Below, one piece after another: positions 1 through 64,000 of a stretch of 64,000 nucleotides of DNA (position 1 is its first letter; each line of letters opens with the position of its first letter). Under the pieces are notes generated by a model that did no database searches, had not been told where the DNA came from, and saw nothing but the letters and a program-made list of their open reading frames with translations. Source of the stretch: Gammaproteobacteria bacterium. Lineage in GTDB: Bacteria > Pseudomonadota > Gammaproteobacteria > Eutrophobiales > Eutrophobiaceae. The translations under genes were made by a program, and so were the position numbers. Location: positions 544,001 through 608,000 of the forward strand of contig OZ250183.1 of NCBI GenBank assembly GCA_965238225.1, read 5' to 3'.

Positions 1-2
1 AT

Positions 3-692
3 TGGGACGATCCTTTGGCTATTGTGATCTACCCTATTAATGGCGATGGTAGAGTGGCGACTGCAAAATACATTAATGATATCAATGAGGAGACTTTTTC
101 AGACATTGAAAAATTTTTTAATCGTGAAGCAAAACGTTATCATCTCTCTATAAAAAAACCTGTTGATATTAATTTATCTAAACAAATTCATGAATTGCCT
201 CCGACACCACCTAAAAACCGTGCGTCAGTTCTGCCAGTTATGATTTGGAGCCTGAAAATGCGTTATTGGTCGTGGAAAATAGATAATTATAATTACTTAA
301 AAGATATTCAGGTGTTTGTTGTCTACTTTGACCCAAAGGTGCATAAAAAAGTTGCCCATTCATTTGGACTACAAAAAGGCTTGATCGGCTTGGTTAATGC
401 TTTTGCAAGCAAGAGAATGTCTAAACAAAATAATATCATTATTACCCATGAAATTCTCCATACAGTAGGCGCATCAGATAAATATGATCCAAAATCAAAT
501 CAGCCTTTATTCCCCATTGGTTTTGCAAAACCAGATAAAGAGCCTTTATTCCCCCAGAAGAAAGCAGAAATCATGGCTGGCCGTATCCCTGTAGACGCAG
601 ATAAAACAAAAATGCCTAAAAATTTAAGAAAAGTAATCGTCGGAGAAGTAACTGCACAGGAAATACAATGGACAACACTAGATGGTAAATAA
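3..692 (+). CDS. Conserved hypothetical protein with HExxH zinc-metalloprotease motif (5' end outside window)
   Basis: Frame is open from position 3 (WDDPLAIVIYPING...); contains ITHEILHTVGASDKYD. Confidence 0.6.
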   Translation, partial: WDDPLAIVIYPINGDGRVATAKYINDINEETFSDIEKFFNREAKRYHLSIKKPVDINLSKQIHELPPTPPKNRASVLPVMIWSLKMRYWSWKIDNYNYLKDIQVFVVYFDPKVHKKVAHSFGLQKGLIGLVNAFASKRMSKQNNIIITHEILHTVGASDKYDPKSNQPLFPIGFAKPDKEPLFPQKKAEIMAGRIPVDADKTKMPKNLRKVIVGEVTAQEIQWTTLDGK

Positions 693-978
693 ATCATTAT
701 GGATAATTAATGATACCTTAATAATTAAATTCCTTATGTTTTCGATTTTTGTGATATGGAGATGATTGTTATTTTGGTAAAGCTTATTATGCAGCAAGGT
801 GTGGGTAGGTAAGTTATTGGCCAAAAACAGGATGACTCTGCGTATCAGAAATATCGTGCTATTTAATTCACAATGTTTAATTATTACATTTTATATTAAT
901 TTTAAGCCTCTTTATAACTGCTACAGATGTTTTTTTACAGTATGAATATTTTGGATAAATGTTGTACATGATAATTAT

Positions 979-1287
979 TTAAGTTCTGGCAATACCGCAA
1001 TTCCAGCAGTCGGTAAACTGACCTTCTATCCTCTCTCCGCATTGACATACCCAAGAAGTTTTATATTCAGTCGATTCCTTTAGCAGCATCCCGATAATAT
1101 TATTCGCGCGGTCATAATCATCATCTTCCAGAACCCAAATTTCAGGCCAACATTCAATGGGAGGTATTTCGCCCATACCTCCAGACAAGCCGAGATTTTT
1201 TATCATGCAAACAATATTTTCTTTTTCAAGAATATCCTTAATGCGCTCTATTATCATGCCGCGTTCTCCAACATAGACTTTCTTCAC
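979..1287 (-). CDS. DUF2007-like putative signal-transducing protein with C-terminal zinc finger
   Basis: GEIPPIECWPEIWV motif; C-terminal WVCQCGE...FTDCWNCG. Confidence 0.75.
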   Translation of the reverse strand: MKKVYVGERGMIIERIKDILEKENIVCMIKNLGLSGGMGEIPPIECWPEIWVLEDDDYDRANNIIGMLLKESTEYKTSWVCQCGERIEGQFTDCWNCGIART

Positions 1288-1513
1288 TTTTTTACCTCTC
1301 GGGATTTAATCCTTGCAATAGCTTATTGCAGAATATCATGTTTGCAAAAGCGGGATTCTAATGAATTGACTTAACGTTTGTTTCAATTTCTTGTATTGTT
1401 ATAGCGTTTAAGTCTATTTAAGTGTTTGCAGAGGTGATGCAGGGGTAATTCAATGAATATTTAATTTTTCTATAGTTTTTCTATTAATTTTTTGAGACAT
1501 ATATACAGATAAA

Positions 1514-1930
1514 TTATTTATTGTCACTAGAGTCGGATTTGTCTAGGTCAATCGAGATTGAATTAATGCAATAACGTAAGCCGGTTGGCTGTGGCCCATC
1601 TTTAAATACATGCCCAAGATGAGCATCGCAGGTATTGCACATTACTTCTACCCGTTGCACCCCATGACTGGTATCAATTTCTGTTTTTACCGCACCTTCA
1701 TTTATTGGTTTAAAATAACTTGGCCAGCCTGAACCAGAATCGTATTTTGCTTCAGAACTAAACAAGGAATTACCGCAACAGGAACATACATAAATGCCCT
1801 TATCTTTGCAGTCATAATATTTTCCAGTAAAGGCAGGCTCTGTTCCTTTTTGTCTGCAAACGGAAACTTGTTCTGGAGTGAGTTTCTGACGCCATTCTTT
1901 TTCAGTTTTATCAACACGATTTTTAATCAT
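1514..1930 (-). CDS. msrB: Peptide-methionine (R)-S-oxide reductase
   Basis: [27 protein letters not shown] and RYCINS motifs. Confidence 0.97.
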
Positions 1931-2006
1931 GAAATTATACCTTTTGTTATTAACCTCTCAAGCTAAGTAGATGTAGATTTATAACTGATCTCAATTAAGG
2001 GTACTA

Positions 2007-2381
2007 TCATCTTGGTAAAAAGTAATTTCTTTTTGCTCTTTTGCAGGCATTATCGCGCATCATTTCATTGTAACTATTTCGTTCTTTAGAATAGGCATCA
2101 GACCAGGTTTGGCAAACCTCTCTATTTATTCTTTGCGCATTAGTTTCTCTCTCTTGATATCTTTTGCGTTGTTTAAGTTGAGATTTTCTTTTCTCTTGTT
2201 GTAATGCAAGATTTCTTTCCAATTCTGCAGCTGTGCGTTCCAGCGCAAGCGATGCTTGTTCAAGTGCAATCTTGGCTTCATATTCAATCCAATATTTAAA
2301 AACTGCACCAGCAGATAAGTTTGCAATAAAAACTGACAAAAGTACTGTAAAGAATATTTTTTTATAGCTTATTCCTTCCAT
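2007..2381 (-). CDS. Integron cassette gene: hypothetical membrane-anchored coiled-coil protein
   Basis: Starts ~30 bp after the attC core GTTATAT (2417-2411); N-terminal TM segment, coiled coil, two C-terminal Cys; no downstream attC seen. Confidence 0.7.
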   Translation of the reverse strand: MEGISYKKIFFTVLLSVFIANLSAGAVFKYWIEYEAKIALEQASLALERTAAELERNLALQQEKRKSQLKQRKRYQERETNAQRINREVCQTWSDAYSKERNSYNEMMRDNACKRAKRNYFLPR

Positions 2382-2410
2382 ACTATTTAATTCTCATTTT
2401 TTATGGTGGC

Positions 2411-2493
2411 ATATAACGCCCGCCTCAGCGGCACCAAAAAGCAGTGGCAGTCCAGCGCAGCTTGCTGCGCGATTGTGCGCAAACTTGTTATGC
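2411..2493 (-). other. attC site (chimeric, 83 bp)
   Basis: - strand GCATAAC-AAGTTTGCGCAC...GCCGCTGAGGCGGGC-GTTATAT; TAA of the upstream gene lies inside R''; left and right arms do not pair. Confidence 0.8.
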
Positions 2494-2764
2494 GGCGTCA
2501 TGTAGTTTTTCTAATATCTTTACGGTTTTAAAACGATATTTCCAAGATAAGTAAATACCGCCTACTAAGGTAACCCACCAAAAAAAGTAAGCACCACCTT
2601 TTGTCCTCGTTAGATCTACGTAAAAGTCAAAAACCATTGTGTCATTTATATCGCTACCAAATAACCCCCCTTGAAACAAAAGAGCTATCGTTTAGAAAGA
2701 GGATAGCGACAATGATTAGAGAACTTAGCCCCCAGCTAATATATCTTAATATTTTAGTGCTCAT
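2488..2764 (-). pseudogene. Integron cassette gene, small two-TM membrane protein, frameshifted at a G6 tract
   Basis: AAGGA RBS and ATG at 2764 (MSTKILRY...); removing one G from AGGGGGG (~2665-2670) joins it to ...GLFGSDIND...LEKLHDAA-stop. Confidence 0.7.
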
Positions 2765-2784
2765 ATCTTTCCTTATTTTAAAAA

Positions 2785-2844
2785 ATATAACGTCTTGCTC
2801 ATCGGCGCAGCTTTTTGCGCGTCCGCTGGAGCTATTTGTTAGCC
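2785..2844 (-). other. attC site (canonical, 60 bp)
   Basis: GGCTAAC AAATA GCTCCAGC GGACGCGCAAAAAGCTGCGCC GATGAGC AAGAC GTTATAT: R'', L'' with extra base, L' and R' all recognisable. Confidence 0.92.
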
Positions 2845-2849
2845 ATTTT

Positions 2850-3134
2850 TTATTGATGATCATTAAGCCATTGCTGTACGAGGTGATCATTTTTAGGACC
2901 CCACTGTGTGCAAATTGCATAGCAAAAACCATTCCGTATGAATTCAAACTTCCATGTCCAGCGATTGACACCATCACGAGATTTTACTGCTTGCCTTTTT
3001 GTTGCTTGATTTTCAGTTGAAGGCACTTTGATAAATAGAGGGAAACCAATTCCAAAAAGGTCTTTTGATGTGGGTTTATTACATAGTTGTTCTAGCTCAT
3101 GGTCTGCGATGGATTTCGCAGCAGACGAGATACT
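2850..3134 (-). pseudogene. Degraded cassette gene (95-codon open frame without a start codon)
   Basis: SISSAAKSIADHELEQLCNKPTSKDLFGIGFPLF...YAICTQWGPKNDHLVQQWLNDHQ-stop ends 5 nt before R'' GGCTAAC; cassette start GTTAGCC (3308-3302) is complementary to that R''. Confidence 0.6.
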
Positions 3135-3301
3135 TTATTGTTGTTCTATTTACTTCATAAGAAGGGCCGAGCCTAGGAATTTCAGGTTGCTGAATCAATA
3201 ACGACCGTTTGTGGGCCATGTCTGCGATTTTAGGAATTTCAATAGTTGGTCATTGATCCTTTATTTTTTTCGAAAAAATCAAGTGTAAATTCTGTTTTTA
3301 T

Positions 3302-3345
3302 GGCTAACTATTAGTAGACATCCTAATATACTATAAAATACCACA
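3302..3345 (-). other. attI-like recombination site inside the cassette array
   Basis: - strand ...TGGTATTTTATAGTATATTAGGATGTCTACTAATA-GTTAGCC: R core plus a degenerate L box and no attC palindrome. Confidence 0.4.
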
Positions 3346-3368
3346 TGCCTTCACCGTTCTCTTTAGCG

Positions 3369-3426
3369 GCCTAACCTTTGAATTCAGCGAATTGCATAAG
3401 CAGTCGACTGGAATGATTTGTTAGCT
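3369..3426 (-). other. attC site of the nirK cassette (58 bp)
   Basis: AGCTAAC AAATC ATTCCAGT CGACTGCTTATGCAATTC GCTGAAT TCAAAG GTTAGGC; begins 4 nt after the nirK stop. Confidence 0.88.
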
Positions 3427-3430
3427 GTTT

Positions 3431-4546
3431 TTAGTTTTTGATAGGGCTAGGCTTTTTAACCTGCTCCATCAAATCATTATTCCATTTACCTTTAACTTGA
3501 ACATGTGCCACACCACCGAGTATGAATGCCTGAATTAAATCATGATTTAAATAGGCATATAAACCTGGTTGTTTAAAGGTGTAGATAGCGGCGACTGCCT
3601 CGCCACCATTCACATGCCAAGTTTCTCTATCAACAGTTGGGGTGTTTCTAAACGAACCACCTGGCCAAACTAAATCCCCATGACCACCTATTAGATGAAT
3701 GCGGGAATCTTCATTAGCTTGTGAATGAATAAATAAAACCGTTTCGCCCACTTTAGCTTTCATTGCATTTTTACCCGTTAAGGCACCTTTTTTACCGTTA
3801 TAAGTTACATGAGTTGGTACCAATCCACGCATAACTTTTAGGGTGTCGCCAAAAGGCTCTAGTGCATTTGAATATCGTTTATATTTACCATTTTCATCTT
3901 GTGGAATATACCAACCCTGCTCACCAATGTAATAGGCTCTATCATAAGTAACATTTTTACCTTTATTGTCTTTTAGTCCATCTTTTGGCAAAATCATAAT
4001 TGCCCCATACATTCCTGAAACTACGTGATAAGGTATCATAAGCCCACCTGGCGCACAGTGGTAAACATAAGTGCCTGGTTTGTCTGCCTTAAAACGAAGA
4101 ACTACTTGCTCACCTGGGGATACTTTAGTCAAAGCCCCGCCACCAAGAGCACCAGTTGAGGCGTGAAAATCAATGTTGTGCAGCAATAAATTGGTTTTGG
4201 GATTTTTGAGTGTTAATTCAACATAATCACCTTCATGCACGACCATGATTGGTCCTGGATTAGTGCCATTAAAAGTCATTGCTTGGACAAAAACACTTGG
4301 TTCAATTTCAATTTCTTTTTCTTCAATTATCATTTCCATTTCAATAATTCTAGGTTTACCAGAATATTTTTGTTGATGTTTGGGTAGAAAAGGTGGCACA
4401 ACTAGGATTTGTTTCACTCGCTCCAAACCTTTGATATTTGATTGAACGCCAATATCAGCAATATAAGGTTTCGAATTTTCACCAGAAAATAATGATGATG
4501 AAAATAACATTGACGCACATAGCAAACTTATTTTTAAATTTTTCAT
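3431..4546 (-). CDS. nirK: Copper-containing nitrite reductase, carried as an integron cassette
   Basis: [32 protein letters not shown] and YLNH motifs supply type-1 and type-2 Cu ligands plus catalytic Asp/His; N-terminal signal peptide; GGAG RBS. Confidence 0.96.
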
Positions 4547-4633
4547 TTTATTTCTCCAAAGCCCTCAATAAAAAAACAGTTAGATGTGAGGACAGCCACA
4601 TAACTTGTTATTAGATTAGATGAGTTAACTAAC

Positions 4634-4725
4634 ACCTAACGTTGTGTTAAGGGGCGCAAGCCGCATCGCGATGCAGCTTTACTGCGTCCAGTGCCGAAGG
4701 CGCTCAGTTGATTGACTTGTTAAAC
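4634..4725 (-). other. attC site (chimeric, 92 bp) between the TIR and nirK cassettes
   Basis: GTTTAAC-AAGTCAATCAACTGAGCGCCTTCGGCACTGGACGCAG...GCGCCCCTTAACACAAC-GTTAGGT; R'' GTTTAAC is complementary to the TIR cassette start GTTAAAC. Confidence 0.85.
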
Positions 4726-4758
4726 GTTTTTCTTGCCACGTGCCAATGGAATGCTAGC

Positions 4759-5516
4759 CTATTTGTCTCTTTTCTTTTCATGCATTACGCCTTGGATCAC
4801 TACCTGCTTGTTTGTTGGTGAAGTGACCTCGACCAAAAAAGGAAAACCGGGAACAGTATTTCCATCTACGCCAATAAATTGCGCATTGTAGGTTTTGCCA
4901 TCGCTTAAGGGTATTATATTTTCGTGAAAATTAGTGGTAAACATATTACCAGATTTATATTGAAATTCGACATCATCTTTTTCCATGTTGGTTAGAAACA
5001 TATAGTGCGATACGGGCTCTAAGTAATGTTCAGCATGAATTTCAACGAATGTTTATTGGAATCATCCTCAGTAAATTGACATGCTTTAAGATTTGAAAAC
5101 TGTTGAGAATCGAGGTTGAAGGTATTGTGCCCAGATAGAACATCTACCATTTGGCGAATGGCGACTTCGAAGCCATTGTTAAATAGGTCTATGTTGAGAT
5201 TTTGCATTAGTATAGGTGGCATCAAACAATCATCAAGTCTGACAGGTATTATTTTAATATCGCCGTTTACCTTTTTCATTAAAGCATTGTGCCACTCTAG
5301 CTTGACCATTTCGCTCTGAAGGCTATTTCTGGAGACAAAGAGAAAAAAAAGCTTAGAGTCACCAAGCCCTTCATTCATTTTGCCTACAATGCTGTTCCCG
5401 GGCTGTATAGACCAAGAATCGTAAAATACATTTTCCTGACCGACAGCATCACGCAATCTTAATGCTACCCGTTCAACTATGGCCTTGTCCCTGTGATTGT
5501 ATGATATGAATATCAA
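4759..5516 (-). pseudogene. TIR-domain cassette gene with C-terminal domain, split by a 1-nt frameshift near 5053
   Basis: IFISYNHRDK, VFYDSWSIQPGNSI and VKLEW TIR motifs; adding one A at AATAAACA joins 5019..5516 to ...FVEIHAEHYLEPVSHYMFL of 4759..5001. Confidence 0.8.
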
Positions 5517-5539
5517 GGTGCTTTCTCCTTGGCGTGTAC

Positions 5540-5556
5540 GTTTAACGCCGTATTCA
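5540..5556 (-). other. Right half of an attC site (R' core) truncated by deletion
   Basis: - strand TGAATACGGC-GTTAAAC directly abuts the intI remnant. Confidence 0.6.
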
Positions 5557-5565
5557 TTTTTGGTG

Positions 5566-5723
5566 CATGTTTTGCGGAGTTTCTTTTGCTACGCACCTTT
5601 TAGAGACAGGCTATGACATTCGTACGATTCAAGATTTATAGGGCATAAGAATGTAGAACCCACAATGATTTACACCCATATACTAAAATCTGGCGGGCAA
5701 GGTGCTCAAAGTCCATTAGACAA
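5566..5723 (+). pseudogene. intI: Integron integrase C-terminal remnant
   Basis: [50 protein letters not shown]: tyrosine-recombinase box II with the IntI-typical GYDIRT and SPLD end; two frameshifts; 5' portion missing. Confidence 0.9.
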
Positions 5724-5730
5724 TACTTCG

Positions 5731-5910
5731 ATGAATTTTTCAAATACTGAATTTGCGTTAATCTGGCTGATTTTTATTTGGACTGGTTTTGTACGTGCAG
5801 GTTTGGGTTTGCCATTAATGTTGTTAATTGGTGCTAACCCTATTTATTGGTTGCCTATTATTAGCATTCATTTGTTGTTTTTTCATCCCTCACTTTGTTT
5901 AAGTCTTTAG
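5731..5910 (+). pseudogene. N-terminal remnant of a TauE/SafE (TSUP) family transporter
   Basis: [32 protein letters not shown] resembles the TSUP start GFVRxGLGFGGA with an internal deletion; frameshift, then truncation. Confidence 0.5.
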
Positions 5911-6113
5911 TTGGCTGTGCCTATTTTCAGTAATATCAGGATATCTTGTGCGCAGCTTTGACTAAAGCGCACATAGGAAATACCTGTGGCATTTCGATTT
6001 CTTTCGATTTTAGTTGCAGATCGCTTTGCATATGTTTAGCGTTATCCTTATCCAAAACAGGACTAACATTCAATGCAGTGTTGCCCACATTAATGAATAA
6101 GATAGAATAAATT

Positions 6114-8885
6114 ATGGATACGGAAATTAGACATTCTATTGAGCAGGAATTCACCATTGTGACGCCAACCAAGCGTCTTAGTCGAGCGTTACGTAAGCAA
6201 TACATCTCAAAGCAGCTATCAGAGCAAAAGAAAACTTGGGAGACACCAGATATTCTGCCTTGGGCTGTGTGGATATCGCGTATCTGGGATGATTTTACAA
6301 CGCAACAAGACTCAGCCCCCATGTTACTTAAGCCGCAACAAAGAAAATGGGTCTGGCAAAAGATTGTCGCTGAATCCAGCATTGCTAAGGAATTTTTGCA
6401 ACCTGCTGCTGTTTACCACTTAGCCTATGATGCTTGGAAAACCATGTGCCAATGGCAATTAGATATATTTCCAGAAGGTCTTTGGCTTAATAAAGATAAT
6501 CTTGCTTTTAAGTCATGGGTTACAACCTTTCAACAACAGTGTAAAAAACATAATTGGTTGGATATCGCCAGTCTCGAAGGGTATTTATTAAACGATGTCT
6601 CACAATGGGCAGCATATAAAGCCGAAAAAATTCATCTGTTTGGATTTGATGAACTGACACCAGTTCAAGAAGCCTTGCTTAAAGCAATGCAACAAGAAGG
6701 TTGTAAGATTAAACAAGATGAAATTAAACAGACCGTTTACGCTCGCAATACAAATAAAACTGTAAATCTAAATACAGTAATTGTAAGGCGAGCCTATGCA
6801 GACACAAGGCATGAAATAAAAGCTATTGCATATTGGTTAAGAGAACAGCTAAGTTTAGATAGCAGTGCTTCCATAGGTGTTGTTGTTCCAGATCTGGAAA
6901 ATCTGCGCGCAGACATCGAAAATATTTTTGATGATGTACTCACACCTTGCAATCTATTTGCAACCGACAGCGAGATAAATAACGCTCGTCCTTATAATTT
7001 TTCTCTAGGAAAACCCTTGTCAGATTATCCAGTAATACATACTGCTTTTGAAATTCTTGGGTTGGAAAAAAAGATCATCTGTTTAGAAGATCTAGGTGCT
7101 TTATTACGCTCGCCGTTTCTGGGCGGAGCAGAAACAGAAATGATTGCCCGTGCCGAACTAGATGCGTATTTAAAAGAGAAGGGGGAGCCAGAGGTATCTC
7201 TCACTATTTTTCAAAAATATTTAGAGAAAAATGAATTATGGTCAAAGCAGTGTCCGCAATTCATCGCATCATTACAAAAATGGCATGAGGTTCTTCAGCG
7301 ACAAGCAGAAAAACAAACTTGTATAGAATGGATTAAATCCTTCATTGACCTATTAAATACATTTGCTTGGCCTGGTGAACGCAATAAACAAGGAGATGAA
7401 TTGCAAACCATAGAAACATGGAGAGGATTATTCGATCAATTTGCGTCTTTGGATCTGGTATCGGGTAAATTAACCTATCATGGCGCACTGTCACTATTAC
7501 AAAGTCTGGCACGTGAGCAAATCTATCAAGTAGAGTCAGATGAAGTCCCGGTTCAGATCATGGGCTTGCTCGAAGCCTCTGGCTTGCAGTTTGACAAGCT
7601 CTGGGTCATGGGTCTGCATGAAGAAAAATGGCCATTAATGGCTAGGGCTAATCCTTTTCTGCCAGTAAAATTGCAAAGAGAGAATAATATGCCTCACGCT
7701 TCTGCTGAGCGTGAGCTGGAATACGCACGCGGGGTAACGTCGCGTTTAGAGGCATCGGCAAACGAAGTATTTTTCAGTTCACCTTTAAATGAAGCCGGAA
7801 GAGCATTAAAACCGAGCCCTTTGTTAAAACATTTGCCATTGCAGAAAATAGAACAATCTTCGTATTCTGATTATGCAGAGATGATTTTCGACTCCAGTAA
7901 AATGGAATATTTTTATGATGATGTGGCACCTGAAGTTAAAGAATCAAAAGTGGGCGGCGGCACGACTTTATTTAAGGATCAGGCTGCTTGCCCATTTCGT
8001 GCCTTTGCAAAACATCGTCTTGGTGCCAAGCCGTTGGCTAAAGTAGATATTGGTTTAAGCGCGATACAGCGCGGTCAGTTAGTCCATGAGTGTTTGCAAT
8101 TATTTTGGGAGAAAATTAGCACTCATGAAGAATTAATAGGGTTATCAGATGATGCGCTGCAATTAAATATTAATCAGTGTGTTGCCAAGGTTGTTAAACA
8201 TTTTCAAGCAAAACATCTATTTATGGTGACTAGGCGATTTATGTTGATCGAACAAGGCAGGCTAGAAAAGATGATGCATGAATGGTTATCATTGGAAAAA
8301 TGTCGCCAACCTTTCACTGTTGTTGAAAGAGAACAAGAACACGCTTTCACCATTGAAGGTTTAAAGATTCAAACCCGCGTCGATCGTATTGATCAACTCC
8401 CCGACGGTAGTTTTATTATAATCGACTATAAAACTGGCATGTTGTCCTCACTAGCAAAATGCTGGATAGATGAGCGTCCTGATGAACCACAATTGCCGCT
8501 CTATGCCGTTAAAGCGGAGGGTAATATTGCCGCTGTGGTCTTTGCTCATATAAAACCGGGCGAAATGAAATTTGTTGGCTTGGTTGACGATGTTTATGCC
8601 CAAACCACAAGCGATGATGCAAGTGCAAAGGCAAGTCAAGCATTAATTCCAGGAGTACAAACATTAAAACAAAATAGAGCCATTAAAGAATTTCCTGATT
8701 GGGAAAGTTTATTTCTATTCTGGAAAAAGCGCCTACAAACTCTTGCAGAGAATTATCGCAAAGGAGATGCGCATGTTGATCCACATAAGGGAAATAATAC
8801 CTGTAGATATTGCGGTCTAGAAACCTTGTGTCGCATTGATGAGATTGGTAAACCACCTATTTACTTATCGGACGATGACGAGTGA
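6114..8885 (+). CDS. AddB/RexB-like DNA repair subunit: inactive helicase fold plus PD-(D/E)xK nuclease with Fe-S cysteines
   Basis: QAACPFR, RVDRID, IIDYKTG, PQLPLYA and CRYCGLETLCR motifs; overlaps the downstream helicase. Confidence 0.85.
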   Translation: MDTEIRHSIEQEFTIVTPTKRLSRALRKQYISKQLSEQKKTWETPDILPWAVWISRIWDDFTTQQDSAPMLLKPQQRKWVWQKIVAESSIAKEFLQPAAVYHLAYDAWKTMCQWQLDIFPEGLWLNKDNLAFKSWVTTFQQQCKKHNWLDIASLEGYLLNDVSQWAAYKAEKIHLFGFDELTPVQEALLKAMQQEGCKIKQDEIKQTVYARNTNKTVNLNTVIVRRAYADTRHEIKAIAYWLREQLSLDSSASIGVVVPDLENLRADIENIFDDVLTPCNLFATDSEINNARPYNFSLGKPLSDYPVIHTAFEILGLEKKIICLEDLGALLRSPFLGGAETEMIARAELDAYLKEKGEPEVSLTIFQKYLEKNELWSKQCPQFIASLQKWHEVLQRQAEKQTCIEWIKSFIDLLNTFAWPGERNKQGDELQTIETWRGLFDQFASLDLVSGKLTYHGALSLLQSLAREQIYQVESDEVPVQIMGLLEASGLQFDKLWVMGLHEEKWPLMARANPFLPVKLQRENNMPHASAERELEYARGVTSRLEASANEVFFSSPLNEAGRALKPSPLLKHLPLQKIEQSSYSDYAEMIFDSSKMEYFYDDVAPEVKESKVGGGTTLFKDQAACPFRAFAKHRLGAKPLAKVDIGLSAIQRGQLVHECLQLFWEKISTHEELIGLSDDALQLNINQCVAKVVKHFQAKHLFMVTRRFMLIEQGRLEKMMHEWLSLEKCRQPFTVVEREQEHAFTIEGLKIQTRVDRIDQLPDGSFIIIDYKTGMLSSLAKCWIDERPDEPQLPLYAVKAEGNIAAVVFAHIKPGEMKFVGLVDDVYAQTTSDDASAKASQALIPGVQTLKQNRAIKEFPDWESLFLFWKKRLQTLAENYRKGDAHVDPHKGNNTCRYCGLETLCRIDEIGKPPIYLSDDDE

Positions 8886-11800
8886 GTAATATTCCAGACA
8901 GCAAACAACGCAATATGGCGCTGGATCCAAGGCAGTCTTTTATTGTGCGTGCGCCTGCGGGCTCTGGAAAAACAGAATTACTCATTCGTCGTTATCTAAA
9001 ATTGCTCTCCGGTGTTGAATACCCGGAAGAGATTATTGCAATTACCTTCACTCGCAAAGCAGCAAAAGAAATGCGTGATCGAATTATTTCTGCGCTCGAA
9101 CTTGCTCGTACGGGAGGCATACCTACAGACGATTATCAAAAAGAAACCCATGTCCTAGCAACAGAAATAACCAAGCGAGATAAGGATAAAAAATGGCAGT
9201 TACAAGATAATCCTATGCGACTACGCATACAGACGCTTGATTCTTTATGGTCAGATATTACCCGGAAAATGCCGGTGCTCTCACAGTTGGGCGCACAACC
9301 AGAAACACTGGATGATGCAAGCCAGTTCTATTTGCAAGCTGCTGAACGTACCCTTCTTGCATTAGAGGATGGGGGTAATAAGAACGCAACAAGTTGGTCT
9401 GATGCTGTCGCCAAATTACTGGCGCACTTGGATAATGACCTGCCAAAATTAAAAGAGTTATTAGCAAATATGTTAGAACGTCGGAACCAATGGCTGCGAT
9501 ATATTGCCGATGATAATATCAGTCGTGAAAAACTTGATGAGGCTTTTACTTATAATTTTTCTGCAATATTGAGAAGAGCTAGGGAGGCAATAACAAACAG
9601 TGAAGAACTTATAGAGTGTATTAAATATGCAGCAAAAAATCTGCAAGATGAAGGCAAAGAATCATTAATCATTCAATGCGCAGGACTTGATGCACTTCCT
9701 GAAGCCAATCCAGATGCACTAGCACAATGGCGCGGCATTGTAGAGCTGTTACTTACCAGAGAAAATTCATGGCGCAAGACTGTTAATAAAAACAATGGTT
9801 TTCCAGCTGGCGAAAAAATATTCAAACCTCTATTCAAGCAATTGCTTGAACAATATTCAGGTAATGAAAATCTGTTAGAGAAGCTTATAGGGATACGCTA
9901 CATACCTGAAATCTGGAATTTAAAAGAAAACGGCAAGACAGCTTGGCTTGATGATGACCAATGGAAAATACTTCAGGCTTTGCCAAGCTTACTGGTTTTT
10001 GCTGAGGCACAATTACGGGTTCTATTTTCAGAACATAGCAAGATTGATTTCATTGGCATTGAACAATCTGCTTTGCTAGCCTTAAGAGATAATGAAAAGC
10101 CAACGGATTTGGCATTACAGCTTGATTATCGAATTCAGCATATCTTGGTGGATGAGTTTCAGGATGTCTCCGTCACGCAGTATGATTTATTGGAAAAACT
10201 CACTGAAGGCTGGTGTGAAAATGATGGCCGCACATTGTTTCTAGTCGGCGACCCCATGCAATCAATCTATTGTTTTCGAGCGGCAGAGGTCGGTAAATTT
10301 TTAAGCGTGTTTAACAAGAAAAAATTAGGTCAGCTACAGCTACAGCCACTCACATTGACTATTAATTTTCGTTCACAGCAGGGGGTCGTAACATGGATTA
10401 ATGACGCTTTTGAAACAATATTCCCACAACAACAAGACATCACAAAAAGTGCCGTGAATTATTCGCCAGTGTTTGCCGTAGATAAATCAGGCGCAGGACA
10501 AGTAGTAATACACCCACTATTTCAAGACAATAGCCATGAGGAGGAGGCGAAACAGATCGTTCATACCGTAAAGCGGATAGAAAAGGAAGCCACAGTTAAA
10601 GACATTGCTATTTTAGTACGCGCTAGGTCACAATTGGATGCAATTATTGCGCATTTCAGACAAGCTAAAATCTGTTTTCAGGCAGTAGATATAGAACTAT
10701 TAAGTCACCGCACTGCGGTTCAGGATTGCTTGGCATTAACGCGGGCATTATTACACCCGTCAGATCGCATTGCCTGGCTAGCCATATTACGCGCTCCTTG
10801 GTGTGGCTTGACTTTAGCCGACTTGAATACCCTTGCCAGCGATAAAAAGACATCTATCTGGTCATGCATGAATGATGAATTAAGAATAAAAAAAATGAGT
10901 AACGATGGTCAGAAACGTCTCTCGAAACTAAGAGAAATTCTTGAAAAGGCGATGACAAACCGTCAACGCAGATCACTGCGTCGTATGGTTGAAATGGTTT
11001 GGATGAAAATAGGTGGGCCAGCAACACTGGAAGATGACTCTGATCTGGAAAATGTTCAGACATATTTCGATGCCTTACAGAAAGAAGAAAAAAGTGGTGA
11101 TCTTAAAACGCTCGCCAAGCTGGAAAAGATTGTCGAAGAACTCTATGCCGCAACAGATACGCAAAGTTTAGATGAATTAGATGGCTCAAATAAACTGAAT
11201 ATTCAAATAATGACCATCCACAAGGCCAAAGGCCTTGAGTTTGATGTTGTTATCTTGCCAGGGCTAAACTATAGAATCCCTTCAATGGATAAGCGTTTAT
11301 TGTTATGGCAGGAGCAGCAACGCGAAGATAACACTAATGATTTATTGCTTGCGCCCATCAAAGAAATCGGCATCAATACTGATAATACATTATGTAGTTA
11401 TTTGGAAATGCTTGAAAAAACCAAGCTTGAAAATGAGCGAGATCGCCTGCTTTATGTTGCCGCAACACGTGCAAAAAAACAATTACATTTATTCGGGTCG
11501 GTCAGGCTGAAGAAAAAAAATAAACCATTCTTGTCGAAGGAGAATCCTTTGCTTGCAGCCATATGGCCGATAAAATATAAGCTACCCTCGCCGGGAAAGA
11601 ACTCTCTGCTTGCAACGCTCTGGCCGATGGTAAAAGAAGATTATCAAAAAGAATATTGCCTAGCTTATCCATCAGGACATCTAGAAGATATCATAAAAGA
11701 AACAACTTTGCCTGTTGAGGTAAAAAATTATTTTTATCGTCAGATAAGCGCATGGGAAATTCCAGAGCCACCAGAAAATATAAATTGGCAAAAAAATGAA

Positions 11801-12385
11801 GCAACCGTGGCAGAAACATCAGATAGCGATATTAAATTTGAATGGGCGGAAGAAACCATACGACACGTCGGTATTGTGGTGCACCGCTGTATTCAATTAA
11901 TATGTGAAGACCAAACTAATAATCGTTATATTTGGGATAAAAAAAGAATACAAGAAAAACGCGCTTGGTTTAGGCAAGCATTGGTGTGGCGAGGCGTTGG
12001 AGTAGAAGAAATTAACTTAGCAAGTAAGCAGGTAGAAGAAGCCTTGATTAATATGATTCAAGATAAGCGTGGACAATGGCTGTTTTCTGCAGAACATAAA
12101 CAACAAAAAAATGAATATGCCTTAAGCGGGATATATCAAGACAAGGTTATTAGTATTAAAATTGACCGCACCTTCGTCGATAAGGATGGCACGCGATGGA
12201 TCATTGATTATAAAACCAGTCGTCATGAAGGCAAAGATGTAGATATTTTTCTAGATCAACAACAAGAACGTTATAAAGAACAATTAGAAAAATACGGTGT
12301 TCTAATGAAAGGTTATGGCGAGCAATCAATCAAGCTTGGGCTTTATTTTCCCTTGTTGCAGGGTTGGAGAGCTTGGGAATATTAG
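8882..12385 (+). CDS. AddA/RexA-like UvrD helicase-nuclease
   Basis: APAGSGKT, ITFTRKAA, VDEFQD, VGDPMQSIY, TIHKAKGLEF, YVAATRA and C-terminal IDR...IIDYKT nuclease motifs. Confidence 0.9.
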   Translation: MSNIPDSKQRNMALDPRQSFIVRAPAGSGKTELLIRRYLKLLSGVEYPEEIIAITFTRKAAKEMRDRIISALELARTGGIPTDDYQKETHVLATEITKRDKDKKWQLQDNPMRLRIQTLDSLWSDITRKMPVLSQLGAQPETLDDASQFYLQAAERTLLALEDGGNKNATSWSDAVAKLLAHLDNDLPKLKELLANMLERRNQWLRYIADDNISREKLDEAFTYNFSAILRRAREAITNSEELIECIKYAAKNLQDEGKESLIIQCAGLDALPEANPDALAQWRGIVELLLTRENSWRKTVNKNNGFPAGEKIFKPLFKQLLEQYSGNENLLEKLIGIRYIPEIWNLKENGKTAWLDDDQWKILQALPSLLVFAEAQLRVLFSEHSKIDFIGIEQSALLALRDNEKPTDLALQLDYRIQHILVDEFQDVSVTQYDLLEKLTEGWCENDGRTLFLVGDPMQSIYCFRAAEVGKFLSVFNKKKLGQLQLQPLTLTINFRSQQGVVTWINDAFETIFPQQQDITKSAVNYSPVFAVDKSGAGQVVIHPLFQDNSHEEEAKQIVHTVKRIEKEATVKDIAILVRARSQLDAIIAHFRQAKICFQAVDIELLSHRTAVQDCLALTRALLHPSDRIAWLAILRAPWCGLTLADLNTLASDKKTSIWSCMNDELRIKKMSNDGQKRLSKLREILEKAMTNRQRRSLRRMVEMVWMKIGGPATLEDDSDLENVQTYFDALQKEEKSGDLKTLAKLEKIVEELYAATDTQSLDELDGSNKLNIQIMTIHKAKGLEFDVVILPGLNYRIPSMDKRLLLWQEQQREDNTNDLLLAPIKEIGINTDNTLCSYLEMLEKTKLENERDRLLYVAATRAKKQLHLFGSVRLKKKNKPFLSKENPLLAAIWPIKYKLPSPGKNSLLATLWPMVKEDYQKEYCLAYPSGHLEDIIKETTLPVEVKNYFYRQISAWEIPEPPENINWQKNEATVAETSDSDIKFEWAEETIRHVGIVVHRCIQLICEDQTNNRYIWDKKRIQEKRAWFRQALVWRGVGVEEINLASKQVEEALINMIQDKRGQWLFSAEHKQQKNEYALSGIYQDKVISIKIDRTFVDKDGTRWIIDYKTSRHEGKDVDIFLDQQQERYKEQLEKYGVLMKGYGEQSIKLGLYFPLLQGWRAWEY

Positions 12386-12751
12386 TGGAAAATATGTAAA
12401 CAGCAATGGATTAAACGTGTACCTGAGAATTATACTAATTCATCATGTTTTGATAATATGACACCAACATAAGCGTGAGCTTTTATCTTGATATTTACAA
12501 CTATTACTAATTTTTTAGGGTTTCCTGTGAATGGGTGGCGGGTACTAGGCGGAAAAGCTAAGCGTAGCTTGTTAGTCAGGATAATCTCCGTTGAAAAGTG
12601 AAGCTATTGTTAATAGCATCTTAAAACTTGGAAGCACCGCTTAGATTTCTATTGTTTTTTTTGTCAAAAAACAGCTACACTGTGCGTCGCTATATTCTGT
12701 GCTGGTATTTTGTCAGAAATACTTTTCAATGTTTTAAATGAGATGATGATT

Positions 12752-12965
12752 CTGGCAACAGAATCCATTAAATGGCTTAACAACAAATTGTTTAACGATG
12801 CTAAGGGTTTCGGCTTTATTACACCTGACGATAGCAGTTAAGGACGTATTTTTTTGTTCCTGTGTCTATCGCGAGCGAAGATTTCCGTACATTTGTGAAG
12901 ACCAGCAGGTCAATTTCGACCTTGAAGAGGGAGTATATAAGGGCTACAGGCGTAAATTGTGATAA
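12752..12965 (+). pseudogene. Cold-shock protein (Csp family) pseudogene
   Basis: ATESIKW...FNDAKGFGFITPDDSS/KDVF/ASEDFRT/EDQQVNFDLEEG reconstructed across several frameshifts; start codon lost. Confidence 0.85.
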
Positions 12966-13056
12966 TCTCAAGGGTTTGATTGATTTAATGTTTTAAGTAA
13001 AATCCTGAGAAATTTCTTAAGCGGATTTTTTTTAACGTAAGAATGGGAGTTTCAAA

Positions 13057-13320
13057 GTGAAGAAATTATTTGTTGGCAGTTTGCCACCCAGTACTACAGA
13101 AGATTCTCTAAAGGCTTTATTTTCAGAGTTTGGTACGGTGCGTTCTATGAATCTTGTGAAAGATTTATTTTCAGGAAATTGTAAAGGGTTTGCCTTTCTG
13201 GAAATGGAAGGTCATGAGGCGCGTGCTGCTATTGCCGGATTGGATGGTAAGTCATTTGGAGGTAATTTTCTTAAGGTAAAATTCGAAGAACCACGTAAAA
13301 GTAGAGGCAGGCGTCGCTAA
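13057..13320 (+). CDS. RRM (RNP-1) RNA-binding protein
   Basis: LFVGSL (RNP2) and KGFAFLEM (RNP1); Arg-rich tail. Confidence 0.93.
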   Translation: MKKLFVGSLPPSTTEDSLKALFSEFGTVRSMNLVKDLFSGNCKGFAFLEMEGHEARAAIAGLDGKSFGGNFLKVKFEEPRKSRGRRR

Positions 13321-13609
13321 AATAGGGCATCAGATTTTTAATTTACTAGATTCTTAATTCAAATGGTAGATGTGCTGTTATCAAAATTATTCCCAAAATA
13401 TATAAGCTAGATATATAAACTTCGTCTGTATCTTTAAACTCCTATCCTTATTAACCACTTAAACAATCCAAAAAAAACGAAGCAAATCAGAGCTTCATTC
13501 GCAAAATTAATGACTGAATATGTAGAAAAATTTTGTAGTTTGTTGCCGAGTCAGGTGTCTAGTTATGATTAAACCATCTTGCCTCTTACAGCGACCGAGG
13601 AATCATCGA

Positions 13610-13996
13610 TTGTCAGCTAAAGAGAAAATTTTGGCGCAAGCTCGTTCGTTTATTGAGTCCGCCAAGCAGAATGAAGCACGACTTTGTTTGCTTGATTTAC
13701 TAACAGAAGATCCGAACAATCATGCGGCATTATTGATGTTGGGCGGATCATATTTTATTGACGAGAAATATTCAGAAGCAGAAATAGTTTTTGAAAGATT
13801 AATTTTAATAGATCCGGGTGAAGGAAAATTCTCAATAGCCTTATTTAATACATTATGGAAATCAGATCGGACAGAAGAAGCCATTGAAGAAATAAAACGT
13901 TTCATATCTACTGCTAATTCTGTGAAAGAGAAAGAGACAATCGGTAAATATATGGAAATTACAAATTCAATTGCAGACAATCTTGACCATGTATAG
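13610..13996 (+). CDS. Tetratricopeptide repeat protein
   Basis: DPNNHAALLMLG...YSEAEIVFERLILIDP TPR pattern; TTG at 13610 follows a GAGGA RBS (ORF track start is 13565). Confidence 0.75.
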   Translation: MSAKEKILAQARSFIESAKQNEARLCLLDLLTEDPNNHAALLMLGGSYFIDEKYSEAEIVFERLILIDPGEGKFSIALFNTLWKSDRTEEAIEEIKRFISTANSVKEKETIGKYMEITNSIADNLDHV

Positions 13997-14005
13997 GAAT
14001 TTATC

Positions 14006-14473
14006 ATGTTAAATATAATTAAGAATTTTTTTGAACAAAGAAATTCCCAAAAAGATGGTGATGAGCTTGAGCTTGAGCATCAGTTGAAATTGGCAACAGC
14101 TGCTTTGTTGATTGAGATGATGCAACAAGATGACGAGGTGCATGAGAAAGAAATTGAAACAATAAAAAATTCATTAAAAGAGAGATTCAGTCTTACTGAT
14201 GACGAATGCCACGCATTGTTTGAGCTGGCAGAAGAAAGGGTTGGGGATGCTGTTGATTATCATCGATTTACCAGTCTTATTGTTAGAGAATTTACACAGG
14301 CACAGAAGATTAAGGTTATAGAATTGCTATGGTCTGTGGCTTATGCAGATTCACATCTAGATTCTTTGGAAGAACATATGGTGCGGAAGATCTCCGATTT
14401 GATTCATGTTTCTCATAAAGATTTTATTAAATCTAAGCATAAGATACAGGATGCATTAGCAAATGATAATTAA
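14006..14473 (+). CDS. TerB-family (tellurite-resistance-like) protein
   Basis: LATAALLIEM, FTSLI and LWSVAYAD...EEHMVRKISDL motifs. Confidence 0.85.
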   Translation: MLNIIKNFFEQRNSQKDGDELELEHQLKLATAALLIEMMQQDDEVHEKEIETIKNSLKERFSLTDDECHALFELAEERVGDAVDYHRFTSLIVREFTQAQKIKVIELLWSVAYADSHLDSLEEHMVRKISDLIHVSHKDFIKSKHKIQDALANDN

Positions 14474-14814
14474 TATACAAAAAATAAATCGCTTAAATTA
14501 GCGTAATTTTATCTTCATCTATACATATTAATATTTTTATACAGTGCTCCTGTTGCTTTTTACAGTTTTTTTACCAATAAAAAATAATAATAAATATCAT
14601 CAGCTGATCTTTTATCAGTCAGGGTTGGTTTTTTGTAATTTTTCTTAAGATGATCGAGAATCCTTGTGTTTAGATCATCTAGAGTATTCTTAAATCTCAA
14701 GCTTGACCATCTCAAAAAATAAAACCATGATCTCAGAAACAGAAACATTTTCTTAAGCAGATTGTTAACTATCTTAGTGGTATGGAGATATCCTAACAAT
14801 ATGGGTATCTCAAA

Positions 14815-15065
14815 ATAAAAAAACCTTATACCGAAGAACAAATTATTCGAGCCATCAAGCAGCATGAGGCAGATGCCAAAATCGTTCTCGCGCTGCCCTT
14901 GTGTTTTGCGCATTGGGTCATCCATGACCAAAGTTGAAGATATTTATCGAGATGTAGTTATCCGCCAAGGTTTTTATCATTGACGAAATAAATATTCTGG
15001 ATTGAAAACGAATCAAGCCAAACGATTAGAGCGTTTTAGACTAAGCATGATAAACCGAAAAGATT
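14815..15065 (+). mobile_element. IS3-family transposase OrfA remnant, interrupted by a mini-insertion
   Basis: KKPYTEEQIIRAIKQHEADAK[insert]VEDIYRDV...FYH-stop-RNKYSGLKTNQAKRL. Confidence 0.8.
14881..14927. repeat. ~47-bp mini-element flanked by a CCAAA duplication; related copy at ~21776-21818
   Basis: CCAAA at 14876-14880 and 14928-14932; removing the insert plus one CCAAA restores the OrfA frame. Confidence 0.6.
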
Positions 15066-15274
15066 GTAATTGTATTATTAAAATTAAAACACCATCCTGT
15101 CAGATAAGGCGCTGTAAGCGTGGGTCAATTTTTCTGTCTTTACGAATGGATTTGATAAAACTTTTTAACCCCTCATGATATGAGTGTCTGCAAGAATGCT
15201 GGAAAATGTCAATGCCAGAGGTTGCTTTATCTTATCTCTCACGATCCTCACAGATACTATTATCTTGTATGTTA

Positions 15275-16489
15275 CTAAGCAGGGCGCTTGAATACTAATG
15301 CGGCATTAGTCCCACCAAAACCAAAACTATTAGATATAATAGTGTTGAGGCCTGCGTTATCTTGTCTTGTAGTGATAATTTTCATTCCAGCAGCACCTTC
15401 ATCTAGTTCAGTGATATTTGCAGAGGAAGCAATGAAATCATGTTTCATCATGAGCAGCGAATAGATAGCTTCATTGGCACCTGCTGCGCCAAGTCCATGT
15501 CCTGTCAAAGATTTAGTTCCACTGATCCTAGGTGTATCGTCACCAAATAATTTTTTTATGGCTTCAAGTTCAACAATGTCTCCAACGGGTGTGCTGGTTG
15601 CGTGGGTATTTATGTAATCAACAGGCGTATCGATTGTTGAAGTTGCCTGTTGCATACAACGCAGTGCTCCTTCACCAGAAGGTTTAACCATATCCGATCC
15701 ATCAGACGTAGCGCCATAACCAACGACTTCAGCATAGATATGCGCATTTCTGCATAATGCATGCTCTAGTTCTTCCATGACAACGATTCCACCGCCACCA
15801 GAAATAACAAAACCATCACGCTTTGTATCGTAAGGTCTTGATGCGGTTTCTGGTGTGTTATTGTATGTTGAGGAAAGCACGCCCATGCTATCGAACAGAA
15901 ATGCAGTAGTCCAGTGCACCTCATCAGCACCACCAGCAAAAATAATATCCTGTTTTCCAGATTGAATTATTTCGTAGGCATTACCAATACAATGTGCACT
16001 GGTGGCGCATGCTGAACTAATGGAATAGTTAACGCCTTTGATTTTATAGGCAACAGAAAGGCAGGCACTGACAGTACTTGCCATAATTCGAGGCACCATT
16101 GTCAGCCCCACTTTGCGTACGCCTTTTGCCCGCATTAGCTCGACTGCCTTAAGAAAATTCTGGTTTGAACCGCTCCCTGATCCGACAATTAATCCAGATT
16201 TTGGGTTTGAAATTTGTTCCTCACTGAGACCTGAATCTTCTATAGCTTCCTTCATAGCCAAATAGGCAAAAGCCGATGCATCACCCATGAAGCGTTTAAG
16301 TTTTCTATTAATCAATTCTTCAAGATTGAGGCAAATTCGCCCATGTATATGAGAGCGAAGCCCATGCGCTGCATATTCTTCACAGAATTCAATTCCAGAT
16401 TTACCAGTTTTTAGGGACTCAGTGACTTCTGTCTTGTTATTGCCAATACTAGAGATAATACCAAGCCCGGTAATTACAACACGCTTCAT
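15275..16489 (-). CDS. fabB: 3-oxoacyl-ACP synthase I
   Basis: [28 protein letters not shown] and [11 protein letters not shown] motifs; downstream of fabA. Confidence 0.95.
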
Positions 16490-16516
16490 TCAAAATTCCT
16501 TAGTTAAAAAGCATCA

Positions 16517-17020
16517 TTATAGTTTGAATAAGCCTACGCGCAAATCCTTGGCTGTATATATTTCTTTATCATCAATAAGCATTGATCCATCTGCAAAACC
16601 TATCACCAGTTTTTTGAAGATGATCCGTTTAATATTAATACGGTATGTGATCGACTGTGTTTCTGGTAACACTTGACCCATAAATTTTACATCACCCACC
16701 CCAAGCGCCCTACCTTTTCCTAGTTCACCTGTCCAAGAGAGGTAAAATCCAAGTAATTGCCACATTGCATCAAGGCCAAGACAACCAGGCATCACAGGGT
16801 CACCATGAAAGTGGCAGTCAAAAAACCAGAGGTTCGGTTTAATGTCCATTTCTGCTACTACCAATCCTTTATCATAATTTCCACCCTCTTCACTGATTGA
16901 AATGATTCGATCAAACATAAGCAGCGGTGGCGAGGGTAATTTAGCATGGGTTTCTCCAAATAATTTGCCTTGACCTGATTTAATCAAGTCTTCATATATA
17001 TAGTTATTTTTTTTATTCAT
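16517..17020 (-). CDS. fabA: 3-hydroxydecanoyl-ACP dehydratase/isomerase
   Basis: [25 protein letters not shown] motif. Confidence 0.97.
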
Positions 17021-17225
17021 GCCGTTTACAATATCTCATATATAGCCCACTTAAAAAACCAGTTTTTACGAGTAAATCTTCCAAACATTTGAAATATAAA
17101 GTATTAATAAATCTAATTATTGATGCTGGCACCTATTTAGTTGCTTGAGTTACCATCCCTTGACACTGTCCATCCTATCGCTAGACTTCCCTTGGAAGTG
17201 GCGCAAGATAAATTAGGATAATCGA

Positions 17226-18458
17226 ATGTCAGCAGACAATATTTTAATAAATAGAAGAAAAAGCGTCGGTGTGAAGGTCGGGTCAGTATTGCTGGGTGGT
17301 GGCGCACCTATCGTTGTCCAGTCAATGACAAATACAGATACTGCAGATGCCAAATCAACGGCGAAACAGGTGCAAAAACTTGCCTCTGCCGGATCCGAAC
17401 TTGTCCGCATCACAGTGGATACTGAAAAATCGGCCAGTCAGGTTGCCTTGATTAGAGAAAAGCTGGATGCGATGGGATGTTATGTTCCTTTGATCGGTGA
17501 TTTTCATTACAACGGCCATACGCTACTGGAACAATATCCTGACTGCGCAGAAGCACTGGCGAAGTATCGAATTAACCCAGGTAATGTTGGTTTTGGCAGG
17601 AAAAAAGATGATCAGTTTGCTGTGATGGTAGAAAAGGCTATTCAATATAATAAGTCAATTCGTATCGGTGTTAATTGGGGCAGCCTAGATCAGAAACTAT
17701 TAACACAAATGATGGATGATAACGCCAGTTTAGCTGAACCACATGATGCTGATGATGTAATGAAAGAGGCTTTGATTGTTTCTGCTTTGAACAGTGCAAA
17801 AAAAGCTGAAGAGATTGGTCTAGCCCGGAGTAAAATTGTTCTTTCATGTAAAGTAAGCGGTGTACAGAAACTGATTTCTGTGTATCGAGACCTTGGCATG
17901 CGATGCGATTATGCGATTCACCTAGGACTCACTGAAGCAGGCATGGGTTCAAAGGGAATTGTCGCTTCAACTGCGGCAATGGCTGTGCTGTTACAGGAAG
18001 GTATTGGCGACACCATTCGTGTCTCGTTAACACCTGAACCCAATGGAGACAGAACCAACGAGGTAATTGTTGCTCAGGAAATGTTACAAACTATGGGGTT
18101 ACGTTCGTTTACACCACTGGTTACTGCATGCCCGGGTTGCGGCAGGACTACCAGTACCGTATTCCAAGATCTTGCCAACTCTATTCAAACCTATGTTCGT
18201 AGTCAAATGCCCATTTGGCGAGAGAAATATATTGGTGTTGAAGATATGAATCTAGCGGTGATGGGTTGTGTTGTAAACGGGCCTGGCGAAAGCAAACATG
18301 CAGATATTGGCATCAGTTTGCCAGGTACGGGGGAGACACCCATCGCCCCAGTTTTTATTGACGGCAAAAAAGCTATGACGCTTAGAGGTGATAATATCTC
18401 TGAAGAATTTCGTGCGATTGTGAGTGACTATGTTGAAAGTCATTATTCACAGAGGTGA
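17226..18458 (+). CDS. ispG: (E)-4-hydroxy-3-methylbut-2-enyl-diphosphate synthase
   Basis: [28 protein letters not shown] and [10 protein letters not shown] motifs. Confidence 0.97.
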
Positions 18459-18525
18459 TTTTGGTTTTGCAAGAAAGATAAATAATTACAGTATTTTCTA
18501 TTATTTAAAAGAGTCTAGTCTTTGC

Positions 18526-18596
18526 CAATTCAGTGCACGCACACTTAAGTAAACACGGTTAAACAGTAATTTTAACAGACGGGCTGTTAGTTAAGG
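18526..18596 (+). repeat. Diverged ~70-bp repeat, copy 1
   Basis: CAATTCAGTGCACGCACAC...ACAGTAATTTTAACAGACG...TTAAG resembles 19127-19194. Confidence 0.45.
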
Positions 18597-18617
18597 ATCA
18601 ATAACTAGCAGCTTGGG

Positions 18618-19073
18618 CTAGCAGCCTGACACACGCAGATACTTTTGATACTCCACAGGCAGATTTCCAAAAAGACAAGTCCAAGGAGGGTCATCAGTAG
18701 AACTATAAAGCAATGTAATGAGTTCCCCTTCAAAGGGCTTTTGATTGATAACGTACAGTAGCGAAGAACCAAAAACTTGTATCTTGCATGCGCCACCTTT
18801 GCTAAACAACCCACTTTCTACACCAATCCAGCCAGCAATATTTGGGTCATTACTTGGGGACCCCGAATTATTGCTAGATCATACCCTTTCTTGGCATTTG
18901 TAAGCTCTGCCGAAACAGCCGCCAGCGTCGCTTTTTTGGTGTACCCCCCCCATAAACTGGTAGCGCGATTGCAGACAAAATACCAATAATTGAATTGCAA
19001 CCACGATCATTAGTTCAATCAGCGTAAAACCCTGTTGATTATCTTGCTGCCTGTGCCATTTTTTATTGCTCAT
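18618..19073 (-). pseudogene. pilA: Type IVa major pilin pseudogene
   Basis: QQGFTLIELMIVVAI/IIGILSAIALPVY/YTKKA...W-T-C...C; frameshifts at a CAATT duplication, a G8 tract and near 18858. Confidence 0.85.
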
Positions 19074-19126
19074 GCTTTAATTTTACCTACGCTAAATCTA
19101 TAAGGGGACAAGGTTTAATCTTACCT

Positions 19127-19194
19127 CAATTCAGCACGCACACGGCTAGACAATCTGGCACACTGTAAATTCTATCGGCGATTGATAGTTTAAG
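19127..19194 (+). repeat. Diverged ~70-bp repeat, copy 2
   Basis: CAATTCAGCACGCACAC...ACTGTAAATTCTATCGGCG...TTAAG. Confidence 0.45.
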
Positions 19195-19344
19195 TAAGCG
19201 TTTTTATCTTATCCACCATAAAATATTTCAAAGAAAATAGCTGCTTTTTTTAAGATCTCGCGCTCCTTTCGGAATCGCTTATTCTCTCTTTCGATGGTTC
19301 TAATATATGTTTTGATAAATGATTATTACGCTTGTCTGTTTTAT

Positions 19345-19522
19345 AAAAAGCATCCGCACCATATTGGTCGATTTCTCCCCACCGGGACAAATGATCACGT
19401 GCCACTCCCAATATTTTGACTGACTGTGAGCGTTTTTATCCCTTTGTTCAAGCAGGTCGAACTGCCGCATGTTTAAATGTCTTGGTTGTATACCGTTTTT
19501 TTGTTTTGTCATCTTCACTCAT
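19345..19522 (-). mobile_element. IS3-family OrfA (HTH) remnant
   Basis: MSEDDKTKKRYTTKTFKHAAVR...SQSVKILGVARDHLSRW...QYGADAF with two in-frame stops. Confidence 0.65.
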
Positions 19523-19803
19523 TCTCTGGGGTGATTGCCTTTGAAAAAATATGTGTCAAACTTATGCGCTTGGCATTTTACTACAAGCATAAAGCTATGC
19601 CTGATTATGTTGCAAATAACAATATACCAGCAGACAATGAGCAGATAATGCTTTTTATCTCCAAAGCAAATTAATCTCTTCTCTGAGAGATCGTTGTGTA
19701 TGGATTATCGTTAAAAGTTTCTCCTAATTAAGGTTTATTGATTTAGGTTTTTTCTAGGAGGGCTACGGTGTGACAAGTTAAATTAATTGAAGGGAAAATA
19801 TTT

Positions 19804-21753
19804 ATGTCTGAAATTAAAACCTATGAAGTTTCTGCAGTGGTCAAAAGACAAGCCCATATCAATAATGAGCAATATCTAAAGATGTATCAACAATCAATTT
19901 CCCACCCTGATGAATTCTGGGCAGAACAAGCAGAGGTCTTTGTTAGTTGGTTTACACGCTGGGATAAGGTGCAGTCCTGTCATTTTGGTGCAGATGTTAG
20001 TGTTAAATGGTTTGAAGGAGCCAAACTGAATGTTTCTTTTAATTGCCTTGATAGACATTTAAAAACACGAGGGGATCAAATTGCAATTATTTGGGAAGGC
20101 GATGACCATCACATCAGCAAAACAATTACCTATAAAGAACTGTATGAAGAAGTTTGTCGTTTTGCCAATGTGTTGAAAGATCGAGGCGTGAAAAAGGGAG
20201 ATTGTATTTCTATCTATATGCCCATGGTTCCTGAAGCGGCGGTTGCTATGCTGGCTTGTACGCGCATTGGCGCCGTGCATTCAGTCGTCTTTGGTGGTTT
20301 TTCTCCAGAAGCACTCAAGGGTAGGATTCTTGATTCTGACTGTCAGGTCGTTATTACGGCCGATGAAGGTGTGCGTGGCGGCAAACCTGTGCCATTAAAA
20401 GAGAACGTCAACAAAGCCCTGCAATCTTGCCCTCGTGTGCATACTGTTGTCGTTACAAAAGTGACGGGTAGCGTGGTTGAATGGAATAATGAGCGGGATA
20501 TTTGGTATGCAGAATCTGTTGCAGATGCATCATCAGATTGCCCGCCCGAAGAGATGGATGCAGAAGATCCCCTGTTTATTCTTTATACCTCTGGCTCAAC
20601 AGGCAAGCCGAAAGGAGTGTTACATACGACAGGTGGTTATTTGTTATATGCCGCCATGACCCATAAATATATTTTTGATTATCATGATGGTGATATTTAT
20701 TGGTGTACTGCTGATGTTGGTTGGGTAACAGGTCATACGTATATTATCTATGGACCTTTGTGTAATGGAGCAACGACCCTTATGTTTGAAGGTATTCCAA
20801 CCTATCCTGATGCGGGACGTTTCTGGCAAGTCGTTGACAAACATCAAGTAAATATTTTTTATACAGCACCAACAGCCATTCGCGCGCTTATGGGGGCGGG
20901 CGATGACTTCGTCACCAAACACTCTCGTAAGAGTTTACGCATATTAGGTTCTGTTGGGGAGCCTATAAACCCGGAAGCATGGGAGTGGTATTACCATGTT
21001 GTAGGCAATGGAGATTGCCCGATAATGGATACTTGGTGGCAAACGGAAACAGGAGGCATCATGATTACACCTTTGTCTGGTGCGACTGTTCTAAAGCCCG
21101 GTTCTGCAACACGGCCTTTTTTTGGTATTGAACCTGCCATTGTCGATGACCAGGGAAAAGAATTAGAAGGTGAGGCTTCTGGTAATTTAGTTATCAAGCG
21201 TTCTTGGCCCGGACAAATGCGTACAATTTTTGGTGATCATGACCGCTTTATCGAAACCTATTTTAAAATGTACTCAGGAAATTACTTTAGTGGAGATGGT
21301 GCAAGACGTGATGAGGATGGTTATTACTGGATCACAGGTCGAATAGACGATGTGATTAATGTATCTGGACACAGGATGGGTACAGCAGAAGTTGAAAGTG
21401 CATTGGTGTTGCATGATGTTGTTTCTGAGGCAGCGGTTGTTGGCTACCCGCATGATATTAAAGGACAGGGTATTTATGCCTATGTGACATTAATGGCAGG
21501 AACTCCTGCCAGCGACGAATTGCGTGAAGAATTGATTCAACATGTACGCAAGGAGATAGGCGCGATTGCAGCACCGGATTTATTGCAGTGGGCACCTGGA
21601 CTACCAAAAACACGTTCAGGAAAAATCATGCGAAGAATCTTGCGCAAGCTTGCAGAAAATGAATTGCAGGCACTGGGTGACACCAGCACCTTGGCTGACC
21701 CTTCTGTGCTCGATCATCTCATCGAAAATCGGCTAAATAAGTCAGCCGAATAA
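19804..21753 (+). CDS. acs: Acetyl-CoA synthetase
   Basis: [21 protein letters not shown] and [11 protein letters not shown] motifs. Confidence 0.98.
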
Positions 21754-21992
21754 GTAATCGCTATAATTATTTTGACCATGGATGACTTGGGTGCAAAGCA
21801 TAGGAAGTGTGAGAAGACTTTTTAGCGAGCATTCTGAATAAATCTAAAATCAACCAAAATAGACAAAAAATTAAGACTATAATTATAGAGAATTTTCTAT
21901 AAAACGGATAAATAGGCCAGCCTAAAGAAATAAAAACTTTATGGTTTTATGTTGAAAATATTTATATATCAAAATCTGCACGTGTATTTAAA

Positions 21993-22006
21993 TTGATAAT
22001 TATCAA
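21993..22006. promoter_or_regulatory. Perfect FNR/ANR/DNR-type box
   Basis: TTGAT-AATT-ATCAA matches TTGAT-N4-ATCAA; it also partly resembles a Fur box. Confidence 0.45.
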
Positions 22007-22127
22007 TATCTATTTCTCTATCGCTTTGCTTAGCGATTATCGAATCGCTTTATGACACCATTATTACGACAGAAAAGAAGCTCTAAGAGAAAGATAATAA
22101 GAGAACAATACTGGAGAGACTGATAAC

Positions 22128-23144
22128 TTGAAAAAAGATAGTACAAGGACTTTTTTAGCCTTCTTACTGACACCGCTATAACAGGCTGTTTGTGTATGCC
22201 GATTCATTTAGCCTTCTTAAGAACGAGAAACTTGCACTACGAAGCAGTGTCCGCAGAAGCGTTTGGAATAGTATTCCTCGGATCGCCCAGATTAGCGTCC
22301 GTAGTAGCGCTCTTCGCAGGCTCTATTGTATGTGTTGCTATATATATATTTGAAATTACCTTGTTTTGCCTATGTATGTATATTTGTCGCGCAAAAAATG
22401 TGCGAACATTGTTAACGTTACGCTTAGCGCAATATGCGTCAGTCTGATTGCATGTGCAATTAGTATATATTATACCCGGCGATGGCACATGTTTATTCGG
22501 CGGCGGCAAATATTTATTCTCTCTTATTTTCTACCATAATTGGTGCGCTTTCAGGTCTTGTATTTTTCTTTATTTGCGGGGAAGGTCAAGCCAACAAAAA
22601 CAAAAAAAATATTCATAAATCTCTTTTGTTCATTACGTTGATGTTAATTGCGTCGATTATCTTTGAGTATAATTATTTTAACATAGAGAGGCAGGGCGTA
22701 CTTCATCAGCGTCTTGAAGCTATGAATGTAAATAAGTATCAATACCTGAAGGAAATTTATGATGAATCTTGGGACGAGGTGTGTGTTTTGAGCCCGTACA
22801 CGCGCAATGTTTCAAGCGATTCAGACAACCGTGAATTTTATCATAAAAAAATTCGTCAGCATCATCTCGATACTAGTAGAGACAATTTGTGGTATTTATT
22901 ATTCAAAAGAGATGAAGAATTTTTTTCTGTAAGTTTTGAGGGACGTCTTTCGTTCAAACAACACGGATTTGATGAGAGTATTCAAGAAAGCTTTAAAGCA
23001 TCAGGTTTTAAACCAAAAGACTGTGTCGATTTTGAAAACGCAGTATTTTTTAGATTTATAGAAAGCTATAACAGCATACATAACAACCTTAAACTTAACT
23101 TTGAAAATATAAGCCTGGGAGAATATAATAATGGCAAGAAATGA
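22128..23144 (+). pseudogene. Frameshifted multi-TM membrane protein with an extracytoplasmic C-terminal domain (3' part is ORF 22482..23144)
   Basis: GGAG RBS, then TTG start MKKDSTRTFLAFLLTPL; hydrophobic segments continue in alternating frames into 22482..23144. Confidence 0.5.
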
Positions 23145-23297
23145 CTGTGGTAATACAACAAACGTGGACACCTATAATCAAAGTGATGAGTTTTGTTAGT
23201 ACAACATTTTACATGGTAGCATAGGAACATTCAGATTTTGATTGTAGTATGGATGCAAACTCTTGAGGACAAACAAACTTTTTTAAAGTATTAGATT

Positions 23298-24419
23298 ATG
23301 AACGATAAAATAAAATTCCCTTTTTGGGATGTGGCACGGATGAATCACGACTGGATAGATAGCCAAGCAGATTGGTTTCAAAATCAAAACCAATATATGG
23401 ATGCATGGTCTTCTTTCCAGCAACATCTACCGAATTCATCTTCTGGGATTCTGCCAATGCTTGAAGCGATGAATAGCTGGTGGAGGCAAGCTTCACCTGC
23501 CCTATCAGGGCAGAACCATGATTTTTATAGTAAGATTATAAAGCAGGGACAGGCTTTTTATTTTATGGGAGAACAATTCAATAAAATTCTTGAAGGAATA
23601 AATGATGTCAGCAAGAAATCTGAAGACTGGCAGAAAGTATTGAATGATAACTTCGATCTAATGAAGTCTGCTTTAGAAGATGCCAACACAAGTATGCAAG
23701 GTGTTTTTACAAACCCATCTTTCATGTCAGGTGAGTCATGTGATGAACAATTTAAAATAGCTGACACGGCAGCCTTTTTTGAAAAATTATTATCAATTCC
23801 GGGGTTTGGGCCAGAACGTAAAACGCTAGCTCAGACGCAAAAAGGTATCAAGCTGCTCAACGAATATCATAAGGTTGCTAGTGAACATCAGGCACAGATA
23901 AACAAGGCTGGTGTTGAGGCTTTAGAAACCATGCGTCTTAGAATCCTGAAAATGGCAGAACAAGACAAGAAGATTAATAGTTTGCGTGAGATTTATGATA
24001 TGTGGGTAGATTGCAATGAGACAGCCTACGCCAAACTTGTCCACACAGATAAATACTCTAAGCTTTATGGTTGCCTGACGAACTCTTTGCTTGCTGTTAA
24101 ACAACATCAAGGTAAGGTGATGGGTGAATTTCTGGAAAAATTAGATATACCTACACGCCAAGGGATAGATGCTGCTTTAAAGCGTATTCAAGAAATGAAG
24201 CGAACCCAGTTGGAATATGCTGCGAGAATTACAGCATTGGAAGATGAGATTAAAGATTTGCGTCAACTAACAAAAGGCAAGAGAAAATCCTCTGTATCAG
24301 TTACGCCTCGTTCGGCGAAGGTTGCCAGAAAAAAACCTAAAAATAAAGTAAGGAAAAAAATTTCTAAAAAAACGACTAAAAAGTCTTCCGCCAAAAAAGC
24401 AATTGTTATCGATATTTAA
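23298..24419 (+). CDS. phaE: Class III PHA synthase subunit PhaE
   Basis: PGFGPER, SLREIYDMWVDCNETAY and LDIPTR motifs; directly upstream of phaC; Lys-rich tail. Confidence 0.9.
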   Translation: MNDKIKFPFWDVARMNHDWIDSQADWFQNQNQYMDAWSSFQQHLPNSSSGILPMLEAMNSWWRQASPALSGQNHDFYSKIIKQGQAFYFMGEQFNKILEGINDVSKKSEDWQKVLNDNFDLMKSALEDANTSMQGVFTNPSFMSGESCDEQFKIADTAAFFEKLLSIPGFGPERKTLAQTQKGIKLLNEYHKVASEHQAQINKAGVEALETMRLRILKMAEQDKKINSLREIYDMWVDCNETAYAKLVHTDKYSKLYGCLTNSLLAVKQHQGKVMGEFLEKLDIPTRQGIDAALKRIQEMKRTQLEYAARITALEDEIKDLRQLTKGKRKSSVSVTPRSAKVARKKPKNKVRKKISKKTTKKSSAKKAIVIDI

Positions 24420-24453
24420 TTGTTATCGATATTTATATATAGGAGCATAACAC

Positions 24454-25518
24454 GTGATTCCTTTCCAAATGAGACCTGATGAAATTATTGAGGAGATATC
24501 AAATTTTAACAGAAAGCTTGCGCAAGGTTTTAATAGCCTAACTGAGATTGGCGAGTTTTGCGACGGTGTTTCGCCAAAGGATGCCGTCTACCAAGAAGAC
24601 AAGATGGTACTTTATCACTACAAACCTCGCGTTAAAAAACAAAACCCCATTCCGTTACTTATCGTCTATGCGCTGGTGAATCGCCCATATATGGCTGATC
24701 TACAGGAAGGTAGATCAATGATTCAAGGCCTGCTCAATACAGGCGTAGATGTCTATCTAGTTGACTGGGGTTATCCAGATGCCGCTGATGGCTACTTAAC
24801 GTTAGAAGACTACATTAATGGTTATATTGATAACTGTGTTGATGTAATACGCGAGCAACATGGTATCGACAAAATCAATATCTTGGGCATTTGTCAGGGC
24901 GGGACTTTTAGTCTTTGTTACACCGCACTGCACCAAGAAAAGATTAAAAATATTATCACTACCGTCACACCGGTAGATTTTCATACCAAGAATGATTTAC
25001 TAAGCAAGATGGTGCGCCATGTTGACGTAGATTTACTTGTCGATACAGAAGGCAATATTCTAGGAGATAGCATAAATTCTATTTATCTGTCTATGAAACC
25101 TTTTAAGTTGATGGGGCAGAAATATATTGAGCTGGTTGATATTTTGGACGATACAGAAAAATTACGTAATTTCATGCGTATGGAAAAATGGATTTTTGAT
25201 AGCCCTGATCAAGGCGGTGAGATCATTAGACAATTTACTAAGAAGTTCTATCAAGAAAATGCTCTAGTGAAAGGTGCTGTCAAAATAGGTGATGATACGG
25301 TCTGTCTGGAGAATATTACAGTGCCCGTATTAAATATTTATGCGGCAGAAGATCACTTGGTACCACCTGATTCATCTAAGGCATTAGGCGGCTGTGTTTC
25401 AAGTAAGGATTATACAGAACTTGAATTTCCTGGCGGGCATATTGGCATTTACGTAAGCAACAAGGCGCAGGCTATGATTCCTCCTGCGGTGGGCGAATGG
25501 CTAGACAAAAGGACTTAA
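24454..25518 (+). CDS. phaC: Class III PHA synthase subunit PhaC
   Basis: VYALVNRPY, lipase box GICQGG, EDHLVPP and GGHIGIY motifs. Confidence 0.97.
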   Translation: MIPFQMRPDEIIEEISNFNRKLAQGFNSLTEIGEFCDGVSPKDAVYQEDKMVLYHYKPRVKKQNPIPLLIVYALVNRPYMADLQEGRSMIQGLLNTGVDVYLVDWGYPDAADGYLTLEDYINGYIDNCVDVIREQHGIDKINILGICQGGTFSLCYTALHQEKIKNIITTVTPVDFHTKNDLLSKMVRHVDVDLLVDTEGNILGDSINSIYLSMKPFKLMGQKYIELVDILDDTEKLRNFMRMEKWIFDSPDQGGEIIRQFTKKFYQENALVKGAVKIGDDTVCLENITVPVLNIYAAEDHLVPPDSSKALGGCVSSKDYTELEFPGGHIGIYVSNKAQAMIPPAVGEWLDKRT

Positions 25519-25702
25519 GTGCAGCACATCTATCTGATTTTAAATTTTATTTAAAATGCATAAAAAATAGAGACATTTAGAATTCTGCGCCAGTATAAAG
25601 TTAACATAATAAAGACAATGCAAGCGAAATCAAAATAAACTCGAGAAAAATAGAATATTTATAACGCTGTTTTTGGCAAATAAAATTCTTGATAAAGAAA
25701 AA

Positions 25703-26116
25703 CTACTTATTTCTACTTTTAGTCTTCTTTCTTGATTTTTTCTTCGCGGTCTTTTTGATTGTTGTAGATGTAGACCTTTTTTCGAAGCCCATAAATTTGT
25801 CAGTCCAGTGAGTAACTTCACTACTACAATTTTTAAGAATTTCTCCAGTAGACTGCACAATTGACATCAATCTATTGTTATATTCAGAAGCCAATTCAGC
25901 TTGTGCTGTTAATAATGATTGTGGATTCTGCATATTCTTACTTGTCGTTGCCATTTCAATTTCTTTTTTACTTGCCTCCATGCAGGTATCTAATATAGCC
26001 AGTTGCTGCTCGGTTAGTTTCTCAATAATTTTCGTGTTGATATTGCCCAGTTCTTTCATTGACTTAATAGCGGTTTTTGAAATCTCACCCCATTTTTTTG
26101 TTGCGTCATTTGTCAT
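25703..26116 (-). CDS. phaP: Phasin family protein with basic C-terminal tail
   Basis: EKLTEQQLA...LLTAQAELA phasin pattern; inside the PHA cluster. Confidence 0.8.
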   Translation of the reverse strand: MTNDATKKWGEISKTAIKSMKELGNINTKIIEKLTEQQLAILDTCMEASKKEIEMATTSKNMQNPQSLLTAQAELASEYNNRLMSIVQSTGEILKNCSSEVTHWTDKFMGFEKRSTSTTIKKTAKKKSRKKTKSRNK

Positions 26117-26144
26117 ATTTATTCATTCCATTTTAAATGATATT

Positions 26145-26183
26145 AAAAAACAAAGCCTGCGTCATGACAACACAGGCTTTTGT
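26145..26183 (-). terminator. Rho-independent terminator after the upstream phasin gene
   Basis: - strand AAAGCCTG...CAGGCTTT hairpin followed by GTTTTTT. Confidence 0.6.
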
Positions 26184-26206
26184 CAGATTTGACGTTATTG
26201 CCTAAT

Positions 26207-26578
26207 TTAAGCAGCTTTCACTGTTGGGTTGTTACGAGCAGCTTCCTTCGCTACTGTTTCAAGCCACTCGGACACGCCTTCTTTGGACTCATTGAGAATA
26301 TCCAGTGTGTCGCGGGCAATATCCTGTGATGTGCTACTAATAACATCGGCGATATCAGCTTGACCTGTAACCACTGCTTGATAACTCTTTGCAGTGCCAG
26401 CCAGCTTTAGTTGGCTGGTGATAGACTTCATACCCAATGTTGCCATGGCTACCTGTTGGTCAAAAATCTGTTCGACGGTGTTTGCGCCTATGGTGTAGAA
26501 GTCCTTAGTCATGTTGTAGGTAGATTGCGCCATCTTGTTCACGTTTTCATTTATTTCTTCAAGGTTAATGTTTGTCAT
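26207..26578 (-). CDS. phaP: Phasin family protein
   Basis: GGAGG RBS before MTNIN at 26578; phasin-like amphipathic helices. Confidence 0.8.
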   Translation of the reverse strand: MTNINLEEINENVNKMAQSTYNMTKDFYTIGANTVEQIFDQQVAMATLGMKSITSQLKLAGTAKSYQAVVTGQADIADVISSTSQDIARDTLDILNESKEGVSEWLETVAKEAARNNPTVKAA

Positions 26579-26613
26579 GTTGTAAATCCTCCAAATATTG
26601 AGTAAAAATATAA

Positions 26614-26645
26614 TTTGTGCACTGCAATATATTGCTATGCAGCAT
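26614..26645. promoter_or_regulatory. Candidate PhaR operator upstream of phasin
   Basis: TTTGTGCACTGCA...TTGCTATGCAGCA; the 13-mer TTTGTGCACTGCA recurs inverted upstream of phaA (30421-30433). Confidence 0.55.
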
Positions 26646-26821
26646 AAATGAAAACAAGCAGTCTTGTCAAGCAAATTTTAGGAGAAATATTAATTAATAT
26701 AAGTGATTACTTACTTTTATTAATATATATATTTTTTGTAGAATAAAGCTTAAATAGATGGGTGATAATGTACAAAACTTACACCAAAAAAACAGGCAAG
26801 AGTTTGCTGCATCTTATGAAA

Positions 26822-27781
26822 CTAGCCCATGAACAAGCCACCATTGATAGACAGATCTGAGCCTGTGATATAAGCAGAGTCAGCGTGTGCCAAGAAGGCA
26901 ACGGCATTACCAATTTCAGAAGGTTGAGCCAGTCGACCAAGTGGAATTTTTGCAACAATGTTGTCTACAACATCCTTTGGCATAGCTTGTACCATGCTGG
27001 TATTAACATAACCAGGCGAAACGGTATTTACTGTAATACCGTCATCGGCAAGCTCTCTGGCCAAGGATTTTGTGAACCCAAGCATACCCGCTTTGGCAGC
27101 AGAATAATTAGTTTGACCAAATTGACCTTTAAGACCATTCACTGAAGATATATTGATGATTCTTCCATATTTACGCTTAACCATGCCTTCCACAAAACTG
27201 CGGGTCACATTAAAAACACTGTCGAGGTTAGTGTCTAAAACAGCACGCCAGTTCTCTTTTTCCATATTTTTTAGTGTTGCATCACGCGTAATACCAGCAC
27301 AATTGACCAGAATATCGATTCTGTCGTAATCATTTTCCAGTTCTTTTGCCATTTTTTTGCAGGCTTTGAAGTTTGCAGCATCACACTCGATGACATGAAT
27401 ATCTAAGCCTTCCTCAAGTCGTTCTTGCTGCCATTTGATGGCACGTTCTGCCTCAAAAGAAATGTAGGTTGCAATTATCTTATTTCCATGTCTGGCAAGA
27501 CTTTTGCAAATGTCAGTTCCAATCCCACCAATCCCACCTGTGACAACAGCGACGTGACCTGTATTAGGTTGTGATGTTATTGCTGTGTTCTTCTTTTTAA
27601 TAGTGTGTGGGAAAAATAAATTGAATATTGCTGTATGTTGTTTGGCAATTTTCGTGGCTGCACTGTTTGTTATTTCTGTAAATTTAAAAAAATAATTCAT
27701 GGTGGCACTCATGGGGTCATGCCAATTTTCGATCATCTCAGTGTAGATTTTCTGTGGCTGTTTAGTAAATTCTATAGACAT
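26822..27781 (-). CDS. phaB: Acetoacetyl-CoA reductase with ~75-aa phasin-like N-terminal extension
   Basis: VTGGIGGIG, NCAGITRD and NISSVNGLKGQFGQTNYSAAKAG motifs. Confidence 0.9.
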   Translation of the reverse strand: MSIEFTKQPQKIYTEMIENWHDPMSATMNYFFKFTEITNSAATKIAKQHTAIFNLFFPHTIKKKNTAITSQPNTGHVAVVTGGIGGIGTDICKSLARHGNKIIATYISFEAERAIKWQQERLEEGLDIHVIECDAANFKACKKMAKELENDYDRIDILVNCAGITRDATLKNMEKENWRAVLDTNLDSVFNVTRSFVEGMVKRKYGRIINISSVNGLKGQFGQTNYSAAKAGMLGFTKSLARELADDGITVNTVSPGYVNTSMVQAMPKDVVDNIVAKIPLGRLAQPSEIGNAVAFLAHADSAYITGSDLSINGGLFMG

Positions 27782-27836
27782 GCTTTAAGTAGTTTTTTTT
27801 ATTTTATAAATCGAAACTCACACTCATGTAACCAGT

Positions 27837-28292
27837 CTAGCGTTTTTCTTTATCAGAGTTCAAGTTCGCAGCCTTAAAAAAAACCTCTTGCATATCCTGC
27901 CACATGTTGAGGTTTTTTTCTGTTATCTCATCCATAGCGGTGAGCGGGTTAGCTGTCACAGCATCTTGCATCTGTTTTTGTTGGTTTACAAATAATTCTA
28001 GGCTTTTTGTGATGAAATCACCAGCAAGACTTTGCATGGAGTTGTCATAAAAACGAATGATTTGTGATAACGCCGATGCAGAGAAAAATGGTTCGCCATT
28101 ATGTTCTTGTTCTGAAATTATTTGTAGCAAGATGCCTCTGGTTAGATCTTCATCAGTTTTGATATCTTTGACAATGAAATTAATATTCTTAATAACCAAC
28201 TGTCTGATATTATCAAGCGTGATGTATTTGCTAATTTCCGTATCGTATAAACGACGGTTAGGATATTTCTTAATGATTCGTGTTTTACTCAT
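27837..28292 (-). CDS. phaR: PHA synthesis repressor PhaR
   Basis: IIKKYPNRRLYDT...YITL and DLTRGILLQII motifs. Confidence 0.95.
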   Translation of the reverse strand: MSKTRIIKKYPNRRLYDTEISKYITLDNIRQLVIKNINFIVKDIKTDEDLTRGILLQIISEQEHNGEPFFSASALSQIIRFYDNSMQSLAGDFITKSLELFVNQQKQMQDAVTANPLTAMDEITEKNLNMWQDMQEVFFKAANLNSDKEKR

Positions 28293-28380
28293 AACTCTAT
28301 TGATCAGCTGTTTATTATTAAAGTATCGATTGGAATATTCTCTGTACTGTCAAAACATTCAAGGCTTAAGCTAGCATTTT

Positions 28381-29127
28381 TTACATCATATGTTGACCAC
28401 CATTCATTGAAAAGTCAGCGCCAGTTGCAAACCCAGCCTCTTTTGAGGCAAGGAAGTTAACCAAAGCTGCGATTTCTTCCGGGGCGCCAAGACGGTTCAC
28501 TGGAATCCCCGAGATGATAGAGTTACGAATGTCTTCAGGGACAGCCATTACCATTTCTGTTGCTATATACCCGGGAGAAACTGTATTCACAGTCACGCCA
28601 CTACGAGCCACTTCCTGTGCTAAGGCCATGGTAAAACCATGCATGCCAGCCTTTGAGGCGGCATAATTTGTCTGACCTAATTGGCCTTTTTGTCCGTTGA
28701 TTGATGAGATGTTGATAATACGCCCCCAACCACGATCAACCATGCCCTTAATAAGGGGTTTGGTGATATTGAACAGACCATCAAGATTGATACTCATAAC
28801 GGCATCCCATTTTTCCTTGCTCATCTTTTTGAACATACTATCTTTGGTAATACCAGCATTGTTGACAAGGATATCAATTGGATCGAGATCTTTTTCTATC
28901 TGTTCTATCAGTGATTGACAGGCATCGAAATCAGAAATATCAGTACGGTAGATAGCAATATCATGACCAGCTTTCTTTACCTCTGTTTGCCAGATTTTGG
29001 CTTTTTCTTCATTGCGGTAGTTGGTTGCCACCTTGGCACCAGATTCGGCAAATTTACAGCAAATAGCTGCACCAATACCGCCTGTTCCACCTGTAACGAG
29101 TGCTACTCTTCCTTTTAGATTTGACAT
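28381..29127 (-). CDS. phaB: Acetoacetyl-CoA reductase
   Basis: VTGGTGGIG, NNAGITKD and GQTNYAASKAG motifs; likely start MSNLKG at 29127. Confidence 0.95.
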   Translation of the reverse strand: MSNLKGRVALVTGGTGGIGAAICCKFAESGAKVATNYRNEEKAKIWQTEVKKAGHDIAIYRTDISDFDACQSLIEQIEKDLDPIDILVNNAGITKDSMFKKMSKEKWDAVMSINLDGLFNITKPLIKGMVDRGWGRIINISSINGQKGQLGQTNYAASKAGMHGFTMALAQEVARSGVTVNTVSPGYIATEMVMAVPEDIRNSIISGIPVNRLGAPEEIAALVNFLASKEAGFATGADFSMNGGQHMM

Positions 29128-29132
29128 TATTC

Positions 29133-30314
29133 TTACCTCTCGACCGCTAATGCAACGCCCTGACCACCGCCAATACACAGTGTGGCCAAACCTTTTTTGG
29201 CATCACTACGTTTCATTTCGTGTAGCAAGGTGACCAGTACACGGCAACCAGATGCACCAATAGGATGTCCCAAGGCGATGGCACCGCCGTTGACATTTAC
29301 TTTCGTTGTATCCCAACCAATATCGTTGTTGACTGATATTGCCTGTGCAGCAAAAGCCTCGTTGGCTTCAATCAGATCTAGGTCTTCGTGTTTCCAGCCC
29401 GCTTTTTCTAGGCATTTCTGAGAAGCGGGCACTGGGCCTGTACCCATAATGGCAGGGTTTACTCCTGCGCTTGAGTAAGCGACGATGGTAGCCAGTGGTT
29501 TTATGTCTAATTCTTTAGCTTTGTTATGAGACATGACAACTACAGCAGCAGCACCATCATTTAAACCTGAAGCATTGGCGGCAGTCACTGTGCCTTCTTT
29601 ATCAAAAGCAGGACGCATCTTTTTAAGTTTCTCTGCTGTGACACCTGCGCGTGGGAATTCATCTTTATCAAAGACGGTAGGTTCACCTTTGCGCTGAGGA
29701 ATCTCAACAGGGATAATTTCGTCATCAAACTTGTTTGCAGCTGTTGCTGCTTCTGCTTTATTCTGACTGGCAGCAGAAAATTCATCCTGAGCATCGCGTG
29801 AGATATCAAATTCTTTAGCAATATTTTCCGCAGTGATGCCCATATGATAATCATTGAAAGCACACCAGAGACCATCAACAATCATAGAGTCTTTTAATTC
29901 CCAGTCTCCTATCTTCTGACCATCTCGTGATTTAGGCAGAACATGGGGGGATAGACTCATGTTTTCTTGACCACCAGCAACGATGATGTCGGCATCGCCA
30001 CACATAATTGCCTGTGCAGCTAAATGAACAGTTTTAAGACCACTGCCGCAGACCTTGTTGATAGTCATGCTTGGAGTGGTCTCTGGAATATTCGCTGCGA
30101 TAGCAGCTTGTCTTGCCGGATTTTGTCCTGCGCCTGCTGTCAATACTTGACCAAAGATAACTTCATCTATCTGTTCAGGTTTGAGGCCAGCTCGCCCCAG
30201 CACACCGGAAATAACGGTTGCTCCCAATGAGTAGGCTGGTACGCTCGCCAGTGACCCGCCAAACGTGCCAATTGCAGTTCGGCCAGCAGCAACGATAACA
30301 ACTTTATCTGGCAT
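29133..30314 (-). CDS. phaA: Acetyl-CoA acetyltransferase (beta-ketothiolase)
   Basis: [22 protein letters not shown] and CIGGGQG motifs. Confidence 0.96.
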
Positions 30315-30584
30315 ATGGGTATTTTCTCCAAAAAAATAATGCAGTGCTTTATGCCCATAAATCCATGAGTTGTATTACGTTAAATCTCGCATTACTCTAA
30401 GCGTATACTTCAATTTACGCTGCAGTGCACAAAAACTTCAGCGAATCCTAACAGAATCTTTGTGCTGATTCCAGCGCTAGTTTGATGAAAAAATAGGAAA
30501 TCAGATAAACATGAGGCCAGATAAACATGAGGCCAAATGTAAGCGGGGCAATGGGATCGAGTCAATGTATGTTGGATGTGCTCA

Positions 30585-32024
30585 TCAAATGTGCAGAGCG
30601 CGATTGTGCACGTCCAAGGCGGCTTCATGTATCGCCTCAGCCAGTGTAGGATGTCCGTGTATGCTGCGGGCAATGTCTTCGCTACTTCCATCAAATTCCA
30701 TGGCCAATACGGCTTCAGAGATGAGTTCTGAGGCATTTGATCCTAATATATGCACGCCGAGTATCCGATCAGTCTGTTTATTGGCCAGTATCTTAACCAT
30801 CCCTGATGTATCCCCCATAGTTCTTGCTCGGCTGTTGGCAATAAAGGGAAATGTGCCAACCTTGTAATCAATATTGCTTGCCTGTAGCGCTTGTTCGGTC
30901 ATGCCTACCCAGGCAATTTCTGGCCAAGTGTAAATAACCCAAGGAATAGTTTGATAATTGACATGTCCAGCTTGGTTCGCAATTCGTTCTGCCACAGCCA
31001 CACCTTCTTCCGATGCCTTATGAGCAAGCATGGGTCCGCGAACGACATCTCCTACAGCATAGACATTCGGTAGATTCGTTTGGCATTCATCATCAACCAC
31101 AATGAATCCTTTTTCATCTAGAACTAGGCCACAAGTTTCAGTATCCAGACCCTCTGTATTGGGTGTTCGGCCTACGGCAACGATTAATTTATCAACACTT
31201 ATCTGTTGTTTACCTTCCGTATTCTCATAGACGATAATCACTTCTTGATTATTTGAGCCAGTGCCTGTGACCTTTGCGCCGAGTTTGATATTCAAACCTT
31301 GTTGGCTAAGAATTTTATAGGCTTCATCGGACAGCTGATTATCGACGGGCTCAAGAAATGACTCCAATGCTTCGAGAATAACCACGTCGGATCCCATGCG
31401 ATTCCAAACACTGCCTAGCTCAAGACCAATGACTCCTGCGCCAATGATGCCAAGTTTTCTAGGTGTTTCATCAAAGGCAAGGGCGCCAGTTGAGTCGATG
31501 ATTCTGTCGTTATCGACCTTTGCAGGTAGAATTTTTGTTGGTTTTGAGCCTGTGGCGATAATGATATGTTTGGCAGAAACAGTTATTTTTTCTTCATGCT
31601 CAGTGAGAGAATGCGAAACATCTACTATATAATGATCTGAGTTATCTTTTGATGTAATGCGTCCGTGACCATGCAAGAGGTCTATATTATTTTTTTTGAA
31701 TAGACCGCCTATCCCCTGTGTCAGGGTATCGACGATATTGTCTTTGCGCTTCATCATTTTACTAACATTCATACTGGCACCAGAAACATTAATTCCGTGA
31801 TGAGCCGCATCATTTTTCAGGTAAGATAAATGATGCGTCGATTCCAGCAAGGCTTTTGAAGGGATACAGCCGACATTCAGGCAAGTACCCCCTAAGGCTG
31901 TGTCGCCATTTTTTTTACTCCAACTCTCAACACAAGCAACAGAAAGTCCTAATTGAGCACAACGAATAGCGGCGACATATCCTCCAGGTCCTGCACCAAT
32001 AACAATGACATCATAATTTTTCAT
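30585..32024 (-). CDS. lpdA: Dihydrolipoamide dehydrogenase
   Basis: GAGPGGY, GGTCLNVGCIPSK and HPTLAE motifs. Confidence 0.97.
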   Translation of the reverse strand: MKNYDVIVIGAGPGGYVAAIRCAQLGLSVACVESWSKKNGDTALGGTCLNVGCIPSKALLESTHHLSYLKNDAAHHGINVSGASMNVSKMMKRKDNIVDTLTQGIGGLFKKNNIDLLHGHGRITSKDNSDHYIVDVSHSLTEHEEKITVSAKHIIIATGSKPTKILPAKVDNDRIIDSTGALAFDETPRKLGIIGAGVIGLELGSVWNRMGSDVVILEALESFLEPVDNQLSDEAYKILSQQGLNIKLGAKVTGTGSNNQEVIIVYENTEGKQQISVDKLIVAVGRTPNTEGLDTETCGLVLDEKGFIVVDDECQTNLPNVYAVGDVVRGPMLAHKASEEGVAVAERIANQAGHVNYQTIPWVIYTWPEIAWVGMTEQALQASNIDYKVGTFPFIANSRARTMGDTSGMVKILANKQTDRILGVHILGSNASELISEAVLAMEFDGSSEDIARSIHGHPTLAEAIHEAALDVHNRALHI

Positions 32025-32068
32025 TAACTTATTTTTTTATTCTTTAAAAAAATTTATATTTGAGTAAA

Positions 32069-33487
32069 CTAAATTTGTAATAAGAGTCTTGAGGGATCTT
32101 CTATTTGTTCTTTAACCGAGACAAGAAATTGCACGGCTTGACTCCCGTCAATTATTCGATGGTCATAAGACAGTGCCAGATACATCATAGGTCGAATTAC
32201 GATTTCTTTATTTTCTACGATTGGACGTTCCTGTATTTTATGCATGCCAAGAATAGCACTTTGCGGTGGATTTACTATTGGCGTAGAGAGCAAGGATCCG
32301 AAGATACCGCCATTGGTAATGGTAAAGGTGCCGCCAGTGAGATCTTCAATGGCTAATTTACTATCGCGAGCCTTTTGTCCAAGTTCTGCAATTTTAGATT
32401 CGATACCAGCAAACGAAAGTGTATCTGAATTTCTCAGAACAGGTACTGTCAATCCACGCTCAGAGCTGACCGCGATGCCTATATCAAAATATTCACGATA
32501 AATAATATCTTCGCCTTCTATAGAAGCATTAATGATAGGAAATTTTTTTAACGCTGCAACCGTTGCCCGGGTAAAAAAAGACATGAAGCCTAATTTAACA
32601 TTGTGGGCTTTCTTAAATTCATCTTTATAGCGATTGCGCAAATCAATGACAGGCTGCATATTTACTTCATTAAATGTCGTTAAGAGGGCATTTTCATGTT
32701 GTGCAGCCAGTAGCCTTTGAGCAACACGTTTGCGTAATCGTGTCATGGGTACGCGTTTTTGCGGGCGTTGTTCCTTGTCTATATTTGTTACAGATTTTGT
32801 AGCTTTCTGTGTTTTTCTTTCTATTTCAATGTTTTCTGAGACTATATTTTTTGACGCGACACCTTCTTGAGCTTTGGTTTTTGAATCTTTAATTTTTGAA
32901 GCGGCGACAGGGTCGACAGGATTTATTTGGACATCCTTGTTAAGCGTAGACTCTAGGTGATTAAGAACATCTTCTTTGGCAACCCTGTTCGGGCGTTCGC
33001 GTGTCTCGATATCAGTAGCTTGAAGTTTATTTTTTGACAATAAATTTCGAACAGCGGGACTTAATTTAGGTGCATCTTCAACTGGACTGGAAACAATTTT
33101 CTCTCTTGGTTCTGTTGCAGGTTTGCTTTCAGGTTTTGGTTCTGGATTTAGGGTAGGTTTAGGATCCAACAGCGTTTGTTGTTGAGGTGTATTTGCTTTA
33201 GGTTTTTTTTCTTTGTTAGCCTTAACAGGTTCTGTAACTGTAATTTTTTTGTCTGTATCAATTTTTGCAATCACTTCATCACTTTTGACGTCTTCTCCGT
33301 CATGTCTTAAAATTTCGATCAAAATACCATCGTTCGGCGCGGCGACTTCTAGCGTGACTTTGTCCGTTTCGATATCAATCAGGTTTTCACCACGTTTAAC
33401 GTGGTCGCCTATTTTTTTATACCATTGAAGCAAGTTTGCCTCAGCGACGGATTCTGCAAGAACAGGAACTTTTACTTCAATAGTCAC
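32069..33487 (-). CDS. sucB: 2-oxoglutarate dehydrogenase E2
   Basis: Lipoyl domain ETDKV and catalytic YDHRIIDG motif. Confidence 0.96.
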
Positions 33488-33578
33488 AGCGCTTTCCTTG
33501 AGTGGGGGTTCATTAGGTAAGTATAAAACTCAAAGTAAATCATGTAAAAATATCAATTGCTATATCTTTTGACATAGA

Positions 33579-36431
33579 CTAAGCCATGGTAGCTTTATTT
33601 TCGTGCACGACTTCAAGTTTATCCATATCCAGTGCGCGAGCCACAAGTTGCTTTTGTTGTTCTAGATGTTTAGACATATAACCTACAGCAGGCGATGCCG
33701 AATGGCTTCGCCCAGCATAACCTAAGGCATGATGGCCATCAATGCACCCAATCAGCGTGTTATGCGACTGAACATAATTCCAGCTGCCCTGATTTTTAGG
33801 CTCTTCCTGTACCCAGACGATTTCTTTTAAATTCGGATATTTTCTTATGATTGCTTTTACTTCAGTTTTTGGGAACGGGAATAACTGTTCTATACGCGTA
33901 ATAGCGATATTTTTTATTTCATTATTACGGCGCTCTTCTGCCAAATCATAATATATTTTTCCTGTGCAAAATAACAGGCGGGTAACTGCCGCAGGCTCCA
34001 TTTTGCCAGTCTCGCCTATGACTGTCTGAAATCTACCTTGTGTCAGTTTTTCTATAGGCGAGGCAGAGAGTCTGTTACGCAATAAACTTTTAGGACTCAT
34101 AACAATCAACGGTTTTCTATAAGGCCGCAACATTTGACGACGTAACATATGAAACATTTGCGCAGCAGTGCTGGGGATGCAAATTTGCATATTTTCCTCT
34201 GCGCAAAGTTGCAAAAAACGCTCCAATCTTGCTGAGGAATGTTCTGGGCCTTGGCCATCGTAACCATGGGGCAACAAACAGACGAGTCCACAATATCTCC
34301 CCCATTTTGCTTCGCAGGAGCTGATGAATTGATCAAAAACAATCTGCGCACCATTGGCAAAGTCACCAAATTGCGCTTCCCAGATGACCAGAGTTTTTGG
34401 ATCAGAACAGCTGTATCCATATTCATAAGCTAGCACAGCCTCTTCAGAAAGTATTGAATTTATGATGAGAAAGTTGGCCTGATTTTCACTGAGATGCTGC
34501 AGTGGCAGCCATGTAGCACCATCTTTCTGGTTATGGACGACTGCATGACGATGAAAAAAAGTGCCGCGGCTACTATCTTGCCCTGATATTCTTACCGAGT
34601 AACCAGACTCAAGCAGACCAGCGTAAGCCATGGTTTCAGCAAAGCCCCAGTCTACAGGTAACTCACCTTTACCCATTTTAATTCTGTTATCAATAATTTT
34701 TTGAACACTTTTATGTAATTCATAATCATTAGGGATAGTTGTAATTTTGTCTGTTAATTGTCTGATAGTTTCCTTGTTCATTGACGTATCAACAGGTGTA
34801 TCCCAAGCAACACCAATATAGGGGGAAAAGTCTATTTGAAATTTTGTATCAATATTTTGAGCATGTTTGCCTGAAACCCTTTCATTGTTATCAAGCGATT
34901 TAATGTAGCGATTTATTATTTTATTGATTACATCATCATCCACTACGCCTTCAGCGATTAGTTTGTCTGCATACAGATTCTTAACGTTTGGATGGTGACG
35001 TATGCGTTGGTACATTATAGGTTGTGTTGCTGATGGCTCATCGGTTTCACTATGACCTTGTTTTCGATAACAGATCATATCGATAACAACATCCTTATTG
35101 AATTCCATTCTATAATCGAGAGCCAGTTGCGCAATGAATGCCACGGCTTCCGGATCATCACCATTTACATGAAAAATAGGAGCCTGCACCATTTTTGCAA
35201 CATCAGTGCAATAAAGTGTTGATCTCGAATCAAGCGGATCGCTGGTGGTAAAGCCAATTTGGTTATTGATAATGATATGTACAGTACCCCCCGTTGCGTA
35301 GCCACGGGTCTGGGAAAGATTAAATGTTTCCATAACAACGCCTTGACCAGAAAATGCTGCGTCACCATGAATGATGATAGGAAGCACTTCCTTTCTTGCA
35401 AAATCTTTTCGTCTTTCTTGGCGTGCACGAACGGATCCTTCAACCACAGGAGCAATGATCTCAAGGTGAGAGGGGTTGAATGATAAGGTTAGATGTACAT
35501 TTCCTTTGGGTGTTTCGATATCAGACGAATAGCCTAGATGATATTTCACGTCTCCTGTTCCAATATCACGAACGTTTTTACCTTCAAATTCTTCAAATAA
35601 TTCTTTGGGATTCTTGCCAATATTATTAACCAACACATTCAAGCGCCCTCTATGCGTCATGCCAATAACAATTTCCTTAATACCAGCAATGCCTCCAGAC
35701 TGAACCAGAATATCTAGCATTGGATTGAGGCTTTCACCACCTTCTAGCGAGAAACGTTTTTGACCTACATATTTGGTATGTAAGTATTCTTCAAGCACAC
35801 TGGCAGTAATCACTCGTTCCAAAATACGTATTTTTTGACGCTTTTCGAAATTTGGAGCAGCGCAGCAGGGTTCAAGGCGTTCCTGTACCCAACGCTTGAT
35901 TTCAGTTTCATTAATGTGCATATATTCCACACCTATGGACTGGCAATAAGTGGTTTGAATAATTTTAATGATCTCACGAAGCGGGATATCATGCCCGCTA
36001 TAAAGTGCGCCAGTACTAAATACGGTGTCCATATCTGCTTCTGTTAATTCATGGTAAGCCAGATCAAGTTCTGGGATATTGGGTCTTTCGTATTGCCTTA
36101 ATGGATCAAGATTGGCCTGTCGGTGACCCCGAAAACGGTAAGCATTGACGAGGTGAAACACAGCAACCTGTTTTTGATGTGCAAGTACATCAGCACTTAT
36201 GCTACTTACAGTCTTGCCCCGTCCTTTTTGTTGCGCTGCTTCCAGACCAGCCTTTTGCATAGAAGAATGTGAGACATCTTGATGAGCGCTGGGGTTTTTA
36301 GGTTGTAAAGTCTTGAAATAAAGCTGCCAGTCCTTACTGACACTTTCTGGATCTTCAAGGTAAGCCTCATACAATCTTTCCACATACCATGCGTTGCCAC
36401 TGTATAGAACTGAAGACACTGGCTCATTCAT
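33579..36431 (-). CDS. sucA: 2-oxoglutarate dehydrogenase E1
   Basis: KRFSLEG, HGDAAF, WEAQFGDF and GPEHSSAR motifs. Confidence 0.98.
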   Translation of the reverse strand: MNEPVSSVLYSGNAWYVERLYEAYLEDPESVSKDWQLYFKTLQPKNPSAHQDVSHSSMQKAGLEAAQQKGRGKTVSSISADVLAHQKQVAVFHLVNAYRFRGHRQANLDPLRQYERPNIPELDLAYHELTEADMDTVFSTGALYSGHDIPLREIIKIIQTTYCQSIGVEYMHINETEIKRWVQERLEPCCAAPNFEKRQKIRILERVITASVLEEYLHTKYVGQKRFSLEGGESLNPMLDILVQSGGIAGIKEIVIGMTHRGRLNVLVNNIGKNPKELFEEFEGKNVRDIGTGDVKYHLGYSSDIETPKGNVHLTLSFNPSHLEIIAPVVEGSVRARQERRKDFARKEVLPIIIHGDAAFSGQGVVMETFNLSQTRGYATGGTVHIIINNQIGFTTSDPLDSRSTLYCTDVAKMVQAPIFHVNGDDPEAVAFIAQLALDYRMEFNKDVVIDMICYRKQGHSETDEPSATQPIMYQRIRHHPNVKNLYADKLIAEGVVDDDVINKIINRYIKSLDNNERVSGKHAQNIDTKFQIDFSPYIGVAWDTPVDTSMNKETIRQLTDKITTIPNDYELHKSVQKIIDNRIKMGKGELPVDWGFAETMAYAGLLESGYSVRISGQDSSRGTFFHRHAVVHNQKDGATWLPLQHLSENQANFLIINSILSEEAVLAYEYGYSCSDPKTLVIWEAQFGDFANGAQIVFDQFISSCEAKWGRYCGLVCLLPHGYDGQGPEHSSARLERFLQLCAEENMQICIPSTAAQMFHMLRRQMLRPYRKPLIVMSPKSLLRNRLSASPIEKLTQGRFQTVIGETGKMEPAAVTRLLFCTGKIYYDLAEERRNNEIKNIAITRIEQLFPFPKTEVKAIIRKYPNLKEIVWVQEEPKNQGSWNYVQSHNTLIGCIDGHHALGYAGRSHSASPAVGYMSKHLEQQKQLVARALDMDKLEVVHENKATMA

Positions 36432-36721
36432 AAGTGATCATTAAAGCGTGCCAAGACTTGTCATACCTGTTGTTTAAAGTGCCACAAAAGAGAGAAAAAA
36501 TAATTATAAATAATACTGCTATTACAACTTTATGGCAGTCGTTGGTATTGTTTATAATTATTTTTTTATCAAAAAAACACTGACAAGTTTATGATAAATT
36601 AGTGATTTTGTCATATAAAAACTAATCAATTGGGCTTTGCCCGCTTATGATAGCAATAAAATTGCTGCAATGCCATATTATAGGGTATGCTTAATGAGCA
36701 ATTTTTTGGAGGAGGTTTGTA

Positions 36722-38014
36722 ATGTCTCATACGGTGACTATTACTGACAACAAGACCGGCAAACAAATAGAGTGTTCAGTGCACGATGGAACCTATGGCA
36801 ATCCGGTGATAGATGTCAGTTCATTAAATAAAGAACTCGATATGTTCACCATTGACCCTGGTTTTGGCATCACTGCCTCCTGCCGAAGTGCTATCACCTA
36901 TCTTGATGGTGAAAAAGGTGTGCTTTTGCATCGCGGGTATCCCATTGAGCAATTAGCCAAGCACAGCACTTATCCTGAGGTTTGTTATTTATTGCTCTAT
37001 GGAGAGTTGCCAACGGCGACTGAGTTTGAGCAGTTTCAGGTGGAATTGCATTCACATAATATGGTGCACGAGCATCTAGAGCGTTTTTATAGTGGCTACC
37101 ATTATGATGCCCATCCTATGTCCATGTTAATCGGTGTTACCGGAGCGCTTTCTTCCTATTACCATGAAGCAATGGATCTCGAGGATCCTGAAGACCGTGA
37201 TTTAACTGCCAAGCGAATCATCGCAAAGATGCCTATTCTAGCGGCACATTGCTATAAACACTCAGTGGGACACCCGTTTGTTTATTCACGTGATGATTTA
37301 GGTTATGTCGAGAATTTCCTGAACATGATGTTTTCCGTGCCGATGCGCGATTATGATTCAGATCCTGTTGCTGTTAAGGCGCTTGACTTGATGCTAATTC
37401 TGCATGCCGATCATGAGCAGAACGCATCAACTTCAACAGTTCGCTTAGCAGGCAGTGCAGAAACTAACCCATTTGCCTGTATTACTGCAGGTATTGCGAC
37501 CTTATGGGGTTGTGCCCATGGTGGTGCTAATGAGGCTGTTCTGAGGATGTTAAATGAAATAGGCGATGCTAAGAATATTCCTAAATTTATTGTGCGCGCA
37601 AAAGATAAAGAAGACTCTTTTCGCCTTATGGGGTTTGGTCATCGTGTTTATAAAAATTTTGATCCAAGAGCGACCATTATTCGCGAGGCATGTCATAATC
37701 TGCTTGGCAAAATTGATACCGTTGATCAACCTTTACTGGACATTGCAATGAAACTGGAAGAAATCGCCCTGAAGGACGAATATTTTATTGAGCGCAAGTT
37801 ATATCCTAATGTAGATTTTTACAGTGGTATCATCCTGAGGGCTTTGGGCATTCCAACAAGCATGTATACGGTCGTGTTTTCTCTGGCTCGTTCAGTTGGT
37901 TGGATATCTCAGTGGCTGGAATTGATGGAAGATCAGAACCGCAGGATTAGCCGTCCCCGCCAGCTTTATGTTGGCTCTAAAAAACGTGATTATCTACCAA
38001 TGGACAAGCGCTAG
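36722..38014 (+). CDS. gltA: Citrate synthase
   Basis: [22 protein letters not shown] and YPNVDFYSG motifs. Confidence 0.98.
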
Positions 38015-38066
38015 AAGAAAGGATTTTTTTCATAACATCATTAAAAAAAGAGGAAGATTGTTCAAG

Positions 38067-39041
38067 ATGAAGTCCCCAGTCCGAGTTGCAATAACGGGAG
38101 CAGCAGGTCAGATATGCTACTCATTGCTATTTAGAATCGCTGCTGGCGAGATGTTGGGTAAGGATCAGCCTGTAATTTTTCAGCTACTAGAAATTACCCC
38201 CGCAATGAAGGCTCTACAGGGTGTGGCCATGGAAATTGATGACTGTGCTTTTCCATTGGTAGCCGGTTTTGTTTTAACTGATGATGGTAATATCGCATTC
38301 AAGGATGTGGATTATGCGTTATTAGTTGGCGCAAAACCGCGTGTTGCCGGTATGGAGCGCAGTGATCTGCTTGAAGTAAATGGCGGTATTTTTAAGCTTC
38401 AAGGGAAGGCTCTAAATGACAATGCCAGTCCTGATGTCAAGGTGGTGGTGGTGGGCAATCCCGCCAACACGAATGCCAATACGGCAATGATTAATGCACC
38501 AGATCTTAAACCTGAAAGCTTTACAGCCTTAATGCGTTTGGATCACAATCGTGCCTTAGCGCAATTGGCTGCCAAGACAAATGCAGATGTTAGTGATATA
38601 AAAAAGATGACTGTTTGGGGGAATCATTCGACCACACAGTATCCCGATCTGAGTTATACGACTGTAGGTGGCAAGCCTGCGCATGATTTGGTAGATAGAA
38701 GCTGGTACGAGAATGATTACATTCCAAGGGTTGCCAAACGCGGTGCCGAGATTATTGATGCGCGTGGCGCCTCTAGTGCGGCATCTGCTGCCAATGGCGC
38801 CATTAACCATATTCATGACTGGGTTTTAGGGACAGCGGATGGTGACTGGGTTAGCATGGCAGTACCCAGTGATGGCAGTTATGATATTCCAAAAGGCTTG
38901 ACTTATTCATTTCCAGTGACCTGTAGTAATGGTCAATATTCAATTGTTCAGGGTTTAGAGATTGATGATTTTAGTCAGAAGAGGATGGAGATTACACAGA
39001 AGGAATTGGAGGAGGAGCGGGACGCAGTAGCTAAAATTTAG
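38067..39041 (+). CDS. mdh: Malate dehydrogenase
   Basis: [22 protein letters not shown] and WGNHS motifs; likely start MKSPVR at 38067. Confidence 0.96.
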
Positions 39042-39046
39042 CTTTT

Positions 39047-39195
39047 GTGCCAAGGATGCGACCATCGTCACGATGGCATGGGTGTCATTGAGCGAGGTCT
39101 TGATTTCAATTCGGTATAAAATCTATTAACGATGCTATCGTCATTTCTGCGCAGGCAGGAATGACGGCTGTATGGATGCTAGGAAGAGCACGCCT
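39047..39195. repeat. Cluster of REP-like palindromes downstream of mdh
   Basis: CGTCATTTCTGCGCAGGCAGGAATGACG hairpin plus two GGATG-containing units. Confidence 0.5.
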
Positions 39196-39461
39196 CGTAA
39201 GACAAGGCTTGAGTCAATTTTAGGTGACTTTAAATTCCTTTTTTGCAATTATCGAGTAGCGGATTTCAAACTGCTGAAGATAGCTGCAATTGTTTCTATA
39301 TTGGGCATAAAATCTCTTGTGTAGCATCTCTTTATGAATCACTACATTTTAAGGAATAGTCTACCTGATAACACCATTATTGATGCTAGAAGATGTTAGT
39401 GACAAATCCTTTTTTATTCATTTGTCAGATGCACTTAAGTAAGTCCTTCTACCAAGAGCGT

Positions 39462-40115
39462 CTATCTCAGACTGATTATCGGCCAATTTCGTCGTTTAGC
39501 TTCAGTCCTCAAAGTATCATCCGGATCAACTGCAATTGGACGGGTGACCTTGTCTAATAAGGGGATGTCATTGTGTGAGTCGCTGTAGAACCAGCTGATT
39601 GTAGCTTCGATATTATTTTCCTGTAACCATTGTTCATAGCGGATGACTTTGCCTTCGGCAAAGGAGGGGGTGGCGCTTAATTTGCCAGTATATTGGCCAT
39701 TGTTTAACTCAGGTTCTGATGCTATCAGGTAATTTATGTTAAATAATTTTGCAATAGGGGCAGTGATAAAACTATTGGCAGCAGTAATGATCATTAATTT
39801 ATGTCCTCTGTTACGGTGGTTCTCAATTAGATCGATTGCTTTGGGCAGTATGGCAGGTTTAATTTTTTCTTCGAGGAATCTTGTGCGCCAAGCGAGTATT
39901 GTTTTCATGTCGTTTTCAAGCAGTGGGCGAAATTGAAATTCTAGGAATTCATTTATATTCAGTTTGCCTTTTAGGTAATCATCGTAGTAACGATCATTTT
40001 TGTTGTTGTGTTTTTCTTTATCTACGTAGCCGTTTTCGCCAAGAAATTGCCCCCAGAGATAATCGCTATCGCCAGCCAATAAGGTATTGTCCAAATCAAA
40101 TATCGCTAATTCCAA
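39462..40115 (-). CDS. HAD-IB family phosphatase (SerB-like/histidinol-phosphatase-like)
   Basis: IFDLDNTLL and FYSDSHNDIPLL motifs. Confidence 0.88.
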   Translation of the reverse strand: MELAIFDLDNTLLAGDSDYLWGQFLGENGYVDKEKHNNKNDRYYDDYLKGKLNINEFLEFQFRPLLENDMKTILAWRTRFLEEKIKPAILPKAIDLIENHRNRGHKLMIITAANSFITAPIAKLFNINYLIASEPELNNGQYTGKLSATPSFAEGKVIRYEQWLQENNIEATISWFYSDSHNDIPLLDKVTRPIAVDPDDTLRTEAKRRNWPIISLR

Positions 40116-40298
40116 GTCAATAACGCTCTGTTAGTGTTAATAAATATTACAGGCAGTTTATACCCAAATCAGGCAAACTCTAAAAACTATATTTTAGGCG
40201 GTTTGGGTGTAGGCTCTGTGCCTATGAAGTTAAAATATTCAGCTAAAATTTGCGGCAATGGTGCCTGTGTGGAAGAATTAGCACATAATACTTGAGGT

Positions 40299-40778
40299 AT
40301 GGTTATGATTGATTCGGAAGGGTTTAGGGACAATGTAGGCATTGTTTTGAGCAATGATGGGGGGCAGGTATTTTGGGCCAAGCGTATCGGACAGGATGCA
40401 TGGCAATTCCCGCAAGGCGGCATCAAGGCGGACGAAAGTGCAGAAGTCGCTATGTACAGAGAGTTAAGGGAAGAGGTTGGCCTGCTGTCAGAGCATGTAG
40501 AGATTGTTGTTTGTACCAATGATTGGTTGAAATACTGGTTGCCGGAAAAATTTATCCGATATGACTCTTTGCCTTTGTGTGTCGGTCAGAAACAAATATG
40601 GTATTTATTAAAACTGGTAGTAGACGAGGCAAATATTAATCTGGCGCACTCAAAGAAACCAGAGTTCGATCATTGGGAATGGATAGATTACTGGACACCT
40701 GTCAGAAAAGTTGTCGATTTCAAAAGAAACGTCTATCAACAGGCGCTCAATGAATTTTCGTCTTTTTTATTTCCCTAA
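40299..40778 (+). CDS. rppH: RNA pyrophosphohydrolase
   Basis: WQFPQGG, Nudix box RELREEVG, GQKQ and PEFD motifs. Confidence 0.95.
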   Translation: MVMIDSEGFRDNVGIVLSNDGGQVFWAKRIGQDAWQFPQGGIKADESAEVAMYRELREEVGLLSEHVEIVVCTNDWLKYWLPEKFIRYDSLPLCVGQKQIWYLLKLVVDEANINLAHSKKPEFDHWEWIDYWTPVRKVVDFKRNVYQQALNEFSSFLFP

Positions 40779-41204
40779 ATTAATAAGCCCAGCGTTATTT
40801 TTTGTTTTGTTGACATCATAAACATAATTTCTGGCATGACTCGCCGTGCAGATTTTCCATTTAGTTTTTTTATATAGCCTTTCTTGAAGCTTGGCAGAAA
40901 TCTCTTTTCAGTAAACCAGTCATTCAATTTCTCTAGCTTCACGGAACATTTTTTCATAGCAACATCGACTACATGCCGAGGATCATTATAGTTAGCCACT
41001 TCAGCGCGAGAAGTGTCTGTCAAACATTTATTATAAGCGCTGCTAAACTCTAACATCGTACTGTTAATGTTCTTTAGTGACATCACTTTGCAATATGTGT
41101 TCAGATTCCGAACTCATTTCTGGGCTGCTGTCTGCTGCTGCTTAGGCGATACACATAAAGCTTGTAATTAATAATAATACAAGTTTTATAATTTGGTTCT
41201 TCAT
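40775..41204 (-). pseudogene. Small secreted Cys-containing protein, 5' part disrupted
   Basis: Signal-peptide-like MKNQIIKLVLLITSFMCIA, then in-frame TAA and a frameshift before ORF 40775..41086. Confidence 0.5.
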
Positions 41205-41539
41205 TCGCGTATTAACAAAACTTAGTCTTTAAAATCCTAGTCCTGAAAATCCTTTATGTTTGTTTTATTATTCCAACTCCGCTGCTTTGGATTATAGGAT
41301 TTTATACTGGAGCGGTCTATGAGAACATGTAAGAATAAAGTAATAAGATTAATGTACTTAAATTATGATGAATTATTTCGGATCGGGATGTATGTCGCAT
41401 TTTCGAGCATCGCGTTTTTTAGACTGATAGAACCTAATAGGGCAAGCCTACTGACAGCATTATTTGTTGACTTATTTGGAGATTTTATACGAAAAACGGA
41501 TGTCAAAGCAGAAACTTAAACACAATAAATGAATTTCTT

Positions 41540-42616
41540 ATGAAACTATTTTCTGGAAATATACCGTTAGGATCCGTCATGATGGATCTACGTGGAACTA
41601 CGCTTGCAGATGATGAAAAAGCACTATTGCTGCACCCTTTGGTCGGTGGTGTTATTTATTTTTCTCGTAATTACGAATCACCAGAGCAAATAGCCCTACT
41701 TTCAAAAGAGATTCATAGTTTACGCGAACCTCGCTTATTAATCGCAGTTGATCATGAAGGCGGACGGGTACAAAGATTTCAAGATGGCTTTACAAGATTA
41801 CCTGCCTTACAGTTGATTGGAGAACGCTACGATAAAGATAAACAGGCAGGATTAAGGCTTGCCGAAAAAGTCGGGTGGTTGATGGCGATTGAGCTTCGGG
41901 CTGTGGATATTGACTTTAGTTTTGCCCCTGTGCTGGATATTTGTAAAGGGGTCAGTCAAGTGATTGGTGATCGGTCGTTCCATAGGGATCCAGAATGTGT
42001 TGCTGAATTATCCAAGGCCTATATGCATGGTATGCGTCACGCTGGAATGGCTGCAGTTGGGAAACATTTCCCTGGGCATGGATCAGTGAAGGAAGATTCG
42101 CATCTTGCAATACCTTTTGATGGGAGAAGATTTGAAGATATTCAGATGGATGATATGGTGCCGTTTGAACAATTAATTCATGCAGGTCTTAAAGCGATTA
42201 TGCCTGCACATGTCATTTATTCTGAAGTAGATGATAAGCCTGCTGGGTTTTCATCTGTTTGGTTAGGCAATATCTTGCGCGAGCAACTGAAATTTCAGGG
42301 GGTTATTTTTAGTGATGATATAAATATGGCAGGTGCAAAAGCCGTTGGCGATTATATAACCCGCGCACATTGTGCATTAGAAGCAGGTTGCGACATGGTG
42401 CTTATGTGTAATAATCAGTCGGCAGCTATTGAAGTGCTGAATAAGCTTAAAAAAGAACCAGATCCAGCATCACAAGGTCGGTTAGTAAGTATGCATGGGA
42501 AAAACGAATTTGATTCTACGGAATTGAAAAATGATGAAGCGTGGCAAGCTGTCTCAGGTGAAATTTCCGATATTGTTGTTGAGCATGAGTTGGTGCTAGG
42601 TGATGATGCGATATAG
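41540..42616 (+). CDS. nagZ: Beta-N-acetylglucosaminidase
   Basis: VDHEGGRVQR, KHFPGHG..EDSH and FSDDINM motifs. Confidence 0.96.
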   Translation: MKLFSGNIPLGSVMMDLRGTTLADDEKALLLHPLVGGVIYFSRNYESPEQIALLSKEIHSLREPRLLIAVDHEGGRVQRFQDGFTRLPALQLIGERYDKDKQAGLRLAEKVGWLMAIELRAVDIDFSFAPVLDICKGVSQVIGDRSFHRDPECVAELSKAYMHGMRHAGMAAVGKHFPGHGSVKEDSHLAIPFDGRRFEDIQMDDMVPFEQLIHAGLKAIMPAHVIYSEVDDKPAGFSSVWLGNILREQLKFQGVIFSDDINMAGAKAVGDYITRAHCALEAGCDMVLMCNNQSAAIEVLNKLKKEPDPASQGRLVSMHGKNEFDSTELKNDEAWQAVSGEISDIVVEHELVLGDDAI

Positions 42617-42792
42617 ACACAGAAAAATACTCCTGCTGTTTGTAAGCATTTTCTCGTATCGCGTTTGAGCTTGATAATTGCCATTGGGCAGTAATAGCAT
42701 TATAGAAAATTTTAAGCCAACAAAGATTTTAAAATAACTAGTGATTGTACAATAACCGAAATTTATTGATCATGATATAAGGTCTGGTATTT

Positions 42793-43890
42793 ATGGATAT
42801 AAAATTAAAACTAATTGAGTTTCAAAACTACTTCAGCAGTCATTCTTATGAGGTTCAGGTATTCTTGGTTGTTTTTTGTACGTTGCTTGTAGGAGTTTCG
42901 CAACAGTGGGGTTTTGCAAGATTGTTTGCAAGGTCACAAAGTAATCGTTTCTATTTGGATGATTCCTTGATTGATGCTGCACGTCGTCCATTAACCATTC
43001 TTATATGGCTTATAGGGATTAGTTTTGCGGCTGAGATTGTCAAGAATGAAACTGGCGCAGCGATATTTAGCGCGATTGATCCTATTCGTGATGTCGGTAT
43101 TATTTTTACACTTGCGTGGTTTCTGATCAGATTCATTACACGTATAGAAAAAGATTTCTACCTGAAAAAAGAAGCTATAGGTAAAGAAGTCGATCACACA
43201 ACGACAGATGCGATTGCAAAGCTATTTAGAATATCCGTCATCATTACTGGGCTTTTGATGACATTACAAACACTGGGTTACAGTATTTCAGGAGTGCTTG
43301 CCTTTGGTGGTGTCGGTGGTATCGTTATTGGTTTTGCTGCAAAAGATTTGCTGGCTAATTTCTTTGGTGGTTTAATGATATACATGGACAGACCTTTCAA
43401 CAAGGGAGACTGGATCAGATCGCCGGATAGAGAAATTGAAGGTACAGTTGAGAATATTGGTTGGCGATTGACTCGAATTCAAACTTTCGACAAACGTCCT
43501 CTGTATGTGCCGAATTCAGTTTTCACTAATATCTTAGTTGAAAATCCTTCGCGCATGACAAATCGCCGTATCAAGGAAACCATCGGCATCCGTTATGCTG
43601 ATGTAAGCAAAATGGAAGCTATTATTGTTGATGTAAAAAACATGTTACAAGAACATGAAGATATTGATACGAATCAAACCTTGATAGTAAATTTCAATGA
43701 ATTCGCATTTTCATCTTTAGATTTTTTTATCTACACATTCACTAAAACAACCAATTGGATACGGTTTCATGAGGTAAAACAGGATATATTGCTGAAAGTT
43801 ATCGGAATTATTGAATCACATGGTGCTGAATGTGCATTCCCAACATCGACGGTGCATATTGCAGACGGCATTCCAAGCAGTCAATCTTGA
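42793..43890 (+). CDS. Small-conductance mechanosensitive channel (MscS/YnaI-like)
   Basis: GGVGGIVIGFAAKDLLANFFGG, DRPF..GDWI and GTVENIGWR motifs. Confidence 0.92.
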   Translation: MDIKLKLIEFQNYFSSHSYEVQVFLVVFCTLLVGVSQQWGFARLFARSQSNRFYLDDSLIDAARRPLTILIWLIGISFAAEIVKNETGAAIFSAIDPIRDVGIIFTLAWFLIRFITRIEKDFYLKKEAIGKEVDHTTTDAIAKLFRISVIITGLLMTLQTLGYSISGVLAFGGVGGIVIGFAAKDLLANFFGGLMIYMDRPFNKGDWIRSPDREIEGTVENIGWRLTRIQTFDKRPLYVPNSVFTNILVENPSRMTNRRIKETIGIRYADVSKMEAIIVDVKNMLQEHEDIDTNQTLIVNFNEFAFSSLDFFIYTFTKTTNWIRFHEVKQDILLKVIGIIESHGAECAFPTSTVHIADGIPSSQS

Positions 43891-43963
43891 TTTCGAGCAT
43901 AGTGAGATAGATCAATGTTTATTAATATATACCCTATTTTTCAGTGAGATTTGGTTGTTGTTT

Positions 43964-44641
43964 TTACATAAAGGATTTTTGTAAATTTGCTGAACATTTT
44001 GCCTTGATCTCAGCTATAGCTCTTGAAGATTCGCTCAGTGAATATTTAAAATGTGAAGACTGTTGACCATGCCAGTGAAGTTTTAGCAAGGCGGTACTTG
44101 AAGCAGCTATTTTTGAAATTGCAGCGCCACCATCTTGGAAGTGGATAAACTTAGCACCCCAGTCTTGAGTTAAAGTTACATCTTCAACCTGATTGTTCCA
44201 TTTGATTTGAGTCTTTATTAGGTTGTAGCCATCCTCGATTTCATCTTTTGTTAGGTTTGGAGATATATTAAAGCCGAAGTAAACCCACTCGTTTTCGCTA
44301 TCGCAGCCAACACCCATATAGCTATCAACATCGTCATAAGGGAATGACATTTTCCTCAATGGGTATGCTGTTGGAGAATGTGCATACGCTGAAAACTTAT
44401 TTGTCATCTCATCTTTATGGGTTGATATAGTCCAAGATGGTCTTGGAAGTTCAATTGAACTTTTGGTATTTGTGGTTGGAGTGGGGCTTTGACCTGCTGA
44501 ATACACGATAAAGACAATAAAAAGCAAAACCAGCCAAGTGAAAAACGAAGTTTTCTTAGGGGCTTCTGCACCACACCTGGGACATGTTTTAGCTTTTGTG
44601 CTTACTGATTCGCCACACTCTTTGCATTCTACTAATGCCAT
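43964..44641 (-). CDS. Former cassette gene: zinc ribbon, TM helix and extracytoplasmic domain
   Basis: MALVECKECGESVSTKAKTCPRCG; starts 25 bp after a degenerate attC. Confidence 0.75.
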   Translation of the reverse strand: MALVECKECGESVSTKAKTCPRCGAEAPKKTSFFTWLVLLFIVFIVYSAGQSPTPTTNTKSSIELPRPSWTISTHKDEMTNKFSAYAHSPTAYPLRKMSFPYDDVDSYMGVGCDSENEWVYFGFNISPNLTKDEIEDGYNLIKTQIKWNNQVEDVTLTQDWGAKFIHFQDGGAAISKIAASSTALLKLHWHGQQSSHFKYSLSESSRAIAEIKAKCSANLQKSFM

Positions 44642-44666
44642 TTAGTTTCCCTTGAGCGAAATTTAC

Positions 44667-44736
44667 ACATAAATTCTGCCATAATCGGAGACAAAAAGCG
44701 CAGTTTTTGGCATCCGTGTTTATGGTTTTTCTAGCT
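44667..44736 (-). other. Degenerate attC site (70 bp)
   Basis: AGCTAGA-AAAACCATAAACACGGATGCCAAAAA-CTGCGC-TTTTTGTCTCCGATTATGGCAGAA-TTTATGT; arms pair, both cores mutated; upstream stop sits at the R'' position. Confidence 0.7.
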
Positions 44737-45405
44737 ATTTTCATCTTCTATTTCATCAGTAATATATGAAACCAACATACGTCCGAGAGTAGTAATAACT
44801 ATTGTATTATTTTTGTTATTTCGTTTTTTGGTAAGTCCAAGCCTTGTAAGACTGGCCTTGTAGCTGTCTTGCAGCGCTGATTTTTCATATTCTTCCTTTG
44901 GCCGCCCCATTTCCCTGCTTACTGGCTTCAATATTTCTGGATGTTTACTTACCCACTTTGAGTGTCGCCCTTCTCCTAGAGTTGGATTTAATGAATAGTA
45001 AATTAACCATATTATTTCTGGATCAGTAAGTTCCCTATAAAGATTTAAAAGTTTTTTACTTTTTTCATATTTTATCTCATCTTCAGACAGGGAATTAGCA
45101 ACCAATTTTGCCAAACGCTCTCTTCTCTCCTCGAAGACAGCTCTTGCAGCTTGCATCATTCCTTCCTCAAATATATCCCAACCCTTTTCAGTTTTTAGAT
45201 TCTTTTCGACGATAGGTATTCTTTTTTCCATGCTTCTGATTTGCCCCTCCATACACTTGACATAGCTTACAATCCGATCACGCCTCGAATCTGGTACAAA
45301 ATTTAGCATTTCAGAGATTAATGCTCCCAGAATAGGACATGCACCAGCAATTGCTTTAGCAACACTAACAAGTTTGTCACGAGGATTTGGATCTAATTCA
45401 TGCAT
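44731..45405 (-). CDS. Former cassette gene: hypothetical helical protein
   Basis: 224-aa intact ORF bracketed by two degenerate attC sites. Confidence 0.75.
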   Translation of the reverse strand: MHELDPNPRDKLVSVAKAIAGACPILGALISEMLNFVPDSRRDRIVSYVKCMEGQIRSMEKRIPIVEKNLKTEKGWDIFEEGMMQAARAVFEERRERLAKLVANSLSEDEIKYEKSKKLLNLYRELTDPEIIWLIYYSLNPTLGEGRHSKWVSKHPEILKPVSREMGRPKEEYEKSALQDSYKASLTRLGLTKKRNNKNNTIVITTLGRMLVSYITDEIEDENS

Positions 45406-45425
45406 GCATTACCTTTTCTTAGTTT

Positions 45426-45491
45426 AGTTAATGTCTGAACTAAGGGACAGTTGGAGGTGTTCGGATGCTCTACTTAAGCGCTTAATTAGGC
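45426..45491 (-). other. Degenerate attC site (66 bp)
   Basis: GCCTAAT TAAGC GCTTAAGT...CCTTAGT TCAGAC ATTAACT; L boxes pair, AAC/GTT changed to AAT/ATT. Confidence 0.55.
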
Positions 45492-45823
45492 AAATTTTAT
45501 ACTCAGCTGGCAACGCATATTAGCACCTTTGTTGGTAATACATCTAGCCAAAAACTAGCCAAAAAAATAACTCTAGCGTTCTGCCTGCCAAAGCTTAACA
45601 AGCGCACGAGGTTTTTGTTTAAGACTGAGATTGCAACCGTAAAAATTCTACCTAAGTTGTGCCTTGAGCGCAGGGATGCTGCGCACTTTTTGTTATTTAG
45701 TTAAGAGAATAATCCTTATTGATTCAATAAAGTTAAATGCCTAAATATTATTGAGTGAAGCTATAAATTAATGATCATCTGGCTGGATTAGGCTTGCGCC
45801 AGGGAACGGTCTCTGTACCCTGT

Positions 45824-46660
45824 ATGTCTATGAAAATCCAGTTCACAAAGATGCACGGTCTTGGCAATGATTTTGTTGTGATAGACAGTTTCGCGCATGA
45901 GATTCAGTTGAATCCTGAGCAAGTGCGATTTATTGCAGATCGTCACTTTGGTATCGGTTGTGATCAATTATTATTACTTGCACCGTCTGACAAAGAGGGG
46001 ATAGACGTGCACTATTTGATTTATAACTCAGATGGCAGCGAGGTATCCCAGTGTGGTAATGGTGCAAGATGTGCTGCTGTTTATTTACGTGAGAATAGCT
46101 TGGTTGATGCAGACACAATCACCGCTGCAACCCGCGAAGGGGTGATTACCATGATTTTTGAAGCAGATGATCTGGTCAGAGTCAATATGGGCGTGCCCAA
46201 ATTGACGGCTGCTGATATACCAGTAGCGCCCGATGCAAACGCTAATGAGTGCCGACTAGATTTATTAGGCACAGAGATTGTATTTAGTGCGATTTCACTG
46301 GGCAATCCGCATGCTGTAATTATAGTGGATGATGTTCTATCTGCGCAGGTTTTGACTATAGGAGAGCAAATGCAACAGCAAACATTTTTCCCAGAAGGTG
46401 TGAATGTAGGGTTTATGCAGATTATAGATAGCAGTCATATCAAATTACGTGTTTATGAGCGAGGCGCAGGTGAAACATTAGCATGCGGGAGTGGTGCTTG
46501 TGCTGCAGTCGTGGCAGGATGTATCAATTCCGGTTTGGGTGAGGAAGTTGATGTAGCATTGCCAGGAGGGCATCTCTCAGTCAGATGGGCGGGGCATGGC
46601 GAACCTGTATGGATGACAGGATCTGCCACTTTTGTTTACAGGGGGCAAATATCATTATGA
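45824..46660 (+). CDS. dapF: Diaminopimelate epimerase
   Basis: FTKMHGLGNDF, CGNGARC, GNPH and ERGAGETLACGSG motifs. Confidence 0.97.
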   Translation: MSMKIQFTKMHGLGNDFVVIDSFAHEIQLNPEQVRFIADRHFGIGCDQLLLLAPSDKEGIDVHYLIYNSDGSEVSQCGNGARCAAVYLRENSLVDADTITAATREGVITMIFEADDLVRVNMGVPKLTAADIPVAPDANANECRLDLLGTEIVFSAISLGNPHAVIIVDDVLSAQVLTIGEQMQQQTFFPEGVNVGFMQIIDSSHIKLRVYERGAGETLACGSGACAAVVAGCINSGLGEEVDVALPGGHLSVRWAGHGEPVWMTGSATFVYRGQISL

Positions 46661-47472
46661 CAGTCGATAAAAACATAAGTCAGGGGCAAGACACCAAGCT
46701 GGAAAAAGAAATAAACAAGAAAGAAGATTCTGAACAAGTCACACCATTAATTTCAGCAAAAGATATTGCAGATTTTTTACGTCAGAACACAGAGTTCTTT
46801 AATGATTATCCTACGTTGCTTAGTGAATTATCATTGCCACACATAAATGGCGGATCGGTTTCCTTGATTGAGAAACAAGTTGCAGTGTTAAGAGAGCAAA
46901 ATAAGAAAACTACCAAACAATTACATGAATTAATTGAGATTGCGAACCAGAATGAAGAGCTTGCTAGAAAAATGCATCAATTAGGTTTGACGTTAATGGA
47001 TGCGACAAGCCCTGAGGATATTTTTACAACTTTGTATGATAATTTATCCAAGAACTTTCACGCAGATCGCGTTGCCGTTCGGATCTTTGGTGACCCAGCC
47101 TTTATTGATTCTTTTGCAGGCAAAGAATTTTCAGGCAAAGACACCAAGGAAATTTTATTATTTAAAACAATGATCGAAACTAGACAACCTATGTGTGGGC
47201 AGATGGAGCACCGGCAGCAGGAATTTCTATTTGGCACTGAACCTAATGAGATTGCATCGTCTGTTATAGTGCCATTACTGGGCGCAGGTTGGAGCGGGAT
47301 AATGGCTATTGGCAGTTTTAACCCAGATCGCTTTGAGCCAGGTATGGGCATGGAGTTGTTGGCAAATATGGCCGAGGTTTTTAGTTTTGTTTTAAAACCA
47401 TGGATAGTTGAGACCTACGAGCCTGCACTACAGAAAGGATGTAACGACATTGAAGAGCACAGAAATTCTTGA
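46657..47472 (+). CDS. DUF484 (YigA-like) protein
   Basis: SVSLIEKQVAVLR and FEPGMG motifs; dapF-yigA-xerC synteny; ATGA overlap at 46657. Confidence 0.85.
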   Translation: MTVDKNISQGQDTKLEKEINKKEDSEQVTPLISAKDIADFLRQNTEFFNDYPTLLSELSLPHINGGSVSLIEKQVAVLREQNKKTTKQLHELIEIANQNEELARKMHQLGLTLMDATSPEDIFTTLYDNLSKNFHADRVAVRIFGDPAFIDSFAGKEFSGKDTKEILLFKTMIETRQPMCGQMEHRQQEFLFGTEPNEIASSVIVPLLGAGWSGIMAIGSFNPDRFEPGMGMELLANMAEVFSFVLKPWIVETYEPALQKGCNDIEEHRNS

Positions 47473-47489
47473 TGATTGATTAGTCGCAC

Positions 47490-48386
47490 ATGAACCAGCA
47501 AGAAGCCTCAAGAACCGATCAGTTTTTGGGAACCCTGCAACATCTGTCTGAACATACCAGAAAATCTTACCAACATGATTTGAAGGTATTGCTTAAATTT
47601 ATTGACGCACAAGAGGTGTGTCAATGGAATGAATTGGATGGTCGTCAAATCCGCAGCTTTGTGGCTTGGCGATACAGGCAAGGTATCAAAGGTCGATCAT
47701 TACAACGAAATTTATCGGCAATACGCGCATTCTATCGTTATTTGATTGATGAGGGTGTGGCACAACAAAATCCTGCAGAAGGTGTGCAGCCTCCAAAATC
47801 CGCTAAAATTTTACCGAAATTGCTTGATGTGGATCAAGCTGCTCAGTTACTCGAGATAGATGATAAAGCTACATTAGCTATTCGTGATAAGGCCATCATG
47901 GAATTGATGTACTCCTCCGGTCTGCGCTTGTCTGAACTTGTTATGCTAAATATTGATAGTCTGGACATGGTCGATGCCATGGTAACGGTTGTTGGTAAAG
48001 GCAATAAAACACGTGTCGTTCCTATCGGCAAACAAGCATGCATGGCAATTAAGCAATGGTTAAAGTGTCGTGCTAAAATAGCAAATGATGAAGAGGTCTC
48101 GGTGTTTGTTAGTCAACGAGGGAAACGCATTAGTCGTCGTTCGATACAACAACGTTTGAAACAGTGGGCAATGAAGCAGGGAATCACGAATCACGTGAAT
48201 CCACATATGTTGCGACATTCGTTTGCCAGCCACTTACTCGAATCCAGCGGAGATTTACGTGCCGTTCAGGAATTGCTTGGCCATGAGGATATTAGTACGA
48301 CACAGGTGTATACACATTTGGACTTTCAGCATCTTGCCAATATTTATGATGCTGCGCACCCGCGTGCCCGCAAGAAGAAATCATAA
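47490..48386 (+). CDS. xerC: Tyrosine recombinase XerC
   Basis: YSSGLRLSEL and HMLRHSFASHLLESSGDLRAVQELLGH...YTH...AHPRA motifs; synteny. Confidence 0.95.
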   Translation: MNQQEASRTDQFLGTLQHLSEHTRKSYQHDLKVLLKFIDAQEVCQWNELDGRQIRSFVAWRYRQGIKGRSLQRNLSAIRAFYRYLIDEGVAQQNPAEGVQPPKSAKILPKLLDVDQAAQLLEIDDKATLAIRDKAIMELMYSSGLRLSELVMLNIDSLDMVDAMVTVVGKGNKTRVVPIGKQACMAIKQWLKCRAKIANDEEVSVFVSQRGKRISRRSIQQRLKQWAMKQGITNHVNPHMLRHSFASHLLESSGDLRAVQELLGHEDISTTQVYTHLDFQHLANIYDAAHPRARKKKS

Positions 48387-48563
48387 GCTTGATATTCTCC
48401 GTCTCAGGTCTGTCCCTGATCACTGCATACGAGCCATTAATTTACTGCGTGTAAAAATTTCTTTCTAGTAAACCAGACAGTCTCTAGTAAGATGCGCCTT
48501 CCAAAGTAATTTTGGTCAAATAAATTTGGCAGAGAAAATCTGTATAAAATCAGGAGAAATTAT

Positions 48564-49115
48564 TTGAAGCAATTTAAAGGCACAACGATTCTTTCAGTTC
48601 GCAGGAAAGATAGTGTGGTCATCGGTGGCGATGGGCAAGTCTCAATAGGAGATACTATTATGAAAGGTAATGCCAAGAAAGTTAAAAGATTGTATCACGA
48701 TAAGGTTATTACCGGGTTTGCAGGTGGCACGGCCGATGCATTTACCTTGTTTGAACGGTTTGAGGGGAAACTTGAAAAACATCAGGGTCATCTATTGAAA
48801 TCTGCTGTTGAGCTCGCCAAGGATTGGCGTACAGATAAAATGTTACGCAATCTAGAAGCTATGCTTTGTGTAGCTGATAAAAATATTTCTTTGGTTATTT
48901 CTGGAAATGGTGATGTTATTGAACCAGAAGACAATATCATGGCGATAGGTTCCGGTGGAGCTTATGCCAAAGCGGCGGCTTATGCCTTAATGAGTAATAC
49001 TAAAATAGGTGCACGGGATATTGTTGTTAAGGGGCTAAATATTGCAGCCGACATTTGTATTTATACGAACCACACACAAACTATAGAAGAACTTTCAGTG
49101 AAAGATTCTAAATAG
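48564..49115 (+). CDS. hslV: ATP-dependent protease subunit HslV
   Basis: [15 protein letters not shown] and IGSGG motifs. Confidence 0.97.
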
Positions 49116-49157
49116 AGAAGCCAAAATAAAAAAGCTAAAGGATTTATAAAAATCAAT

Positions 49158-50498
49158 ATGAGTGGATTAACACCAAAAGAGATAGTTTGCGAATTAAATA
49201 AACATATAGTCGGGCAAGACGATGCCAAACGCGCAGTCGCTATTGCATTGCGTAACCGCTGGCGGCGGATGCAGGTAGATGAAGAGTTGCGCAATGAAAT
49301 TACTCCGAAAAATATTCTAATGATTGGACCAACGGGTGTAGGGAAAACAGAGATCGCAAGAAGACTTGCAAAATTGGTCGATGCCCCATTTATTAAGATT
49401 GAAGCAACTAAATTTACAGAAGTTGGCTATGTGGGCAGGGATGTCGAATCAATCATTCGTGATTTGACTGACATCTCAGTGAAAATAACCAGAGAAAATG
49501 ATCTGGAAAAAGTCAAGAGACAGGCAGAGCATGCGGCAGAAAACAGAATTCTGGATATTCTTTTGCCAGCACCACGCAGGTTTGCTAATGAACCTTCAGG
49601 TGAGGAAGAAGCTCCGACTGATAATGCAACAAGAGAAAAATTCCGCGTCAAGTTGCGCGAGGGCAAGCTTGATGACAAGCTTATTGAAGTGGAACTTAAT
49701 GCGCCCTCTGTTGGTGTTGAGATCATGGCTCCTCCTGGTATGGAAGAAATGACTAGCCAATTACAAGGTATGTTTCAGAGTATGTCTGGAGGTAAAAAGA
49801 ACGTACGTGAATTACGTGTCAAGGATGCATTAAAATTTCTTAACGAAGAAGAAGCCAACAGACTGGTTAATGATGATGAAATCAAGGCTGTTTCAATCGA
49901 AAATGTCGAGCAAAATGGAATCGTTTTTTTGGATGAAATTGACAAGGTTACACGCCGTTCTGAATCAAGTGCCCCAGATATTTCTCGCGAAGGTGTTCAG
50001 CGTGATTTATTACCGTTGGTCGAAGGTAGTACGGTATCTACCAAATACGGTATGGTAAAAACAGATCATATTCTTTTTATTGCTTCAGGTGCTTTTCATT
50101 TGGCTAAGCCATCAGATTTAATTCCTGAATTACAAGGACGTTTACCTATCAGGGTAGAGTTAAGTGCGCTCGGTACTGAAGATTTTATACGTATATTGAC
50201 TGAGCCAGATGCGTCACTAACAGAACAATATGCAGCACTAATGAAAGCAGAAGGAGTGAATCTTTCGTTCTCACAAGAGGGAATTAAAAGAGTTGCTGAG
50301 ATTGCTTGGCAGGTCAACGAGACAACCGAAAATATTGGCGCAAGGCGGTTGCATACTGTCATGGAAAGGTTACTTGAAGCATTATCTTACCAAGCATCTG
50401 ATCTAAAAGGAGACACCATTGTGGTAGATGCAGATTATGTCAATGATCACTTGGAAAAGTTGGTTCACGATGAAGATCTATCAAGATATATACTGTGA
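49158..50498 (+). CDS. hslU: ATP-dependent protease ATPase HslU
   Basis: [13 protein letters not shown] and DEIDK motifs; C-terminal DLSRYIL. Confidence 0.98.
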
Positions 50499-50869
50499 TG
50501 AAAAAGGAATCACCGCAGCCAGAGTCAATCAACCTTCATCAAAAATCTAGAATCCTTGAGATTAATTTCAGTGATGGTAAGTGCTCTGAACTATCTTGTG
50601 AATTACTCAGGGTTTATTCACCTTCAGCAGAAGTAAAAGGTCATGGCCCGGGGCAATCTGTGCTACAAAAAGGCAAGGAAAATGTTTCTATCACAAAGAT
50701 TGAACCTGTTGGTCGTTATGCTGTGAAATTGATTTTCGACGATGGGCATGAGACTGGCTTGTATTCGTGGGGCTATCTTTATGAGCTTGATGAGAACAAG
50801 GACAAACTGTGGAAAGACTATTTACAGAGCCTTAGTGATGCAGGGTACGAGCGACAGGACACATCTTAA
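50495..50869 (+). CDS. DUF971 (GBBH N-terminal-like) protein
   Basis: [26 protein letters not shown] motifs; typical position between hslU and ubiE. Confidence 0.88.
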
Positions 50870-51160
50870 GAATGTTCTCTATAACTATTTTTTTTATACA
50901 GTACATTATAGGCTTGTTTTTATAAAGTACACTATAGACTTGGATGAAAATGATAATAAAATGCTAGATTAAAGCATGGATACATTAGAGGAAATTATAG
51001 AAGGAAAGTTGCAAAGGTTAGGGCGTGCCATTTTATAATGAAGCAGAAATCAAAGCTCAGTTTGAGAAAGCATTTGGCAGTCTAATTTCAAATTAAAAGA
51101 CACTAATATTACTTTTTATTTTAGTAATATTTATTGAATTTTTTATTTATTAGATTATTA

Positions 51161-51907
51161 ATGAACAATAAAATAACAGACTTTGGCTACAAAAAAGTTG
51201 CCACAGAAGATAAGGCAAGTCTTGTCTCCAAGATATTTTATTCTGTCGCTGGTAATTATGATTTAATGAATGACTTGATGTCGTTTGGTATGCACAGGCT
51301 CTGGAAGAGATATGCTATAAATCTATCGGGTACCAAAAAAGGGCAGTCAGTGTTGGATGTTGCTTGCGGCACAGGTGACCTGTCAAAACTATTTCATCAG
51401 CGTGTAGGCAAAGATGGAACCGTATTGATGGTTGATATAAATAGTGCCATGTTGCATGAAGGTCGAGACAGATTAATTGATGCAGGCATTATCTCCGGGA
51501 TTGAATATGTTCAAGCAAATGCAGAAATACTTCCATTTGCAGATAATAGTTTTGATTGTGTCAATGTTGCTTTTGGGTTGCGTAATATGACTGATAAGCA
51601 GAAGGCGATTAATTCCATGTTTGCGAAATTACGTTATGGTGGTTGTCTAATCATTCTGGAATTTTCTAAAGTAGATCAAGCGAAATTGGCAAGCATCTAT
51701 GATGCTTATTCATTTAATATAATTCCTAAGATTGGAAAATTTATAGCAAAGGATGAGGCCAGTTATAAATATCTGGTTGAGTCAATTCGCATGCATCCCG
51801 ATCAGGAAACATTGAAAACTATGATTGAGTCAGCAGGATTTGCCAAGGTTGAATATTTCAATCTGATGGGCGGTATTGTTGCGATACACAGGGCTTATAA
51901 GCTTTGA
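51161..51907 (+). CDS. ubiE: Ubiquinone/menaquinone C-methyltransferase
   Basis: YDLMNDLMSFG.HRLWK, LDVACGTGD and FGLRN motifs. Confidence 0.96.
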   Translation: MNNKITDFGYKKVATEDKASLVSKIFYSVAGNYDLMNDLMSFGMHRLWKRYAINLSGTKKGQSVLDVACGTGDLSKLFHQRVGKDGTVLMVDINSAMLHEGRDRLIDAGIISGIEYVQANAEILPFADNSFDCVNVAFGLRNMTDKQKAINSMFAKLRYGGCLIILEFSKVDQAKLASIYDAYSFNIIPKIGKFIAKDEASYKYLVESIRMHPDQETLKTMIESAGFAKVEYFNLMGGIVAIHRAYKL

Positions 51908-52527
51908 GTAAAAATATGAAATTAGATAATCATCAAACTGTAATAATTGGCAGTGTCGAAAAGATGGTGAATAAAGTCTTATCCTTGGATGATGAGACAC
52001 TGGATGCCTTAGCAACATTAGAAGGTAATGTTATTGAAATTGATGTCCTGAATACAGACATCAGACTGTTTATTCTCCCTTCGGCTAAGGGGGTAACATT
52101 AGTTTCAGAATATGAAGACAAGATCGGTGTCTCAATAAAAGGAACACCCTCTGTGTTACTTAAGATGATTACTACTGAAAGAATTAACGCAGGTGATGTC
52201 GAAATTATTGGTAATGTTAAATTAGCTCATAAACTTCAATCCATTTTTAAAGAGATGGATATTGATTGGGAAGAATATCTAGCACAATTTATAGGAGATA
52301 TCACCGCTCATAAAGTCGGCAATCTTCTAAGAGGGATGATCCAGTTTGCAAAAGCGTCTAGCAAAACTATTGGTTTAGATATCAGTGAATACTTTCGTTA
52401 CGAGAAAGAAACATTATTAGATCAATCAGAGTTGAATGAATTTAATTATGCTGTAGATCAAATTCGTAATGATGTAGAACGCTTAAAAAAACGTGTGGAC
52501 AGGCTTTCGAGAAAAGATAACGAATGA
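51904..52527 (+). CDS. ubiJ: Ubiquinone biosynthesis accessory factor (SCP2 domain)
   Basis: DWEEYLAQFIGDI motif; lies between ubiE and ubiB. Confidence 0.88.
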   Translation: MSKNMKLDNHQTVIIGSVEKMVNKVLSLDDETLDALATLEGNVIEIDVLNTDIRLFILPSAKGVTLVSEYEDKIGVSIKGTPSVLLKMITTERINAGDVEIIGNVKLAHKLQSIFKEMDIDWEEYLAQFIGDITAHKVGNLLRGMIQFAKASSKTIGLDISEYFRYEKETLLDQSELNEFNYAVDQIRNDVERLKKRVDRLSRKDNE

Positions 52528-54185
52528 AACTGAGTGAAATCTCACGATTGGTTACAGTCCAGAAGGTATTGGTTCGTCACGGACTGTATGAGATCGCTTT
52601 CGCCTCAAATATTTCTCGTTCAATAAAAATATTGTTTTATATCTTTCCTTGGAACTGGTTTGGAAGAAAGCAGGGATCGAGAGGGGAGAGATTAAGACGT
52701 GCGCTAGAAGACCTAGGACCGATCTTTATCAAATTCGGACAGCTTTTATCTACACGCCGCGATTTCTTGCCAGAAGATATTCTGCAGGAATTTGCAAAGT
52801 TGCAAGACAGTGTGCCACCTTTTCCAAGCAAGCAAGCAAGATGCATTATTGAGGATGCAGTTGGGAACAAGATTGAAGATATCTTTCTGGAGTTTGACGA
52901 AACACCGTTAGCTTCTGCCTCCATTGCGCAGGTGCATGCTGCGACAACGAAGGATGGTCGGAAGATGATAGTTAAAGTTGTCCGTCCAGATATTGAAGAG
53001 GTCATTCGTCGAGATATTGGTTTGATGTATTTTTTTGCCAAGAAAGCAGAAAAATATACAGAAGATGGCAAACGTTTAGGTCTAGTCAATGTCATTGCAG
53101 AATTTGAAAAGACACTATTGGCTGAACTGGATCTGATGCGCGAAGCGGCCAATGCCTCACAGTTGCGTCGGAATTTCGCTGATTCAGATATGTTATATGT
53201 TCCTGAAGTTGACTGGGATTTAACACAGAAAAATATCATGGTGATGGAGCGTATTTCAGGCATTCCTATCAGTGATATTGAATCTCTTAAAGCTGCCGGG
53301 GTTGATTTAAAATGGCTGGCAGAATCAGGTATTGAAATATTTTTTACTGAAGTACTTCGAGATAGTTTTTTCCACGCTGATATGCATCCTGGAAATATAT
53401 TTGTATCTTGCCCAAAGCCTGAAAAGCCAGCAAAAATCGTGGTGGTGGATTTCGGTATTATGGGCTCACTCAGCGAATTTGATCAAAGATATCTCGCCGA
53501 AAATTTTATAGCCTTTCTTGATCGTGACTATCAGAAAGTTGCCAGATTACATGTCGAATCTGGTTGGGTGCCTGCCAATACACGTGTCGATGAATTTGAA
53601 TTCGCAATCAGAGCGGTGTGTGAACCTTTGTTTGACAGATCTTTGAGGAAAATATCATTTGGCGCTATGTTACTACGTCTGTTTCAGACGGTTAGGCAGT
53701 TTGATATGGTGATTTTACCACAGTTATTATTATTGCAAAAAACGCTGGTGAATATTGAAGGCTTAGGTAGACAACTCTATCCAGAGTTAGATATCTGGAA
53801 AACTGCGAGACCTTTGTTTGAGCACTGGATGCATGAACGCCTTGGTGTTAGAGGCTTGGCAGAAGGTTTGAAAGATAATTTACCTAGATGGCTTGATCGA
53901 TTGCCTGATTTACCAAATAAAACTGTCGATATTATCGAACGTCTTCGTGATGGCAAGATTCAGGTAGAATTAAAGACGACTGAGCTAGAAAGAATTAGAA
54001 CCGAAATAAAGAGAAGCAATCAACGGACAGTATTAGCAATGGTTGGCTCTGCTTTCATTATCTGTGCTGCGGTCATATTTGGTTTGGATGGATTCTCCCC
54101 GGCAATGGTTGCCGGCGTTCCTTATTTGACTTGGTTATTTGGAGGGGCAGGGTTGGGATTATTGGTATTTTCTATGAGTAAATAG
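52524..54185 (+). CDS. ubiB: Ubiquinone biosynthesis kinase-like protein
   Basis: LGPIFIKFGQ, ASASIAQVH, FFHADMHPGN and DFG motifs. Confidence 0.96.
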   Translation: MKLSEISRLVTVQKVLVRHGLYEIAFASNISRSIKILFYIFPWNWFGRKQGSRGERLRRALEDLGPIFIKFGQLLSTRRDFLPEDILQEFAKLQDSVPPFPSKQARCIIEDAVGNKIEDIFLEFDETPLASASIAQVHAATTKDGRKMIVKVVRPDIEEVIRRDIGLMYFFAKKAEKYTEDGKRLGLVNVIAEFEKTLLAELDLMREAANASQLRRNFADSDMLYVPEVDWDLTQKNIMVMERISGIPISDIESLKAAGVDLKWLAESGIEIFFTEVLRDSFFHADMHPGNIFVSCPKPEKPAKIVVVDFGIMGSLSEFDQRYLAENFIAFLDRDYQKVARLHVESGWVPANTRVDEFEFAIRAVCEPLFDRSLRKISFGAMLLRLFQTVRQFDMVILPQLLLLQKTLVNIEGLGRQLYPELDIWKTARPLFEHWMHERLGVRGLAEGLKDNLPRWLDRLPDLPNKTVDIIERLRDGKIQVELKTTELERIRTEIKRSNQRTVLAMVGSAFIICAAVIFGLDGFSPAMVAGVPYLTWLFGGAGLGLLVFSMSK

Positions 54186-54458
54186 TGTTTGTTTAAGAAA
54201 TAAAAAAATATTATTTGTATGAATCACTCATATATTAACGTCTTACTACAGCAGCCTTTGCAGTATCTCTAGATTTTTCTGCCAGACAGTATTTTAATAA
54301 GTAGTTCAACAATGGTAATGACTTCCAGTTTTTAGCAATCCTATACCAAAGAAACCAGTGCCAAAAAAATCAGCGTCAAAGAAACCAGCACCATAGGAAT
54401 ATCTACTTTGGGAGTAGATGCTTTAGAAATATAATATTTCCGCCGTAGGTTTTCCCGT

Positions 54459-55799
54459 TTATTTTTTTATGATTGCCAGCCCTTTTAATACATTCAAGGC
54501 TTCATAAAGCGCATAGTCTTCTGAGGGAAGTGACACAGCAGCCTGTTTGGATTTATCTTTGAGCGTATTTTCTTCAAGCTCCTCATTTTCCTCTATTACT
54601 GCTCTCCTTATTGTCGGGGTTCCCTCTTGCCCGCTTTTAAGATGTCCTTTGAGGTCAGCTTCTTTTACCCGCATATCTAAGGAATTTTCAATCTTGGATA
54701 TTTTTACCTCATCAATGATGATATCTGGTATTACACCTGATGCCTGAATTGATCGGCCATTAGGCGTGTAATATCTGGCTGTAGTTAGTTTTAGTGCCGC
54801 ATTATTATTCATAGGCAGGACGGTTTGCACAGATCCTTTACCAAAGGTTTTTTCGCCCATGATAACGCCACGTCCATGATCCTGAAGTGCTCCGGCAACA
54901 ATCTCTGATGCAGACGCAGAGCCACCATTAACAAGCACAATCAGCGGCACATCTGGAAGTTTGGCATTGGGTTTGGCATTAAATTTCAATTTTGAATCTT
55001 TGACGCGCCCTTCCGTATAAACAATTAATCCTTTATTAAGGAACATATCCGCAATACCGACAGCAGCAGTTAAAAGACCGCCTGGATTATTTCTGAGGTC
55101 AAGTATGACACCCTTAAGCTTATTGTTATTGTCTTGTTGTAGTGTATCAATTGCCTTACGTAGATTTTCAACAGTATATGACTGAAAGTTTGAAAGTCGC
55201 AGATAGCCAAAGCCTGGTTCCAGTGTGTTGAAGCGAACGCTCTTCACTTTAATTACATCCCTGATGATAGTGAATATCAGAGATTTCTCTACATTCTCGC
55301 GAACGATTGTTAATGTGATTTTGGCGCCAAGTTTGCCACGCATGAGATTGACAGCTTCATTTAATGTCATGCCTTTAACCGCGCTGTCATCAAGCTTAAT
55401 GATTAAATCGCCTGCTTTTATTCCAGCTTTTTGTGCAGGGGTATCATCGATAGGCGCAATGACTTTGATAAAACCATCTTCCATTCCTACTTCAATGCCA
55501 AGACCGCCAAATTCACCAGAGGTTCCTTCTTTTAGATCCTCATAGGATTCGCTATCAAGATATACAGAGTGGGGATCTAATCCCTCCAACATGCCTTGGA
55601 CGGCATTTTCAAGTAATTTTTTATCATCTACAGAATCAACATAATCACTTTTTATTTTTGCAAATATTTCAGTGAAGGTGCGCAACTCATCCAAGGGGAG
55701 TGCTTCGTATTCTGGCACTTTGTCCTCTCCGATAACTACCCGAACACTGATAAGCAAAAGTAGCAGGCAAATAAAAATGTTGTGAAAGGCATTATTCAT
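54459..55799 (-). CDS. ctpA: S41 carboxyl-terminal processing protease
   Basis: PDZ GLGI, DLRNNPGG, SASASE and FGKGSVQ motifs. Confidence 0.92.
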   Translation of the reverse strand: MNNAFHNIFICLLLLLISVRVVIGEDKVPEYEALPLDELRTFTEIFAKIKSDYVDSVDDKKLLENAVQGMLEGLDPHSVYLDSESYEDLKEGTSGEFGGLGIEVGMEDGFIKVIAPIDDTPAQKAGIKAGDLIIKLDDSAVKGMTLNEAVNLMRGKLGAKITLTIVRENVEKSLIFTIIRDVIKVKSVRFNTLEPGFGYLRLSNFQSYTVENLRKAIDTLQQDNNNKLKGVILDLRNNPGGLLTAAVGIADMFLNKGLIVYTEGRVKDSKLKFNAKPNAKLPDVPLIVLVNGGSASASEIVAGALQDHGRGVIMGEKTFGKGSVQTVLPMNNNAALKLTTARYYTPNGRSIQASGVIPDIIIDEVKISKIENSLDMRVKEADLKGHLKSGQEGTPTIRRAVIEENEELEENTLKDKSKQAAVSLPSEDYALYEALNVLKGLAIIKK

Positions 55800-56036
55800 T
55801 TTTCTCTCCGTGCCTCATGATAAGAAGATTTTAGGTTACTTAGATTTCTTGTTTTTTAGACAAGTATCGTTAATATTCATTAATATAGTTTAATTATATC
55901 CAAATCATTTGAAAATACAGGATTTAGAATTTAAGCGATTTCGTCTACGAAGACAGCCTGCAGTGAATGGCCAGTTTGCATAGGCGTTGTAGTGATTTAG
56001 GCGTAATGACATAAACATGTAGTAAAATATTTTTTG

Positions 56037-57245
56037 TTAATTTCTGCACCACTTTTCAGGGTTGACTGGACTACCATTATTTCTAATTTCGAAATAAATA
56101 CCAGAGCGAAGCTGTCCGCCGCTATTTCCGGCAAAGGAGATGATTTCATTTGGCAGTACCCAGTCTCCGGTTTTTTTCAGTAAACTTTGATTATAACCAT
56201 ACAAGCTCATATAACCATCTCCATGGTCAATGATAATAAGCAGTCCTAAATTTCGGAACCAATCTGCAAAAACGACTTGTCCTCCGCTGACTGCTTGCAC
56301 ATCTACACCGATTTCAGCATTTATGATAACACCTTGCCATTTTAATTTACCACCTTGTTTGCGGTTTCCAAAGCGAGTCAGCAATTTTCCCTTTGTTGGC
56401 CAATTAAGTTTTCCTTTAAGTGTATTAAAAGGCGGGATGTTTTCAAAGAGAGCCATACTTGTGCGATTTTCTTCAGTTTGTTCTGAAATAATTTTTTGTA
56501 GAAGATTTTTAGTTTCCTGTTCTTGATGTTGTAATGCCTGCAGTTTAAGTCCTTGTTTATCGAGTTCATTTAATAGTTTTGCAAGAATATTTTCTCTTTC
56601 TTTTTTTGAGTATGAAATTTCTCTATTTTTTTCAAGTTGATATTTTTTTAGTGTGAGCAAGATATCATTTTCATGTTTGATATTCTTTTCTATTTGTGTG
56701 ATTTTTTCGATTTCTGTATTTATTAAATTAATTTTTTGTACCTTGGTCTTATTATGGTAATTATAATAAGCAAGTGCTCGACCTAGCATGGCAAGGTCTT
56801 CGTAATTTAACAATAACTTCATATAGTCGTTACTGCTTATCATGTAAGCTGCACGTATTTGTTTGGCAAGCGTCCGTTTTTGTTCAGTCAGTATTTTTTC
56901 GTGCAATGATTTCTTGTTATTTAGATCATTCAGGCGATTGATTTTTTGTTGCAATTGTTTTTCAATCTCCCTTATATGAAGGGCAATATTACCAATCGAT
57001 GTTTCATTCTCTTTTAATTCAGTTTGCAAAATATCTGTTTCAAGACGCGCATTCTCAATGCTGGATTTGATATCTTCAATTTCATTTCTTACAGAATTCA
57101 GTTCAGCAGATTTTTCTTTGAAATCTTCAGCGTAAATTGGCAGGATCATGAGGCAAGTAAAAATAGACGCAAGCTGAAAGTATTTTCGCAGGTAATTACA
57201 GAAATTGCATCGCGATAAGCTTGGCCATACGAAGGCGGTGATCAT
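56037..57245 (-). CDS. envC: Murein hydrolase activator (coiled coil plus degenerate M23 domain)
   Basis: Long coiled coil; KWQG, IIDHG..YMSLYGYN and YFEIR motifs; gpmI-envC synteny. Confidence 0.88.
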   Translation of the reverse strand: MITAFVWPSLSRCNFCNYLRKYFQLASIFTCLMILPIYAEDFKEKSAELNSVRNEIEDIKSSIENARLETDILQTELKENETSIGNIALHIREIEKQLQQKINRLNDLNNKKSLHEKILTEQKRTLAKQIRAAYMISSNDYMKLLLNYEDLAMLGRALAYYNYHNKTKVQKINLINTEIEKITQIEKNIKHENDILLTLKKYQLEKNREISYSKKERENILAKLLNELDKQGLKLQALQHQEQETKNLLQKIISEQTEENRTSMALFENIPPFNTLKGKLNWPTKGKLLTRFGNRKQGGKLKWQGVIINAEIGVDVQAVSGGQVVFADWFRNLGLLIIIDHGDGYMSLYGYNQSLLKKTGDWVLPNEIISFAGNSGGQLRSGIYFEIRNNGSPVNPEKWCRN

Positions 57246-58804
57246 TGTAATTTCAGCAAAGATTTTCCTGTCATTTCATGGGGGGCATCAATCCCCATTA
57301 AGTACAACATTGTGGGCGCGATGTCTGATAACGATCCTGACAGTCCCGGAATGATTTCAGCATCACGACCAATATAAATAAGTGGAACTAGATTAGAGGT
57401 GTGGGCAGTGTGTTGTTCGGATCTTATTTTCTCTGTGGCATAGGCCTTCATTTGTTCAGCATTGCCATGATCAGACGTAATTAAAATCTCTGCATTTGTC
57501 TTTTTTGCGGCTTCAATGACCTTGCCGAGGCAGATGTCAATAGCTTCAATAGCTTTTATGGTTGCCTGAAAATCACCCGTGTGGCCAACCATATCAGCAT
57601 TAGCATAGTTGCAAATTATGGCATCATACTTGCCATCTTGAATTGCCTTTACCAGCTTACGGGTGATCTCAAAGGCACTCATTTTTGGTTCCATATTGTA
57701 GGTGCGAATATGAGGTGAAGGCACTAGTATTCTATCTTCACCATCAAACGCTTGTTCTTCACCGCCATTAAAGAAGAAAGTTACATGTGCATATTTTTCT
57801 GTTTCTGCAATACGCAACTGCTTTAGGCCAAGTTCAGAAATGTACTGACCAAAAACATTATCTATGCTCTTAGGCGGGAAAGCGACAAGAAACTCATAAT
57901 TTGCCTTGTACTCAGTTAAACTTATAAAGGCATCAAGCTTGGGAATGTGTTCTCTTGGGAAGCTTTGAAAATTTTCTTTGGTGAAAGCGCGAGCTAATTG
58001 CCTTGCTCTGTCGGCGCGATAATTAGCAAAAATAATGATATCACCATTTTCAACTTGGACAGGAGGCTCACCATTTTTAGTAATAGCGGTTGCATTCATA
58101 AATTCATCTGTTTCGCCTCGTGCGTAAGCCATATCTAATGCAATGAAAGGATCGTTTGATCGATAATCGGCTTTGCCTTGGCTAATAAGGTCGTAGGCTT
58201 TTTGGGTTCTTTCCCAGCGTTTATTTCTGTCCATGGAGTAGAATCTGCCAATGATGCTGGCAAAACGTCCTTTCCCCAGTTCTTTCATTTTTAGCTGAGC
58301 AAAGCGGATACTTTCTTCAGAATTTTTTGGCGGTGTGTCGCGACCATCTAAGAATGCATGTAGATAAATTTTCGTAACGCCAGATTGAGCCGCAAATTCC
58401 ATTAGTTTGAAAATATGTTTCTGATGACTATGCACGCCACCAGGTGAGAGCAGACCCAAGATGTGTATGGCCTTGTTATTTTGAGTTGCTCGATTGAAAG
58501 CATTATTGAGCGTCTCGTTTTTGAAGAAGGAGCCATCTTTTATGGCACGTGTAATCCTTGAAAACTCTTGATCGACCAAACGACCCGAACCAATGGTCAT
58601 ATGACCTACTTCTGAGTTGCCCATTTGCTGTGGGGGCAGACCGACATCTATCCCAGAGGCTTGGATTAAAGTGTGGGGACATTCAAGCCACAATTTTTCC
58701 CAAACTGGTTTTTTTGCACTATAAATTGCGTTGTAGACGGTATTGTCTGTGTGTCCCCAACCATCTAAAACAATCAGAATGAGCGGCTTAATTGGTGGCT
58801 GCAT
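57242..58804 (-). CDS. gpmI: 2,3-bisphosphoglycerate-independent phosphoglycerate mutase
   Basis: LDGWG, MGNSEVGH, AETEKYAHVT and DMVGHTG motifs. Confidence 0.97.
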   Translation of the reverse strand: MQPPIKPLILIVLDGWGHTDNTVYNAIYSAKKPVWEKLWLECPHTLIQASGIDVGLPPQQMGNSEVGHMTIGSGRLVDQEFSRITRAIKDGSFFKNETLNNAFNRATQNNKAIHILGLLSPGGVHSHQKHIFKLMEFAAQSGVTKIYLHAFLDGRDTPPKNSEESIRFAQLKMKELGKGRFASIIGRFYSMDRNKRWERTQKAYDLISQGKADYRSNDPFIALDMAYARGETDEFMNATAITKNGEPPVQVENGDIIIFANYRADRARQLARAFTKENFQSFPREHIPKLDAFISLTEYKANYEFLVAFPPKSIDNVFGQYISELGLKQLRIAETEKYAHVTFFFNGGEEQAFDGEDRILVPSPHIRTYNMEPKMSAFEITRKLVKAIQDGKYDAIICNYANADMVGHTGDFQATIKAIEAIDICLGKVIEAAKKTNAEILITSDHGNAEQMKAYATEKIRSEQHTAHTSNLVPLIYIGRDAEIIPGLSGSLSDIAPTMLYLMGIDAPHEMTGKSLLKLQ

Positions 58805-59116
58805 CCATAGATTCGTTTACGTTACTTGGCATCGTAAAAATAGGTAAACACTGTTTAAAATTATGCCGATGAAAAAATCTTCAAGAGAGACTAAAGGCGC
58901 ATAACGACTGCAATTTGGCTGCTGAATTCAAGGTAAATTGCATCTCATATCTATCCACTATATGCAAATTTTAGCACATAAAAGTTAGATATTTAACCGT
59001 AGACTGTTTTAGGATAAGGAAACGTCCAGAAATCTACATTTCCAAGTAGTTTGAGTGTAACGTATCATGCACACTTTATTATAATACGATACTGCCTTAG
59101 GATAAAATAACAAATT

Positions 59117-59545
59117 ATGGAAAGACTTCCGGAATTTATTGCTAATCATTTATTTCTTGTTGCGCTTCTTGTGGCGATATCATCGCTTCTGTTATGGAAT
59201 ATATTTTTTAGCATCATAGCATCGTCTCAAGTTCCTGCCGCTGAAGTTATACGTTTGATAAACCATAAAAATGCAGAGATTCTGGATATTCGTAGTGCTG
59301 AGGATTTCAAGCAAGGACATATTATTAACGCCATCAATATAGATATGAAAACGCTGGGTGAACAGGAAAAATGGCTAGAAAAATACAAAGATAAAATCAT
59401 TGTTGTCTGTTGTAGGCAGGGTTCAGAATCTATGCGTGTGACACAAAATTTAAAAATAAAAGGATTTAAAAAATTTTATTCTTTGAAGGGTGGTATCAGT
59501 GCGTGGCAAAATGCTAATTTGCCTCTGGCAAAAGGAAACACTTAA
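59117..59545 (+). CDS. Membrane-anchored rhodanese-like protein (YibN-like)
   Basis: N-terminal TM; GHIINAINI and LKGGISAW motifs; upstream of secB. Confidence 0.88.
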   Translation: MERLPEFIANHLFLVALLVAISSLLLWNIFFSIIASSQVPAAEVIRLINHKNAEILDIRSAEDFKQGHIINAINIDMKTLGEQEKWLEKYKDKIIVVCCRQGSESMRVTQNLKIKGFKKFYSLKGGISAWQNANLPLAKGNT

Positions 59546-59581
59546 TCATGATTCATTAATATTACAAAAATTTATTTTTTA

Positions 59582-60076
59582 ATGGTTGAAGAAGATATGA
59601 ATGTCGAAGTAGGCACAGAAGAAGTGAAACAAGGTGAATTTGCTATACAAAAGATTTATACCAAGGATATATTTTTTGAAACGCCACATTCACCAGAGAT
59701 ATTTACCGCAGAATGGGAACCTGTAGTAAATATGAATCTTAATAGTGAGGCTAAACCTATCGCTGATAAAACCTATGAAGTCGTTTTAATTGTTACTGTG
59801 AACGTTACTGTAAAAGAGAAAACAGCCTATCTAGTTGAGGCACATCAGGCAGGTATTTTTCATATTGATAAATTCCCTGAAGAAGTTATTAGACAAATGA
59901 TGGCAACCATTTGTCCTGATATTCTTTTTCCTTTTGCACGCGAACATGTTGCGGATATGGTCGCTCGGGGTGGTTTCCCACAACTTCTGCTTGCACCCGT
60001 AAATTTCGAAGCCTTATATCAGAAGCAGAAAATGCAACAACAAAATGCAGTTTCTAAAACACAAACAAAACACTGA
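59582..60076 (+). CDS. secB: Protein export chaperone SecB
   Basis: IQKIYTKD, CP.ILFPFARE and LAPVNFEALY motifs. Confidence 0.96.
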   Translation: MVEEDMNVEVGTEEVKQGEFAIQKIYTKDIFFETPHSPEIFTAEWEPVVNMNLNSEAKPIADKTYEVVLIVTVNVTVKEKTAYLVEAHQAGIFHIDKFPEEVIRQMMATICPDILFPFAREHVADMVARGGFPQLLLAPVNFEALYQKQKMQQQNAVSKTQTKH

Positions 60077-60159
60077 CTCGGTAATTCCTGAGACATAGTC
60101 TATCACGATAAAGCCCGTCAAGATAAAATCTTAAATCTGACAATGAACACAGAAAGATA

Positions 60160-61161
60160 ATGTCAAAGCCGATACTTGTAATTGGTGCAGGCTCATGGGG
60201 GACAGCGCTTGCAATGGTACTGTCTCAAAACGGTGAGCGTGTTTATCTCTGGGGACGTGATAGCTCGCATATAGCAGAGCTTACGGCGCAAGGTTGCAAT
60301 AAGCGTTATCTACCAGATGCAAATTTTCCAGAAGGACTTGTGCCTGTAGATGATCTTGCATTCTGTCTGCAAGAATGTGACGAAATAGTTTTGGCCGTTC
60401 CCTGTGTGGGTGTGCGCAGTATTCTTGAAATCATTGATAAACAGGGCAATGACAATCTACAGCTATGTATCGCAAGTAAAGGCTTGGAAGCCAATACACA
60501 ATATCTGAATCATAAGGTCGTTGAAAGTTGTCTTGGAGCTAAGGTTAGTACAGTCGTATTATCTGGCCCATCATTTGCACAAGAAGTCGCTGCTAGGCTG
60601 CCAACAGCAATTACAATTGCAGGCAGTGATTTAGGAACAACAACATGGTTTGCCAAGAAATTCCATAATGCAGTTTTCAGAACTTACATACACGACGATA
60701 TCATTGGTGTAGAGGTGGGTGGTGCTGTCAAGAATGTTATGGCAATTGCAGCTGGTATCGTAGATGGTCTAGGTTTTGGTGCTAATACTCGCGCAGCTTT
60801 GATTACAAGAGGTCTTGCAGAGATTATCAGGCTTGGTGTTGCCATGGGTGGCCGACAGGAAACTTTTATGGGGCTTACAGGCTTGGGTGATTTGGTCTTA
60901 ACTTGTACAGACAATCAATCTCGTAATCGCAGGTTTGGTCTTGAATTAGCCAAACGGGCAACGGTCTCTGAGGCCTGTGAAAATATTGGCCAAGCGATTG
61001 AAGGTATCAAGACCTCACAAGAGGTATACCAACTGGCCTTAAAAAATAATATTGAAATGCCAATCACAGAACAGGTTTGTAAGGTGGTCAATGGAGATAT
61101 TTTACCAAGCGAAGCTGTTAAGGTTCTATTGATGCGTGAACAAAGACAAGAACTGGGCTAG
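60160..61161 (+). CDS. gpsA: NAD(P)H-dependent glycerol-3-phosphate dehydrogenase
   Basis: GAGSWGTA, GGAVKNV and GDLVLTC..NQSRN motifs. Confidence 0.97.
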   Translation: MSKPILVIGAGSWGTALAMVLSQNGERVYLWGRDSSHIAELTAQGCNKRYLPDANFPEGLVPVDDLAFCLQECDEIVLAVPCVGVRSILEIIDKQGNDNLQLCIASKGLEANTQYLNHKVVESCLGAKVSTVVLSGPSFAQEVAARLPTAITIAGSDLGTTTWFAKKFHNAVFRTYIHDDIIGVEVGGAVKNVMAIAAGIVDGLGFGANTRAALITRGLAEIIRLGVAMGGRQETFMGLTGLGDLVLTCTDNQSRNRRFGLELAKRATVSEACENIGQAIEGIKTSQEVYQLALKNNIEMPITEQVCKVVNGDILPSEAVKVLLMREQRQELG

Positions 61162-61243
61162 GGTATCCCCCAAAATGCATTTTTTCCACGATTGCGAGCA
61201 CGATGGCAAAATCGTGCTTAATTCTCATTGTATATTATACACT

Positions 61244-61705
61244 TTAACTTATTTGGAAGTTGTGTTGTTTCCAAGCTTCGTAAACAAATATTGCTACTGC
61301 ATTAGAAAGATTAAGACTGCGACTATCAGACAGCATGGGCAATCTGAGGATATCATCGTCTGGTAGTTTGTCTAATAGTGACTGGGGCAGACCACTGGTT
61401 TCAGAGCCAAATAATAGTGCGATATTGTCGGGATAGTCGGCTCTAGAATATAAGGTTTTTCCTCGAGTAGAGATAGCATATATCTTTTTAGGTTTGATAC
61501 ACTCAGTGAAAGAGTTCAGGGAATCGTGTTCGTGAATATCAGTCCATTCATGGTAATCGAGTCCTGCGCGCAATAGTTTGGCATCGTCAAGCTCAAATCC
61601 GAGAGGATGAATCAAATGTAATTGTGCTCCGGTATTGGCACATAGTCGTATAATATTGCCAGTATTAGGGGGTATCTCTGGTCTATGTAAAACAACATGA
61701 ATCAT
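61244..61705 (-). CDS. trmL: tRNA (cytidine/uridine-34 2'-O)-methyltransferase
   Basis: PEIPPNTGNI, RAGLDY and RSLNLSN motifs. Confidence 0.95.
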   Translation of the reverse strand: MIHVVLHRPEIPPNTGNIIRLCANTGAQLHLIHPLGFELDDAKLLRAGLDYHEWTDIHEHDSLNSFTECIKPKKIYAISTRGKTLYSRADYPDNIALLFGSETSGLPQSLLDKLPDDDILRLPMLSDSRSLNLSNAVAIFVYEAWKQHNFQIS

Positions 61706-61738
61706 TTTAAAGTATGTTTTTTAGATTTTAAAGAATAA

Positions 61739-62686
61739 ATGGGTAACAAACTAAATAATAAACTGGCGATAAATTTTTGTGGAATGAAGTTTAATTCACC
61801 ACAGGTACTCCTGTCTGGCTGCGTTGGTTTTGGTGAAGAATATACACGTGTGAATGGATTTTCCAATACTGATACGGGGGCTATTTGCTTAAAAGGCACA
61901 ACATTAGAACCACGCTTGGGTAATTTGCCACATCGGGTGATGGAAACCCCTATGGGTATGTTAAATTCGATTGGTTTGCAAAATCCAGGAACAGCTGTGG
62001 TGGTTGATGATTACTTGCCTAATCTGGATTTTGAAGAAACACGCTTTATTGCCAATCTATCAGGCTCTACGATTAAAGAGTATGAAGCGGTCACGCGATT
62101 GTTTGACGATTCACCGATAGATGCCATGGAGATAAATATTTCTTGCCCTAATGTCAAGGAAGGGGGCGCGGTCTTTGGCAATGATCCAGATATGTCGGCT
62201 CGTGTTATTGAAGCTTGTCGCCGTGCAACCAACAAACCAATCATTGCCAAATTATCACCAAATCAGACAGACATCGCTGAAAATGCACATCGTTGTATAG
62301 AAGCAGGCGCGGATGGATTGGCCGTCATCAATACACTTATGGGCATGGCGATTGATATTAAGAAACTTAAGCCAGTCACCGGCAGTAATCAGAGCGGGCT
62401 TTCAGGGCCAGCAATCAAACCTATTGCCTTACTTAAGGTGCATCAGGTCTATCAGGTCAGCAAGCATCATAATGTGCCGATTATAGGTCAAGGCGGAATA
62501 AGCTCAGCTAATGATGCTTTGGAATTTATTATCGCAGGTGCCGCCGCTGTTGGCATTGGTACAGCATTATTTTATGATCCACTGATATGCCCAAAGATTA
62601 ACCGAGGCATTGTGGATTATTTAGACGAACATAATATCAATAATGTTTCTGATTTGGTCGGAACATTCGAATTACATAATAACTAA
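61739..62686 (+). CDS. pyrD: Dihydroorotate dehydrogenase family 1 catalytic subunit
   Basis: NSIGLQNPG, EINISCPN, KLSPN and GLSGPAIKP motifs. Confidence 0.9.
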   Translation: MGNKLNNKLAINFCGMKFNSPQVLLSGCVGFGEEYTRVNGFSNTDTGAICLKGTTLEPRLGNLPHRVMETPMGMLNSIGLQNPGTAVVVDDYLPNLDFEETRFIANLSGSTIKEYEAVTRLFDDSPIDAMEINISCPNVKEGGAVFGNDPDMSARVIEACRRATNKPIIAKLSPNQTDIAENAHRCIEAGADGLAVINTLMGMAIDIKKLKPVTGSNQSGLSGPAIKPIALLKVHQVYQVSKHHNVPIIGQGGISSANDALEFIIAGAAAVGIGTALFYDPLICPKINRGIVDYLDEHNINNVSDLVGTFELHNN

Positions 62687-62716
62687 ACTTACAATACTGT
62701 TGAGTGTTAATGCGTT

Positions 62717-63043
62717 CTAGTCAATTGCGCATAATAATCTTTTAAGAAATATTTTCATTTCTTTGGCTGCCTGAATATCACCTTTTTTTTCTGCCACCTC
62801 AATGCCATGTTGATATGCGACAATAGCCTCATTATTTTTTCCAGCATTGGCTAATGCTTTGCCGTAGAGCTTCCATGCAGCTGAATATTCAGGGTCATGT
62901 TGCAAAGCTACAGCCAGATGTTCAATAGCTTGTTTGTAATTTTTCGAATTTAAATATGCACTGCCTAAACTGAAGCGTATCAGAGTGTTATCTTGCCCTT
63001 GTTCCAGCATTGACTGAAGATTCGAAATTATTTTACTAGGCAT
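62717..63043 (-). CDS. TPR repeat protein
   Basis: IRFSLG, DPEYSAAWKLYGKAL and GDIQAAKEM motifs. Confidence 0.85.
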   Translation of the reverse strand: MPSKIISNLQSMLEQGQDNTLIRFSLGSAYLNSKNYKQAIEHLAVALQHDPEYSAAWKLYGKALANAGKNNEAIVAYQHGIEVAEKKGDIQAAKEMKIFLKRLLCAID

Positions 63044-63639
63044 TAATTACGTTTCCCAATAAATAATGCTTCATTTCGGCAACCAAATTCTGTATCACCT
63101 ATCAAGCCCTCTTCTCTATAAACCACGGTATCCAGATCTTTACACAAGTTTAATAATTCATTTTTGCCTAGTCGGTATATTTTATTTGTTGGGCCTGATT
63201 TTCGTATGTGTTCTTTAGTAAATGTTTGATAGAAGAGCAGTCCGTTTTTCCGAAGTGCTGTAATAATCTTAGGCACGATTTGTTGGTCAAGAAAATGACT
63301 AACGACAATTACATCGAAAGAGTATTCTTCTGGCGGATACCTGACTTCTGTGTTGATATCCAAATGCAAAGCGCTGGATATTGCTTGCAGTTTTTCAATG
63401 GCTGTGGACGATATATCCCAAGCATAGGCTTCCATATTATGTTGTGCTAGAAAAAGAACATTTGCACTAAGACCTGAGGCGAGGTCTAACGCTTTGCCTT
63501 GAGTTGGTAAGAGATGATGAAACTCTTGCAGAATATAAACGGGTTTTAATTCTTTTGTTTCACCATTTTGTTGTTTATGTCGGTAGATTTCATCCCATTT
63601 GCGAGATTCTTTATTGTTCTTTGCTCTAGGCATCGCCAT
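63043..63639 (-). CDS. Class I SAM-dependent methyltransferase (TehB-like)
   Basis: ALDLASGLSAN, WDISSTAI, FDVIVV and GLLFYQTF motifs. Confidence 0.8.
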   Translation of the reverse strand: MAMPRAKNNKESRKWDEIYRHKQQNGETKELKPVYILQEFHHLLPTQGKALDLASGLSANVLFLAQHNMEAYAWDISSTAIEKLQAISSALHLDINTEVRYPPEEYSFDVIVVSHFLDQQIVPKIITALRKNGLLFYQTFTKEHIRKSGPTNKIYRLGKNELLNLCKDLDTVVYREEGLIGDTEFGCRNEALFIGKRN

Positions 63640-64000
63640 TTATTTACGCCAGAAGGCCGGGGAAAATAACACTAGTAATGTAAATATCTCCAAACGCCCC
63701 ATGAGCATTGCACAGCAGAGTATCCATTTCGCGGTATCATTAATGTTGGCATAATTTGCGCTGACATCGCCGAGCCCCGGGCCAAGATTATTGATACATG
63801 CAGATATCGCGGAAAACGCTGTGACTATATCAAGACCGGTTATCATTAATAAAAGTTGTAAAAAAATGAATACAGCAATATATGCTGCAAAAAATCCCCA
63901 GACAGAATTGATGACTCTTTCATGGAGCGGTTTGTTATTTATTTTAATGATAAATATAGCGTGAGGATGAATCAGTCGTTTAATCTCACGAGTACCCTGT
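63640..64000 (-). CDS. trkH: Trk potassium uptake membrane protein, C-terminal part (5' end outside window)
   Basis: REIKRLIHPHA, NNLGPGLG and MGRLEIFTLLVLFSPAFW motifs. Confidence 0.93.
   Translation of the reverse strand, partial: QGTREIKRLIHPHAIFIIKINNKPLHERVINSVWGFFAAYIAVFIFLQLLLMITGLDIVTAFSAISACINNLGPGLGDVSANYANINDTAKWILCCAMLMGRLEIFTLLVLFSPAFWRK

Follow-up and report, generated by a model that had tools for sequence, protein, structure and literature searches.

A copper nitrite reductase gene carried as an integron cassette in a decayed chromosomal array

The nirK gene of the window (i.e., the whole 64-kb stretch of DNA analysed here) lies as a gene cassette between attC sites, which confirms the observation made in a sequence-only reading of the same DNA and supports the interpretation placed on it. 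The central claim of that reading, the packaging of nirK as an integron cassette, withstood four checks: the score of the attC that follows the gene, the insertion of the whole array relative to the chromosomes of relatives, the occurrence of a second nirK in another array, and the side remarks on missing partner genes, FNR-type box and signal peptide, which hold. Taken jointly, a decayed integron at 1952-6095, a captured nirK cassette, an auxiliary role in converting nitrite to NO and transcription by read-through make up an account that we hold with good, if not complete, confidence (Table 1).

Table 1. Features of the inserted segment and its chromosomal flanks, in window coordinates.
Feature	Position	Strand	Details
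msrB, low-side chromosomal flank	1514..1930	-	TIGR00357, 183 bits
Inserted segment holding the decayed integron	1952..6095		about 4.1 kb; relatives lack it at the msrB/addB-like junction
124-aa ORF, distal end of insertion	2007..2381	-	no family match
Weak attC-like element	2411..2493	-	R2 with filters off, 10.8 bits, E 0.37 in 14 kb
63-aa ORF, cargo of putative fourth cassette	2488..2679	-	no Pfam or NCBIfam match
attC of third cassette	2785..2844	-	R2 42.8 bits, E 5e-8; fold z = -3.0
Gene remnant, protein of unassigned function	2853..3146	-	58-aa ORF; parent protein 163-169 aa
attC of nirK cassette	3369..3426	-	58 nt; R2 47 bits over full model length
nirK cassette	3375..4639	-	1265 nt, begins with TTAGGT just past the first G of the upstream R' and ends on the G of its own R'
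nirK (copper-containing nitrite reductase precursor)	3431..4546	-	371 aa, ORF without internal stop
attC of first (TIR) cassette	4634..4725	-	92 nt, second attC family; R2 21.5 bits
TIR-domain gene, first cassette	4723..5516	-	TIR_2 92 bits; split into 165-aa and 80-aa ORFs
GTTAAAC, GTTRRRY-type core, proximal end of array	5541..5547	-	read from sequence; no attC-model match
intI pseudogene remnant	5582..5724	+	last ~48 codons, divergent from cassettes
addB-like gene, high-side chromosomal flank	6114..8885	+	identity 58-65% in 4 of the 5 genomes of the genus searched

The element that follows nirK is, judged from its sequence, a true attC. Its R'' (AGCTAAC, 3426..3420 on the minus strand) begins 4 nt after the TAA stop of the gene (3433..3431) and is followed by a 5-nt spacer; a 6-nt spacer stands ahead of the R' (GTTAGGC), and the L stem of the predicted hairpin leaves a C unpaired on the top strand (L''). 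The 5' half of the element is near-identical to an attC that adjoins the full IntI of genome G010. In covariance searches it scored 51.4 bits with model R1, and with model R2 its E value was 4.8e-9 in the 64-kb window and 1.3e-7 in the 1.72-Mb genome. Because R1 and R2 descend from the pattern of the 5' half of the window's own attC, this score is partly a matter of ascertainment, and what remains independent is the 3' half of the attC together with the integron setting of the sites used for training.

For model R2, 42 attCs were drawn from the integrons of relatives and no window sequence was included; its training arrays adjoin full-length IntI in G010 (locus L031), G011 (L066) and G109 (L067). 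Over both strands of the 64 kb its matches at E<=10 numbered only four, of which three fell within one 2-kb minus-strand stretch, and over the whole genome it gave 8 matches at the same threshold. Covariance models were used because a rule-based scan (i.e., one looking for consensus R boxes together with an L stem) proved not to be discriminating: it matched the nirK attC on both strands, returned scattered chance matches and missed most of the attCs in the relatives' arrays. Repeat finding in those arrays yielded no repeat family. By DNA folding energy, neither the nirK attC (z -0.44) nor the attC upstream of it (z about -0.5) was better than its shuffles, the outliers being the element at 2785-2844 (z -2.3 and -3.0) and the junction at 5500-5575 (z -3.2).

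The upstream element, whose R' (GTTAGGT, 4640..4634 on the minus strand) is where the nirK cassette begins, had R2 E values of 0.0009 in 14 kb, 0.008 in the window and a marginal 0.22 genome-wide; its 3' third has diverged, and its L' arm pairs poorly. Outside the 20 nt linked to the search pattern, the tail of the element can be aligned with 7 attCs of a second family, and the score was reached by none of 500 shuffles for six of these members and by one of 500 for the seventh. The pattern of this second family gave 27 matches against 31 in the reversed control, so that the raw count is uninformative and only the subset with aligning tails was kept. The element is a partly decayed member of the second attC family. 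Support for the 5' boundary of the cassette, to which the same core before nirK in L084, L085 and L008 also contributes, is moderate. With matches of 47 and 21.5 bits on its two flanks, the covariance search bears out the boundaries first read from the sequence: GTTAGGT on the upstream side, AGCTAAC just past the stop, a 58-nt element and a cassette of about 1265 bp.

The gene itself has the form expected of a cassette, i.e., a single ORF on the same strand as the other cassettes and with no promoter-like site of its own. The three attCs and nirK are co-oriented and diverge from what is left of an integrase gene. Here the sequence-only reading was right about the orientation and wrong about the gene, since its "intI" is a C-terminal remnant. 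Against TIGR02249 (a model of 315 positions), the remnant matches positions 267-287 (25.4 bits, with one TAG) and 285-314 (27.9 bits) in two frames, and a tblastn search with the IntI of G010 matches it over residues 280-327. A profile search of the whole genome found no intact IntI, i.e., no match above the 265-bit cut-off. No attI was recognised, and the first cassette occupies the place where one would be expected. The GTTAAAC core at 5541..5547 may be a deletion junction at which attI and most of intI were lost. What stands in the window is thus three minus-strand attCs (2785-4725) without a functional integrase, the arrangement of a CALIN, and not a complete integron with an intact integrase beside its array; since a pseudogene of intI is present, the array would descend from a complete integron. 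With no intact IntI and no recognisable attI, any mobility of the nirK cassette here is historical at best. Among the other genomes of the genus, IntI scored above the cut-off in 4 of 10, which argues that integrons are active in the genus.

The whole array is an insertion. In three of the four same-genus genomes examined (loci L028, L029 and L030), msrB adjoins the addB-like gene, and the gap between the two genes in relatives runs from 289 to about 1200 bp. Homology to these three loci in blastn stops at about position 1951 of the window and resumes at about 6096. The scenario that would have undone the cassette claim, in which cassettes merely landed around a resident nirK, is at odds with this 4.1-kb insertion between msrB and the addB-like gene.

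The condition of the neighbouring cassettes is less telling than it first appeared. The sequence-only reading had counted three of the other four cassettes as broken and had taken the intactness of nirK among them as a sign of selection. Two neighbours are indeed broken in the assembly, but one of these breaks is doubtful, which leaves the argument from broken neighbours to selection weaker than stated. The TIR gene is interrupted by 5 extra nt at about 5053-5066: residues 1-150 and 154-262 of protein P0121 align to it in two different frames, and its 80-aa ORF corresponds to the C-terminal portion of TIR proteins 262 aa long, with identities of up to 79%. The only short-read contig that spans the break omits 5 letters at 5052, which would restore the frame. 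The other broken neighbour, the remnant at 2853..3146, has in-frame stops upstream of its alignable part; in phmmer its 58-aa ORF matches the C-terminal ends of longer proteins, and tblastn with P0132, P0134, P0143 and P0145 aligns only from residues 67/72 to 160/164. Further along the array, the attC-like element at 2411..2493 was not found by R2 at default filters, with only its R boxes and spacers fitting, and R2 found no attC after the 124-aa ORF, between 1952 and 2007. Read depths in X1 were 28.9 for the nirK contig, 11.5 for the TIR-side contig and 25-28 for the flanks, with similar ratios in X2; as contig depth cannot rank genes, these differences along the array are a lead only. The short-read contigs also hint at variants of the array, with alternative junctions at 4722 and 3432.

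A second nirK, 86% identical in amino acids and 82% in nucleotides, stands at the distal end of a minus-strand array in genome G150. That array has 6 strong attCs and ends in an intI remnant, and the element directly upstream of its nirK duplicates an attC of 31.5 bits at 86% identity. The hosts that carry the 86% matches are distant from the window's, with AddB-like proteins 33-34% identical (34% in G150) as against 58-65% within the genus. A third case is metagenomic (L235, 64% identical), with a 26-bit attC that starts 5 nt past the TAG stop. When loci with NirK homologues were searched with the family-specific R2, as the sequence-only reading had suggested in kind, an attC stood in cassette position at only 1 of the 88 loci from genomes and 1 of the 80 from metagenomes. 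After the nirK of L085, the best attC candidate (11.3 bits) lies 280 nt downstream and is not demonstrably the 3' attC of the window cassette; the nirK of L084 has GTTAGGT upstream yet no scorable attC. The attC-like matches on either side of the nirK of L217 (10.3 and 8.1 bits) and the partial motifs after nirK in L008 and L249 were not significant and were not counted. GTTAGGT itself lies 50-88 nt before the nirK start codon (ATG) in the window, L084, L085 and L008/L186, and was found within 220 nt upstream in 6 of 165 loci where about 2.5 are estimated by chance, which makes the count alone weak. Within the genus, only 2 of 10 other genomes had a NirK match, at 72% and 63% identity.

These distributions also bear on how the gene reached its present site. 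Possibly nirK was already inside the array, or inside a larger block, when this arrived by homologous recombination, as a genomic island or in a similar manner, an explanation that we judge somewhat unlikely. It would explain why relatives lack the entire 4.1-kb segment at this position, together with its intI remnant, and why both nirK-bearing arrays end in similarly truncated intI remnants; it sits less well with the fact that the two arrays have only nirK in common and lie between different chromosomal flanks, and with an attC of a type common in the host's family attached to a gene whose nearest relatives are in distant hosts. This explanation still treats nirK as a cassette.

The product of the ORF is, by family membership, a class-I copper nitrite reductase, and its activity, reduction of nitrite to NO, is predicted on the same basis. 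A profile search matched it to NCBIfam TIGR02376 at 460.5 bits (cut-off 296.3) over positions 2-325 of the 326 in the model, and Pfam assigns it two cupredoxin domains, Cu-oxidase_3 (residues 75-188) and Cu-oxidase (204-354). The solved structures closest to it are copper nitrite reductases (E about 4e-139), and its motifs HNIDFH (123), YHCAP (162), PYHVVSGM (172), HLIGGHGD (284) and YLNHDL (332) all align with identical residues in chain 7p2f_A. We take these motifs to hold the type-1 copper ligands (His, Cys, His, Met), the type-2 copper ligands (three His) and the catalytic Asp and His. The match to TIGR02376 and to 7p2f_A upholds the description of an intact 371-aa NirK with all of its copper ligands, and the leader, read from the translation, has no twin arginine, in agreement with the Sec-type signal peptide that had been suggested.

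Around this enzyme there is little of a denitrification pathway. The host is a small marine gammaproteobacterium with a genome of 1.72 Mb. In that genome we found no NorB-type oxidase (the one COX1-family match scores 531.7 bits), no NarG and no NapA (the NapA-like matches, at 34.8 and 29.7 bits, stay below the cut-off of 930), which extends to the whole genome the earlier remark that nor genes are not adjacent; nirK does not occur there together with nitrate reductase and NO reductase as in a denitrification gene cluster. The NO sinks searched were NorB-type oxidases and globins, and no globin was found in the genome; an NnrS search was blank in the genome and equally blank in control genomes, and hence uninformative. 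Since neither nitrate reductase nor NO reductase was found, the gene content points away from denitrification, and the likeliest role for NirK would be to detoxify nitrite or to serve as a minor auxiliary electron sink when oxygen is low. A single cupredoxin in the genome (genome positions 1204687-1204926) is a candidate electron donor.

The regulation of the gene also appears to have been altered. An FNR-type box (TTGAY-N4-RTCAA) lies upstream of nirK in 60 of 165 loci, and in 9 of the 13 at >=80% identity, and it is absent upstream of nirK in L084, L085 and the window, where its lack had already been remarked upon. A scan of the minus strand between 4546 and 4725 gave no promoter-like site, which is weak evidence; across the region, such sites are exactly as many as shuffled sequence would yield. 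A candidate on the same strand (10 of 12 matches) is about 370 nt upstream of nirK.

On such grounds one might argue that nirK is a true cassette and now an unexpressed fossil, still intact only for want of time to decay. That intI survives as a remnant and both attI and the cassette promoter are gone would suit this explanation, as would the breaks in at least two neighbouring cassette genes in the assembly, the want of a promoter-like site directly upstream and of the native FNR-type box, and the missing partner genes for denitrification. Nevertheless, we consider it unlikely. The dN/dS of nirK against its two closest homologues, L084 and L085, is 0.08-0.09, as low as among resident copies (0.05-0.09), though these values are averaged over a long history; an independent short-read contig is identical to 3275-4722 (0 differences) and so confirms the ORF letter for letter; and both the promoter-like site at a distance and the cupredoxin are at hand for a gene in use. 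That nirK is resident or was otherwise acquired, with chance hairpins or unrelated repeats on its flanks, is highly improbable and disfavoured: the unremarkable folding of both elements, the genome-wide weakness of the upstream one and the indiscriminate first scan would permit it, but a 3' element of 47 bits (E 1e-7 genome-wide), three same-strand attC matches within 2 kb beside an intI remnant, the insertion of the segment and the presence of nirK in another array speak against it.

We therefore return to the decayed integron with a captured cassette. The segment at 1952-6095 would be a decayed chromosomal integron (i.e., an attC cluster with an intI pseudogene) in which the nirK cassette is second and promoterless. 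In this account, nirK would have been captured as a cassette minus its native FNR-type promoter and would have moved among distant marine gammaproteobacteria by integrase-mediated recombination at attCs, entering the lineage of the window either as a cassette or together with the array. Loss of intI and attI would then have fixed the cassette in place, such that its movement would now need an integrase acting in trans. Transcription would have to come by read-through from array DNA upstream. The enzyme would be exported through its Sec-type signal peptide and, as in its family, would reduce nitrite to NO in the periplasm, with electrons presumably supplied by the single cupredoxin of the genome or by a c-type cytochrome. 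A broader proposal, for which we find the case close to balanced and somewhat short of even, is that integrons are a recurrent vehicle for nirK in marine gammaproteobacteria, that a cassette freed of FNR-type control by oxygen and NO has spread among hosts with AddB-like proteins about one-third identical, and that nirK may be fixed in the sampled population amid variable neighbours, which would point to selection for a stand-alone NO-forming enzyme in a genome lacking any other denitrification step.

The distribution of nirK is famously patchy and at odds with species trees. Plasmids and prophages are the vehicles that have been named for it, and to these a cassette-borne nirK would add a site-specific, single-gene route; comparison of the sequences supports the idea that integrons can carry nirK between distant bacteria by such transfer. 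Because the FNR-type box is lost from cassette copies of nirK, capture would rewire regulation as well, and expression would follow position in the array rather than oxygen or NO. Integron cargo can also extend to a complete periplasmic redox enzyme, one dependent on copper loading and on an electron donor from the host. Counts of nirK in metagenomes, when read as "denitrifiers", are also affected, because the nirK of the window stands alone in its genome.

Usual cassette genes are short and of unknown, toxin-antitoxin, defence or resistance function. Clusters of attC that lack an integron integrase are reportedly termed CALIN in the work of Cury et al. in 2016, along with the IntegronFinder definition. 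The definition of a CALIN is quoted in a passage of PMC11434368. Like CALINs and decayed sedentary chromosomal integrons, the window has a same-strand attC array and promoterless ORFs with no functional integrase nearby, and unlike the usual cargo its cassette is a 1.1-kb gene for a respiratory-type metalloenzyme. The complete integrons of G010, G011 and G109 have attC families in common with it, among them sites whose 5' halves nearly match that of the nirK attC, and the same divergent layout of intI and cassettes; they differ in having full-length IntI (296-682 bits in tblastn), and nirK was not seen in the stretches of them examined. A search of the literature on nirK or nitrite reductase with integrons, cassettes or attC, supplementary cassette catalogues being outside its scope, brought up no report of a nirK cassette, nor do the available portions contain one in PMC8527097, PMC11434368, PMC5918138, PMC10199937 and PMC12866615. 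A nirK carried as an integron cassette is new cargo in a known system.

Three other settings in which nirK occurs resemble the window in part. Plasmid-borne nirK (e.g., on plasmids of Phaeobacter, Sinorhizobium and Rhizobium) likewise sits on mobile DNA, and 198 plasmid records had a NirK match; unlike the window's, these genes are at most 66% identical and lie on large plasmids, 138 of the 198 predicted to be non-mobilizable, and not in a site-specific cassette. In Methylophaga nitratireducenticrescens GP59, nirK was reportedly brought by Mu-type prophages (PMC5918138), and that host is reported to have the other denitrification genes. This too is a strain-specific gain of nirK by a mobile element in a marine gammaproteobacterium, but there the vehicle is a prophage and here an integron. 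The third setting is that of the resident nirK genes in SUP05-type symbionts that oxidise sulfur and in related MAGs (L086, L087, L089, L090, L135, L179-L181 and L184), which differ from the window's in having an FNR-type box and neither the GTTAGGT core nor an attC. At 80-84% identity they belong with the window's NirK in one clade, the nine rows of which have an SH-aLRT support of 100.

The nirK locus is an insertion and not a resident gene. Contrary to the case that the sequence-only reading had named against itself, a resident nirK, the genes msrB and addB-like are separated by only 0.3-1.2 kb in three of the four same-genus genomes examined, homology between the window and its relatives stops at ~1951 and restarts at ~6096, and NirK matches are sparse in the genus, occurring in just two of its ten other members (72% and 63% identity) and falling in different clades of the NirK tree. 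The msrB/addB-like gap of two relatives holds a ~1-kb gene absent from the window (L029:2808-3970 and L028:10829-12041), so this site varies among genus members also where no integron is present.

The platform that carries nirK is not a functional integron but a decayed one (i.e., a CALIN, or attC cluster lacking an integrase, that retains an intI pseudogene), since all that is left of intI is a remnant, no IntI reaching the cut-off occurs anywhere in the source genome, and there is no recognisable attI, the first cassette abutting the intI remnant. Of the ten other genus members, four have an IntI above the cut-off.

Features of the nirK array (window coordinates; R2, attC covariance model trained on sites of relatives)
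Feature	Position	Strand	Details
Weak fourth attC-like element	2411-2493		10.8 bits
Third-cassette attC	2785-2844	-	R2 42.8 bits
nirK attC	3369-3426	-	R2 47 bits, E 4.8e-9
nirK ORF	3431..4546	-	371 codons, uninterrupted
attC upstream of nirK	4634-4725	-	R2 21.5 bits, E 0.008
intI remnant	5582-5724	+	last ~48 codons, split by TAG and a frame change

The coordinates first proposed for the flanking elements proved exact on re-reading of the sequence. Because a rule-based attC scan and folding energies both failed to discriminate, they were rejected and models were built from real integrons. In genome G010, of the same genus, a single cassette comes after a full-length intI, and the 5' half of this cassette's attC is nearly identical to the element 3' of the window nirK; with this common 5' half as search pattern, 12 well-formed attCs were found in genomes of the family. 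Aligned, these sites show both of the expected helices, along with compensatory changes; the fraction of paired cells, 79%, was reached by none of 500 shuffles. A first model (R1), built from these 12, detected additional sites, clustered in arrays, in the genomes of relatives, several of these arrays being directly beside a full-length IntI (L031, L066 and L067, each in a different genome), and R2 was built from 42 R1-found sites, none from the window. At E<=10, R2 returned four matches in the 64-kb window, three of them, all minus-strand, inside a 2-kb segment, and eight over the whole genome. Part of the nirK attC score reflects ascertainment, because the chain of models began with the window's own motif; the independent portion is given by the site's 3' half and by the placement of training sites in bona fide integrons.

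The attC upstream of nirK belongs to a second attC family: leaving aside the 20 nt linked to the search pattern, its tail aligns with seven sites in other genomes, at scores that 0 of 500 shuffles reached for six of the sites and 1 of 500 for the seventh. Its 3' third has extra bases and a poor L' arm.

Other matches lie away from the array. One in the window (45426-45491, minus strand; 15.3 bits, E 0.26) is probably due to chance. Three solitary attC matches on contig C1 of the source genome, at 1131054-1131110(+), 1580093-1580149(+) and 841901-841956(-), score 43.4, 37.9 and 29.2 bits and follow small ORFs of 113, 87 and 150 aa, respectively; a 21.4-bit match at 392750-392810(+), after a 354-aa membrane-protein ORF, may be chance. 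The G010 integron (L031:1650-3050) is complete, its one cassette holding two small overlapping ORFs, and lies directly upstream of what we take, from names read off the sequence, to be the RNase P RNA gene and the mraZ-rsmH cell-division cluster.

The encoded protein matches nearly the whole NCBIfam equivalog model for copper-containing nitrite reductase (460.5 bits; cut-off 296.3), has two cupredoxin-type Pfam domains and aligns with crystallised class-I CuNiRs at E ~4e-139. In the alignment with chain 7p2f_A the copper-site motifs, at residues 123, 162, 172, 284 and 332, show no differences, the residue-by-residue binding roles being those given in the literature. The N-terminus, MKNLK followed by a hydrophobic stretch, reads by eye as a Sec-type signal peptide lacking twin arginines, in agreement with the earlier reading. 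Compared with its two closest homologs (L084 and L085), the window nirK has a dN/dS of 0.08-0.09, matching the range found for resident copies.

These homologs, at 86% identity, occur in two MAGs labelled Cycloclasticus. Together with the window NirK they form a clade (SH-aLRT 91) nested in a clade of nine rows (SH-aLRT 100) that also includes sulfur-oxidiser symbionts. Their hosts are distant, since the AddB-like proteins of the two genomes are 33-34% identical to that of the window, the figure within the genus being 58-65%. In G150 (locus L085), one of the two, the nirK-bearing array is on the minus strand, has six strong attCs and ends in an intI C-terminal remnant containing stops, with nirK at its distal end; a full-length IntI is encoded elsewhere in that genome, and nirK is the only thing that its array and the window's have in common. 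Just before the G150 nirK lies a duplicate, 86% identical, of an attC scoring 31.5 bits. This ~170-nt duplication (L085:1880-2050 and 3781-3957) comprises the attC and ~100 nt upstream of it, and the copy directly before nirK has a mutated R''. The motif GTTAGGT occurs 50-88 nt 5' of the nirK start codon in the window, L085, L084 and L008/L186.

Only L085 had attC matches among 88 genome loci with NirK homologs. Six of 80 metagenome NirK loci had a match at E<=5, and just one, contig L235, had it in cassette position: a 64%-identical nirK, next to pabB, whose TAG stop is followed after 5 nt by a like-oriented attC of 26 bits. Thus nirK cassettes exist outside the source genome, though they are rare among the sampled loci, where the family-specific R2 may undercount them. 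In L235 (1085-1125 and 2385-2510) the nirK-attC unit has a direct repeat of ~30 nt on either side, and what follows the attC looks like the upstream gene's 3' end in a second, diverged form, a duplication that would not result from integrase recombination.

As first reported, nirK lacks an FNR/NnrR-type box, TTGAY-N4-RTCAA: this box lies upstream in 60 of 165 NirK loci, and in 9 of 13 at >=80% identity, and is absent upstream of nirK in the window, L084 and L085. The conserved palindrome TTGAC/T-N4-G/ATCAA, probably an FNR/NnrR-type site, stands ~60-110 nt upstream of resident nirK in sulfur-oxidiser symbionts and related MAGs (L086, L087, L089, L090, L135, L179-L181 and L184). No promoter-like site was found between the upstream attC and nirK.

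The source genome has one cupredoxin, and a whole-genome search found one heme-copper oxidase (COX1-family), with no second one (e.g., of cbb3 type), no NarG, no NapA above cut-off and no globin. Hence nirK stands alone, which gives no support to a role in full denitrification. A single COX1-family oxidase is unusual for a bacterium keeping a low-oxygen enzyme such as NirK.

Plasmids are a named vehicle for nirK, with NirK matches in 198 plasmid records, and prophages are named as another in one report (PMC5918138). No report of nirK or nitrite reductase in an integron was found in the literature searched, supplementary files aside; nirK is a new cargo in a known kind of element.

The claim that three other cassettes are broken held in part. 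Of a gene for a ~165-aa protein, the third cassette keeps no more than the C-terminal 60%. The TIR gene is in two parts in this assembly, which lie in different frames and are separated by 5 extra nt; its 80-aa ORF corresponds to the C-terminal part of 262-aa TIR proteins. Window 1800-6300 was compared with short-read contigs of the likely source sample. The single one that crosses the TIR break lacks 5 letters at 5052, so this break may be strain-specific or an assembly error. One contig is identical to window 3275-4722; at 4722 (both runs), 3432 and 3305, contigs continue into different sequence, a hint that the array may vary within the sample. Depth is the same for the nirK contig as for the chromosomal flanks and ~40% of that for the TIR-side contig, contig depths being unable to rank genes. 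Within the array, the short-read contigs also lack five letters at 5557, have an extra T after 2845 and a joint 2381>2805, and replace 3190-3258 by 2 letters.
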